A DNA stretch of 64,000 nt, taken from contig NC_043007.1 in NCBI RefSeq assembly GCF_006345805.1, positions 71,052,001 to 71,116,000 of the forward strand, in the 5' to 3' direction. The translations under genes and the position numbers were made by a program. The stretch comes from Octopus sinensis. Lineage: Eukaryota. The notes beneath the pieces are model-generated. The model was not told the origin of the DNA. It saw only the letters and a program-made list of their open reading frames with translations, and made no database searches. Within the stretch, counting starts at the first letter, position 1. The number at the start of each line of letters is the position of its first letter. Of the stretch, positions 1 to 64,000 are shown one piece after another.

Positions 1-958
1 CATTTTACTTTCAGCTCACTTCTTCAAAAGAATGGGAGACCACACTCTAAACTAATGCTTCTATTAGAGTTAATTTTTAATATTTAATTAAATATTTTTT
101 GAAATTGAATGATATGGTTTTAAATATCAATAAAGGCAATTTTAGAAATGATAACTGAAATATTAAATAATTGATTTATTTAAATAATCAAAGTATTAAG
201 TAATTAGTTATATTAAACCTGCTTCAAAGTGGAAATTGTCTGACAGAGACAGTTTATTAAAAACAAAATAATAGTTAGAACAATTAAAAAAAAATATGAA
301 ATGGGAAAAAATTTGAGTCTCAATTATTGTTGGATTGTCGTTCATGTTAAAACATGCATCGCATGCATGGAACTATAGTTATGGAAATGGTTGAAAGACA
401 CTCTTTGAATTCAGATAGAAGCAAAAATGCAATATTACAGCAGTCACACGCACAGACACATATACTCACACATGCATACATACACACACATAATATATGC
501 TCATGCACATACACATGTGGTAATCATTGTTAATGAAATTCATTTCAATAAATAATTGTTTAAATGTATGATTTTTGGTTCAAATGGTGGCTCGCAAAAC
601 CCAATCAACTATGTAAACTGAGGAACAACTGTATTTCATGCTCATTATCACCATCATCCTCAGTGTCATCGTCGTCATCATCATCATCATTCTCATCATC
701 ATCATCGTCGTCATTATCATCATTGTTGTCATCGTCGATGTCATCGTTATAAATTGTATGATTGTATGTGTATGTGAGTGTGAATGTGTATACATGCATG
801 CATGTGTATGCATACATATTTAATGCACATTTATATTTTTCATGTGTGTGTGTGTGTGTGTGTATCAGTAAATATTCATTTTCTGAAAATATTTTGGCAG
901 TGTCTTGTGTGAAAAGATTTTTGTTTTGCTTTGTTTTTGAGGATTTCTTGTAAGACCT

Positions 959-1103
959 TAGAAGACTTTACGATAGTGTAATTCCCCTAGAAGACCTTAT
1001 GACAGCGTTAATCCCTTAGAAGACCTTATGATAGAGTCAGTCCCCTAGAAGACCCTATGATAGAGTTAATCCCCTAGAAGACCTTATGACAAAATTAATC
1101 TCT
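959..1103. repeat. 29-bp minisatellite, 5 copies (TAGAAGACCTTATGATAGAGTTAATCCCC)
   Basis: Units start at 959, 988, 1017, 1046 and 1075; no spacers. Confidence 0.9.
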
Positions 1104-2530
1104 TATTTAGGATTAGCTCTTACTTCCCTAACTATGTCATATTTCAGTTCATTGTAGAACTGTGATACTCATTCTACGACGTAGTAGATGATTGTACAGT
1201 GTGACAGCCACTGGCCAGAGAGAAGGGCAATTCTACCAGTATATAACAGGGTCTCATCTTGGAGACTTATGAGAAACAGTTGGCAACTCAGTACAGTTTT
1301 TGGACCTTGTGCATCTACAGAATTGGAAAGAAAAGGTGATATTAGGGGTGAAGGTATAAATGAAAGAAGTTTGGAAAGCAGGAGATCAAAGCTTAGAATT
1401 TAAGTTCATAAAGAAAATGAAAATAGGATAGGGTGCCAGCTAAGGCAAACCAATATTAATGATGCTATTAATAAAAATTGCTAAACATTTCAGCTAAGAA
1501 ATCAATGAAAACTAATTCCTTCTGTTAATAAGGGTGATAGCAATGTTGAAATATTGTGTGTATATATGTACATATGTGTCATGTATATGCCTGTGCATAT
1601 ATGTTATGTATATGCATGTACATATTTATGTATGTTGTGTATATGTATGTGTATGTGTGCATGGTGTATCTTTATTCTGTGAATGTGTTTGACTTATTAT
1701 GAACACATAGTTGTTGTATACAGGAGACACAAACACACACACACACATGTCTCATATAACAGCATACAAACACACACACGTCTCACATAACATCATTTTG
1801 CATGCCCTACCCCCATCCTCTCTGCATCATCTGTTGCTATGATCATATGTTTCCAAGCATGTGTGAATCACATATATTCTTGTCGTCGATGTATTTATGA
1901 GTTAATATATGATGTATGATACAAATCAATACTTTGCTAAAACACTTCATCATAGATTTTTGTAAGAAACAATTAAATGTATTGTGCTCAACATATTCTG
2001 CAGAAGATGAAAAAAAATTAACGCAAGCAAATCAACTAAACACATCATATCAGCTGAATTGGAATATCTTTTGCCAACTTTACTAATATCAACAGAATTT
2101 TTGTTGCTTTTTGCACTTAAACATTCTGCAACTTTTCATCGAATGGTTTATTTTTCTGTATGTTTTTCAAGGCAGAAGAAATTTAGTTGGTTTCTTCAGA
2201 ATCTGCTACATGCGATAGCGTTAAGAATAGGTTTCAAGCTAGGAAGTTATATAAAAGTAGGCTATATCTATTTGATGGATTATCATAGCAACTAAGATGT
2301 AATTAACAAATTGTGACTAATGAAGATATCCTTCAACTATGCATAAGAAAAACTGCATCAATTATCACTATACCAATCTATATTAATCATATCTAGCATA
2401 AGGATCTAGCATAATAGATTAGATTTACTCCAGAATATTACTGGTATTAATTTCATCAACCTTCTAGACTGATAACTGTATTACTAATCGATTATAAGGA
2501 CTCCAGTATGTAACTGGTACTTAATATATT

Positions 2531-2733
2531 TTTTTCTACTCTAGGCACAAGGCCCAAAATTTGGGGGGGCGGAGGAGGTCAGTTGATTTGATTGACCCCA
2601 GTATGCAACTGGTACTTAATTTATCGACCCTGAAAGGATGAAGAGTAAAGTTGACCTCAGCAGAATTTGAACTCAGGTGAAACACTGCTAAGCATTTTGT
2701 CCAGTGTGCTAAGGATTCTGCCAGCTTGCTGCC
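2531..2733 (-). mobile_element. tRNA-derived SINE, family A (GGCGAGCTGGCAGAA head)
   Basis: Reverse-complement match to the + copies at 18377, 24928 and 54138; B-box GAGTTCAAATTC. Confidence 0.8.
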
Positions 2734-2737
2734 TTCA

Positions 2738-2768
2738 TAACAACAACAACAACAACAACAACAACAAA

Positions 2769-2817
<49 letters not shown>

Positions 2818-2830
2818 GCAACAATAATAA
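2738..2830. repeat. Compound (AAC)n(AAT)n microsatellite
   Basis: Directly visible. Confidence 0.95.
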
Positions 2831-4386
2831 TTTGCCCTTAACCACTTGAGCATGCTCCTTTGTGGCTGACAATATGTGCATCTCTGATGATGAGCAAGGG
2901 TAGTGGGAGAGCATCAAAGCCATGTTTTGAGAGGGATTCCTTAGGGTTTAATAAATGTAATAAAAGCAAAGTTTGAAGGAAATATTAGCCATTTTTCATA
3001 CTTTCTAGGGGTAAGCAAATAGGGAATAACATTTGTTATCCTAAGACAAAAATCATGTAAAACAGTGTCGTTGGTAAGATGTGTTGGTGATTTGAGAGAA
3101 TTGTTGCTATATTTTTATTTTGAATTATTTTAGATTATTTTAAAAACATAACATAAAAACACAAATCTAAAATCAGTAAAAAAATTTAGAATGGAGCCCT
3201 ACCTTAGCATCATACTCACATTCCTTAGATTAATAACAATTTCTTACTTTTACACAGAATCACACACTTAAGGAATCCTATTATAGCACTCATGTTTTTC
3301 TCAGAACATGAATTAAGTACAAAAATAAATATGGATGTAACCGGCCTTGGATTATTATTCCCATCTTTGGAAAAGTGAAGCTTTCCAGTGATTAATATGT
3401 GAAAATTGTTCCAGAGAAAAGTTACATATTTAGGGGTAAAAAGAATAAATGAAACGAAAAAAAATCCCATTAATTCTTAATAGTCTACAATCATTCTCTT
3501 CATTATTTATTATATGTCCCTGTCTTTGCTTATTCTGTTATTGCCAAAATAATATTCTCCATTCTTTTGAAGTTATCTCCTCCACCTACCTCATCCTACA
3601 CTTCCCACAGCCAATATCTTGTCCCTTCATTCGATCCTTTATTAAGCTTTTGATCTTGCATTGTTTCACTACTTCATAAAGCATCATCATCATCATCAAG
3701 CTCTAGATATTGGTTTTGAGTTTTGGTACAAGGCCAGCAATTTTGGGAGGGGACTAGTTGATTACATCAACCCCAGTCCTCACCTGGTTCTTATTTAATC
3801 AACCCTGAAAGAATGAAAGGTAAAGTTACTTCAACAGAATTTGAACTCCAAATGAAATGTTGCTAAGTATTTTGCTTGGCATGCTAATGGCTCTGCTTGT
3901 CTGCTACATTCATTAAGTTTTAGGTATTACCATGCAATCCTGTTGACTAAATGCTCTGATTTTATTTACTAGATTCCAGTAATTTTCTTCAGGCCCAAAC
4001 AAAGTTTAACTTTAAAATGCTGGCCAATAGAAGATTTAGTGACGTCGTTGTACTTTTGTGTGTCTTAGTGAACTGCCATTGCGAGAATTTCAGATTGTGA
4101 CCCAAAGACACTAGACTGTGGTTGCAATGGATACTCTTTGGTTTCTGGTACAACACTAAAAAGCAAAAACAAATTCTGGTGCTCTGTGACTGTATAGTTT
4201 TGGTTCACATGTCATACGTAGGTACCAGAGAGAGAGAGAGAGAGTACACCTTTGCCCTTTAAAGTAGAGATACTGTATAACAAACAAATGATGTTTTATA
4301 CTGTTCAATTCAGATCTGGGAGAATCTTGACATATCCAAGTACAAAGCAGAAGAAATTAGTAGTGGTATATGTTATCAAATTATAA

Positions 4387-4709
4387 ATAGGCATAGGAGT
4401 GGCTGTGTGGTAAGTAGCTTGCTTACAAACCACATGGTTCCAGGCTCAGTCCAACTGCATGGCACCTTGGGCAAGTGTCTTCTACTATAGCCTCGGGCTG
4501 ACCAAAGCCTTGTGAGTGGATTTGGTAAATGGAAACTGAAAGATGCCTGTCGTATACAGGTATATATGTGTATATGTTTGTGTGTTGGTGTTTGTCCCCC
4601 CCCAACATCGCTTGACAACTGATGCTGGTGTGTTTACATCCCCATAACTTAGCGTTTCAGCAAAAGAGACCGATAGAATAAGTACTAGGCTTACAAAGAA
4701 TAAGTCCTG
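4387..4709 (+). mobile_element. SINE family B (ATAGGCGCAGGAGTGGCTGTGTGGTAAG head), 3' truncated
   Basis: Matches the copies at 30197, 37118, 38308, 49182, 52452 and 60387. Confidence 0.85.
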
Positions 4710-4714
4710 TTCCG

Positions 4715-5030
4715 ATCAATGGAACAGCCTGCTCATGAAATTGCAAGTGGTTGAGCACTCTGCAGACATAGTTCTTGGGGAGATTCAGCATAACACTTTG
4801 TGTGACAGGGCTGGCTCTTTGAAATACAGCTACAACAGAAACAGGAAGAAAGAATGAGAGAAAGTTGTGGTGAAAGAGTACAGCAGGGTTCGCCACCATC
4901 TTCTGTCAGAGCCTCTTGGAGCTTCAGGTATTTTTGCTCAATAAACACTTACAAGGCTTGCTCTGGGAATCGAAACTGTGATCCCACAACTGCGAGTCCA
5001 CTGCCCTAACCACTGGACCATTGCACCTCC
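4715..5030 (-). mobile_element. tRNA-derived SINE family C (GGAGGTGCAATGGTCCAGTGGTTAGGG head)
   Basis: tRNA-like A/B boxes on the minus strand; related to the + copy at 32763. Confidence 0.75.
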
Positions 5031-6202
5031 ATTCACTGGATATATAGGTTAATTTCTTGTTTTTTAATCTTTTAGAACCATTTTTCATCTTATGCTTTTT
5101 CATTCAAGACATCTGTCTGAACTTTGATGAGTCAACAAGAATGCCTCTATGAGTCTTTGACTTGCTAGAAATAGTAACGAATCCAAAAGAAATCATACTT
5201 TTCTATCTTAAATAAAGGACACATTTGATAATGTAGTTCATGATATGCAATAAACAAGATGGTCATATCTGGAGAGCCTTTGTCTATTGACTAATCAATA
5301 ACTAAACAACATTACTACTAACTGTAAACACATTGTTTCCTTCAGTCAATATATAAAACAAAATATCGATCATCTAAGATTCTGCAATAATTGATTTCAG
5401 AATATCATTTATGTCTTGTAATTGGTGAACCAGGACATAATTGGGTACAAGATTCCAACAGACCAATCATTGGTTCATTGGATTCCTGATAGTGAATGGA
5501 GCAAGAGAGTGTGTCTTCAGTTTGCTGTATCATCTTTTTATCTCCTATCTTTTACTTGTTTCAATCATTAGACTGCAGCCATTCTGGAGCATTTCATTGA
5601 AGAAATTTTTTAGTCAAATGAATCGACCCCACTACAGTTTTTTTTTTAAAGCCTGGTACTCATTCTCTTGGTCTCTTTTGCTGAGCTGCTAGAATACGGA
5701 GGACATAAACACACCAACACTAGTTGTCAAGTGGTGGTGGCACACACACACACACACACGTACACACATGTACACACATGTACACACACATGATCGGCTA
5801 CTTTCACTTTCACTTACAAGGCTTTGGTTGACCTGAGGCTGTAGTAGAAGATGCTTGCCCAAGGTACCATGTAGTGGGACTAAGCTCAGAACCATGTGGT
5901 CAGGAAGTGAGCTTCTTACCACACAGCCATGCCTGGAATTTCATTCCTTATGTTCCAGCTTTGCATTTTCTATCTGTGTTGATAAACAATGGTCTCTCTC
6001 TCTCTCTCACACACACACGATGAACTTTTACAAAGTACCTGCTCCTGCAAATCCCTGTCCTAATGCATTGATCAACCTAAGGCAATGGTGAAAGATATTT
6101 TTTTCAGATGCCATACAATAGGATTGAACCTGAACACCCATTCTTGCAGAATGAACTTCTTAACCACAACACCATACCTGCATCAGAAAGCTAATTTTGA
6201 AG

Positions 6203-6597
6203 GGCAGCGAGCTGGCAGAAACGTTAGCACGCTGGGAAAATTACTTAACGGTATTTCATCTGCCGTTACGTTCTGAGTTCAAATTCCGATGAGGTTGACT
6301 TTGCCTTTCATCCTTTCGGGGTTGATTAAATAAGTACTAGTTACACACTGAGGTTGATATAATTGACTTCATCCGTTTGTGTGTCCTTGTTTGTCCCTTC
6401 TGTGTTTAGCCCCTTGTGGGTAGTAAGGAAATAGGTATTTCGTCTGTCTTTATGTTCTGAGTTCAAATTCCACCAAGGTTGACCTTTCCTTTCATCCTTT
6501 CAGGGTTGATAAATTAAGTACCAGTTGAGTACTGGGGTCGATCTAATCGACTGGTCCCCTCCCACAAAATTTCGGGCCTTGTGCCAAGAGTAGAAAA
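6203..6597 (+). mobile_element. SINE family A dimer with 15-bp target-site duplication
   Basis: GAAAGCTAAT(T/A)TTGA at 6186-6200 and 6598-6612 flanks two head-to-tail family-A units. Confidence 0.85.
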
Positions 6598-6610
6598 GAA
6601 AGCTAATATT

Positions 6611-6815
6611 GATTTCAAATTTTGGCTCAAGGCCAGCAATTCTGAGGATGGGATTAGTTAACTACATTGGTTCCAGTGCTCAGCTGGTATTTCTTTTATC
6701 AACATCAAAAAGGAGGAAGGCAAAGTTGACCTTGGTGGAATTTGAACTCAGAACGTAAAAACTGATGAAATGCCACTAAGCATTTTGCTCTTGTGTTCTA
6801 ATGATCACTGCCCTT
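6611..6815 (-). mobile_element. SINE family A variant, inverted relative to its neighbour
   Basis: Reverse-complement homology to 6436-6597; flanked by GAAAGCTAATATT at 6598-6610 and 6820-6832. Confidence 0.8.
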
Positions 6816-6949
6816 ATCAGAAAGCTAATATTACTTCCTTTAATCCACACTTTAATAAATAAATATTCTTTCCATAGAATCTTTGGGCTATCATGGTTAC
6901 TATTATGGTTAGTGTAGTATACCTGAGCTGTGATTGTTTCACTTATGTT

Positions 6950-7680
6950 TTATCTTTTACTTGTTTCGGTCATTAGACATTAAAGAATTTTTATTCAAAT
7001 GAACTGAACCTAGTACCTATTTTTTAAAGCCTGGTCTGTTTTACTGAACCACTAAGTTATGGGGATGTAAACACACCAACACTTGTTGTCAAGCAGCAGT
7101 TCAGAACAAACACAGACACAAAGACACATGCACACACACGCACACACATACACCTCATATACGTGTGTGTGTGTGTATATATATGGAAATTGTAATTATG
7201 ATACCTGTGCCACTAGCACATAAAAAGCACCAATCAAACGTGGCTAATGCCAGCGTCACCTGACTGGCGTCCGTTTTGGTGACACGTAAAAAGCACCAAC
7301 CAATCGTGGCTGTTTGGCAGCCTCCTCTGTCCCCTGTGCCGGTGGCACGTAAAAAGCACCCACTACACTCATGGAGTGGTTGGCGTTAGGAAGGGCATCC
7401 AGCCGTAGAAACTCTGCCAGATCAGACTGAGCCTGGCGCAGCCTCCTGGCTTCCCAGACCCCAGTCAAACTGTCCAACCCATGCTAGCATGGAAAACGGA
7501 TGTTAAACAATAATGATGATGATATATATACACAGAATGAACTTATTTCAGTTTCCATTTCCTAAATCACCTCACAAGGCTTTGTTTCACCCAAGACCAT
7601 AGTAGAAGACAGTGGGAATTAACCTTGAACCATATGGTTGGGAAGCAAACTTCTTCCCACACAGCCATGCTCATGCCTGT
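6950..7680 (-). mobile_element. SINE family B interrupted by a LINE-tail-like family E element (about 7186-7523, + strand)
   Basis: B tail at 6950-7140 and B head at 7535-7680 are separated by an element with CACGTAAAAAGCACC repeats and a (GAT)n tail. Confidence 0.75.
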
Positions 7681-8018
7681 ATGCAATCCAAATTTGTTTA
7701 GGAATGCAGGTTTTGTTTTTTATCTTTGTTTAAGCTTGTTACTTCTGAGAGTAAGTTAACACCAATAAGGAAGTTTATTCTGTAGAATAAAGTTTCTGCT
7801 CTATTCTAATGTCGACCCTACAGAGTAACATCTCTTATGTTCATACAATGAAGTCCATTCAATATATGTTTGTTGTTTACTTCTGTACAACAAGATCTGT
7901 CCTGTATGTAGAGTAAGAATATTTTTTTTTTCATTAAGTTGTTCAGGCAGAAGAGACTGTATCCATGGTCATTCCAGATCCTCAAAGGCTGGTCACTCCA
8001 ATATAGTTATCATTCCTT

Positions 8019-8502
8019 ATAACCCTTTAGCATTCAGATTACTCTGTCAAATATAAATATAAATAAATAAATGCGCCCTTTTAAAGCCTAGCCAGTTTCT
8101 ATGGCGTATGTTTTCCCCAGCTGGACGGGATGCCAGTCCATCACAGCATTACTCATTTTTGCCAGCTGAGTGAACTGGAGCAACGTGAAATGAAGTGTTT
8201 TGCTCAAGAACACAACACGTCGCCTGGTTCAGGAATCAAAACCACAATCTTACGCTCATGGTGCTGACACCCTAACCACTAAGCCATACGCCTCCACCTC
8301 TGTCAAATATAATGCTTATTTATTCATGTGGTTTTGAATTAGCCATACATTATCTCAAAGCTGTGAAATTTCAAAGATATAATTGTTTATTTTTAGGATG
8401 ACATTGTAGGATAGGTGTGAGAGGTTGGACATGGCCAGTCTGAACATAAAATATGCAGAATATTTTGGCCAAATATGGCCAGTTTAAATGCTTAAGGGTG
8501 AA
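8019..8502. mobile_element. piggyBac-type MITE (TTAA-CCCT...AGGG-TTAA, degenerate) with a nested SINE
   Basis: ATAACCCTTTAGCATT and AATGCTTAAGGGTGAA are imperfect terminal inverted repeats. Confidence 0.6.
8057..8297 (-). mobile_element. tRNA-derived SINE family D with 15-bp TSD
   Basis: CTCTGTCAAATATAA at 8042-8056 and 8298-8312. Minus-strand head GTGGAGGCGTATGGCTTAGTGGTTAGGG. Confidence 0.9.
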
Positions 8503-10039
8503 ACATTTCACAGTTACTGGCAAAGCATATATAATATATATAATGTAGGGTATATACTATAGTGTATATAATATAGTGTATATAACATAGTGTATATTAT
8601 ATATAACCTAAATACTATATTAAGTTAATATTTTAAGAAGAAGATTATTACTGTAAGAAAGACTGTTGTAAAGTGCCATCTGTCTGTAGTGTAAGGTATG
8701 CTGTTTACTAAGATCTCTCGTGTATAGCAGTGTTTAAACTTAGACTTGTTTGCTTATAACTATAATAGATCTACTGCATCTACTCAGATTTTAATCTCTC
8801 TAGTTATTTATTTATTCCTCTCCTTATATTATCATTTCCGCTGTCTGTACTTCTTCGATCTAACACCTGGCATCAATCAATAACTGATTTTCAGTTGTAT
8901 TTCTACACCAACTGAGGCAAACTGTCAAAAAAAAGAAAATAGTAGTGTCTTCTTATTTTGTATTTATAATGATACAACAGTATGTTTAACTTCCTCTACT
9001 CTTTAGATTCTTGTTATTTTCCAACATGCTAAATCTATCATCACTCACATTTGCTGTCATCGTTGCTGTCGTTGTCATCATAGTCACCGTCATCATAGTT
9101 GCCTTCGTTGTTGTCATTGACATTGCCGTCACTACCATTACTATCTCCACATTGCTGTCACCATTGTTGTTGCCATCAACTTTGTCGTTGTGTTTAAGGG
9201 CTGTAGATTGGCAGGAATGGTAGAGCATCACATAAAATGCCTTACACAATTTGTTCTTGTCTCTTTAATTTCAAATCCTGCCGGAGTCAACTTTGTCTTT
9301 TATCCTTCAAGAGTTGATAACTTGAACCAGTCAAAATCTGGGATCAATTTAACTGCCTTTTCCCCTCCCACTCTCCCTGAATTTCTGACCTTCTCCCTAT
9401 GTGAGAAATTTTAATTTTTTTATTAGATAGAGGCAATATTAAAATGTGTTTAATGAAGCTGAAAGTTGTTATTTAACCCTTGGTCAAGCCAGACTGTGTA
9501 GACCTGTGATTAAAGTTGTTTCAGCTATGATCATATGGTCTCTTTTCTTTAGGTTTAGTGTATATAAGATGACATCTGTATTTTCAGGCAATAAAGTGTG
9601 ATTCACAAGAGACTTGGCTGCTATTTCTACAATGTTGAGTGACCACATAGAAGCTTCCTTTGTAAGCTCATGTAGCTTAAAATAGAAATGCCATGTAATA
9701 TGGATATAATGGTAATAACCTCATGGTGTACTGGTACCTTTTGCATTTCCCTTGATATCAAAAGATAATACTAAAATTGGTAGGCAATTCTCCTCTGCCT
9801 TCTCTGATGTCTGTAGACTGTGCTCCAGCCAAGGCTCCACACATCCTATTTTTCTCTGGATTATAAATCTCTTGCACATTATATCTAATCCATCTCTACT
9901 CTCTGAAAGGTGGTGTCTGCATATCTCTAGATTTTATGCCCTCATTAGCAACTATACTCTTGTTCAAAGTCTCCTTCCCCTCCATTCATCTTGATATATG
10001 TGATTCCTCTACCATTCTACAAATTCTTTCTAATACCAA

Positions 10040-10130
10040 CAACACTTCAAGGACATTTATTGCCCTCACCCTTCTCTGAAGTCATTACTGTTCGTGACTT
10101 CAGAGCCCACAACTCTCTTTAGCTGTCATA
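10040..10130 (+). pseudogene. Highly decayed LINE APE-endonuclease relic
   Basis: 10081-10113 reads VITVRDFRAHN, resembling the APE motif (V/I)xxGDFNAHN. Short match only. Confidence 0.35.
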
Positions 10131-11544
10131 CTTACACATGCTGATGTTGTCTATGGCCTTCTCTCTGGCTCTCACCTCTTAGACTTCTTCACTTCATGTC
10201 AAATTACATCATCACAGTGTATAATATACCAAGGGAGCTGTTTTTCCGACACTCACTATATCAAGTTTTATGTGCTCTTAGTTCCAAAATTTAAAATGTT
10301 CTTCCTATCCATTTAAAATGTTCTTCCTATCTCCTTCAACAACAGCTAATCCTACTCCAGATGCTACCATACTTCATCCCTCCCTAACCTTATGCAGTCA
10401 AGTGTTATCCTCATGCAACCTCTACACCTCATACCAAATCTGCACCAATTCCATGAACAGTACCATAAAAAAAAAATCCTCCAATAGGATCTTGCTAATC
10501 TTGTCTCCTTCAGTACCATGAAGATTCAGTCATTGAACTTATCAAGGAAGCATTACAACACTCTACTGTTTAACATCAATGGTTGCTGCAAAGGCTGTCC
10601 ATTTGAGAGCCCAGTCACTCGGAAGTACTGGCAACCAGTCAATGGCTTTTTGAGTCCAACAAGACATCTTTGGTACTAGTACCACAATAAAACACCATAG
10701 TTCTCTTTTGTAGCTGGGGTATCCCAATATGCCACTCTATTCAACAATTCTATCTTTGGTAAAATTCATTCAGTCATAACTTGGTTTAAGGAATTAACTT
10801 TATTGCATTCAAGTAGTACTATTGTTTATCAGAATGTACAGATGGAATAAAAGTCTCTCTGTAAAAATCTTCCTTCTGGTTGATCAGGTGAGAAGTCTAA
10901 TCCTATGGATAATACCTTGTAAGACTGTTCTAGCAGTTGGTCCATGATACTATATTCTCTTTTTCCTAGTTTATGATTGGTATCCTACTTATGGCCAGAG
11001 ACATCTAGCTGGTCTACAGTCAATGGTTGAAGTAGGAGTTCACAGTTCCTGTGTTGCAATCATTTCTTCCCTCTTCTTTACTAAATTTATTTTATAAACA
11101 GCATAAGCTAAATTATGGCATCTAAGAAATCACCTGGACAGTTCTTCCTAATTTTTTCCCAACATTAACAGACTTTAACTTAAACTGGAAGTCATTCACT
11201 ACAACTTGTTAGTAAGTTTCATCTTCCCAAAACATCTTCTGAAATCGAACTTTATGGAATTCTTTCTTGCCCCCATTTCTCTACAATAATCAATTTGTAG
11301 ATATTCAAGTTAAATATAAACGCTTAATTTTGTTGGTCTCAAAAGTTAGAGGCACAGCCTGTTCTGATTATGTAAAAGAATTTTAAAAAAAGCGTCTGGC
11401 CTTGTCCTTGTGCAAAAAATCTCTTTTCCTCTTTGAAAAACATGATTTCTTTCACTGGTAAAAGGTTTGATGCATTTAGCATTATTTCCTCAGGGTCACA
11501 ACTTATCATCAATTTTCCAGCCCCATCTGGTAGTATATGAAGAT

Positions 11545-11770
11545 AGAGATATTGGTTTCAAATTTCAGCATGAGGCCAGCAAGTTCATGGGAGGGGATAA
11601 GTTGATTACATCGACCCCAGTGTTCAGCTGGTACTTCTTTATCAATTCCAGAAGGATGAAAGGCAAAGCTGACATCAGCAGAATTTGAACACAGAATGTA
11701 AAGACAGACAAAATACCACTAAACATTTTGCCTGGTGTGATAACGATTCTGCCAGCTCACTGCCTTATGA
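11545..11770 (-). mobile_element. SINE family A variant
   Basis: Homology to the other family-A copies. Confidence 0.75.
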
Positions 11771-12399
11771 AGGTAGAAATACTGCCAGACTGTTACTGAT
11801 AATGATAGGAAATAGGAAATGGGTTTTAAGAATTTGGTAATCTTCAGAAACTTGGTTCTACAGGAACAAAAATACTTGATGATATATGAAAAATTGAAGT
11901 GATTGCCACTCATATTTTTACCCCTTTTCAAAACCAACATCAATATTTTACTATGGCATCATCTCATGCCATTCGTTCTGTTATTTATTTATCTAGTTCC
12001 TCACCCCCATCCCTCACTTCTGTTCACCCATGTGAAAACATCTGATTTATTGATACTTCATTGGTTGAAGCAATGTTCAATAAAAGATTTCTCAAAATTT
12101 CTCTAATTAATTATTCCTATTCTTGTTTTCCCCTTTTCAATACTTGGTAAAGAAATTGGTTTATTCTTCTTGCTTGAGACTCTTTGATGATTCTATACAA
12201 GGTCTGGTGCTAAACACTTTCTTGCTGTCTTTATCACTTTAATTCTGGTTTCATTTTTATAAATAATAGTAAAACTGAACATTTAATGTTTTTTGTTGTG
12301 TTTTATGAGGGGATTCAACTCCCAAGGGGTTTATTTTGAGATTAGATATTATTGCTTTACATTTAATATATACCACATTATTCTATAGTGAAGAACTTT

Positions 12400-12900
12400 T
12401 TCTTCTACCCTTCCCCACTGGGTATCTCCCTCTTCATCACCTTGTTCCTCCAGCCCCTCCCTTTGTCTATCTCCTCCATACCTTCATCTATTCTTCCTCC
12501 TCTTCCTTCTTCCTTGTTTTCTTTATCATTACTTCACCCTCCACCCTTTCATATACCCCACCGCTGTCTCACTTCGAACTTGTCTTTCTTTTTCCTTCTC
12601 TACTCCCTTTCTGTCTTGACCGAGTTCTTCTTCCATTCTTCCCCTTTACTCTACGTTTTTCTTCATTTCCTTCCCCTGCCCTTCTCTCACTCTCCACCCA
12701 TTCTCCTTTATTCACCTTTTTTTTTAAATACTCTCCACCCTCTTTTAGCTTCTCTTTCCCATCTTCAGTTGTTGTCTCACCTCCACCTCCATGTCACCAA
12801 TATTCCTCATTACAAATTCATACTGTCACCTTCAGACTGTTTCATTAAGCATCTCTTCTGTTCATCTCTCTCTCTCTCCAACTTCTCTATGTGGTACTAT
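12400..12900. repeat. Pyrimidine-rich (CT) low-complexity tract
   Basis: Directly visible; it explains the 170-aa and 193-aa spurious ORFs. Confidence 0.8.
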
Positions 12901-13960
12901 ATACACCTCCCTTGTTCATCCCCTGATACTTTCTCTTCTAGCGCTGATTGGTTTTCTGTCTATAACTAAGATGATCTCTCCTGACCATGTTCAGAAAATT
13001 CACCATAAACATTTTTGCTGCAGGAAATTTTGTCATAAAGGAGATACATCAGTAAACTGTAACCAAAATAAATAACTCATTTCAAGGAAGTTACCTTTCT
13101 CTAATTGTTAATATTAGTTGATGAAGTTGCCATCTTAAGAAAACAGATAATTTTTTTTTTTTTGCAATTATCATATTTTTATGGTGAATTTTCCTATAAA
13201 AAAAAATTTTCCGGTAAAATTTCCTATAATTCTCCTGACATTTCTCATTTGTTAGAACACAGCAACAATTGTCTCTCAAAAATCAGTCTTCCCATTCAAA
13301 ACCTGATAATACTTCAGACATGATCAGTTGCCGATTCTTCAGAAAACTCAAGTCAGAGTCACATCCAAAGAGTCACATCCCACCACCTAGCCTTCTCACT
13401 GACTGGCAAGGATTTTTCCACCAATACATTTCAATACTAACTTACAGATCACTATTTCCTCTCCTCTTCCTCTTCCCTTCTCTCACTCTCTGTTCCTCTC
13501 TCTCTTTGCTCCCCTCTCTCTCTGCCCCTCTCTCTCTGCTTCTCTTTCCTCTCTCTCTGCTTCTCTTTCCTCTCTCTCTGCTTCTCTCCCCTCTCTCTCA
13601 TATTGCTACTACATTGATAACCTCTCAACTAATTAGTTATCTTTTATCTTTTACATGTTTCAATCATTAGACTGTGGCCATGATGGGGCATCACCTCCGA
13701 GAATTTTTAGTCAAATGAATCAACTCAAGTACTTACTATTCTTTTCTTTTTAAGTCTGGAATTGAACAAACTGAACAGACTTATGATCACTGCTTGAACA
13801 CATTTGACCATAGATCAACTTAACAACTTGATCAAAGTTTTTACATGATAAATTAAATTTGCAATTGTTCCTCCTCCTCCTCCTCCTCCCTCTTCTTCTC
13901 ACTATCACATGTATTATCAGTCATCAGGGATGTTGTCTTGAGGTCCGGTCTCAAGTATCT

Positions 13961-14385
13961 TCAAATCTGAATCATCTTCCTTACATTTCTTGCAGAACAC
14001 AATATTGCATTTTCGTGTAGGTTGATAACGCAAGTCTTAATTCCAATATCCTTCAGTTTAAGCATTGTGCCAAGAGCACCAATTGCCATGGGAATAATTG
14101 TTTTCTTAGGTCCTGGCATTACTCATGTTTTTCTTTTGTTTTTCAATTTCTTTTATAATCCACCCTGTTATCATATGATATTGCACTGTTTCATTATTTT
14201 CTCTTGCATAATTCTCCATGGTCCTCTTGCTTCAATTGTATGATCAGTCTTTATGGGAAAATCCCATAACATCTTGTGATTCTCATTCTCCATCATACCC
14301 TCTGGCTTGTGTTCATATACCAATCTTTTCTGCTACTTCGAATCTACGCGCTCAGCCAACATTCCAATGCACTCTTTTACCTATG
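13961..14385 (-). pseudogene. 3' end of an RLE-type non-LTR retrotransposon (R4/Dong/NeSL-like), frameshifted
   Basis: Minus-strand fragments VHWN, YEHKPEGMMENENHKMLWDFPIKTDHTIEARGP, IIPMAIGALGTM and ENAILCSARNVRKM match the known RLE motifs WYEHKP...LWDF.IQTD...ARRPD, VIGALG and LQK.ALLGTA.ILR. Confidence 0.8.
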
Positions 14386-14442
14386 CAGTTAGGCCTGTGC
14401 TTATTATCATCATTTTTAAAAATAAAAACTTAAGAGAAATCC

Positions 14443-14507
14443 TCCTCCTCCTCCTCATCATCATCGTCATCATCGTCGTCATTGTCATCGTCATTGTCAT
14501 CATCGTC

Positions 14508-14549
<42 letters not shown>

Positions 14550-14656
14550 GTCATTGTCATCATCATCATCGTCATCATCGTCATCGTCGTCATCATCGTC
14601 ATTGTCATCATCGTCTTCATCATCATCATCGTCATCATCATCATCATCGTCATCAT
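14443..14656. repeat. (CTC)/(ATC)n compound microsatellite with GTC/TTG variants
   Basis: Directly visible. Confidence 0.95.
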
Positions 14657-14853
14657 GACGACTTTCTTTATTTCATTTCATTTATTCATTTACTTGTTAT
14701 TTACTCTACAATTCTAGAGTTTTATTTTGGAATTATTTTCTTCTGTTCATTTAATTTTCAGATTCAAATTCATTTATTGTCTCAATTGTTTTCAAATTTC
14801 TTTCAAAATCAGCTTTTTCTTCCTGTTTCTTATTGGCTGCTTCTTAAATCTTC

Positions 14854-14887
<34 letters not shown>

Positions 14888-15786
14888 AATTATTGTATAT
14901 TGCATTTTATGGAGCTATATGACATTATGTTAAATAGGATTTGATAGAAATATCTTCCATGAAATTCTATTGAATTACATTGAGTAAAAATTGAGAAAAT
15001 TACTGGAAAACCAGAACAAAATGTGAGAGACAAGCAAAAAATGCAGAAGAGGACTTCTTGCAAAATTTAAATTTCTTCATTCACTGCTTCATTTATGGAT
15101 TAAGGGTTAAAAGAAAACTTGAATTTATATTTTCCTGCCAATTTACTATTTTTGGAATAGTAATGTTCTGATCAAACTACCTAAGGATGGCAATCTCTGA
15201 AATCTAGTCCCATTTTTGGGTTCAAGCATATTTTACTTACAAACTGAATTCTTGAAATAGATGTCAAATCGCTTCAAATCACATCTGACTATCTTAGATA
15301 AGGTATAGAAAATGCATTAAATAATGTATTCCTTTATAGCGTTAAAACAGTTTGGATGGTCGCGACTGGAATGGTTTGCTTGCATCTTAAAAGAAATTCT
15401 TGCACAGTAATTCTTTTAGCCAAATGTTCTTTTTTTTTTTAATACAAGTTTCGTGAACCAATTCTCTGAAACTTGATTCTATTTCTAATTTTATTTATTT
15501 TATTTATTTCCAAATGGTGTCATTGACCGCCAAAGTTACTGGAATACTTCAATAATATTGATCTGTTTTATATTTATTTCTCCACATTGTTAGAAATCCA
15601 CATTTATGGAGGAGGAAGAAGATAAATATCAATTGGTTTACATGTTAGTTATTGTTTAACCATTGCAAGCTTAGAAGAGTTAAAGTCAAAGTTAAACAAG
15701 AACAAGTAAAACCTATCCTTGAAGGTGGTGCTCCAGCATGGCCACAGACCAATGATCAATTCTGAAAGAAGAATAGGATATATATA

Positions 15787-15826
<40 letters not shown>

Positions 15827-15830
15827 GATG

Positions 15831-15867
<37 letters not shown>

Positions 15868-16144
15868 ATATGATGATATTATATATATATATATATATTT
15901 CTTACTTTTTTCTTTTACTTGTTTCAGCCATTTGACAGTGGCTATGCTGGAGCACCACCTTTAGTCAAATAAATCAACATCAGGACTTATTCTTTGTAAG
16001 CCTAGTACTTAATCTATCATTCTCTTTTGCTGAACTGCTAAGTTACAGGGACATAAACACACCAACATTGGATGTCAAGCGATGGCTGTGGGACAAACAC
16101 AGACAAATGAATACATACATACATACATATACATATATATATAC

Positions 16145-16475
16145 CAGTTTCCCCTAACTGGCTCCTGTAAAAAGCACTATTGAACGTGGTTGATGCTAGG
16201 TCCACTCGACTGGTTCATGTGCCAGAGGCATGTAAAAAGCACCATCCAAACGTGATCAATGCCAGGGTACCCTGGCTGGCTTCTGTGCTGGTGGCATGTA
16301 AAAAGCACCCACTACACTCTCGGAGTGGTTGGCCTTAGGAAGGGCATCTAGCTGTAGAAATGTTGCCAGATCAGATTGGAGCCTGGTGCAGCCACTGGCT
16401 TTCCAGACCTCCATCAAACCGTCCAACCCATGCCAGCATGGAAAATGGAGGATGTTAAACGATGATGATGATGAT
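16145..16475 (+). mobile_element. Family E element (LINE-3'-end-like, ends GTTAAACGATGATGATG)
   Basis: Copies at 7186, 22455, 43975, 45219 and 61485 (+) and at 28597 and 51425 (-). The RTE-tail origin is inferred. Confidence 0.7.
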
Positions 16476-17715
16476 AGTGTTGGTATATTCGTGAATAAGT
16501 CACTAACCGAAATAAGTGGATCTATTGTTTAGGAAAATACTATTTACTTGTTTAAGGCATGTGCTGGATAAATTATGAAAATAACTTTAACAGTTCAAAT
16601 ACTAAGAAATAAGCATACACAATTTCATTTTTACCAAATAATTTAAGGAAATGAATGGGTTATTTCCCTTTGCTATATATAAAGATCCCTTCTGGAAGTG
16701 AATGGGTTATTTCTCTTGGTTTTTAAAATAAAATATATTAGATATGTATAAGGATCCCTCCCAGGGGCCCTATTATCGATTTTTTCAACAATCTGAATAT
16801 GACATGAGGTTTCCAGACATGATCATTGGTTTAGGAGTTCATTAGCAACCAGGAGGTTGTGTGTTCAACCACACTCCGTGGCATCTTGGGCAAATTTAAT
16901 TTTCTGTAGCCTTGGATTGTTCCTTGTCTTGCAAGGGAAATTGGTGAATGGAAACTGTATAGAAGCCCATCAATTGAATTGTACATTCAGTTCAATGGTA
17001 TGGCATTCTCATATTGACTCTGAATCTTTCACCATCACCACCAGACAGCAGAACACCACCTACTCTTTAAAATGAAAGGAAAATACCCTTTACAAAGAAG
17101 AGGCCATCATCACAATGATGTTTAATATAGGTACGCCATCTGTAGGACCAGCATTTAGAAGACTGTATTAATTCCTCTATTTGACTTGTATATATCCCAT
17201 TGACTCCAGTGAAAATTAAAGTCAGAATACAAGAACGTTATGCAATGATAACAGCATCAAAGATTATGATGATGACGGTGGTGATGGTGGTAGTGGTGGT
17301 GAGAGACATGCTAATATGTATTGAGGTTATTATTATTATTATTATTTTTATTGTTATTGTTATTACTGTTATTTTTATTCCTGCTTTACATTTGAGGTGT
17401 TCTCTTTTGGCAATGTTGCAAATTGTTATGTTTATGGAATCCTTGAGCTGTGCTTCAAACAACAAAGAACAATTTTATAGATTGATCTAATGAAACTAGT
17501 TTCATTCTTTATAAACTCTTAATATTGCAGGAAAAAACATGTAAAACACATCAGTCTGTAATTCTTGAGTCCTGCATGTTGGCGTTCTTTTACTATCGCT
17601 ATTTGCTGGTTTTTATGGGTCGTAATGCATTATAAAAAAAACAAAAACAACTAAACTGATCAATTTCTCTGAATTCTCACAATTTTTTTCCCCTTTCCAT
17701 CTCTCCCTCTCTTAG

Positions 17716-17827
17716 GTATTTTTACGTAATTCTGTGTTTGAACCTTTGGAAGAACAGCGGCAGCAGTACCTGAGTGGCAAAGCTACAATTATACAGAAAA
17801 ACTGGCGTAGGTGTATAGCTCAAAAAA
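17716..17827 (+). CDS. Unconventional myosin exon: end of motor/converter plus IQ1 (VFLRNSVFEPLEEQRQQYLSGKATIIQKNWRRCIAQK)
   Basis: Polypyrimidine tract with TAG acceptor (17714-15) and GTAAGG donor (17828). 112 nt, phase 0 to phase 1. VFLR...LE..R...A..IQK.WR is the conserved myosin (GKTK)VFLR-IQ junction. Class (X/XXII-like) is inferred from recalled similarity. Confidence 0.92.
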
Positions 17828-18376
17828 GTAAGGAATCAACTTTTATATATTTTATTTGTTACCAGCTTTTTAAAACGAGTTTTTTTCTCTGCATTTAGCA
17901 CCATGTAAAAACTCTGCTGCACCCACACAATTTTACAAGCACAACTTCTCTTTTAGAAATGCTGGTTTTATTTTGTAAAATGACAGCTGTAAATCAACAT
18001 AAATTCTTTTCCTCTCTGTGATGTCCATAACTGTTGCAAACTTCAAGATATGACAGTTATTATTGCATGTTGTTTAATAAATTGTTTTGATTGCTACTTA
18101 AAAAAAAAGGGGAGATTCTAATTGTTTGGGGTTATGTTATTAGATAATGTGAAACGTTACCTTTTTGTCGTTTCACTTTTAAAAGATTGAAATCTCTGAA
18201 AAAAGCATTAGTTTCATTTTTTTAAATTGCTTTCTGATTGTAGCAGGTTCTTATTGAATTCTGTGCTAAAATGTGTACCCTTCAACAAGCAATTATATTA
18301 AACACACAACAATGTTATTTCATAGAATAACTCAAGTTTTGACATTAACCTCACATATATTATAACTTTATTAAGT

Positions 18377-18587
18377 GGCGAGCTGACAGAAATGTTAGCA
18401 CGCTGGGTGATATGCTTAGAGGTATTTCGTCTGTCTTTACGTTCTGAGTTCAAATTCTGCCAAGGTCGACTTTGCTTTTCATCCTTTTGGGGCCGATAAA
18501 TTAAGTACTAGTTGCATACTGGGGCCAATTTAATCGACTGGCCCTCTCCCACCAAATTTTGGGCCTTGTGCCTAGAGTAGAAAAGAA
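18377..18587 (+). mobile_element. SINE family A with 15-bp TSD
   Basis: ATATTATAACTTTAT at 18357-18371 and 18588-18602. Confidence 0.9.
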
Positions 18588-20713
18588 ATATTATAACTTT
18601 ATATGCATAAAGCTTCCTTATTCTGGCTTCTATAATATCTGTCTGTGTGGAGAATATTAGTGAGAATGACTTTGAAGATTTAGCCTGTTAAGTCATCATT
18701 GGACTGGCCAAAACTTTGAAGTCACTATCAGTAATATTCTTATTTAAGAACAATAAATTTGTACTCTACAAAAGAACAGAGTAACCCATGAGATTAATGA
18801 AAAATTGTTTTTATTATAATGTAACTTAAAAAACAAGCATTAACATATACACATATATGCATATATATATATAATAGTGATGGTAAAATGGTGTTAATAC
18901 ACTTGGTATTGCTAACACTCACTTTGTTATTAAGTTTTCATGCAGTGGATATCTCTCGATCATTTCCTTGAATTTCTATGAAATTATCCCATGATCTAGT
19001 ACTCATTTATGAAAATCCTATATGCTCTCATGTCATTTTAAGATCTTGCACTACCAGTTAAACTATGCTTTGCTGATGAGGTTTAATTGAACTGAAACAT
19101 ATCTGGAGTTGTTGCCATACTACTGAAGCTCAAGCTCATCCATTACAGCATTCTATATTTAGTTTATTTAAATTCACGGGTTATCTCCCCTGCCTTTTTG
19201 ATCAGAATTAATCATTTAGATAATGATTTATTTCTTATCAATCTGGCTGCAATTCAAATTAATTGCAATTTCTTAGAACACTACATCATGTGTGGTAGCT
19301 CTCACTTAAGTATTAAGTTTTCAGCTAACTGGAGTCTTGCTATTATATAACAGGGAATTACATTCATTGGGAAGATGAAAGTTAAAATTTTGAGTATGGC
19401 TGTTAGCAACAGAACTCAAAGACTGTCTTCTTCTTTGATGTAACTTTCAAAAATAATGTACATCAAATATATTATTTCACTTACCTTGCTTTTTCTTATG
19501 TGTGAATGAATGTGAGTATGTGTATGTATGAACGTGTGTGTTTGTGTGCATGTGTGTGTGTGTGGGTGTGTGTGTGTATACATACACACACACATATATG
19601 CACACACATGACAATCTTTGTTAAGACTGAGATACTTCAGACGTTTTTGTACCACTTTGATTCATAGTAAGTGGAATTTCAATCCCTCTCTACTCAGTTT
19701 CCTTGGCTTTCTTTTATTCATTCACCCTCCTCCCTCTCTTGTTATTTTCACCCTCTTTCTCTTTTTCACTCACATGCTACTTATCTCTGTTATCGCTATC
19801 TTTACAGACATAATAGATTCAATATCATTATTCAGAAGATAAGCTACCGAATTCTTTGTTCGATGTCAATATCTATAGATATCATCTCTGCAGATAATTT
19901 ATTGTCCTTGAGCAAGGTTCCCAACATTATGGTAGCACTGATCTGACCTTACCATTTATTTTCCATGCAATGTTTGTTCCAGGGTATTCCCCCCCCCTAC
20001 CCCACAATTCTAGTTACACTGTCGCTGTATATTTATCTATTACAAAATCTGTATATCAATACCTGGCAACACTGGTAAGGACAATGTATAGCTGAGGAGG
20101 TCTAATAAGGCAGAAATATATCTAGAGTTGCCATTGTACTGCTGAGATCACTTATTCTCCACTCCATTTCCAGCTATCTCTTCTATTTGCTGTGCTCCCT
20201 CTAAATAATAACTTGCATTAATTAGATACCCTTAAGTAATATATATCCCCAATTAAACATGGATATTCTGTTGGAACAAACTATACTGCAGTAGATACCA
20301 TGAGAGAGACTCCCATATTGGCTGTCAGTGCAAAATGCACCCTTTTATATTGCAAGCGGGAAGATAAATCCCTGTCTCCTCCAGTGCCTAGACCAGATCA
20401 CGTGATTTTCACCTTCCTTGGTCTTATCAATGATGTATATTCAGCTGCTAATAGCTACCTCTAGCTGGTGGTGGCAGAGATTTATCTCCCCTGTAGTGAT
20501 GTAAACAAGAGTGGATTTTGCACCAAAAGCCAAAATGAGAGTTTCTCTCGTGGTATCTACCACAGTATAGTTTGTTCCAACACAACAACCATGTTTCAGT
20601 GGTGATCAATATTGCCTCTTGGTATTAATACTACCTCTGTCACTAATATATATTCCTTACACAATTATCAGATGTGACTGGGTATCTTTTAAATTTCCTA
20701 AAGGGTCAACATC

Positions 20714-21229
20714 TACCATAAATACTCGAGTATAATCCGCATTTTTTCCCCAAAATTTAATGGTCAAAATCCCTAGTGCGTACTATGTACGAGGTTGAAA
20801 ATTTTAAATATTTTCTAAGCAATGTCCGAGTCTCTATTTGCTGCCCAGCAATGTTTATTCAGACGCATTTTGTGATGTCGGGCATGAAAATACCTTAAGC
20901 TAAGCCTGAAAGCAATGAAGTCATAAAAGAACCATTCATAACTTGCAGTAAGTAACATTTATTAAACGTTATTACTGTTATTTCTTTATTTTCTGCAAAC
21001 AAAAGGCACAAAAAAGCTACACGCTTGCATTATGTTATATGTACAATAATAATAAAGGATGTTACCGTATATATTTTTACAAACCAAGGAAATTATATAG
21101 ACCTCCTTGACTCAAGTTAGAGAAAGGGTGTGTATTATACTCAAGGTTTAGGTTTTTCAGAGGTACAGCCCCGTAAAAACCCCCTGCGTATTATACTCAA
21201 GGGCGGGCTATACTCGAGGATTTATGGTA
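20714..21229. mobile_element. Tc1/mariner-superfamily (pogo/Tigger-like) MITE, copy 1
   Basis: TA TSD; 19-bp TIR CCATAAAT(A/C)CTCGAGTATA with 1 mismatch; second copy at 46255-46774. Confidence 0.85.
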
Positions 21230-23201
21230 CTTAGTGCTTAGTGATTCAACAATATTTTCTGGGAAACCAAATTATTGAGTTGGAAGTTAACCGTACAGAA
21301 ACATGAGACATAAATAGAGGTTAAAGAACTTCAGCAAAGAGATGCAGTTCCTCCAGAAAAATGGACATTGCTGCAAATATCAAAAATAGGAAGAAATTTA
21401 GTACAGCATACAATTGACCAAAGTACTTTATTAGATCAATAGATCAGTGAACACTTTATAAGCGTACTTTACTAAAACTAGATCCTATCACAAGGAATAC
21501 AAATATTTTGCCTATAATTTGGTAGAAATGGTGTGTTTGACAGATTGAATATCTTGCAGGATATTATATCATACCTACGTTCTGACATTACTTTCATTGA
21601 TCCAAGATCAATAAAATTTGTATCAGAAATATATTGGGGTTAATTTAGTTAACTCTCACCTTTCCCTAGAAAAAAATCAATATCTTGGATATAACTATAA
21701 TAAATATGATGTAATATGACTCCATAAATGAAATCCTTCATTACAAATAGTCAAAGTTGGTGGTGTGTAATTGATGTCACATCTGCAACAGAAATGCAAC
21801 ACAGTTGTAAGAAACGTGCAAATAATAACGGTTGTTGATTCTCAGAAAGATTCCATACCTGCAATATGTGAGTGTGTTAAAGAACTAAGACTCTATGAAG
21901 AAATGCATTTAGTAGATATATCTTAATCAGACACATATTCTGTATTATTTTTCACTCTTCTGTTCTCAACTTATCTCCTGTCTGGAAGTTAAAATCAAAG
22001 AAGGAACAAACATAATAGTTGTATTGCTAACTTTGATGGTTTCTCATAAAAGCTTTAAGATACTTTCATTTGGAATCTCAGCTCTAGATATATATCAGAG
22101 TGGAAGAGCTCTGACAACAATATGAGGCTACTACTACTACCACTACTGCATCTGTGGTGACACTGTTGTTACAGACAAATATCTGGGACCACAAACAAAA
22201 AATTCCTTCCATCATGTTAGCCATTGTTCACCCAAAAATAAGGTACAATCACTTTCTCACTCTCATACCATTACTTTTGATCAAATCACCTCCCCCTGAG
22301 CCACCCAGGTGTAGTTGATCTTCCTCTTGCCATCCTTACTTTACATCAGTCCTCAAAAATATTATCTAACCCTTCCTACACAAAATCACACCTCTGTAGA
22401 TCCTAATTCTTGTTTGGAGTTTTCTCTCTGATGAAGAGGATTGACCCGCAAAAGCCCTGTGCTGGTGTCACATAAAAAGCACTCATGTCGGCACCACGTA
22501 AAAGCAACCAGCACACACTGTAAAGTGGCCCTAGAAATGAACATGGTACAGCTCTCTGGCTAAACTGTCCAACCCATGCCAGCATGGAAAATGAACGTTA
22601 AAGGATGATGAAGCTGATGATAGCCTTCAAGTTTAATGCCAATTCTTTCTATGTCACCAATTGACAAAGATCTAAAAAAATTTACAGACATATTTCTCCT
22701 TTGATTAAATAAAAGATAATTTTAGTTTATTTACAATAGATATTAATTTCATAAACGGCAAAAGAATAGTACAAATGTCCCTCGAGTAAGATTGGGTCAT
22801 TTGCAATTGTACCCAGGTTTATGTAGCTCTTAAGTGTGACAAATTGTTTGGACATCTCCTCTGCATCTCACATGTCTACTTTCCTCTCAAGTCAGCCATA
22901 TAAGTTCAATTATTCAATTATAATGATATTACTGTGACTTCAACTCTAGTTAAACACAGTAAAGTCATTGAATTTGTATAAAAGTTAGATAAAAATATTG
23001 ATTTTAGTTGCAATTGTTCAAAGTACTTCAATCTCTCATTGTTCTGAAGCCGTCTACTGATCTATAGAAGTTTTGGTTTAGTTGATACTTGCACACCATG
23101 TCACACCTAGACTCATGCAGTGTGACATTTCACTTACATTGTTCACTGCTGTAATCTCACGTTGTACACAATGGCAATTAATATATATATGTATATATAT
23201 G

Positions 23202-23293
<92 letters not shown>

Positions 23294-23483
23294 CTTGTGT
23301 GTGCATGCACATGTGTGTGTATATGTGTGTACTATTCTTCTTTCTTTTAAAGTAAATACAAACGTATATATGTGTGTGTGAAAACAGCTCTAATCATTCT
23401 CTTATTTATTAAGAGTCAATTGTGTGATTATCTGAATATGATACTGAAAAGTATTCTGGTCTATATTGTTGCATTAAGTCTCC

Positions 23484-23516
<33 letters not shown>

Positions 23517-24619
23517 GTATCTACAAGTCCTCATGTATGCAATGCACATAGACTTGTAGTAGCAGTAGTAGGAATAATAATAATAATAATATAATAATAA
23601 TAATAATAATAATAATGATGATGATGATGATGATAATGATAAAGATAGATAGTCAGCATTGTAAAATGAAAGTCTAGTGTTGGATGTGATGCATGGACAG
23701 GAAAGACAAATTGAAAACAGGTGAATTGGGTTAAATATTGAATGTATTGACCAAACTATGAAAAAAAACTGAAATGCACAGGCGTGGACATATGTTGTGT
23801 TTCTTTTTAGTCCCGAGTCATCTCCTATTGAGAAGGCTTATGATCAAAAGCATTCTAGTCAAGACTATCTTGCCATTTTGCTAGGTTTTTTTTTTCTTTC
23901 TATATCTTTAGTTATATTATTTCTTTTTTTTTTGTATATGATTGTATACAACTGAGAGAATTTTTTTTTCGTGTGTGATTGTGTTGGCTCATTAATATGC
24001 CATGCTTTCAGATGATGTATCTGAAATGAAAAATAAAACTGCTGCAATATAAAGGATTCAGGATTGTGAAATAGAGATTGGAGTAAAATGGGATTGGTAT
24101 AAAGTTGTGCAGGGCCTTAAAACATACTCTGTATTTTCATGAGAAAATACAGAGTATGTATTAAATGTTTGTGTTATTCAGGTACCATCCTGTTCTAGGT
24201 GGGAATTAAATTGACTTCAAGATTTGATTGGTGCTTTATTTTGTTGATACTGGAAGGATGAACGGCAGACTCCAGCAAGGTTTGAACTCAAAACATAGGC
24301 ATGGCTGTGTGGTAAGAAACTTGCTTCCCAACCACATGGTACCGGGTTCAGTCCCACTGGTCTTCTACTATAGTAGTCTCAGACTGACTAAAGCCTTGTG
24401 AATGTATTTGGTTGACAGAAAATGAAAGAGTCCTGTCATATATATATATAACTTTTATTTTAACCCTTTTTTATACTAACCTGCCTAAGACTAATACAAA
24501 CATCCTCTTTAATTATAAGTTCTATGTTGATTTATGTTTTAAACACCAGTTGATTTATTCAATTTTCATTAATACACTGGTAGTGCTCCAGCATGGCCAC
24601 ACCCTTAAGGCTGGATCGT

Positions 24620-24901
24620 GATGTTGTGAGTTTGAATCCCGGACCGGGCTGTGTGTTGTGTTCTTGAGCAAGACACTTTATTTCACATTACTCCAGTTGT
24701 AGAAATGAGTTGCGACGTCGCAGGTGCCAAGCTGTATCGGCCATTGCCTTTTACTTGGATAACACTGGCGGCGTAGAGAGGGGAGGCCGGTATGCATGGG
24801 TGACTACTGGTCTTCCAAAAACAACATTGCCCAGACTTGTGCCTGGGAGAATAACTTTCTAGGTGCAATCCCATGGTCAGTCATGACTGAAGGGGGTCTC
24901 A
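24620..24901 (+). mobile_element. SINE-like family F (GTGTTCTTGAGCAAGACACTT core)
   Basis: Shares its 3' part with 61086-61280. Confidence 0.65.
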
Positions 24902-24927
24902 GCATTATATATATATATAAGCATATG

Positions 24928-25156
24928 GGCGGCGAGCTAGCAGAAACGTTAGCGAGCCGGGTGAAATGCTTAGCGGTATTTCGTCTGTCGTTACGTTCTG
25001 AGTTCAAGTTCCGCCGAGGTCAACTTTGCCTTTCATCCTCTCGGGGTCGATAAATAAAGTACCAGTTTCGCACTGGGTCGATGTAATCGCCTTAATCCCT
25101 TTGTTTGTCCTTGTTTGTCCCCTCTATGTTTAGCCCCTTGTGGGTAGTAAAGAAAT
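24928..25156 (+). mobile_element. SINE family A, young full-length copy
   Basis: CpG-rich, with intact A/B boxes and an AAAGAAATA end running into (TA)n. Confidence 0.9.
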
Positions 25157-25300
25157 ATATATATATGCATATTTATGTATATATATATATATATAGTTAA
25201 TCCAAACAAGAAAACACAGAAAAAAAGAGAAAAAAACACAGCAACGCAGGACGTGGAACAATTAAAGTATTATTGATGCTCAGGAAAGAAGGGAAGGAGG

Positions 25301-25335
25301 GTTTAATGTTTCGAGCGGAGCTCTTCGTCGGAAAC
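25301..25335 (-). ncRNA. Minimal type I hammerhead-ribozyme-like motif in a probable Penelope-like terminal fragment (about 25197-25425)
   Basis: Minus strand: GUUU-CCGACGA-A-GAGC-UCC-GCUC-GAA-AC-A-U-U-AAAC. Stem I, stem II and the core are present, with U4C and G16.2A deviations. Confidence 0.5.
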
Positions 25336-25422
25336 AAGGAGAAGGAAAGATCCCAAGAAGAGAAGACAGAGGAAAAAATATTTTTGCTGGTGGTGCTCAA
25401 GAGATCACATGTTGAAAGAGAT

Positions 25423-25531
<109 letters not shown>

Positions 25532-26082
25532 ATATATATATGTATATATCTATGTGTGTGTGTCTTTGTACCTCCATTTGTACCCCACCACCTCCTGAAA
25601 GCTGGTATTGATGTACCTGTAACTTAGCAGTTTGGCAAAAGAGATAGATAGAATAAGTTATATTTTATCTTTTTTATTTACCAAGGCCTATTCCCCATAG
25701 GAGTGGGTAGCTACGACAAGACACACACCAGGCATTCCATTCATTTCCTAGCTCAAAAAGGCAAGCCCAGTCCTAAGCTTGGGTCAAGGCATAGAACACA
25801 ACCCCTGATATCAGCAACAGAGCCTGACAGTATATGCTGGTTTACCCCTGAGGCATCATACTGGTTCCATTAGAGACAAGCTTTCCTGTCACTAATAAAC
25901 TCTCTTGCCCCTCTCACTCTTATACCTTTAACCACCAAAGCTTTCCTCACTCCATCCATCCATGCAAACCAAATAAGTACTAGGTTTAAAAAAATAAGTC
26001 CCGGGGTTGATGTGTTTGACTAAAAAATTCTTCAAGACTGCATGGCTGCAGTCAGATGATTGAAGCAAGTAAAAGATAAAAG

Positions 26083-26146
<64 letters not shown>

Positions 26147-26199
26147 AGGCAGTTTGCTTGACAGTAACTAGTGTGTTGATTAAATTGATGATGATGAAA

Positions 26200-26238
<39 letters not shown>

Positions 26239-26560
26239 GTGGTTTGGTGGTGGTGGTGGTGGTGGTGGTTGTGGGGATGATGATAGTTGTGGCAACCACA
26301 AAGATGACAATGAAAGGTATTTGTGAATGAAGGAAGAGTAGGGGTAGCATTAGGTGCCAACTTCAATAATTAAAGACATCTCTAAAAAGAAAAGACACAA
26401 TGAAACAGACCATGACCAAAGATGATCTTTAAAAATCAGTGGACCATGGATTAAACAGTTATCACATGATCTTAATTGCTACTTCAGTTCCTGTTAGTAA
26501 ATTTTTTAATACTTTGGAGTCTGCAATCTTTTACAGTCTTCATGAATAATTTCAGCTTAC

Positions 26561-27419
26561 TATCAGGTCATTGAGAATGAAATGTCTGATTTTGAACTGA
26601 ATGTTTATTTTACTTTATCTCAACAAAAAGCAATGCAGTTAATCAAAGTATGCATCTAAATTATCAACACAGTTTTGCCATTTTATCGGTAGCTTATGTA
26701 TGCTGGCAGTGAAGAATTCTGGAGAGCAAGAGGTGATGAAATCAAGAAAGGCTGTTTTTGCATCTTCAGATTTGAAGTTTTTTCCTTGCAAAAAGTTGTC
26801 TAATGCCTGGAAAACATGATAGTCAGTTGGCACAAGGTCTGGTGAATATGATGGATGACAGAGTACTTCCAAGTTCAGTTCCTGTAACTTGAGTAGTGTT
26901 CTTTGTGCAATATGTAGTTCAGCATTGTTTTGCAAGAGAATTGGCCTGTCTCTATTGACCAATCTTGGTTGTTTAATTGCAAGTTCACTCATTATTTCAT
27001 CCAATTGGTTGATGTACACATCTGTTGTAATTGACTTACCAGGTCTCATGAAGCTGTAGTGTATGACACCAGCACTGGACCACCAAACAGACACCATTAG
27101 CTTTTTTTGGTGAATATCGTTTTTGGATTGTGTTTTGGTATTCTATCTCTATTCAACCATCATGCAGAAGGCTTCCTATTGTTGAAACGAATACATTTTT
27201 CATCACATGTAACAATACGAGGCAAAAATAGTTTGCTTTTATGCTGTGACAGCAAAGAACTCACAATATAATCAGATGCCATAAATTGCATTTCAAAAAG
27301 TGACGATGTAACTCTTCAATGTTGTAAAACAAAAAATTGTCAGGATAAAACATTAGAGTTGACAGCTGTTAAATGCGGCACATAAGAAAATCAGACATTT
27401 CATTCTTAATGACCTGATA
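26561..27419 (-). mobile_element. mariner transposon, internally deleted and non-functional
   Basis: 33-bp inverted ends including TA (26561-26593, 27387-27419; 1 mismatch). Transposase remnant carries RIVTCDEK, MVSVWW, LLQNN and YSPDLVPTDYH. Stop at 27160-62 and a frameshift upstream of the 26639-27097 ORF. Confidence 0.95.
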
Positions 27420-27838
27420 TCATTCACTTGGACCATTAAAGGGTCCTCTATGTGGTAACTTGAACTTCTAGGAATAGCAGCCAAATTCTTCAAATAGCAC
27501 CTAATAAAAGGAAGTATATTCTAGCAACTGTACCCCTAGATAGACTGGATGCTCATGGCTTGAAAGCCATTTGATCACATGCCTGCTCAATTAAGGCAGA
27601 GCTGGGTTTAAACAACGACAAGGAAGAACTCCCACCACCACTACCACCACCACTACCATCACCACATAGTAGCAGAAGCATTACGTGGAGGTAAATAAAT
27701 ATAAGGATAAATGAATCATTAACAAAATGTTGTTCTTTGTTAAACATCTATAAAAATTGATCGAACAGTAAAGTAAATAATATACATGTAACAGAATAAA
27801 AGTGTATGTGTACATCTGTATATATATAATACACACAC

Positions 27839-27870
<32 letters not shown>

Positions 27871-28086
27871 ATCTATATATGCGCCCACAAAACAGTCAAG
27901 CCATACCTGTCATGCCACCCTACCATCACCACCACCATCCATTTTACTGTCATTATTATAATTGTTTGCCTGTGCTTACATGTTGAAGCCAAGAAATGCA
28001 TTAAAACCAGCTTACTATGTTTAACATACATTCATTCATTCATTCATACATACATACATACATACATACATACATACATACATACA

Positions 28087-28120
<34 letters not shown>

Positions 28121-28285
28121 CATATGTATGTCTAGAATTTTGTATATGTATATGTGTGTATACATATACATATATATATATATATATATGCATGTGAATA
28201 TACACACACTCACACACACATACACATATAGGCGTGGTTGTGTGGTAAGAAGCTTGCTTCCTAACCACATGGTTCCAAGTTCAGT

Positions 28286-28323
<38 letters not shown>

Positions 28324-28944
28324 ATATCTATGTGTGTCTTTGTGTCTGTGTTTATCCCTGCATCATTGCATAACAACCAGTATTGGTGTGCTTATGACCC
28401 CATACATTAGTGGTCCAGCAAAAGAAACCATTAGATTAGGTACTAGGCTTAAAAAACATAAGTCCTGGAGTCGGTTTGTTCGACTGAAACCCTTCGAGAT
28501 GGTGCTCCAGCATGGCTGCTGTCAAATGGCTGAAAGAAGTGAAATAAAAATAAAAATAAAAATATATACATATATATATATCTCATCGTCATTATCATCA
28601 TCATCATTTAATGTCTGTTTCCATGCTGACATGCATTAGATGGTTTGTGCAGAGCTGGTTACGTAGAGGACTGCACCATGTTTCGCTGTTTATTTCCACC
28701 TGGTTTTTATGGTTGGATGTGCTTCCTAACACGAACCACTCTGCAGAGTGGACTGAGTACTTTTTTATGTGGCACCAGCACAGGCAAGGTCAGTTTCGGT
28801 AGGATTCTTTTTTACAGTTAGATACCCTTCCGAATGCCAACCAGTTTACAGTGTGGTTTAGATGCTTTTTACGTAGCACTGGCACTGATATATATATATA
28901 TATATATATATATAAGCTGGATAAATGCAAACTGGTATTATTAA

Positions 28945-29780
28945 GATACAGTTTGTTAATTACTGAAGCTACTAAACTAATATTCACTTCTTAGATGTAT
29001 CACTGAACCAAGAATCAAGTTCTTACAACCATTTCCATATTCCAAAGGAGAAACTAAGTATATTAATAAATTTTCTGTTCCCTCTCTCCATGGTTTTAAG
29101 AACCTTGTGTCTGTTATAACAGCAGGAGAATTTCTAACCTTTCCTCATCAAAGGATATTGTTGACAAGGCAACCACTTAGTACGATAGGTCCCTATTAGT
29201 TAGTGACATTTGAGAAAACATTTCCAACACTCCATTCAGTCAACCCTAGGGATCCAAGAATTGACCTTGAAACATCTTCTAGTTCATACCATCTTATTCA
29301 TCAAATATGAAAACCAATGTATATATAAAAATAAAAACCTGGATTTGGGGAAAAATATTTCCTTGTTAATCATATAAGATTTTGTAAGAGATGTGCCATG
29401 AAAATCAGCTACAGCTGTTGTTCCCACAAGAGATTACTCAACACCACCAACAAGCCTATCAAACAAGAAAATCAGGATTGTACGTGTAGGAAGACATACA
29501 TAAGTCCCTTAGATCGGATATGTAACCTGAAATTGAGTTAATATGAGCGCAAAATTACCACAACTTTCATAAATCAGACATTATACAGGTATGGATGACA
29601 GTAAATTCAAACAGGTTTTATAACCTCAGGAAAACTTCACAACACTACCCATTAACATCTGGAAACTAAGGGAACAGAATATTGATTAGAAATTCAGATT
29701 AGTGGGGTCTTTGAAAGCACAAGGCCATCTATCATCAATTGATCAAGAAAATGCAGGCTTTGTGGAAGGCCTCACATTTT
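28945..29780 (+). pseudogene. Decayed Penelope-like element (RT C-terminus plus GIY-YIG endonuclease)
   Basis: Fragments FLDVSLN, YINK, MKISYSC, CTCRK..SPL..IC, YTGM...FK, IWKLRE and CRLC occur in the order typical of PLE ORFs. Confidence 0.75.
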
Positions 29781-29912
29781 ATACTGGTTAAAAATCTTTG
29801 GACCCTTCCTTATGTCAGATATGAAACATTTAGTCGATGTCCCCATATAGCTGCATTTACTCTAACCAACTGAAAAATTGCACTCTCACTAAATCAGCTT
29901 CTGTTTTGTTAA

Positions 29913-29966
<54 letters not shown>

Positions 29967-30196
29967 ATGCCATCACCAATATCATTTTAACATCTACTTT
30001 TCCATACTTGCATAGATCAAATGGTGCAGATTTTCTTCAGCCAGATGCTCTTCTGCCATTTCTTAGCAATGTTATATTTCACCCAATACTTTAAACAATG
30101 AAAAATTCCATGTAAAACACCCACAAATGACTCCATGTCTCAAAACAAACAGCACCATTTATAGCATCTGTGACTTTCTTTGCAATTAGTACACAA

Positions 30197-30370
30197 ATAG
30201 GCGTAGGAATGGCTGCGTGGTAAGTAGCTTGCTTACAAACCACATGGTTCCGGGTTCAGTCCCACCGTGTGGCATCTTGGGCAAGTGTCTTCTACTATAC
30301 TCTCGGGCCGACCAAAGCCTTGTGAGTGGATTTGGTAGACGGAAACTGATAGAAGCGCGTCGTATATATG

Positions 30371-30411
<41 letters not shown>

Positions 30412-30612
30412 TTGTGTGTCTGTGTTTGTCCCCCTAGCATTACTTGACAACCGATGCTGGTGTGTTTATGTCCCTGTCACTAAGCAGTTTGGCAAAAGAG
30501 ACCAATAGCATAAGTACTAGGCTTACAAAGAATAAGTCCCAGGGTTGATTTGCTCGACTAAAGGCAGTGCCCCAGCATTGCCTCAGTAAAATGACTGAAA
30601 CAAGTAAAAGAG
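30197..30612 (+). mobile_element. SINE family B, full length
   Basis: Head, internal (TG)n and GTAAAAGAG tail. Confidence 0.9.
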
Positions 30613-32585
30613 ATGTCAAGACAAATATCAATTTGCAATACACGCATATACATACACATACACATGCATGCGTGATGGGCAAAGACATTTGTTCAAGGTG
30701 CCATGTAACCACAATTTCTGGAATTAAATCTACTTAGCAGGTGCAAACTCACATCCAAAATTTACATCCGTACATGAATCAAATCAGATAAATCCAATAA
30801 TGAAAGAGTAATGAACCTGAAACAAGATGATTGCACAACAAACTTCTTATCTCAGCAGTTATGTTTGCTCCTTAATGTATATATGTGTGTATATGCAGGT
30901 ATGTATAGACATATGTACTAGCTTGAAAGCTTCCCTATTTGTGTGGCTTTTAAGCTAGCTCTGGTGGAGGCCTCTTCACTGGGCCTTGGGCCCAATAATG
31001 ACATTTCATGCATTCAATGCATATTAAATTTTATTAAACTTGACCAATATTTTTCAAGCAATGAACAATTTTCATCAAAACAATATGTAATTTTTCGACT
31101 TATTGCAAAGCTGCATGATAAACAACATTTTTTGTCTTCCCATTTGGGGCTCAGTGCAATTTTTTTTCTATCTAACCCTTTTCTTTCTCACTCTCTCTTT
31201 CTGTTGATTGCTTTCAACCATCACCATCACCACCACCATTGCCACCACAACTGCCATACACATACCATTCAAACTTCTCACGCCACCACCATCAATGCCT
31301 TTGACTTCACTGCCTCTCCCTCCACCACCATCACCACTGTCTTTCACATTGCTTACTATCACTGTCATCCTTGACCGGCTGGGCAACCACCACGACCACC
31401 ATCAACATCATCACCATCACTTCTGCCTCTATCACAACTACAGCTCATATGATTACTATCACCCCTTTACCATCACAACTGTCAATCTAGTACCACCCTC
31501 ACTGTCTCTATGCTCAAGTAAAAGAGCAAAGATTATACAGCAACTTTAGCTGTCAGAGTTACAACTTAGAATTTCATTAAAAAGTTTGAAGAATAATAGA
31601 GAAGCTTTAGTGATAGCAAAATACAAGCCAACAATAAACACACAGAAAACCTATAAAATAAAACTGTGAAATCTATGAATCTTTACTTTTGTATAATTTT
31701 TAAATCTGGCATTGGTGATTTTATTTGTGATAATAATCACATCATTCTTTGAAAACTATAGCTAAGTTTATGATCTCTGTTGGTAACAATAAAACTATTA
31801 AAAATATATCGTTATTATCATTATTCCATTCTGATGATAAGGCCTAAAAGGATTTTGAAATATTAATGAGCAAATGGATTTAGGAATGTTATTGTTCCAA
31901 TCTCAGTATGGAGGACAAATAAGGAAACCTGAAAAATCCTTGATTAAAAACATCAGACTTGAACACAATTGTGTCTTTGATGTAATATGTTTGAAAGAAA
32001 TGCCATTTCCTATTTACACAGAGAAAGAGAGAGAGATAGAGATAGAGAGAGAGAGAGGGAGAGAGAGAGGGGGGGGGAATTTAAACATATATGTGTTGAA
32101 CTTAACACATTCCAATCAGTTTAATCATATAACCACAAAATACTTGATAAATAATTAATTAACAATGTGTTAGGATATTCAAAGCTGCAACATTAATCTA
32201 CATGATAAATATGGAAGGGAGTTATACAAGTGAATGGAATAACACTGAAGAAATACATGTGAAAGTATCTATATATACAATGTTGGCAACAGGCTGGGCT
32301 GGAAATAGTGGAGTTTTGACAATGACCTGAGGTAATTAATGTCACCTCACTACCACATCAGCTGCTACACAACCATTGCTATCATCCCAGCTAGCAGTGG
32401 ATTCACTTAGATGTGAAACCATACTTGAAACAACAGAAGTGGAAACTGCAAAATTATACATGTAGGGCTACCAAAATTGTTTTGGTGCTGCCATGGTCAT
32501 AGAGAAAGACTAACTGATGTATTTACCATTTCTTGTGGAGTAAGAATTATATTATTATATTAAGCCTACGTATGTACACGCACGT

Positions 32586-32628
<43 letters not shown>

Positions 32629-32762
32629 TGTATATATATGATAATAGTTGATAGGGATTAATAAATCCAGGTATATATCTTGTAAGCACTTTGGTTAACT
32701 ACATGAGACAATCAGATACCAATAGATCCAAATAGAATAACCCATGGTAATTATTTCACTGT

Positions 32763-32951
32763 GGAGGCACATGGCCTAGTGGTTAGAGCAGCAGACTTGC
32801 AGTCAAGGGATCGTGGGTTCGAATCTCAGACTGGGCGATATGTGTGTTTATGAGTGAAACACCTAAGCTCCATGCGGCTCCGGCAGAAGGTAATGGCAAA
32901 CTTCTGCTGACTCTTTCGCCACAACTTTCTCTCACTCTTTCCTCCTGCATG
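32763..32951 (+). mobile_element. tRNA-derived SINE family C
   Basis: GGAGGCACATGGCCTAGTGGTTAGAGC...GGTTCGAATC head continues into a non-tRNA body. Confidence 0.8.
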
Positions 32952-33720
32952 GCTTGAGAAAGAACAAACAATTATTCCAATATAAGTAAATCCAAAGATT
33001 GCTATTTCAAAAAATCCAAAGTATATAACATGAACAAGAATGGAGAATATCACATTTTATTTGAGGATTACATAATATAGAACCAATGATTGTTTGTATT
33101 GTGAAAGCAAGAGAAAATTTACAAAATACAAATCAGCCCATATTGGATTTATCGTAAAATTGAATGTATCTAAAATGTACGTGAACAATGTTTTCACGGT
33201 AACACATAACATCTTGAATTCAAAGTCAACTGATAGAATGGTTATTATACATGAATGCAGTCATGTATGTGGGTATACAAATGTATATACATTTATCTAT
33301 ATATATGTACGCGCACACACACACACACACACACACACATGGATGCCCTACAGAGATTAAGAGATTAAGTAAGAAATCACCTGGTCAATTATGTGCAGAG
33401 CACAACCATATCAAATTAGCAGTGTAATTTGTGTATATCTGAAATATAAAATAATTGAGTGTAAATTAAATCTCATTAACCAGCAAGATGATGTAATAAT
33501 ACAATGTCCACACATGCCCCATACAGTGTTCCTGCACAATACTGAGAATTAATGTATTAACTTTAACCTAAATGCTCTGTTGATATTACCATTATTTATC
33601 AACTCCTGCACGTTTGCCCCCCCCATCTGATCCCCATTTTTCTAAACTTCTGTATTTCTGCCTTGCTTCATTTATCTAGTTTCAGTCTCAACTCAGTTGA
33701 TTTTGATTATTAATTCAGCA

Positions 33721-33950
33721 TTAACCCTTTTGTTACTGTATTTCTGTTGAGATGCTCTGTGTTTCTTTCAATTAATTTTAAATACAACAAAGAATTTAGT
33801 AAAATAACTTAGTTATCATTAAGCTAGTGCTAGGAACCTAAATTGTGACTAAGGTTTGGTGGAAGATTTTAATTCAGAACTTATGAAAACAAAACATTTT
33901 TACTACAGAGCCAGAGCCAGTTTCAGCCGGGTTGGTATTGAAAGGGTTAA
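33721..33950. mobile_element. piggyBac-type MITE, 230 bp
   Basis: TTAACCCTTT...AAAGGGTTAA ends; inverted second copy at 51962-52190. Confidence 0.85.
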
Positions 33951-34900
33951 GGAGCACTCTGTCGGTTATGACGACAAGGGTCCCAGATGATACGATCAAC
34001 GGAACAGCCTTGTCGTGAAATTAACATGCAAGTGGCTGAGCACTCCACAGACATGTATACCCTTAATGTAGTTCTCAGGGAGATTCAGCATGACACAGAG
34101 TGTGACAAGGTTGGCCCTTTAAAACACAGGTACTACTCATTTTTGCCAGCTGAGTGGACTGGAGCAACGTGAAATAAAGTGTCTTGCTCAAGGACACAAC
34201 GTGTCGCCAGGAATTGAACTCATGACCTTACGATTGTGAACCAAATGCCCTAACTACTAAGCCACACAACTTCACAATTCAGTATTACTTCATAGAGATA
34301 TTAATGATAAGTATAATTAGTGTATAACTTTAATCTATGAACTTCTTAGCTGTAAATTTTTTCTTACTAAGTTATTCACTGTCCACAAATATACTGCTAG
34401 TCCTCTCTATACTATACTAATAATTAAACTATTAGCTTGCATTTTAGTGCACTAATTATAGTACCAGATAACTATAAAAATGTAACCATATTTTCTTGAT
34501 TTACAATTTCTGTACATTACTTTGATTATATCTGATTCCTCACTTTTAGCTTGTCATTTCCATTTATGTTATATGTAATCTTAACTATAGTATAGTATTT
34601 TACTAAATCTTAGAATTGATAATGGGATAGCTTGATAGAGTACTAATAAATATGTGTGTGTGTGTGAATATCGTCCATATACATATATTTGTGTATGTAT
34701 ACACAAATAATGGTGTAGAATGATTTGGTCACTTCAACAAAATGAAGAACTTCTACTATTTAAGAAATTACTATTTTAGTATAGATATTTTGTGAGTGAA
34801 TATATTTGTATGTGTATGGCAGTGTTAGAGAAGTGTCTGATTCTCTTATTATTCAGCCAATCCTCTGCCATATTAGATAACAACAACAACAACAACAACA

Positions 34901-35456
34901 AATGCCCTGATGCAGTACCAGGCAGTGGCTCTCATGGCTTCTAATCTTAACTGATTGGAAGTGTTATCATGTACATTGTTTTTATCTTGGTATAAAAGAT
35001 GGGCTACAGCAAATATTCTGCTCAATACCACAGATTTGCTTGTCAGTTGTTTGACCTTAACCAGTTGACCATGTCCCTTGGTGGTTGACGATTTATACAT
35101 CTCTGATCACGAGCAGAAGTAATGGAAGAGCATCATAGCCATGTGTCGAGAGGATTCTTTGGGGTTTGAATAATTCACATCTGGAAACATGGGTGTTTCA
35201 TTCAACATCCTTAAACAACCCTTATTCAGGGACCTTTTGAGTGGGATGGGATACTCAACCTGAAGAAAATTCTAACTGGGCCCTACCTGCAAGGTCATGT
35301 GCTGTTTATCTTGATATGAGATCACCATGTCACGCACATGGTTGTGATGCATGTGCCTGGTATACCCTTATCAGGCGGGTAGTCATGATGGTTATACTGG
35401 GCTTTGTATATTTTATCCCAGTGTCACTTTGATGGTATGCACTGCTCTCTCATTCA

Positions 35457-35458
<2 letters not shown>
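34901..35458. mobile_element. Unclassified ~560-bp interspersed repeat between (AAC)n and (AAT)n
   Basis: Partial homologue at 2836-2945, also next to an (AAC)(AAT) tract. Confidence 0.55.
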
Positions 35459-35492
<34 letters not shown>

Positions 35493-35613
35493 TAATAATA
35501 ATAAAAAAACATGTATCAAACTTTACAAGACCCACCTGTAAGAAAATATTATTCTGAAATAGTTTGTGCAAATTTAGTTTGATATGTAATTAATTATTGT
35601 GATCTCTCTACAG

Positions 35614-35720
35614 AATATCTCCGTCAACGCTATGCAGTTATTATACTTCAAACAAATTACCGTTGCATTCGAGATCGTGTTCGGTTTGTTAAAAAGAAGA
35701 AAGCTGCCACCTTACTTCAG
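35614..35720 (+). CDS. Unconventional myosin exon: IQ2 and start of IQ3 (KYLRQRYAVIILQTNYRCIRDRVRFVKKKKAATLLQ)
   Basis: ctctctacAG acceptor (35612-13) and CAG|GTAAGA donor (35721). 107 nt, phase 1 to phase 0. Joins the 17716-17827 exon in frame (A+AA = Lys) and gives IQ motifs at about 23-aa spacing. Confidence 0.92.
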
Positions 35721-36101
35721 GTAAGACAACCCTTTCCTTTTACTAACTTCTCAATTTAAACAAGGCGCCATTTCAACTTTTGCATGTGATAATTGTGTCT
35801 TTGTTTATAACGACAAAGTAGCTGATGTTGGACTCATCGACTTATGGTTGCAAGGCATCATAATTGGTAGGTGCTAGTGCATGATTTATTTAGTGTACAC
35901 TGGATCATTGCAGACCAATGTTCAGAAACAACTCGTAATCAGAACTAGTGAACCAGATAATCATGATGCAAACTAAAATATTTGAAGATTCTTCTTTTGC
36001 TTTCTACAAGCATATATAGGGTACTTTGAACTGAGTACAGCAAGATAAGGGGATATTATAAATTATACAGTATTACAAATATTTTGTAGAAATGAACTTT
36101 T

Positions 36102-36142
<41 letters not shown>

Positions 36143-37117
36143 TATCCTCCTCATCATTTAATGCTTGTCTCTTGTGCTGGGATGGGTTCGATGATTCAAT
36201 GGGATCCAATGAGCCAAAAGACTATGATGAGCTCCAATAATATCTACTTGGGCATGATTTCCATGGCTGGATGCCTTTCATAATGCCGACCATTTTACAG
36301 AATGTACTGCTACCAGCACTTTTGAGATCAGTTAATCACTCAGGGAACGAAAATGCCCCCTTCACTGAATGGGGGTGTAGTAGAAAGGATTGTGGCTTAA
36401 GCCATGTGTTGGGAGGCTAAAGGATGATAGAGGGAAAGGAACAGGTGTCCAAAGCAGTTAAGGTTCAGAATATCAAACCATCCAGATTGGAATGACTTCG
36501 CCATAGACATAAGACAATGTGGTGATGGCAGCGTGATCAGCTAACCATTCTAGTAATGTTAAACAAAAATAATTTACTAAATTCTGTTGATTGTTTGAAG
36601 TGATTGCAAAATATAGGTTGTTCATTATTTCCTGTCTGGACTGCTAAACATTAATTGTTCATTGTTTATTCTCCTGATTGCTAAATATTGCCTGTTCATT
36701 ATTTAAAATAATAGACACTCATTGTTTAGCCAGTTGGTTGCTTAAATATTGGACGTACAAAGTGTCTATGCTGATTGGTAAACAGTGTATCTTCAGTGTT
36801 ATTAGATATTCAATATTTCCTTATGTTTGTTATCTGTTGTGCTAGCAAATGGACTCGGTTAATGATTTTTACATAATTACCAAATGAATTCAAATACACG
36901 ATGACCCTTAATATTTTTGTAGTTCTGCCTCAAAAGTAAAATGACCTATAACAAGAAAGAATCTGCAAGGTTTTGTTCCCCTCCCACAGTATGAGGGATA
37001 TTTATAAGCCAAGACATCAAAGACTAATTTCATTTCTCATCATCTTTCACAAGTAGGTTACAGCAAGTAGGTGAAAGATGACAACCCCTGAACATTGTGA
37101 AAAAACAAATTTTCTTT

Positions 37118-37514
37118 TTCTTTTACTTGTTTCAGTCATTTGACTGTGGCCATGCTGGAGCACCGCCTTTAGTCGAGCAACTCGACCCCAGGACTTATTC
37201 TTTGTAAGCCCAGTACTTATTCTATCGGTCTCTTTTTGCTGAACCGCTAAGTGACGGGGACATAAACACACCAGCATCGGTTGTCAAGCAATGCTAGGGG
37301 GACAAACACAGACACACAAACACACACACATATATATATACATATATACGACGGGCTTCTTTCAGTTTCCGTCTACCAAATCCACTCACAAGGCATTGGT
37401 CAGCCCGGGGCTATAGCAGAAGATACTTGCCCAAGGTGCCACGCAGTGGGACTGAACCCGGAACCATGTGGTTGGTTAGCAAGCTACTTACCACACAGCC
37501 ACTCCTGCGCCTAT
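37118..37514 (-). mobile_element. SINE family B, young full-length copy
   Basis: CpG-rich reverse-complement match to 30197-30612. Confidence 0.9.
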
Positions 37515-37524
37515 GTTCATCTAT

Positions 37525-37630
37525 TATTGCCATATTCAAAGAAGCAGAGGTTTAGAAAACATTCTCATGGAAGGAAGAGTTGACAGCAGTAGATCAAGAA
37601 GCAGGCAAAGAATGCAATGGATGGGACAAT
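37525..37630 (+). pseudogene. RTE-clade LINE ORF2 C-terminal relic
   Basis: YCHIQRSRGLENILMEGRVDSSRSRSRQRMQWM resembles the RTE end motif YFGH.MRR..SLEKTLMLGKIEGRRRRGRQRMRW. Confidence 0.7.
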
Positions 37631-38307
37631 ATCAAGAGCAGGTTGTGCAAGAGTAGCAAGGCAGTTGAAGAATTTGTGCTTAATCAGGAAGACTTTTTTG
37701 TAGTGTCATCAATGGGCTGCTGGCATATGACACATGGCGATGATGATTTCTCATCATAAGATTGTAAGAAAATTTCAAGAACTAGCTTAAAAGCTGCACT
37801 CTGTGTGGATTTTTAAACTAGCTACTTTTGAGGTCTAAATGGCCCTGCAGACCAAAACTAAACAGAGCTGTAATACATCTATAATGACTATATACCCCAA
37901 TGGCATTTAATCAGAGGTTAAGGAGGGGTGAGAATTAATTCTGTAATGCAATCATTCTATTGTTCTAGTCCCAAGTTGAATTCCAGCTGTTGGCCATTTT
38001 GTCCCAAAGTTCTTATGTTGACATAAAATTAATGAAGTGAATGTCATTTATCACCCTTGATCCCTGATGTCAACTAACAAACGCCAAGATGGCATGAATC
38101 AACCAAGCTTTACCTGCTAGAAATAGCAGCCCAAATACTTTTAAATCAGATCACAATGCTGAATATTCAAGACTCAAATGAAGGGCAGATTTTTGATCCT
38201 TGGATCATCCTGATTCCAAAAAGGTGTATGTCTATGTAAAGCAAATATAGATTGAGATACAGGGGCCCCAGGTGGACAAACAAGATTTTGCTTTTATTAT
38301 TATAGAA

Positions 38308-38673
38308 CTCTTTACTCTCTTGTACTCTTTTGCTTGTTTCATTCATTTGACTGTGGCCATGCTGGAGTACCATCTTTAGTCGAGCAAATTGACCCCAGGA
38401 CTTATTCTTTGTAAGCCTAGTACTTATTCTATCAGTCTCTTTTGCCGAACCACTAAGTTGTCAAGCAAAGTTTTGGGGGACAAACACAGACACTCACACA
38501 TACATATATATACATATATATGATGGGCTTCTTTCAGTTTCCGTCTACCAAATCCACTCACAGGGCTTTGGTTATAGTAGAAGACACTTGCCCAAGGTGC
38601 CACGCAGTGGGACTGAACCCAGAACCATGTGGTTGGTAAGCAAGCTACTTACCACACAGCCACTCCTGCGCCT
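38308..38673 (-). mobile_element. SINE family B with a small internal deletion
   Basis: Homology to 37118-37514. Confidence 0.85.
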
Positions 38674-39821
38674 GTTTTTTAATGATTAATTTATACACAT
38701 AACAGATAGGGTTTAGCGCTCATAACTGGTAATATATAAGAGGAAAACATGAATATATAGTTTAATGCACTGAAGAAAATCTGTAAAAAATCTCTTCTAC
38801 TGAAGCTGTAGCAGTTATTTGTTTGTGTTATAAATAATTTTTAGTGTTACAAAATAATTTCTCAGAAACAGCTCTGTAAACTAACCAAGTTTTTCAGTTC
38901 TACTTCTCCATTCTGGAGGAGTGTTGTTATTTTTAATGAATTACTTTCATTTAATCTTAATGATAAAATTACTGTAATTTTAGTCACCTTCTCTTTAAGT
39001 AGCAAATTATATGGAATCCATCAAACATGTTTGTGCAGGAATTCCAAATTAATTACTTTCAAATTTTAAAAATTATTTTAAACTGGTTAATACATTGCCT
39101 GACATAATATCAATGTTTTAATGTTTAGAATCAGTTACTGGGTCTTGATTTACCTTTTTCTTTTGTTCTTTCTTAACTGGAGGAAATGGTCTTATCTTTC
39201 ATATTTGTTTTGTGTCTGAAAGAAAAGATAGTTTTGCAGAAAGTTTTCTTTTTTTTTATTTCTTTTATTTTTTAAAGTTTGACAAGAGTGTTATTGACAA
39301 ATTAGAACATATATGTTACTTTCTGAAATAAATACTTCAATTTAATCTCTGATCCAAAATAAAGAAAATTAATAAAAATTAAAAAAAAAAAATATATTCA
39401 TGAAATATGTTATAATGGAATGTATTAGCTTTTGAGAAAGAAATTTCCAATTTCTTTCCAAACAAATCTCTCAAGTTTATATTTCAATGGGAAAGGAATT
39501 AGTTTTACTATTGAAAAATATATTCACCTGTAACATTAGCTGCCTTGAAATTGGTCATTGTATCAGTTAGATCGGAGATAAATTACTCTGGAATATATTG
39601 CTTGTAAAATACCTGCAATACGACACTTCACCTCCTCCATCAGCTGCCATCCTTCATCACTGCTAGCTATGATACCTTCTGCTAAGTGAAAAATGAAATT
39701 GGAAGCTACCTTCTGATTGGGTTTCATTGGCAGCTGACATTCTCAACACTGAACTGATATTGTCTGGAAGCAGTTTTCCAGTTCTTCTATCAGGCTCCAG
39801 TCTTAAGTAATTTGTATTCAG

Positions 39822-40134
39822 GCATGTTGGAAACTTACCAATGGTACATGGAAATGTTTCTGCATTCAGCTTTGTGCTGACCCAGCTGAATGACATGTTA
39901 AAGTGGGCGCTGCAAGCTGAGACTGACCGGCCAAAGCCATCATTGCCTTCCAAAGGATCATTGGTCAAAAAGAAAGCTAATAATGTTACAAGCGTCAACA
40001 AAGTTGTTACTTTTACTGAAACGTCATTTACTAACGAAGATGCACCTTCAGTGAAGAAAGCTTTCACTTTCACTGAAACCTCATTTCTTAGTGAAAATGC
40101 TGATGACTCAAGTGAAGATTCTGCAGAAGAGGAG
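39822..40134 (+). CDS. Probable coding exon (alternative first or cassette exon of the myosin, or a nested gene): ...MLKWALQAETDRPKPS...KVVTFTETSF...KAFTFTETSF...DSAEEE
   Basis: Open frame after the TAA at 39808-10. GAG|GTAAGA donor at 40135 (phase 0). A 57-nt/19-aa internal repeat differs mainly at synonymous positions. The 5' boundary is uncertain: AG acceptors give starts at 39822, 39870 or 39886, and there is an ATG at 39841. Confidence 0.6.
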
Positions 40135-40984
40135 GTAAGAGTTTGCTAACACTTGAATCACTTACTAATGACCTACTTGTAACAAACTATTTTGTTTTTT
40201 GTAACCAGAGACATCTATTTCATCTCTTAAAATCAATCAAAGCAAATATTTTGACAAAATAATTAAGAAGAAGCAAAAAGTGAAAATTTTAAGTGAAAGC
40301 CATCAGTTTAATTCTAAACAGAACTACAAATTAATATTTTGAATATTTTAATTTTATTTTCAATCTCCTTTATTTTGTATTTCAAAATTTCATAAATAGG
40401 ATATTAAAATTACTGTGACACTGCAGCAGCTATTAAATAATAAATATTTTCTAATCATTTAATTTAACAAACTACTTTAGTTGTCATAATCTGCAATAAC
40501 ATACAAACTAATATCATCTCAGTCATAAAAGTTTACATTTGCTATTTTGGTTATATTTGAAAATTCTACTGACAAAACACACATTAAACACAATATAAAT
40601 ATATATTATATAAATATTTACGATACATATATACACTCTGCAATTTATATGTTTGTTCTACCTGTATATTTATACAGTACATGTCAAATACACAAGTTAA
40701 ATATGTGAGGAATGTTAGAGAATGTTTAGTAAGAAATTTTTTTAAAATGTAGCTTTAATCATTCAAAACTGAAAAATTTCTAAATAGAGGGATTAATGCT
40801 GTATAATTATTGGTATTTAAAACGCAGTGTTCTTGGAGTTTTTGTTGAATTTTGCTCCTTCTTCATCAACAGTAAACAGGTGGTAAACAGTAAACAGATC
40901 TACAGGAAGTTATTAAAGGCTTGCAAGTCTAAGAAAAAATAGCTTGTATTACAATAGTGACCATCTATATGTATGTCACTCTAT

Positions 40985-41011
40985 CTACCCCATTCTCTAT
41001 CTACCTCTCTC

Positions 41012-41071
<60 letters not shown>

Positions 41072-41268
41072 ATATGTATATATATATATCATCCATCTGT
41101 ACATCTGTATGAGTATATGCTTCATCTATGTGTGTGTATGTGTTATATACATGTACAAATATTCTATACAACCACATACATACATGCATATATACATGCA
41201 TGCATATATACATGCATGCATGCACATATTCATATATAGATAGATAGGTAGACAGACAGACAAATAGT

Positions 41269-41324
<56 letters not shown>

Positions 41325-41444
41325 AGATTGATAGATATATTTATATGTATATGTGCACACAAATTTAGAAGTGTACAATGAATGATATGTATGTGTATAT
41401 ATATTATATATATATATATATATGCACACACATATGTATGTATA

Positions 41445-41530
<86 letters not shown>

Positions 41531-41550
41531 ATACACACACATACATGTAT
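40985..41550. repeat. Dense (TA)n/(TACA)n/(GATA)n microsatellite block (a similar block lies at about 42340-42780)
   Basis: Directly visible. Confidence 0.9.
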
Positions 41551-41798
41551 TTGTATATACAAACTACCTGCATCAGTTGTTAGTTGCCGAGAATTGCATC
41601 CTTTAAAACTTCCATGCTTCCTGAAATTCGCCAACAATACACCTGATATCTCCACTTCCATACACATGCACACATGTATATCATGACTCTTGCACTGTTC
41701 ATTTTCCTGACTTTTGTACATAATTCTATGTACTGTACATACACCTTTGATGAATTGTAGTGCACCTGAGCACTATACACAATAATTTCATTATTGTT

Positions 41799-41836
<38 letters not shown>

Positions 41837-42386
41837 TATTATTGTTATTATTATTTATATGTATATGTATGCCTATGTGTATCCATGTATGTATCTATCT
41901 AAATCTATCTATCTGTCTGTCTGTGTTATTTGCTATTAGCAACAAAAGCAGTATTAGTCCAAAATATTCTGTATACCTTACTAAATGTGGATATATTGCG
42001 GAAAACCACAAAACTGCTGTATTCATTGTCAGAGAGTTTCTTGTTTAGACATCTTGTACAAACATTTCCATGAGATGCTGGCTCGAGACAAATACTACAG
42101 TTTTGTGGCCTTGTACAATATATCAACATTAAGTAAGGTATATTGAATGATACACACACACACACGCACATGTGAACGTGTGTAGTGCAATGTAGAGAGC
42201 ATGACATATAACCAATATCTTCCAGAATAGTTGAAAGAATGTGTCAATGAAAACAAATATATCAAAATATCCTGTGGTAGTTATCCATCAACACTCTCAA
42301 CACAGATTATATACACAAAATACTGATCTTCACTCTTATACACACACATATACATATGTATGCATGTATGTACGTATATATGTAGG

Positions 42387-42429
<43 letters not shown>

Positions 42430-42491
42430 GTATACACACATACACATATGTATATGTATATATATATGCACATTTCTTCACTACTTTAGCT

Positions 42492-42595
<104 letters not shown>

Positions 42596-42690
42596 ATATA
42601 TATATATATCTATATATGTATATTATTGTATATATATATATATATAGATATGTATATATATATATATGTATATGTATATGTATATATATG

Positions 42691-42729
<39 letters not shown>

Positions 42730-43049
42730 GTATATATATACACACACACACACATACACATATATATGTATATATTTATATTTTCAACAAATTTTATTCA
42801 ACAAAAACAATAACAACATGTAACAAAAACATATTTAAATGATTATTCCGGACAAGCTATTGTCAGCAGTCCAATGTTTGTTTAAGTGGCTGAAACTTTC
42901 TCTGTCAATTATTTGTTTGGTTAGGAATAATAAATTTCTACTTTATGAAAGTATGGAGTAAGCAATCAGATTAATGTAAAATTGTTTTTATTATAACTGA
43001 ACATAAAAACAGATATTTACATACATACATGCATATATACATGTATATT

Positions 43050-43103
<54 letters not shown>

Positions 43104-43195
43104 TTAGGGAATATGATTCCAAACTTACAGGGAAAAGTTCAATTTAGTAATACTAAATCAAATTTCACAATATATAATATATGTATATAAATTAG

Positions 43196-43458
43196 AGAAC
43201 CACCAAGTAGCAAATCAACAACGATATAATTAAATCATACCATATAGAAAAAAATCAAAGATACGATAAAACTAGAACTAAATAAAGTATGAAATAATAA
43301 ATAAATAGTATATAATGAGTATATAAATATATTATATATTATTTATTTATTATTTCGTACTTTATTTAGTTCTAGGTAAATGTTTTATTGTATCTTTAAT
43401 TTTTTTCTATATGGTATGATTTAATTATATCATTGTTGAATTGCTACATGGTGGTTCT
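43196..43458. repeat. Inverted duplication, ~115-bp arms with a 32-bp spacer
   Basis: 43196-43307 is the near reverse complement of 43340-43458. Confidence 0.85.
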
Positions 43459-44600
43459 TCTCTTATATATATATATATATATATATATATAGGTAAACTA
43501 AAAATATTACGACATGGACAAGAACATGAACCCACAGAGACGACACAAGAACCACAGGACGGGACATTCGAAGCCCTCAGTATCAGTCAAGAACCAGATC
43601 ATCTTAGCAATTTCGCTGATTAATCTTGAGATTGCTCCGATATGGCCAGCCGCCAAGGGAAATCTAAGCAAGCGCATTAGATCCCCGGAAGAAAGCTTCG
43701 AATTATACAACGCAGGACGGAAAACGAACGAAGTACATAAACAAAAATACAGAATACGTGACACCATAAGAATACAAAAACGTAAAACAATAACGTAAAA
43801 TAAAAATAAAAAATAACAACAAAACAAAACCAGGACGTAGGACAAGGTCTTCGACAGGACGAGTTGAGTATGGGCTGGCTTGTGATGTGCCTAATGCCCA
43901 CGGGGAGACGAACAAATACGTGTTGCTTCTGCGGCGCTTGAAAACGAAAGAGCGCTCACAGCGGCTAGCGGTCACGTGATGTGGCCGATGCCAGTGCCAC
44001 TTGACTGGCACCCATACTGGTGGCATGTAAAAAGTACCATTTGAGCGTAGCTGATGCCAGTGCCAGTGGTATGTACAATGCACCATTCGAGCCTGGTCAA
44101 TGTCAGTCCTGCCTGACTGGCCCCCTGCTGATGGCACTTAAAAAGCACCCACTACACTCTTGGAGTGGCTGGTGTTAGGAGGGGCATCCAGTTGTAGAAA
44201 CCTTGCCAGATCAGACTGGAGCCTAGTGCTGCTTCTTGGCTTGCCAGTCCTCAGTCAAACCATCCAACCCATGCCAGCATGGAAAGCGGACATTAAGCAA
44301 TGATGAAGGTGTGTGTGTGTGTGTGTGTGTGTGTATACAGAACGTAAAGGAATTCATGAACTCAGAGAACTGAAGGGCTTAATTCCTTGTGGAGGCTTAC
44401 TGGCCACTTTGTTTTACATCTTCTGAAGGGTATTTACCCAATTTCCCAAGCTGTCTTCACAGCTTTCCTGTGTTCCCAAATTCCTTTATTTTCTGTGGTG
44501 TAGAATACTGGCTCAAGCAACACTTATAAGTTTGTTTACAATATACACACATTACACACACACACACACTGCTGGATAGATAGATAGGTAGATAGATAGG

Positions 44601-44642
<42 letters not shown>

Positions 44643-45218
44643 TAGATAGATAGATAGATAGATAGATAGAAAGGTATCAGCTGATATGTTGGTCTGTCGA
44701 TATGTGCATATCTGCATATGCACACACATATATCTTGTGTGTAGAGTTAGGCACCTCTGACAAGGTCTCCAGACTTGTTATCATCCTTCATTCTTCAGTA
44801 CACACTGCAACAGAAATACCTGACCAACCTTGTAATTTTTTTCCTGCTAGTTTTTACAGATAACTCCTCTCCCTACTATCACTAACTGGGTTGTGCCATG
44901 GGCTGGTTTTCATCATAGCACAAGTACTATCTTGACTAAACAGTAGTAAATAGTCTTTCCCCCTGTGTATAACTTTCTTAATCTAAACTTTACTGCAGTC
45001 TTAGATGGGTGCAAGCCAATAATGTGACTGACTTCAAGTAGTGTTGACAATCTGATTATCTCGGTTTTTGACATGATTTTACTGCTAAATACGTTTTATG
45101 TCACCTATCGTTTGCGTGTGTGCATGTGTGCTTGTGTGAGAGAATGTGTAGGTGTGTTTGTGTACAGACAGGTGTGCATAGGATCAAAAGACAAGGGATG
45201 TTAACACATGCATCACCT

Positions 45219-45506
45219 ATGCTGACACTATGTAAAAAGCAGCTATGCTGGTGCCACATAAAAAGAACCCATGATGTCTCCATGTAAAAAGCACTCATGC
45301 TGGTGCCACACAAGAAACACCCATGGTGGCACAAACATAATAAGCACATGTGCTGGCGCCATAGAAAATGCAACTGCACTGGTGCCACACAAAAAGTACC
45401 CATGTCAGTGCCACATAAAAAGCACCTGTGCTGGTGCTATATAAAAAAGCACCCGCCCAGGCGCCGTGTAAAAAGCTCCCATGCTGGTGTCACATAAAAA
45501 GCACCG
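45219..45506 (+). repeat. ~26-bp degenerate tandem array (~11 units, ATGCTGGTGCCACATAAAAAGCACCC) running into a family E tail that ends near 45645
   Basis: Contiguous units without spacers. Confidence 0.85.
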
Positions 45507-46193
45507 AGTACACTCTGTAAAATGGTTGACATTAAGAAGGGCATCCAGTTGTAGAAACCAAGTCAAAACAGACGTCTAAAGCCTGTCAAACTGACCATTT
45601 CAAGCCAGTATGGAAAAAGGACATGATGATGTTGATGATGATGACAACATCTATCTTTCTAAAAACATACACTGTATGTCTATGTTTCTTTCTTTTAATT
45701 TCATTTTTCTTTGTTTCATTGCTTAATCCCTCTTGTATGAATATTCCCCAATGGTCTCTTTTGTTATGGCATCTTTTTCAGATTTTATCTGACAGTTTAT
45801 TTATCTGACATTTTTGCCTACTGACAAAATGGTACTTATTTCCTCTCAAAACAATTGTAAAGTATGAAATCGGAATAAATATTCCCCTTCCTCATTATGT
45901 AAAATGAATCTGTATTCAACAGATATGACACCATGGTTTTGGGATTATGTGTGGGTAGAATGAACTGCATTCTTTATGGCAGTCCTTGTACATGTTTTTA
46001 GATGCTTTCATACTCTATTTACCTATACATGTACATATATGCATATTAATACATATTATATATATATATATATATATAATATATATACAAATATACATAT
46101 ATATATATGTATGTATATAGATATACATACATACATACATATATAAATATATATATATATATAAATGTATATATATATAAATATATATATAAT

Positions 46194-46254
<61 letters not shown>

Positions 46255-46258
<4 letters not shown>

Positions 46259-46774
46259 ATAAATCCTCGAATATAATCCGCATTTTCCCCCCAAAATTAA
46301 AGGTCAAGATCCCTAGTGCATACTATATACGAGGTTAAGAACGAAAAATATTTTCTAAGCAATGTCCGAGTCTCTATTTGCTGTCTGACAATGTTTATTC
46401 AGACACATTTTGTGATGTCAGGTGCAAAAATACCTTAAGCTAAGCCTGAAAGCAATGAAGTCATAAAAGAATCATCCATAACTAGCAGTAAGCAACATTT
46501 ATTAAAATAAAAGTATTCAGAACACAGAATAACATGTAACAAAAACAATTTGAAAACATATTTACATTCCCAAATTAGAGTTAAGAACATCACCATTATT
46601 GTATTACGCATGCGCGGAAGTGTTTGTTTGACTAAGTGCTGCTGGCTTAATTACGCACGACTCAAGTTAGAGGAGTACATATTATACACAAGGTTTAGGT
46701 TTTTCAGAAGTACAGCCCCCTAAACATCCCCTGCATATTATACTCAAGGGCAGACTATACTCGAGGATTTACGG
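46255..46774. mobile_element. pogo/Tigger-like MITE, copy 2, inserted in (TA)n
   Basis: TIRs CCATAAATCCTCGAATATA and TATACTCGAGGATTTACGG; homologous to 20714-21229. Confidence 0.85.
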
Positions 46775-46810
<36 letters not shown>

Positions 46811-49181
46811 ATGTGTGATTTTGGGTGAGTGTCTTCTACAATGGCCTTGGGTTGACCAAAGCCTTATGAGAAGATTTGGTAGAATGAAACTGAAAGGAGC
46901 CCATCGTTTTATATATGTGTATGTAGGTATATATTTATGTGTGTGTGTATCTTTGTTCCCCCACCATCACTTAACAACCAGTGTTGGTTTGTTTACATTC
47001 ATGTAACTTTGTGGCTCAGCAAAAGAGCCACTAAGTTATGGAGATGTAAACAAACCAACACCGGTTGTCAAGCAATGGTGGGAGAATAAAGATACACACA
47101 CACATAAATATATACTTACATACACATATATACATATATTCATATATATAAACGGTGGGCTTCTTTCAGTTTCATTCTACCAAATCCACTCACAAGGCTT
47201 TGGTCAGGCCAAGGCCATAGCAGAAGACACTTGCCCAACATGCCACACGTCTGTGTGTGCGCACGCACATGTGCATGTGTGTGTGTATGTATATTAGTCT
47301 ATCAACTTGACTATTAGATGTTATATACTGCTGGTCACAATGTACTTCCTTGAATTGCTGTAGCTTTGAAATGATGCCACCCTGCTGGATAGGCAGGTCT
47401 TATATTCACACATACATCCATCCAAAAATACATACATACACATATGCATACATACATACATACATACATACATACATACATACATACATACATACATACA
47501 TACATAATACATACATACATGCATACAAGCATATATACATATATACACACACATACATTCATGTACATGCATTCATATATACATCGATTGATTGTTTCAT
47601 TCATCCATACATACATACCCAACCTATGCCAACATAGAACATAGACGTTAAATCATGATGACACATATATCTGTACACACACACACTCACACACAAACTA
47701 GCTCACTCATTCACTCACTCATATAATTAACATTAGTTTACATCCGCATTTCATGCTGTTATGCAATTGGTGCACTGTGAGAATGCAAGTCAGTTCTTAG
47801 TGGAGGCCCCTTTCATCAGATAATGTACACAGGATGAAGTCCCATTTGTATATTTTATTATTGGCTTGGTTTTTATCCACTAGATGTTCTTGTATCACCA
47901 ACCCCTTTACAGAGTATTTCGGCAGCATTTTATCATGTTGCTGGCACCAGAGGTTGTCATCTTCTTAATAACACAAGACTCAAGAGATGTCGCCACCATG
48001 CTCTTTCACTGTTCCACTCTGTTCTTTCACAGAGCAGATTCTGGTGCATTTTATTGAGTGCCCGCTTTTGTGGGTTTGCCTTGTCTAGCATAACAACTTC
48101 AGTATAAACTCAGTTATCTACTTCAGTGTGTGTGTGTATGTAGGTGTAAGTATGGCTGTGTAGCTAAGAAGTTCATTTTGTAATCATGTGGTTTTGAGTT
48201 CGATCCTACAGTGTGCCACCTTGAACAGTTCCTCTAGCTGTGAGCTGACAGTATTTGTCAGTGAATAAGGCAACAAGTTGGTAGAGTTATTAGCATGCCA
48301 CACAAGATGTTTAGCAGAATTTCATCTGTCTAAATGTTCTGAGTTCAAATTCCACTGAGGTCGACTTTACCTTTGATCCTTTTGGGGGATCATGAAATAA
48401 GTACCAGTTGAGCACTGGGTTCATTGTAATCGACTTACCCACTACTCTGAAAATTGCTAACCTTGTATCAAAACTTTGAACCAATCTTTTGTCAGTGAGT
48501 TTGGTAAATGGAAATTTTAACAAACCCACTGCCTCTCTGTGTGTGTGTGTGTGTATGTGTGTGTGTGTGTGTGTACAGGTGCGTTTGCATGCACGTGTGT
48601 ATGTGATTGAATCTTCTCTCTCTTGATATCTGTAAACAAAATCACTATTTATATAAACTGCATCATTTCTTAGCAACCTTTCATGACAACATATCTGGCC
48701 CTTGGGTTATTTGATATCTGGAGGACAAGAGGAAATTTTTACCTTGTTTGGTTGATGACAGGAAGAACATCTCACCATAGAAAACTACTGCAACAAATTT
48801 CATGTGACCCAAACAAGCATAAAGACATGGATGTTACAATGATGGATGACAATAACATCTGCTCATTATAAATTTGAAAACCTCTTGTTGCTCTAATTAC
48901 TAATCTACAATTAAATTAGTCAATTAAAGACTTAAATTTCCAGCAATTAATATTTAAGAACATTATACTGTATTTTTGACCTTTATTGATTTTATAATCC
49001 ATATTATTGTCTGGCTAACCATTAGTTTCTCTCTGTGATATCTGCTCACGTCTAATGTGACTGTCCATTTGGCTCACTCTTCTTTACGGAGGTAAATTTG
49101 TCTGTCTTGTAGACACTCTTAATATTGAAAGGTAATATTTGTCCCCACTGAAACATGGGTGTTCTGGTAGAACAAACTATA

Positions 49182-49417
49182 CTTTATTCTTTACTTGTTT
49201 CAGTCATTTGACTGTGGCCATGCTGGAGCACCACCTTTTAGTCGAGCAAATTGACCCCAGGACTTATTCTTTGTGAGCCTAGTACTTATTCTGTCTGTTT
49301 CTTTTGCCAAACCACTAAGTTACAGGAATGTAAACACACCAGCATCGGTTTTCAAGTGATGTTGGGGGGGGCAAAGACAGAAACACACACACACACACAA
49401 CACACACACACACACAG

Positions 49418-49477
<60 letters not shown>

Positions 49478-49636
49478 TATATACGACAGGCTTCTTTCAG
49501 TTTCCGTCTACCAAATCCATTCACAAGGCTTTGATCAGCCTGAGGCTATAGTAGAAGACACTTGCCCAAGGTGTTACACAGTGGGACTGAACCCAGAACC
49601 ATGTGTTTGGTAAGCAAGTTACTTACCACACAGCCA
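49182..49636 (-). mobile_element. SINE family B
   Basis: Homology to the other B copies; further minus copies at about 50015-50432 and 52452-52862. Confidence 0.85.
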
Positions 49637-50245
49637 TTAAACTTTTTAAGCTTTATTATAAAATAAAACTCATAAACCCTGGGGTCTCTTAAAGTGGGTC
49701 CTCATAAAGTAAGGTATTATTAGATATAATTTTAATCTTGATATTTTCTTTTCATATTATATTCATGAGGACTTACCAATGTCATTTTCTTTCTGTAAAA
49801 TCTTCTCATGATCGTAAGGGGATGAGTTTGATTCTTGACAGTGCTTTGTGTCCTTGAGCAAGACACTTTATTTCATGTTGTTCCTGTCCACTCAGCTGGA
49901 AAAAAATGAGTTGTACCTGTATTTCAAAGCTTTGTTATATTCTGTGTCATGCTCAATCTCCCTAAGAGCTATGTTAACAGTACATGTGTCTGTGGAATAT
50001 TCACCCACATGCATACTCTTTACTCTTTTACTTGCTTCAGTCATGTGATTGTGGCCATGCTGGAGCACCACCTTTAGTCGAGGAAAACAACACCAGGACT
50101 TATTCTTTGTAAGCCTAGTACTTATTCTATCAGTCTGTTTTGCTGAACCACTAAGTTACGAGGATGTAAACACACCAGCATCAGTTGTCAAGCAATGTTG
50201 GGGGGGGGGACAAACACAGACACACAAACATATACACACACATAC

Positions 50246-50287
<42 letters not shown>

Positions 50288-50900
50288 CATTTATATGACT
50301 GGCTTCTTTCAGTTTCCGTCTACCAAATCCACTCACAAGGCTTTGGTCAGTTCGAGGCTATAGTAGAAGACACTTGCCCAAAGTGCCACGCAGTGGGATT
50401 GAACCTGGAACCATGTAGTTCATAAGCAAGTTACTCTTACGCCTTCATGTTAACTTCATGAGCAGATTGTTCCATTGATCAAATCAATTGGAATCCTCAT
50501 CATTGTAACTGACCGACAGAGTGCCAAACTTCTAGCTTATCTTGTAAGTTTTATGTTCTGATCCTGTTATTCCCTGTCTTCTAATTATTATCTAATATCA
50601 TTTTCCTCGTTGTCCTGTGTGTTCTGCTGTTGTTTCTCATTGTATTCCAGTCACTTGTCTATCTGAACTAAACAAAACCATACAGTTGTCATAATAACGA
50701 ATATATGAAGACTTTTGTGTAAGTTATTGTATCTGTGCATGTGTATATGTTTGTGCGTGTATAAGAATGATAAGTATGATTTAACTATCAGTAACATCAC
50801 TGTGCAGCCAAATGTTGTGTATCCGCTATGCAATGTACTCTAATTAGTATATTGAGTGCTTTGATTTGTCTTCATATTATCAACACCACATACACACACG

Positions 50901-50932
<32 letters not shown>

Positions 50933-51174
50933 CACAAACAAACAGACACACAAACATATATACATATACATAATCACACTCACACACACACACACACACA
51001 CAACACACACACACACAGAAGCTGGTTGTGTGGTAAAGAAGCTTACTTCCCAACCATGTGGTCTCAGGTTCAGTCCCACGGCATGGTACCTTGGACAAGT
51101 CTCTTGTATTATACCCCCTGACCAACCACAGTCCTTTAAGTGGATTTGGTTGGCCGAAAGTAAAAGAAGTAAAA

Positions 51175-51405
51175 GGCAGCGAGCCAGCAGAAACACTAGC
51201 ACGGTGGGCAAAATGCTTTGTGGTATTTCGTCTGCTGTTACTTTCTGAGTTCAAATTCTGCCGAGGTTGAATTTGCCTTTCATCCTTTTGCGGTCGATAA
51301 ATTAAGTACCAGTTACGCACAGGAGTCGATATAATCGAGTTAATCCCTTTGTCTGTCCTTGTTTGTCCCCCCTATGTTCAGCCCCTTGTGGGCAATAAAG
51401 AAATA
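51175..51405 (+). mobile_element. SINE family A
   Basis: Homology to 24928-25156. Confidence 0.85.
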
Positions 51406-51681
51406 AGAAAGTAAAAGAAGACTGTCATCATCATCATCATCATCATCAACATCATTTAATGTCTGTTTTCCATGCTGGCATAGGTGAGACGGTTTGACTG
51501 TAGATGGCATAGCCAGGAACCACACCCAGTTCCATTGTCTGTTTTGGCATAGTTTCTGCAGGTTGATGCCCTTTGTAATGTTAACACCTTTGCAGAGTGT
51601 ACTGGGTGCTTTTTATGTGGCACCAGTGCCAGTTCTTTTTACATGATACATGATATCAACACAAGTACTTATATATATGTA

Positions 51682-51730
<49 letters not shown>

Positions 51731-51961
51731 TGTGTGTGTGTGCATGCGTGTGTGTCCTTGTCTTAGCATCTCATGATGGCTGTAAACGGCTATTACCATC
51801 ATGAAAGTGCTGTTGTTTGTTTCTGGTTTTTCCATGAAAAACATGTCTGGCCATGGAGAAATATTTTCTTGCTTGTAAATATATATGAAAAAGAATAAAC
51901 AGATGTAGGATAAACTGTGTAAGCCACTGTATGCATCTCACATTGAAGAACTGAAACAAGG

Positions 51962-52190
51962 TTAACCCTTTCGTTACCAACCCAGCTGAAACTTGCTCTG
52001 GCTCTGAGTACAAATGTCTTATTTTTCATAAGTTTTGAATTAAAATCTTTCACCAAACCGTAGTCACATTTTATGTTCCTAACACTAGCTTAATGATAAC
52101 TAAGTTATTTTATTAAATTCTTTGTTATATTTAAAGTAATTGAAAGAAACACAGAGCATCTCAAAATAAATATAGTAACGAAAGGGATAA
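51962..52190. mobile_element. piggyBac-type MITE, copy 2 (opposite orientation to 33721-33950)
   Basis: TTAACCCTTTCGTTAC / GTAACGAAAGGGATAA ends. Confidence 0.85.
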
Positions 52191-52911
52191 GCAATTCTTT
52201 AGTCCTGCTTTAGACCTAGACATGCACAACAACAAAGATGGTAGGCATTCTCAATTGTTATGTGTTCTGGAAATTGAAGGATCATAGGGAATAGTGAGAT
52301 GTAAGATCTTTCTAACTCATACTGGCATAGGAAAACGGAGGTAAAATACTGATGAGCATGATAATGCATGCATTTATGTATGTACATATATGCATGATTA
52401 TAGACACATATATATAAAATAAGACTGGCCTTTTGTATTAACAGATATAAATTTTACTCTTTTACTCTTACTTGTTTGAGCCATTTGACTGTGGCCATGC
52501 TGGAGCACCGCCTTCAGTAGAGTAAATCGAACCCAGGACTTATTCTTTGTAAGCCTAGTACTTATTCTATCGGTCTCTTTTGCCGAACCGCTAAGTTACG
52601 GGGACATAAACACACCAGCATCAGTTGTCAAGCGATGTTGGGGGGAGAAACAGACACACAAACACACACAACACATATATACATATACATATATACGATG
52701 GGCTTCTTTTCAGTTTCTGTCTACCAAATACACTCAGAAGGCTTTAGTCGACCCGAGGCCATAGTAGAAGACACTTGCCCAAGGTGCCACGCAGTGGGAC
52801 TGAACACAGAACCATGTGGTTGGTAAGCAAGTGACTTACCACACAGCCACTCCTGCGCCTATTTGTAAATAATATTTTGAATATCATAAAAAGAAACAAT
52901 AAAATAGCATT

Positions 52912-52963
<52 letters not shown>

Positions 52964-54137
52964 TTGTGTGTGTATATGTAATAAAAGTGAAATGCTATTT
53001 CAAGTGCTGTTCATGAGAAAAATATACAATGTACCTATTTGGAATTGAAAGAAAAATTTTCAAAGCATATGCACAAAGTGAAAAATGTGCATGTTAGGCC
53101 ACAAGTAAAAGTATTAGAATTGAATTTGGATATGAACAAATCGATATAACAAAACAGATCTTCTGGAAATCTTTGTTACACAGGTATTGTGATAGGAGAA
53201 TGAAGCTGCAGGATAAGGATGGCAGTAGAAGGGATTAAATATGAACTGATTCAATGCCATCTCTCTTTACATTGGCAGCATGGTAGAGTGAATGGGAAAG
53301 AGACTGAGAAAGATGAGAACGTATTGAAAAACAGGTGGGTGAAAACAGATAAAGAATTAGCAGAAACAATGGATGAGAGATCCAAATTGCAGATATATTG
53401 AACATCTCAAGTCTCAATCACTTTCCTCTCTAGCACCGTGTGTCACTTATCATTGCATTTTATTGTTATTTCCTTGGTAAAGTCCACCATCTTTGTGACC
53501 AGTGTTCACTTTGTCTCATGTCTTCTAAAGTCTCCTTCTATAGCAGGCTTCATTCACTTTCCACTTTATATGGCTGTTATCCTCCATATCAGTGCAGGCT
53601 TCGCTTTTGCACACTACATCTCATACCCCTTATATCCATTTATTCTCTCAACTCATTTGTACTTCATTGTTCCTATACAGTAGCATTAATATCTAATAAA
53701 GTATATGCCCTTTATTCCTTTCTAGTCTTTGCAAATCCTTATATAAGTCAACATTTTGCTACCATGCAGCACTGCAGTTCATACATAAACATCATACACT
53801 CTGCTCCCTTGCTTTCTGAAAGAAATCCTTTGTTGCTAGCAGAAGTAAAAATTCCTTGAATTTTTCTCCACTTCACTGTTATCTACTTAGTATCCTTTCC
53901 ACACACCCTACTCTTTTGCTAAATGGGTCACTTAGGTAAGCAAGAGTTTGAAGGATTGCATTTTTCATGCATTCTCATTCTGAACTTCGGTGTATCTCCC
54001 ACGAAGTCAGCTTTGTTTGAAACCTGACTGATCCCTCTACAGTTCTTGTACATACAAAGTTTACTGCAAGTACACTACACGAAATTCCTATCTACTCATT
54101 TATTAATACAAGCATCATGCTGGTACTGCCTCATATC

Positions 54138-54364
54138 GGCGAGCTGGCAGAAACGTTAGCACGCCGGGCGAAATGCGCAGTCGTATTTCGTCTGCCGTTA
54201 TGTTCTGGGTTCAAATTCCGCCGAGGTCGACTTTGCCTTTCATCCTTTCGGGGTCGATAAATTAAGTACCAGTTACGCACTGGGGTCGATGCAATCGATT
54301 TAATTCGTTTGTCTGTCCTTGTTTGTCCCCTCTGTGTTTAGCCCCTTGTGGGTAGTAAAGAAAT
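54138..54364 (+). mobile_element. SINE family A, young full-length copy
   Basis: CpG-intact copy followed by (TA)n. Confidence 0.9.
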
Positions 54365-54372
54365 ATATATAT

Positions 54373-54417
<45 letters not shown>

Positions 54418-54894
54418 GAAATTGGAGAACGACCAGCTGATCATTCTCCCATTTCATAGTTGGCTTTGACAGATTTTAGCCACATCCCTGCTATATTCTT
54501 GGGATATTCTTTTGTTTGTAAAATTATTTCTCATCTGATGATTACAGTCCATTGTAATGGAGTGATGTTCTCATTTTTCTATTATATAAGAAACAGCTGT
54601 AATGAGCTGACAATTATCTAGTGTATGTTATTATTCATTTGATGATAATAATAATAATAATGATGATAATAATAATAATAATAATAATAATAATTATATA
54701 TATATATATATTTACTAACAATGGTACCTGATAGTGCCTGGGTATTGTATCAAAGAGGTTTATTTATTGCACCATGTTTTGTTGGTTCATATAGACATAG
54801 ATATACATAGAAGATGGTTGTACATAGTTCTAGAATGATATAGTGGGGCCCGTACAAGCATATACACATAGATAAGTCAATAAGGTGTTGTTTG

Positions 54895-55330
54895 GATATG
54901 TTGGCCTCCTGCTTTGTCTACTCTTCATTCTTCCAATCACTTCCTTAGCTTGTTCCTCAGTTCTCTCTTCTGTCATTCTTACAACTGGATTACTTTCTTC
55001 ATTGCCAGCCCATTTATTCTTTACATTCAAGCACCTATGCATCTCTTCTACCATCTCTTAATTCTATCTCAATCCACAACATTTTGTCCCATTTTATTCT
55101 TCAAGCAGTTTACCCCTCTCGAATCGCATCTTTCTTTTCTTAACTGCTTTACAATCTTGAGCCCTTCTCTCTGGTTCTTTGAATCCATATGTTTTCCAAA
55201 TATTTTTCTATGTCTTTGCAGCCTTCTTCACTGACTTGTGACTCTCAGGTACTTCCTCTTCTCTTTTCACATGTTTCACCTGCTGCCTTTCTCTAAACCT
55301 CTTCCTCTTTTCATTAGTCCTCTTTCTAAA
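54895..55330 (-). pseudogene. Decayed RTE-like LINE ORF2 (EN-RT linker)
   Basis: Fragments GVNCLKNKMG, RIKRW, LNVKNKW and EQAKEVIGRMKSRQ resemble C.KD..G...I..RW.EY...LLN.EN.W...EV..AI.RMK.GKA. Confidence 0.55.
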
Positions 55331-55569
55331 TCAATCCAAGAGTTTTTGTGACCTTCTCCATTCACACACATCACTAGCAGCTCCTGATAAACCTTCACCC
55401 TTGCCATTATCGTATATAATGCTTTGTCCACAGAAGTTTCTGAAGCACTCCATATGTTGTTACTAGAAGGGATTTTACCACAAATTAAAATTGGAAAATT
55501 TTTTCGACAATCAGATACTGAAAGTTTCAACGCACTGAAGCCAATAAATTTTTGAAATAAATAAATAAG

Positions 55570-55624
<55 letters not shown>

Positions 55625-56699
55625 AATAAATAAAATAAAAACAAATCTGAAGAATTGTATGCTTTGCATCTTATGGGGCATTTACTTACTCATCTTGGTT
55701 ATTTAGGACAGACAAGTTATATTTTAACATTCTCTGTTATTGTTGATCCCACTTATGAATATTCCACTTTCACTCACTTTTACCAATAAATTAGCAAGAT
55801 AAGTGTGTATTAACAGACCTCTCTTCAACCTATAATCTAGCTTTCACTCCTCTGCCATGGACTTTTACAAAATCACAATACAACCCAATTCCAATGAAAT
55901 ATGGAAGTAGATCAAGCTACTTTCATTTGAACTTTCTGGCATATTTTCCCATTCCTTCCATTCTTATCATTAGTATCTCATTTGCTTTGAGTGGCCATAA
56001 GAACCTCTGCAAAAAACCATGTTGCTTAAAGCATGTTTTTAATTTTTTGGTAGTTGCCATTGTCAGTTGGATTTTCTCTTGTTTGTAGTTTTTCTCTTAA
56101 AACTAAAAATCCCTTTTAGTATTATTTAAGGGCACCGTATAGATATACCAAAGGCTATTAACCTGCTCCCTAATCATTGTTATCTGCCACTCTCTTATTT
56201 CAAATGGAATTCCTTAACCTTCCCTGTGTGAGTAATTGGTTTGATATGGAGTCTTCTTTGCTGAAATGGCACATCCATTAAGGTTAGAAGAATCAGGGCT
56301 TCTGATCTTGTTCCCACTTCATTGGCTGCAGTAGAGGCCATACTAGACGTTTTTCTTCCATACTTCATCATTCCATGTGAGATGCTTTCTGCACCTTTCA
56401 ATATCAACACAAAGGTCACCATGAACTGGAGTGGGGAAAATTTTACACCTTAGATTTAGGCATATCAACTCCTGGCTGTTCAGTTTGTTGTGAATTAATT
56501 TCATAGTAAAATTACATGAGTATAGAATCTTGTTACTGCACAAGTAGTTCTTTCATATACACTAGAAAAAAGGGAAAGCTGTTGTCTGATACATATAGGG
56601 ACAAGGTCCATATGTATTTGGCAAATGAAGCCAAACAAGCTAAACACATTCCTTCCCTTGTCGTTAAAGTTGAAATGAATGATGCTCCAAATCATTTGG

Positions 56700-57330
56700 A
56701 CATGGCCAAGGAAGCCCTAATAATCACAAAACTGATATATCTAAGAGTTCATCCAGAGCTAAGAACCATGATATCTGTCTTCCAAGCATTCTATAAAATA
56801 CTACTACATTGAGTAGTGAGAAAGTTCAGAACTGGTTCACTGAGGTTGTCATTTCCTTAAATACCAGCAACTCCTCTGCTAAGCACCAGTCCTACATTGG
56901 TACCTTTGTCTCTAGATGTTAAATCTAATATTGCTAAGAATTGTCTAACCTTATCTGATAAACATTTTCCTAATAACCACAGATACAGTAATATTATTTA
57001 ATAGAAACAGTCTTAAACTTAGTTACAGTTACACTCATATATGAAGAAGTGATTAACATAAACTAGATTTACTGAGTTTAACTGCACAAGCAGAAACACT
57101 ACAGCATTCACTGTAAATCAAATGTGTCATGCTAACGCAGTCATATATAAAGTGGAAGTCACCTCTACCAGGTTAAATTGGGGTATTGTATGGAAACACT
57201 ATTTATGTTTGTTGAAAACTAAACTTAAAGAATGGTATTTTAATCATATTTTTCCTTTCATACATATAGAGAGGAATATAACACTACTGTCCAGTTGTGC
57301 CTTCAAATTTCAATGAATATTCTACCCATT
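56700..57330 (+). pseudogene. Second decayed Penelope-like element
   Basis: SLDVKSNIAKNCLTLSDKHFPNNH...NRNSLKLSYS and AVIYKVEVT...WYFNH match the PLE motifs NVKTNIGK.FL.LIDKHF...FNR...KLSYSC and VIYKA.V...R..NH. Confidence 0.7.
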
Positions 57331-57639
57331 TCAAGTTGAAGTGAAAGATCCTTTAGACTAGTAGATCGTATTAAGAACAGAACATATTCATCTGATAAAA
57401 GCCTTATTCTCAAGAAAAAAGCATTTTTTTCATAATTCTACTACCTAATTGCTAAGTCAGAGATATTTACTAAATGTCACCAATTCAGTGGGTATCAACT
57501 GAGAAACTGGAATTTAATTCTATTGCCAAAATGAATGTATCTACACTTAACATTCAGTTACTCTTCATAGATGGGAAATGATACTTTGAAATCATAGCAA
57601 CCAAGAGAAGAGCAGTGTAGAAAAGGTGCAGTGAGTTAT

Positions 57640-57925
57640 TAGAAAATGATTCTTTCTACAAGTGATGATTAGATTGTATGATGGTTGTGTATGAAGTGCA
57701 ATATTGCAGGAATGTAGGCATGCAAAAGATAAGTTAAGGCTGGAGAGAAAAAAATCAAGCTTACTTCATAAGATATGTAATATTACCGTGCATATATAAT
57801 GTGCTACAAAGAAGCTGAGAGAAAAACTGGATGAGAGGAATTTGTTGTAATATGCAAGAGAGATCAATGAAATGGTATAAATATGTAATGGACAGAAATA
57901 TTGACAGCTTGATGAAGAGGAAGAC
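57640..57925 (+). pseudogene. Decayed RTE LINE, RT C-terminal region
   Basis: RLYDGCV, LREKL and QERSMKWYKYVMDR resemble GRLY.ACV...LREKL...QERRLRWYGHV. Confidence 0.6.
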
Positions 57926-58416
57926 TACATAAATCATGTTTAATCCAGGTAAGTATAGAAGAGGAGATATAAAACTGATAGTGTTATAAGTACATGTGTG
58001 TGTGTACGTATTTACACATATATACACGTGAATGTATGTGTGTGTGTGTGTATTGCAGTCAATCCCTTGTTAAGAATTCTGCAAGTATGCTTTACACTTA
58101 CATAAGGTGATGAATTGCAACAGTCATTGAATTGTTTGGCACCGAAACTCAGAATCCTGAAATTGTTACGTAATATATTATATGTATATCAACTTAATAC
58201 ACAACCGAAAGAGCTACTGATAGTTTTATGACTTTATGATACTTTAACAAAAATTCCGCTATGTGTCTCAAGCTTGGAGATACATAGCGTAATTTATAAA
58301 TATGCCTAATTAAAATATCATGAAACCATGAAACTATTGGCAGCTCTTTTGGTTGTATATTAAATTAATATTTATGTCTCACTGGTGGGGAACATTTTGT
58401 TGATTTTACCTATATT

Positions 58417-58466
<50 letters not shown>

Positions 58467-58499
58467 CTGTCTGTCTGTCTGTCTGTACACACACATATG

Positions 58500-58550
<51 letters not shown>

Positions 58551-60386
58551 TTCATACATACATGTATGTTTGTATATACATATATATGTGTATACACACA
58601 CCCACGTACAAACACACACACAACACAGCACACACACACACAACTGGCTTCTTTCAGTTTCCATGCACAAAATGCGCTCATAAGTGTTTTGTCAGCTTGG
58701 AGCAATAGGACTATAGCAGAAAACATTTGCCCAAAATGTCACACAATAGGACTGAACCAAAATCCATATGTTTCAGAAGTGAACTTCTTAACCACATGGC
58801 TATGCTTCTGTGTGTGTTTGTGAGAGATCTTGGTAGATATATGTATACATGTGTGCATGTATATAATTATACTTATTTTTCTGTATGTAATTATTTATTC
58901 ATGTGAAAATATAACTTAGCTTATATCAGAAGAAAGGGAAGTATTAACAACTACTACAGTTGGAAAATTTTCTTCTGTCTCTCTGTCAGCCTAGATTGTG
59001 GGACATAGACATATTTAAACATCATTTATCTAAGACTAGTCTCAGCTTAACTATACTATTACACACTCTGACTAGGTTGGTTACTTTGTCTGCTCATTTT
59101 ATCTGCCATAAGAATATGCTTACACCACCCACGCTATCACTGCTGGCTACTCAAAAGAATTTGTAGCTTTGTTCCTTTTGTGTTAGAAGTCTAGTAGAGA
59201 CTCTCGTTCATCTTATCTCTTGTACACAGCACACATACATACCTCTGCTCTAGCATTTCAACATTCTCACCAGACCTAGCTCTCATAGAGCTGTTATGTT
59301 TAACCCCACTGATTAACTGTTACTTATTTCTTCGACCCCAAAAGGATGAAAGTCAAAGTCAACATTGGTAGAATTCTAATTCAGAATGTAAAGATAAACG
59401 AAATGCTTAATGTCTTACATCCTAACAATTCTGCAGGTTTGCCACCTTACTATTAGTATTATTACTATTAACGTCGTAAGCTGGCAGAATCGTTAGCACT
59501 CTGGCTGAAATGTGTAGTGTCAAGGTCCAGTTTGCCTTTCATCCTTTCAGGGTCGATGAAATAAGTACTAGCTGAGCACCAAGGTCAATGTAATCAACTT
59601 TTGCCCTCATCCGATATTGCTGGCCTTGTGCCAAAATTTGAAATCACTATTATTACACATACACACACATATTCTTTGCTTTGTTTTGTACTGTCCATAA
59701 TATTTTTCTTAATGTAGACCTTTTCTTAATAAAGAAATCAATAATATAATAATAATTATTATTACTATTTCTACTCTAGCCACAAGGCCTTGAAAGTTTT
59801 TGAGGGAGTGGGGGCTCGTCGATGACATCGATCCCAGTATGTAACTAGTACTTATTTCATTGACCCTGAAAGGAAGAAAGGCAAAGTTGACCTAGGCGGA
59901 ACTTGAACTCAGAACATAAATGCCGCTAAGCTTTTTGCCAAGTGTGTTCTGCCAGCTCACTAGCTTTTAAGTAATAATAATAATAATAATAATAATAATC
60001 CTTTGTACAATAAGCACAAAGCCTGAAATTTGTGGGGAGTGGGTAAGTTGATCACATCAACCCCTTGACTGGTTCTTAATCTATTGACCCCTGAAAGGAT
60101 AAAAGGTAAAGTCGACCTCTGTGGAATTTGAATTCAGAATGTAGTGACAAGACGAAATACCACCAGGCTTTACACCCAGCATGCTAACAATTCTGTTAGC
60201 TCACTGCCTTAAAGTAATAATAAGAATAATGATAATAAGAATAATCACATTTTTTACGAATATATATGTCATTTGCCATTTGCTATTTGGTGTGAGAGGG
60301 AGATGTTAGACAAATGAGAAACAAATGAAGTATGGAACAAAAAGCCCAGGACTTAACTGAATTCTATGTGTCTTTATAAATATATA

Positions 60387-60780
60387 CATAGGAGTGGCTG
60401 TGTGGTAAGTAGCTTGCTAACCAACCACATGGTTCCAGGTTCAGTTCCACTGCGTGGCATCTTGGGCAAGTGTCTTCTGCTATAGCCCCGGGCCGACCAA
60501 TGCCTTGTGAGTGGATTTGGTAGACGGAAACTGAAAGAAACCTGTCGTATATATGTATATATATATATATGTATATGTGCGTGTGTCTGTGTTTGTCCCC
60601 CTAGCATTGCTTGACAACCGATGCTGGTGTGTTTAAATCCCCGTCACTTAGCGGTTCGGCAAAAGAGACCGAAAGAATAAGTACTGGGCTTACAAAGAAT
60701 AGGTCCCGGGGTCGATTTGCTCGACTAAAGGCAGTGCTCCAGCATGGCCGCAGTCAAATGACTGAAACAAGTAAAAGAAT
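60387..60780 (+). mobile_element. SINE family B, young full-length copy
   Basis: CpG-rich; homology to 30197-30612. Confidence 0.9.
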
Positions 60781-61326
60781 AAAGAAGAAAGAATAAAAGA
60801 ATATATCATAAAATATAATTACCGACTAAATGTGGTGCTCAGAGATTTAATATTGCTTATATATATATATATATATATAACTTACTGTTAACAAGGCAGA
60901 GGGTGGTGGTGAACCCTGCTGTACTCTTTCACCACAACTTTCTCTCGCTCTTTCTTCCTGTTTCTTTTGTACTTGTATTTCAAAGGGCCAGCCTTATCAC
61001 ACTCTGTGTCATGCTGAATATCTCTGAGAACTACTTTAAGGGTACACGTGTCTGTGGAATACTCAGCCACTTGCACATTAATAAATGAGCTGCGACATCA
61101 CTGGTGCCAAGTTGTATTGGCCTTTGCTTTTCCCTTGGATAACATCAGTGGTGTGGAGAGGGTAGGCTGGTATGCATGGGCAACTGCTGGTCTTCCATAA
61201 ACAACCGTGCCCAGACTTGTGCCTCGGAGGGTAACTTTCTAGGTGCAGTCCCATGGTCATCCATGACCGAAGGGGGTCACATCAATACTGTTAACTAAAG
61301 TCAGGATGCAAGGCATTTAGTTACTC

Positions 61327-61465
61327 AATAAATGAAAAATGCATTAAATACTACAAAATATATACAAAGGACAGACACAAAAGGACCCTATGATGAAGAA
61401 TTAGGGTCATTCTGTGTCTGTCCTATGTGTATGTTTTATAATATCTAATGCATTTTTCATTTATT
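61327..61465. repeat. Hairpin/palindromic element with 64-bp arms and an 11-nt loop
   Basis: 61327-61390 is the near reverse complement of 61402-61465. Confidence 0.9.
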
Positions 61466-62522
61466 TTATATATATATATATGGCACGTAATAAGCACCAT
61501 TCAAGCATGGGTCAATGCCAGTGTCACCTGACACTTACCTCCCATGCTGGTGGCATGTAAAGACTAGCCACTATACTCTCGGAGTGATTGGTGTTAGGAA
61601 GGACATCCAGCTGTAGAAACCTTGCCAGATCCGAATGGAGCCTGGTGCAACCTACTGGCTTGCCAGACCTCAGGTAAACTTCCTACTCATACCAGCATAG
61701 AAAATGGATATTAAAACGATGATGGTGGTGGTGATGATGATGATGATGATGACGACGACGACAATGACGATATATATAAACCCAAATTTAGTGAATGGAG
61801 TAGGTAAAATCCAGACTACATAAATTTGGACATTTATTTGCAGCTCCAGTTGTTAACCATGAACTATAAAATAACTTTTTTCTGCTTATTAAATTTTGAT
61901 ATGGAAAAATTTTACAACTTTCTACGTCAATAAACCACTGTTGTTCCTGAAAGTGTTTTTTTATACCTTCTACAGATTGCTTGAAGCTTACTAACTTTCT
62001 ACACCTTGATCCATGGACCTTAGCATTACGTATTATATATATATATATTATATATATATATATATATTATATATATATATACTCAATGTAAAAATATATG
62101 GTTAAGAACCTTGCTTTCACAAATGTGAGTTTGGGTTCAAACTCTTTGCATGCCACTTTGGGGAAGTGTCTTCTTCAGTAGCCCTGGACCAACCAAGGTC
62201 TTGCAGTCGGTAGGCAGAAACTGAAAGATTGCATTATGTATGCGCACGGACACACACACACACTCACACATCTGTGTGTATTCTTATCATTTCTTGTTCT
62301 CACATCATGTGATACTTGTGAGTGTATATCATCATCATTCAAGCAAATGTTTGTCGTAATCTTCCCTGAGAAGTGTGTCTGGCTAGGGACAAATTCTACC
62401 TTGCTTGGAACCAGATGAGAAATGTTAACCATGGCAAACATAGAATAGTGGATATTAGATGATGATGATATCCACACACAATATGTGTGCGGATATATGT
62501 ATATATATATATATATATATAC

Positions 62523-63017
62523 ACTAGCTGCCTCTACCCGATTTTATTCGGGTCTCCTTGGGTTGCCACATTTTTAAAGATGATGAGAAGTAGGTCACAA
62601 ATGGTATGAAGTTTTATTGTATAGGTGTTTGGCATTCATGGAATGGAAGGAATGAGAACATAAAGTTCACACAGTCTTTGAAAAGTCACACGGAAGGTAC
62701 TATGAGGACAATATTGGTCCATCATTTGGAAGACAAAATGCATGATTATAAAGCACAACAGCCCAAAGTGCATGCTGTTGGGCATTAGATGCCAATCGTA
62801 CCAAATTGGAGGGGTTTAGAGCCACCTTGAATCAATAAAAAATCACTCTTCTCACCATAGCAACCGCATCCTTCCAGATGGTGAGTTTTAACCTACTTAA
62901 CCCCCTGCCTCATCATGCCTTATATGCCTGTGTCAATTTTCAGCTCGATCCGACCACTAGTCTGGTCGCCAACCTCTGATGTAGCAAAATGTGCACACAA
63001 TTTTCACCTAAAGCCTC

Positions 63018-63022
<5 letters not shown>
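62523..63022 (+). mobile_element. Helentron/DINE-1-like non-autonomous rolling-circle element
   Basis: Starts ACTAG followed by hairpin ACCCGA-TTTTAT-TCGGGT (62536-62553); TTTTCAGCTCGATCCGACC near the other end; flanked by (TA)n on both sides. Classification is by resemblance. Confidence 0.5.
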
Positions 63023-63063
<41 letters not shown>

Positions 63064-63386
63064 ATGAAATTAATGGTTTCAAATTTTGGCACTTGGCAAG
63101 CAATTTTAAGTGAAGGGGTTAGTAGGGGGTTAGTTGATTTCATCAACCAATGTTTAACTGGTATTCTATTTCATTGGTGCTGGAGGGATAAAAGGCAAAG
63201 TTAACTATTACGCAATTTGAACTCGGCACATAAACAGGAAAAATACTACTAAGCATTTCAGCCATCATTCTAGTGATTCTACCTGCACACATAGATATAT
63301 ATATATATGTATATATGGCTGTGTATGATTGTGTCCTGAAGAATATATTACTCAAAGAAATTCTATTGTCTGATTTTCACACTTTA

Positions 63387-63636
63387 TTTACAATCTTATA
63401 ATAATATAATATAAGATAATATAATGAATTGAAATGATAGAATATTAAATGTCCAATCTGATTGAACTAGTACTTTCATGCATTAAACTATGCAATCTTC
63501 AGGTTCATTTAGTTCTGGTGACAGTTATGTTTTACAATTATGTTTAATGCATGAAAGTATTAGTTCAATCAGAATGAATTTTTGATATTCTATCATTTCA
63601 TCATATCTTATGTTATATTATTTATAAGATTGTAAA
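63387..63636. repeat. AT-rich foldback element
   Basis: Inner 31-bp arms (63458-63488, 63542-63572) differ by 1 nt; degenerate symmetry extends about 70 bp further on each side. Confidence 0.8.
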
Positions 63637-63668
63637 GTTGGAATTTCTTTGAGTTATATACACGCACA

Positions 63669-63711
<43 letters not shown>

Positions 63712-63799
63712 TTACACACACAGAGGCACATATATAATTAATCATAAATATAATTAAGGGTTTAGCAACAAGTTGCTTCACCACATACCGAAAAATTTA

Positions 63800-64000
63800 G
63801 AAATAGCAGCTAAAAGACAACTAATTCTTTTCACTACAAATATGACTCCGCAGACAACAATATTTGTAACTCACATAGGCAAAAATATTGTTGTCTGTGG
63901 AGTCTGTTTGATTTCATTATTTTTTTTTCTTTTTGCCTGAGTTACAAATATTGTTGTCTGTGGAGTCATATTTGTAGTGAAAAGAATTAGCTGCTATTTC
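63800..64000. repeat. Foldback element with 53-bp arms (1 mismatch)
   Basis: 63821-63873 versus 63938-63990; outer GAAATAGCAGCTA / TAGCTGCTATTTC symmetry reaches the window edge. Confidence 0.85.

What the first reader, a model, noticed from the sequence alone, without database searches (positions are those of the whole stretch)
39600..40140. Intronic exon that could start a headless (motor-less) myosin isoform or be a cassette inserted into IQ3
Seen: a unique, non-repeat open frame with a strong phase-0 donor (GAG|GTAAGA, 40135), 4.1 kb after the IQ exon, which also ends in phase 0 in the middle of IQ3 (...AATLLQ). Its peptide does not continue the IQ motif. Upstream lie an in-frame ATG (39841), a CCAAT-type motif (CTGATTGG, about 39713) and CAGCTG E-boxes (39641, 39731). 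Two models fit. (a) It is an alternative first exon spliced to the same downstream acceptor, giving a tail-only protein; a headless isoform from an intronic promoter is established for mammalian MYO10. (b) It is a symmetric 249-nt cassette from the AG at 39884-85, which would break IQ3. I found no IQ3-completing exon in the window, so the host connection is inference.
Basis: partly seen in the sequence, partly recalled or inferred. Interest (0 to 1): 0.75.

Follow-up and report, generated by a model that had tools for sequence, protein, structure and literature searches.

The report
Conserved extra exon inside myosin intron
A real, evolutionarily conserved protein-coding exon with its own start codons and a highly conserved upstream block sits in the intron that splits the third IQ motif of a myosin-X-like gene; it most likely starts a motor-less isoform, but no transcript data could be reached to prove the link.

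Summary
The open frame alone is unremarkable. Conservation makes it real. Against a close relative, dN/dS is 0.075. Against a distant relative, 35 of 39 core residues are identical with most third codon positions changed, and the phase-0 GTAAG donor and both in-frame ATGs (39841, 39895) are kept.

New: the 480 bp at 39420-39900 is 98.3% identical to the close relative, against 83-90% in the flanks and 93% in the rest of the exon. It holds the densest CCAAT/ATTGG cluster in the window and is partly alignable in the distant species.

The phase-0 acceptor needed for the 249-nt cassette (39884-85) is not conserved in position. The only positionally conserved AG (39820-21) is out of phase with the IQ exon. 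A spliced transcript from another species joins IQ3 directly (…LQ|AHVRK…) without this exon.

The peptide has no homologues among 1.84 billion representative proteins beyond the two relatives.

Best reading (about 0.5): a start-codon-bearing 5' exon of an intron-initiated transcript spliced into the myosin tail. Cassette, nested gene and poison-exon readings remain open. Linkage to the myosin is inference.

The parts
17716..17827 (+). Host gene exon: end of the motor/converter and IQ1 (VFLRNSVFEPLEEQRQQYLSGKATIIQKNWRRCIAQK), ending in phase 1
   Evidence: 65% identical to the spliced transcript P0002.
35624..35721 (+). Host gene exon: IQ2 and the first half of IQ3 (…YLRQRYAVIILQTNYRCIRDRVRFVKKKKAATLLQ), with donor CAG|GTAAGA in phase 0
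   Evidence: 75% identical to P0002.
39420..39840 (+). Highly conserved non-coding block directly upstream of the ORF; candidate promoter and 5' leader, or a splicing-regulatory element or enhancer
   Evidence: 98.3% identical to the close relative L006 (7 mismatches and 1 indel in 421 nt), against 83-90% in the flanks. 39610-39840 aligns with the distant L001. Indels are not multiples of 3, and all + frames contain stops. It holds 6 CCAAT/ATTGG sites (39447, 39550, 39698, 39716, 39726, 39838), the maximum for the whole window.
39818..39845 (+). 28-bp block TCAGGCATGTTGGAAACTTACCAATGGT. It contains the only positionally conserved AG (39820-21), a conserved upstream ATG (39824), a CCAAT box and the first in-frame ATG (39841)
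   Evidence: 26 of 28 bases identical in the distant L001, against 78% in the coding core. Unique in the window. Details.
39824..39880 (+). Short overlapping upstream ORF (18 codons; 13 in L001), ending just before the second in-frame ATG
   Evidence: The ATG and the arrangement are conserved in L001; the peptide is not.
39841..40134 (+). Coding part of the exon (98 codons from ATG 39841; a second conserved in-frame ATG lies at 39895, giving 80 codons)
   Evidence: dN/dS is 0.075 against L006, with 12 of 17 differences at codon position 3. The ORF, both ATGs and the donor are conserved in L001. The antisense ORF is broken by stops in L001.
39884..39885 (+). Phase-0 AG that would make the 249-nt cassette
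   Evidence: Present in the window and L006. Not positionally conserved in L001, where the homologous AG is at codon position 3.
39994..40100 (+). Tandem 57-nt (19-aa) duplication encoding V(N/K)K(V/A)(V/F)TFTETSF…, the most conserved part of the peptide
   Evidence: 76% nucleotide identity between copies. Both copies are kept in L001. AF2 models them as the two strands of a beta-hairpin, residues 51-64 and 71-84 (shallow alignment).
40135..40140 (+). 5' splice site GTAAGA (phase 0)
   Evidence: Conserved as AAG|GTAAGG, also phase 0, in L001. Conservation falls to background immediately downstream.

Best explanation
This is a conserved, lineage-restricted, protein-coding 5' exon that carries its own start codon (39841 or 39895). 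It belongs to a transcript that begins inside the intron splitting IQ3 of a class-X-like myosin gene.

The 420-480 bp just upstream would serve as its promoter and 5' leader. That block is near-identical in a close relative, partly alignable in a distant one, and rich in CCAAT boxes.

The exon is spliced from its phase-0 donor at 40134. The IQ exon's donor at 35721 has the same phase, so both can use the same downstream acceptor, which is the IQ3-completing exon lying beyond the window. The product would be a motor-less protein.

The unique N-terminus would consist of a predicted helix, a basic linker, a beta-hairpin made by two 19-aa repeats, and an acidic Ser/Glu tail. It would be fused to the rest of the neck and tail.

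Shown: the exon is real, coding and under purifying selection. The donor, its phase and both ATGs are conserved. The upstream block is under strong constraint.

Inferred: the transcription start, the use of the ATG, the splice partner, and any scaffold or dominant-negative role.
For: - Coding constraint: dN/dS is 0.075 against L006. The core is 35/39 amino acids identical to L001, with 20 of 26 differences at third positions.
- Donor: GTAAG in phase 0 is conserved in both relatives, the same phase as the IQ exon donor.
- Start codons: both in-frame ATGs are conserved.
- Upstream block: 39420-39900 is 98.3% identical, against 83-90% in the flanks and 93.2% in the rest of the exon. The downstream intron is at background.
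- CCAAT/ATTGG: 6 sites in 440 bp, against a window mean of 0.89, and no other position in the window reaches 6. L001 has 7 sites in the 555 bp before its ATG.
- Composition: 36-41% GC in a 25% GC surround.
- Homologous transcript: the spliced L005/P0002 joins LQ|AHVRK directly, so the exon is not a constitutive part of the neck.
- Host identity: the motor end on L005 best matches myosin-X (6e-64, against 2e-49 for myosin-XV).
- Precedent: intron-initiated headless Myo10 in mouse (PMC5725431).
Against: - No transcript, CAGE or junction evidence could be reached. All contigs carrying the exon (L001-L004, L006-L015) are colinear with genomic DNA.
- The downstream partner exon is not in the window.
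- A conserved AG at 39820-21, preceded by a conserved CTYAAGT and a pyrimidine-rich stretch, looks like a 3' splice site. The exon may therefore be internal, with an unseen upstream 5' exon.
- The first ATG has a weak -3 base (C) and is preceded by a conserved out-of-frame ATG.
- The ATG at 39841 lies inside a CCAAT box, so its conservation need not reflect initiation.
- A conserved flanking intron is also typical of regulated cassette exons.
- A phase match has a 1-in-3 chance.
Confidence: 0.5

Rival explanations
1. It is an in-frame alternative cassette exon of the full-length myosin. It would be spliced between the IQ2/IQ3a exon and the IQ3b exon through the phase-0 AG at 39884-85 (249 nt, 83 aa). 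This would insert a helix, linker, hairpin and acidic segment and abolish IQ3.
For: - Acceptor and donor are both phase 0 and the length is divisible by 3.
- The distant species also offers a strong phase-0 acceptor, at L001:525, giving 318 nt.
- A highly conserved upstream intron is a hallmark of regulated cassette exons.
- The exon is absent from the one homologous mRNA, as an alternative exon would be.
Against: - The phase-0 acceptors in the two lineages are not homologous positions. The homologous AG in L001 is out of phase.
- Phase-0 AGs are expected by chance in about 30 open codons.
- The joined sequence ...AATLLQ|LNDMLKWALQ lacks the R/G/R positions of an IQ motif. An 83-aa largely disordered insert would interrupt the lever arm before the ER/K helix.
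- The downstream intron shows no extra conservation.
- Conservation of the two ATGs is left unexplained.
Confidence: 0.18
2. It is the first coding exon of an independent gene nested in the myosin intron on the same strand. It would be spliced to its own downstream exons and have nothing to do with the myosin protein.
For: - It has its own conserved ATGs, a promoter-like conserved block and a donor.
- The peptide has no similarity to any myosin, Pfam family or other protein.
- The intron is at least 28 kb long, leaving room for more exons.
Against: - No other convincing + strand coding exon is visible in 40.1-64 kb. The ORFs there look like AT-rich noise, and the two other AGGTAAG sites have no ORF behind them.
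- The donor phase equals that of the host exon, which this model does not require.
- This is my own prior, not a result of a search run here: same-strand nested genes are rarer than alternative first exons.
Confidence: 0.12
3. It is an internal exon entered through the conserved AG at 39820-21. If entered from the myosin IQ exon (phase 0), the frame shifts and stops at 39891-93. That would give a tail-less motor-plus-2.5-IQ product with about 23 extra residues, or an NMD 'poison' isoform that regulates myosin level. If entered after an unseen exon ending in phase 2, the ORF would simply continue.
For: - It is the only positionally conserved AG, with a conserved CTYAAGT 14-19 nt upstream and a 28-bp block spanning the junction.
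- The shifted frame stops after 23 codons in the window and 22 in L001 (my translation of the sequences).
Against: - This does not explain the strong amino-acid-level constraint on the frame-1 core or the conserved phase-0 donor.
- No conserved exon lies in 38790-39419, which is at neutral-like 87-90%.
- The homologous mRNA has no extra residues between LQ and AHVRK.
Confidence: 0.1
4. It is not an exon. It would be a chance open frame next to a conserved non-coding element such as an enhancer, a structured RNA or an RNA-editing complement.
For: - ORF length alone is not significant.
- The upstream block folds somewhat better than shuffles (z -2.67, against -1.39 for a control flank).
- No expressed sequence was found.
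Against: - The codon-position pattern and dN/dS of 0.075.
- Most synonymous positions changed with 90% amino-acid identity in the core against the distant species.
- A conserved in-phase GTAAG donor.
- No Rfam match.
Confidence: 0.04

Closest known systems
Mammalian 'headless' Myo10 (Sousa et al. 2006 and Raines et al. 2012, as summarised in PMC5725431)
   Same: A transcript initiating inside an intron of a myosin-X gene and spliced into the downstream constitutive exons. It yields a protein without a working motor that keeps the tail.
   Different: - The mouse start sites are in intron 19, inside the motor domain. The specific exon is entirely 5' UTR, translation starts at M644, and all three IQ motifs are retained.
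- Here the exon lies in the IQ3 intron and is coding (80-98 unique, conserved residues). The product would lack the whole motor, IQ1, IQ2 and half of IQ3.
- No sequence homology exists between the two exons. If real, this is an independent origin.
Alternatively spliced neck exons of class I myosins (Myo1b/myr1 isoforms with 4, 5 or 6 IQ motifs; cited from general knowledge, not checked here)
   Same: Alternative exons inserted in the light-chain-binding neck of an unconventional myosin.
   Different: Those cassettes add whole IQ units and keep the lever arm continuous. This exon would cut an IQ motif in two and insert non-IQ, largely disordered sequence.
TATA-less promoters with multiple CCAAT boxes bound by NF-Y (general knowledge)
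   Same: A cluster of CCAAT/ATTGG pentamers in both orientations within a few hundred bp upstream of a first coding exon. The cluster is conserved as a property in two lineages.
   Different: No transcription start, NF-Y binding or flanking-consensus test is available. Only one box (39838) is conserved base for base in the distant species, and it overlaps the ATG.

Membership tests
Class X myosin (host gene) | Motor domain most similar to myosin-X | tested here: inconclusive
   The window holds no motor exon. The homologous spliced transcript L005 is 65-75% identical to the window's two IQ exons. It carries a motor C-terminus whose best PDB match is myosin-X at 6.1e-64, followed by myosin-XV at 2e-49 and myosin-VIIa at 3.9e-45. 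Orthology of L005 to the window gene is inferred.
Class X myosin (host gene) | Three IQ motifs followed by a single alpha-helix (ER/K) segment | tested here: inconclusive
   IQ1, IQ2 and the first half of IQ3 are in the window. IQ3b and the ER/K-rich segment are seen only in P0002 and are not in the window.
Class X myosin (host gene) | Tail with PH domains and MyTH4-FERM | tested here: inconclusive
The probe's accuracy is not guaranteed, and the tail exons probably lie outside the window.
Headless-type (intron-initiated, motor-less) myosin isoform | Transcription start inside an intron of the myosin gene | not testable with these tools
   Only indirect evidence: a 98.3% conserved upstream block and a CCAAT cluster. 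No CAGE or RNA data are accessible.
Headless-type (intron-initiated, motor-less) myosin isoform | Specific first exon spliced in frame to downstream constitutive myosin exons | tested here: inconclusive
   The donor phase (0) equals that of the IQ exon donor, and this is conserved. The acceptor exon is not in the window and no junction was observed.
Headless-type (intron-initiated, motor-less) myosin isoform | As in mouse: the specific exon is non-coding, and the protein keeps the neck (all IQs) | tested here: not met
   The exon is coding under purifying selection and lies downstream of IQ1 and IQ2. Compare PMC5725431.
Symmetric in-frame cassette exon | Acceptor and donor in the same phase, compatible with flanking exons and conserved between species | tested here: inconclusive
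   Phase 0-0 units exist in both lineages (249 nt and 318 nt) but use non-homologous AGs. The homologous AGs are out of phase.
Known protein domain families (Pfam, PDB) | Significant profile match of the exon peptide | tested here: not met
   No Pfam family at E <= 1 for the window peptide. Best PDB hit E = 0.55. Among 1.84e9 representatives, only the two relatives and one spurious repeat match.

The most novel reading that the evidence does not exclude
Some cephalopods make a tail-only myosin-X-like protein from a highly conserved promoter inside the IQ3 intron. Its lineage-specific N-terminal module is a duplicated TFTETSF beta-hairpin plus an acidic tail. This module would replace the motor and most of the lever arm and give the tail a new binding or regulatory function. 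It would be an origin of a 'headless' myosin-X independent of the vertebrate one.
Probability: 0.4. Interest if true: 0.6.

Novelty: new variant of a known kind. Interest (0 to 1): 0.5.

Why it matters
If the exon starts a tail-only isoform, motor-less myosin-X forms would have arisen independently in molluscs and vertebrates. That would argue that a free MyTH4-FERM/PH tail has a recurrent cellular use, for example as a scaffold or an antagonist of the full-length motor.

The duplicated, strongly conserved TFTETSF motif would be a new short module worth testing for partners.

The 480-bp block that is more conserved than the adjacent coding sequence is a concrete candidate for a conserved regulatory element in genomes where such elements are poorly mapped.

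If it is instead a cassette that breaks IQ3, it would be an unusual way of altering a lever arm.

Tried and rejected
1. Antisense ORF 39663-40073 (136 aa, no stops, dN/dS 0.18 against L006). Rejected because it has several stops in L001. Its low dN/dS is the usual echo of the sense frame.
2. IQ3-completing or ER/K exon in the window. tblastn with P0002 and with its tail alone found nothing. The ORF survey of 35.8-64 kb shows no ER/K-rich frame.
3. Myosin-X tail exons in the window. A from-memory human probe found nothing significant.
4. Known RNA or tRNA. No Rfam family reaches threshold. The only hit is a mir-84-like match at E = 0.46, 300 nt downstream on the other strand. No tRNA was found.
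5. Long dsRNA between the upstream block and the exon, as an RNA-editing complement. No long inverted repeat was found. The fold z-score of -2.5 to -2.7 is only modest.
6. Repeat or transposon origin. The region is unique in the window, and the peptide has no homologues in the 1.84e9 representative proteins beyond the two relatives.
7. Transcripts containing the exon. Two word-indexed searches and one exhaustive profile search returned only unspliced genomic ORFs. The collection holds only one spliced homologue of the host gene (P0002), so this absence says little.
8. Species or library type of the Logan runs. The accession numbers appear in no paper searched.
9. P0006 starting at the second ATG. 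This is a gene-caller choice; the first ATG is intact in L011.
10. The bacterial promoter and terminator scan is not applicable to a eukaryote.

Full report
**Observation**

The window is AT-rich (about 35% GC) and repeat-rich, with long introns. On the + strand it carries two exons of a myosin neck.
- Exon 17716-17827 encodes VFLRNSVFEPLEEQRQQYLSGKATIIQKNWRRCIAQK and ends in phase 1.
- Exon 35624-35721 encodes (K)YLRQRYAVIILQTNYRCIRDRVRFVKKKKAATLLQ, with donor CAG|GTAAGA in phase 0.

The flagged frame is open from 39811 to 40146. It has an ATG at 39841 and a second in-frame ATG at 39895. It ends at GAG|GTAAGA, with GT at 40135-36, also in phase 0.

The cited CTGATTGG (39713-20) and CAGCTG sites (39641, 39731) are present. 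The AG at 39884-85 gives a 249-nt phase 0-0 unit. The region has no other copy in the window.

**Is it more than chance?**

Length alone is not. A first-order Markov model of the window gives 3.25 open frames of at least 112 codons per 64 kb. Other measures are clear:
- AGGTAAG occurs only four times on the + strand. Two of these are the IQ exon donor and this donor, and the other two have no frame behind them.
- The exon (41% GC) and the 420 bp upstream of it (36%) stand out from flanks of 24-26%.

The decisive evidence is comparative. A protein search returned two unspliced genomic ORFs from public read assemblies.
- P0001 (loci L006-L010) is colinear with window 38786-41015 at 87% nucleotide identity.
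- P0003 (loci L001-L004, later L011-L015) comes from a much more distant relative.

Against L006, the 98 codons differ at 17 sites, 12 of them at third positions. There are 13 synonymous and 4 non-synonymous codon changes, giving dN/dS of 0.075. All other frames give about 1.2 or more, except the antisense frame that shares wobble positions. That antisense frame is interrupted by stops in L001.

Against L001, the core NNVTSVNKVVTFTETSF..ED.PSVKKAFTFTETSFLSE is 35/39 identical, while 20 of 26 nucleotide differences are at third positions. L001 keeps both ATGs, the open frame and a phase-0 donor AAG|GTAAGG. This is a real + strand coding exon under purifying selection.

**The new feature: the upstream block**

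Between the window and L006, identity by segment is as follows.

| Segment | Identity |
|---|---|
| 38790-39419 | 87-90% |
| 39420-39840 | 98.3% |
| 39841-39900 | 98.3% |
| Rest of the exon | 93.2% |
| Downstream of the donor | 88%, then 83% |

The 480 bp before and at the start of the ORF are therefore more conserved than the coding sequence.
- The block is non-coding. All + frames carry stops, and its indels against L001 are not multiples of three.
- From about 39610 onward it aligns with L001.
- A 28-bp stretch, TCAGGCATGTTGGARAYTTACCAATGGT (39818-39845), matches at 26 of 28 bases. The coding core matches at only 78%.
- The block holds six CCAAT/ATTGG pentamers in 440 bp. The window mean is 0.89, and no other position in 64 kb reaches six. 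L001 has seven in the 555 bp before its ATG.
- It has no Rfam match and only a modest folding z-score of -2.67, against -1.39 for a control flank.

**Host gene and the canonical splice**

A third hit, P0002 (locus L005), is a spliced transcript from another species. It reads …VFLRNSVFEPLE…IQ1…IQ2…FVKRKKAAIRLQ|AHVRKIIAQRLASNLREQKRLEEERLRHEQLEQERLEREQE…. It is 65% and 75% identical to the window's two IQ exons.

The motor C-terminus on the same contig matches myosin-X best, at 6.1e-64. Myosin-XV follows at 2e-49.

The intron after 35721 therefore splits IQ3 between Q and A. In that mRNA the exon studied here is absent. The IQ3b/ER/K exon is not in the window, so the intron is at least 28 kb long.

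**Which acceptor?**

One search lists every AG. The phase-0 AG at 39884-85 needed for the 249-nt cassette has no homologue in phase in L001. There the aligned AG falls at codon position 3.

L001 does have a different, strong phase-0 AG 33 nt upstream of its ATG, giving a 318-nt unit. The corresponding stretch in the window is closed by a TAA at 39808.

The only AG conserved at the same place is 39820-21, inside the 28-bp block. It is preceded by a conserved CTYAAGT. An exon starting at 39822 is out of phase with the IQ exon. Joined to 35721, it would stop after 23 codons (22 in L001).

The block also carries a conserved out-of-frame ATG at 39824. Its short ORF ends just before the second in-frame ATG in both lineages.

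**The peptide**

- It matches no Pfam family and no PDB relative.
- An exhaustive profile search of 1.84 billion representatives found only the two relatives and a spurious repeat.
- It contains a 57-nt tandem duplication, 39994-40043 and 40051-40100.
- AlphaFold2 with only three sequences gave mean pLDDT 67. It models a helix (residues 5-28), a disordered basic linker, and a two-stranded hairpin formed by the two repeats (51-64 and 71-84, pLDDT about 87-89), followed by the acidic tail. This is a hint, not a result.

**Weighing the models**

An exon carrying its own start codon, in a transcript born inside the intron, explains the most observations:
- the conserved ATGs;
- strong constraint upstream only;
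- the CCAAT cluster;
- the GC island;
- absence from the canonical mRNA;
- the donor phase equal to that of the IQ exon, which lets both use one acceptor.

I put this at about 0.5. That figure includes the variant in which a short unseen 5' exon is spliced to 39822.

The cassette (0.18) is possible in phase in both lineages, but only through non-homologous acceptors, and it would destroy IQ3 and interrupt the lever arm. A nested independent gene (0.12) does not need the phase match, and no partner exon is visible in the window. A frame-shifting inclusion giving a poison or tail-less product (0.10) fits the conserved AG and the extreme non-coding conservation, but not the protein-level constraint. 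A non-exon reading (0.04) is contradicted by the codon pattern and the donor.

**Comparison with what is known**

Mouse headless Myo10 arises from start sites in intron 19. Its specific exon is entirely 5' UTR, translation starts at M644, and the neck and tail are unchanged (PMC5725431).

The present case would work in a similar way, as an intron-initiated motor-less product. It fails the specific features: the exon is coding, it lies after IQ2, and it shares no sequence with the mouse exon. It would be a separate invention.

**Limits**

- No RNA evidence was reachable. Every contig with the exon is unspliced genomic-type sequence.
- The protein collection contains only one spliced homologue of the host gene, so the lack of spliced hits is uninformative.
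- The species behind the window and the read sets could not be identified.

Noticed in passing
window 39420-39900: A 480-bp block is 98.3% identical to the close relative, while the adjacent coding sequence is 93% and the flanks 83-90%. It holds the densest CCAAT/ATTGG cluster of the whole window (6 sites).
   Followed up: yes
window 39851 (L006:1091): The single difference in the first 60 nt of the ORF is a non-synonymous G (window, Gly) versus A (relative, Glu). An A/G difference in an otherwise near-invariant stretch could be a hard-wired RNA-editing site. This is pure speculation.
   Followed up: no
window 39824-39880; L001 541-582: A conserved out-of-frame upstream ATG lies 17 nt before the first in-frame ATG. 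Its short ORF ends 15 nt (window) or 2 nt (L001) before the second in-frame ATG (MLKW…). This hints that 39895 may be the real start, or that translation is regulated.
   Followed up: partly
window, e.g. 4385-4709, 30195-30557, 37173-37512, 38380-38700, 52520-52873, 60390-60724: A SINE-like element of about 320-360 bp with an internal (CATA/TATA)n microsatellite gives 18 blastn matches (the query copy and fragments included), in both orientations. About 27% of the window is intra-window repeat.
   Followed up: partly
L005 560-680 and 1234-1236: On the spliced myosin transcript contig, the motor reading frame is broken near an A-run (about 563-572). An in-frame stop follows …FRDRKSVV, two bases before the contig end. 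Possible causes are an assembly error, a retained intron or an alternative 3' end. This was not resolved.
   Followed up: no
window 12300-13700: A strongly strand-skewed CT-rich low-complexity tract has GC skew of -0.45 and gives long spurious open frames.
   Followed up: no
window 40415-40487 (-): A weak mir-84-like covariance-model hit scores 18.8 bits (E = 0.46), far below the gathering score of 60. It is probably chance.
   Followed up: no
window 37480-37756: Open frames here contain motifs such as …SRSRSRQRMQWM…. From memory, I thought these might be the C-terminal end of a retroelement ORF; this was not tested. They lie next to a SINE-like copy in the same intron.
   Followed up: no
L006-L010; L001/L011/L012: The five contigs of the close relative differ at 8 SNPs, none inside 39420-39900 and one in the exon (about 40005). 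In the distant lineage, the 28-bp block itself varies at two positions (GTTGGAG, GTCGGAG, GTCAGAG), so it is not absolutely fixed.
   Followed up: partly
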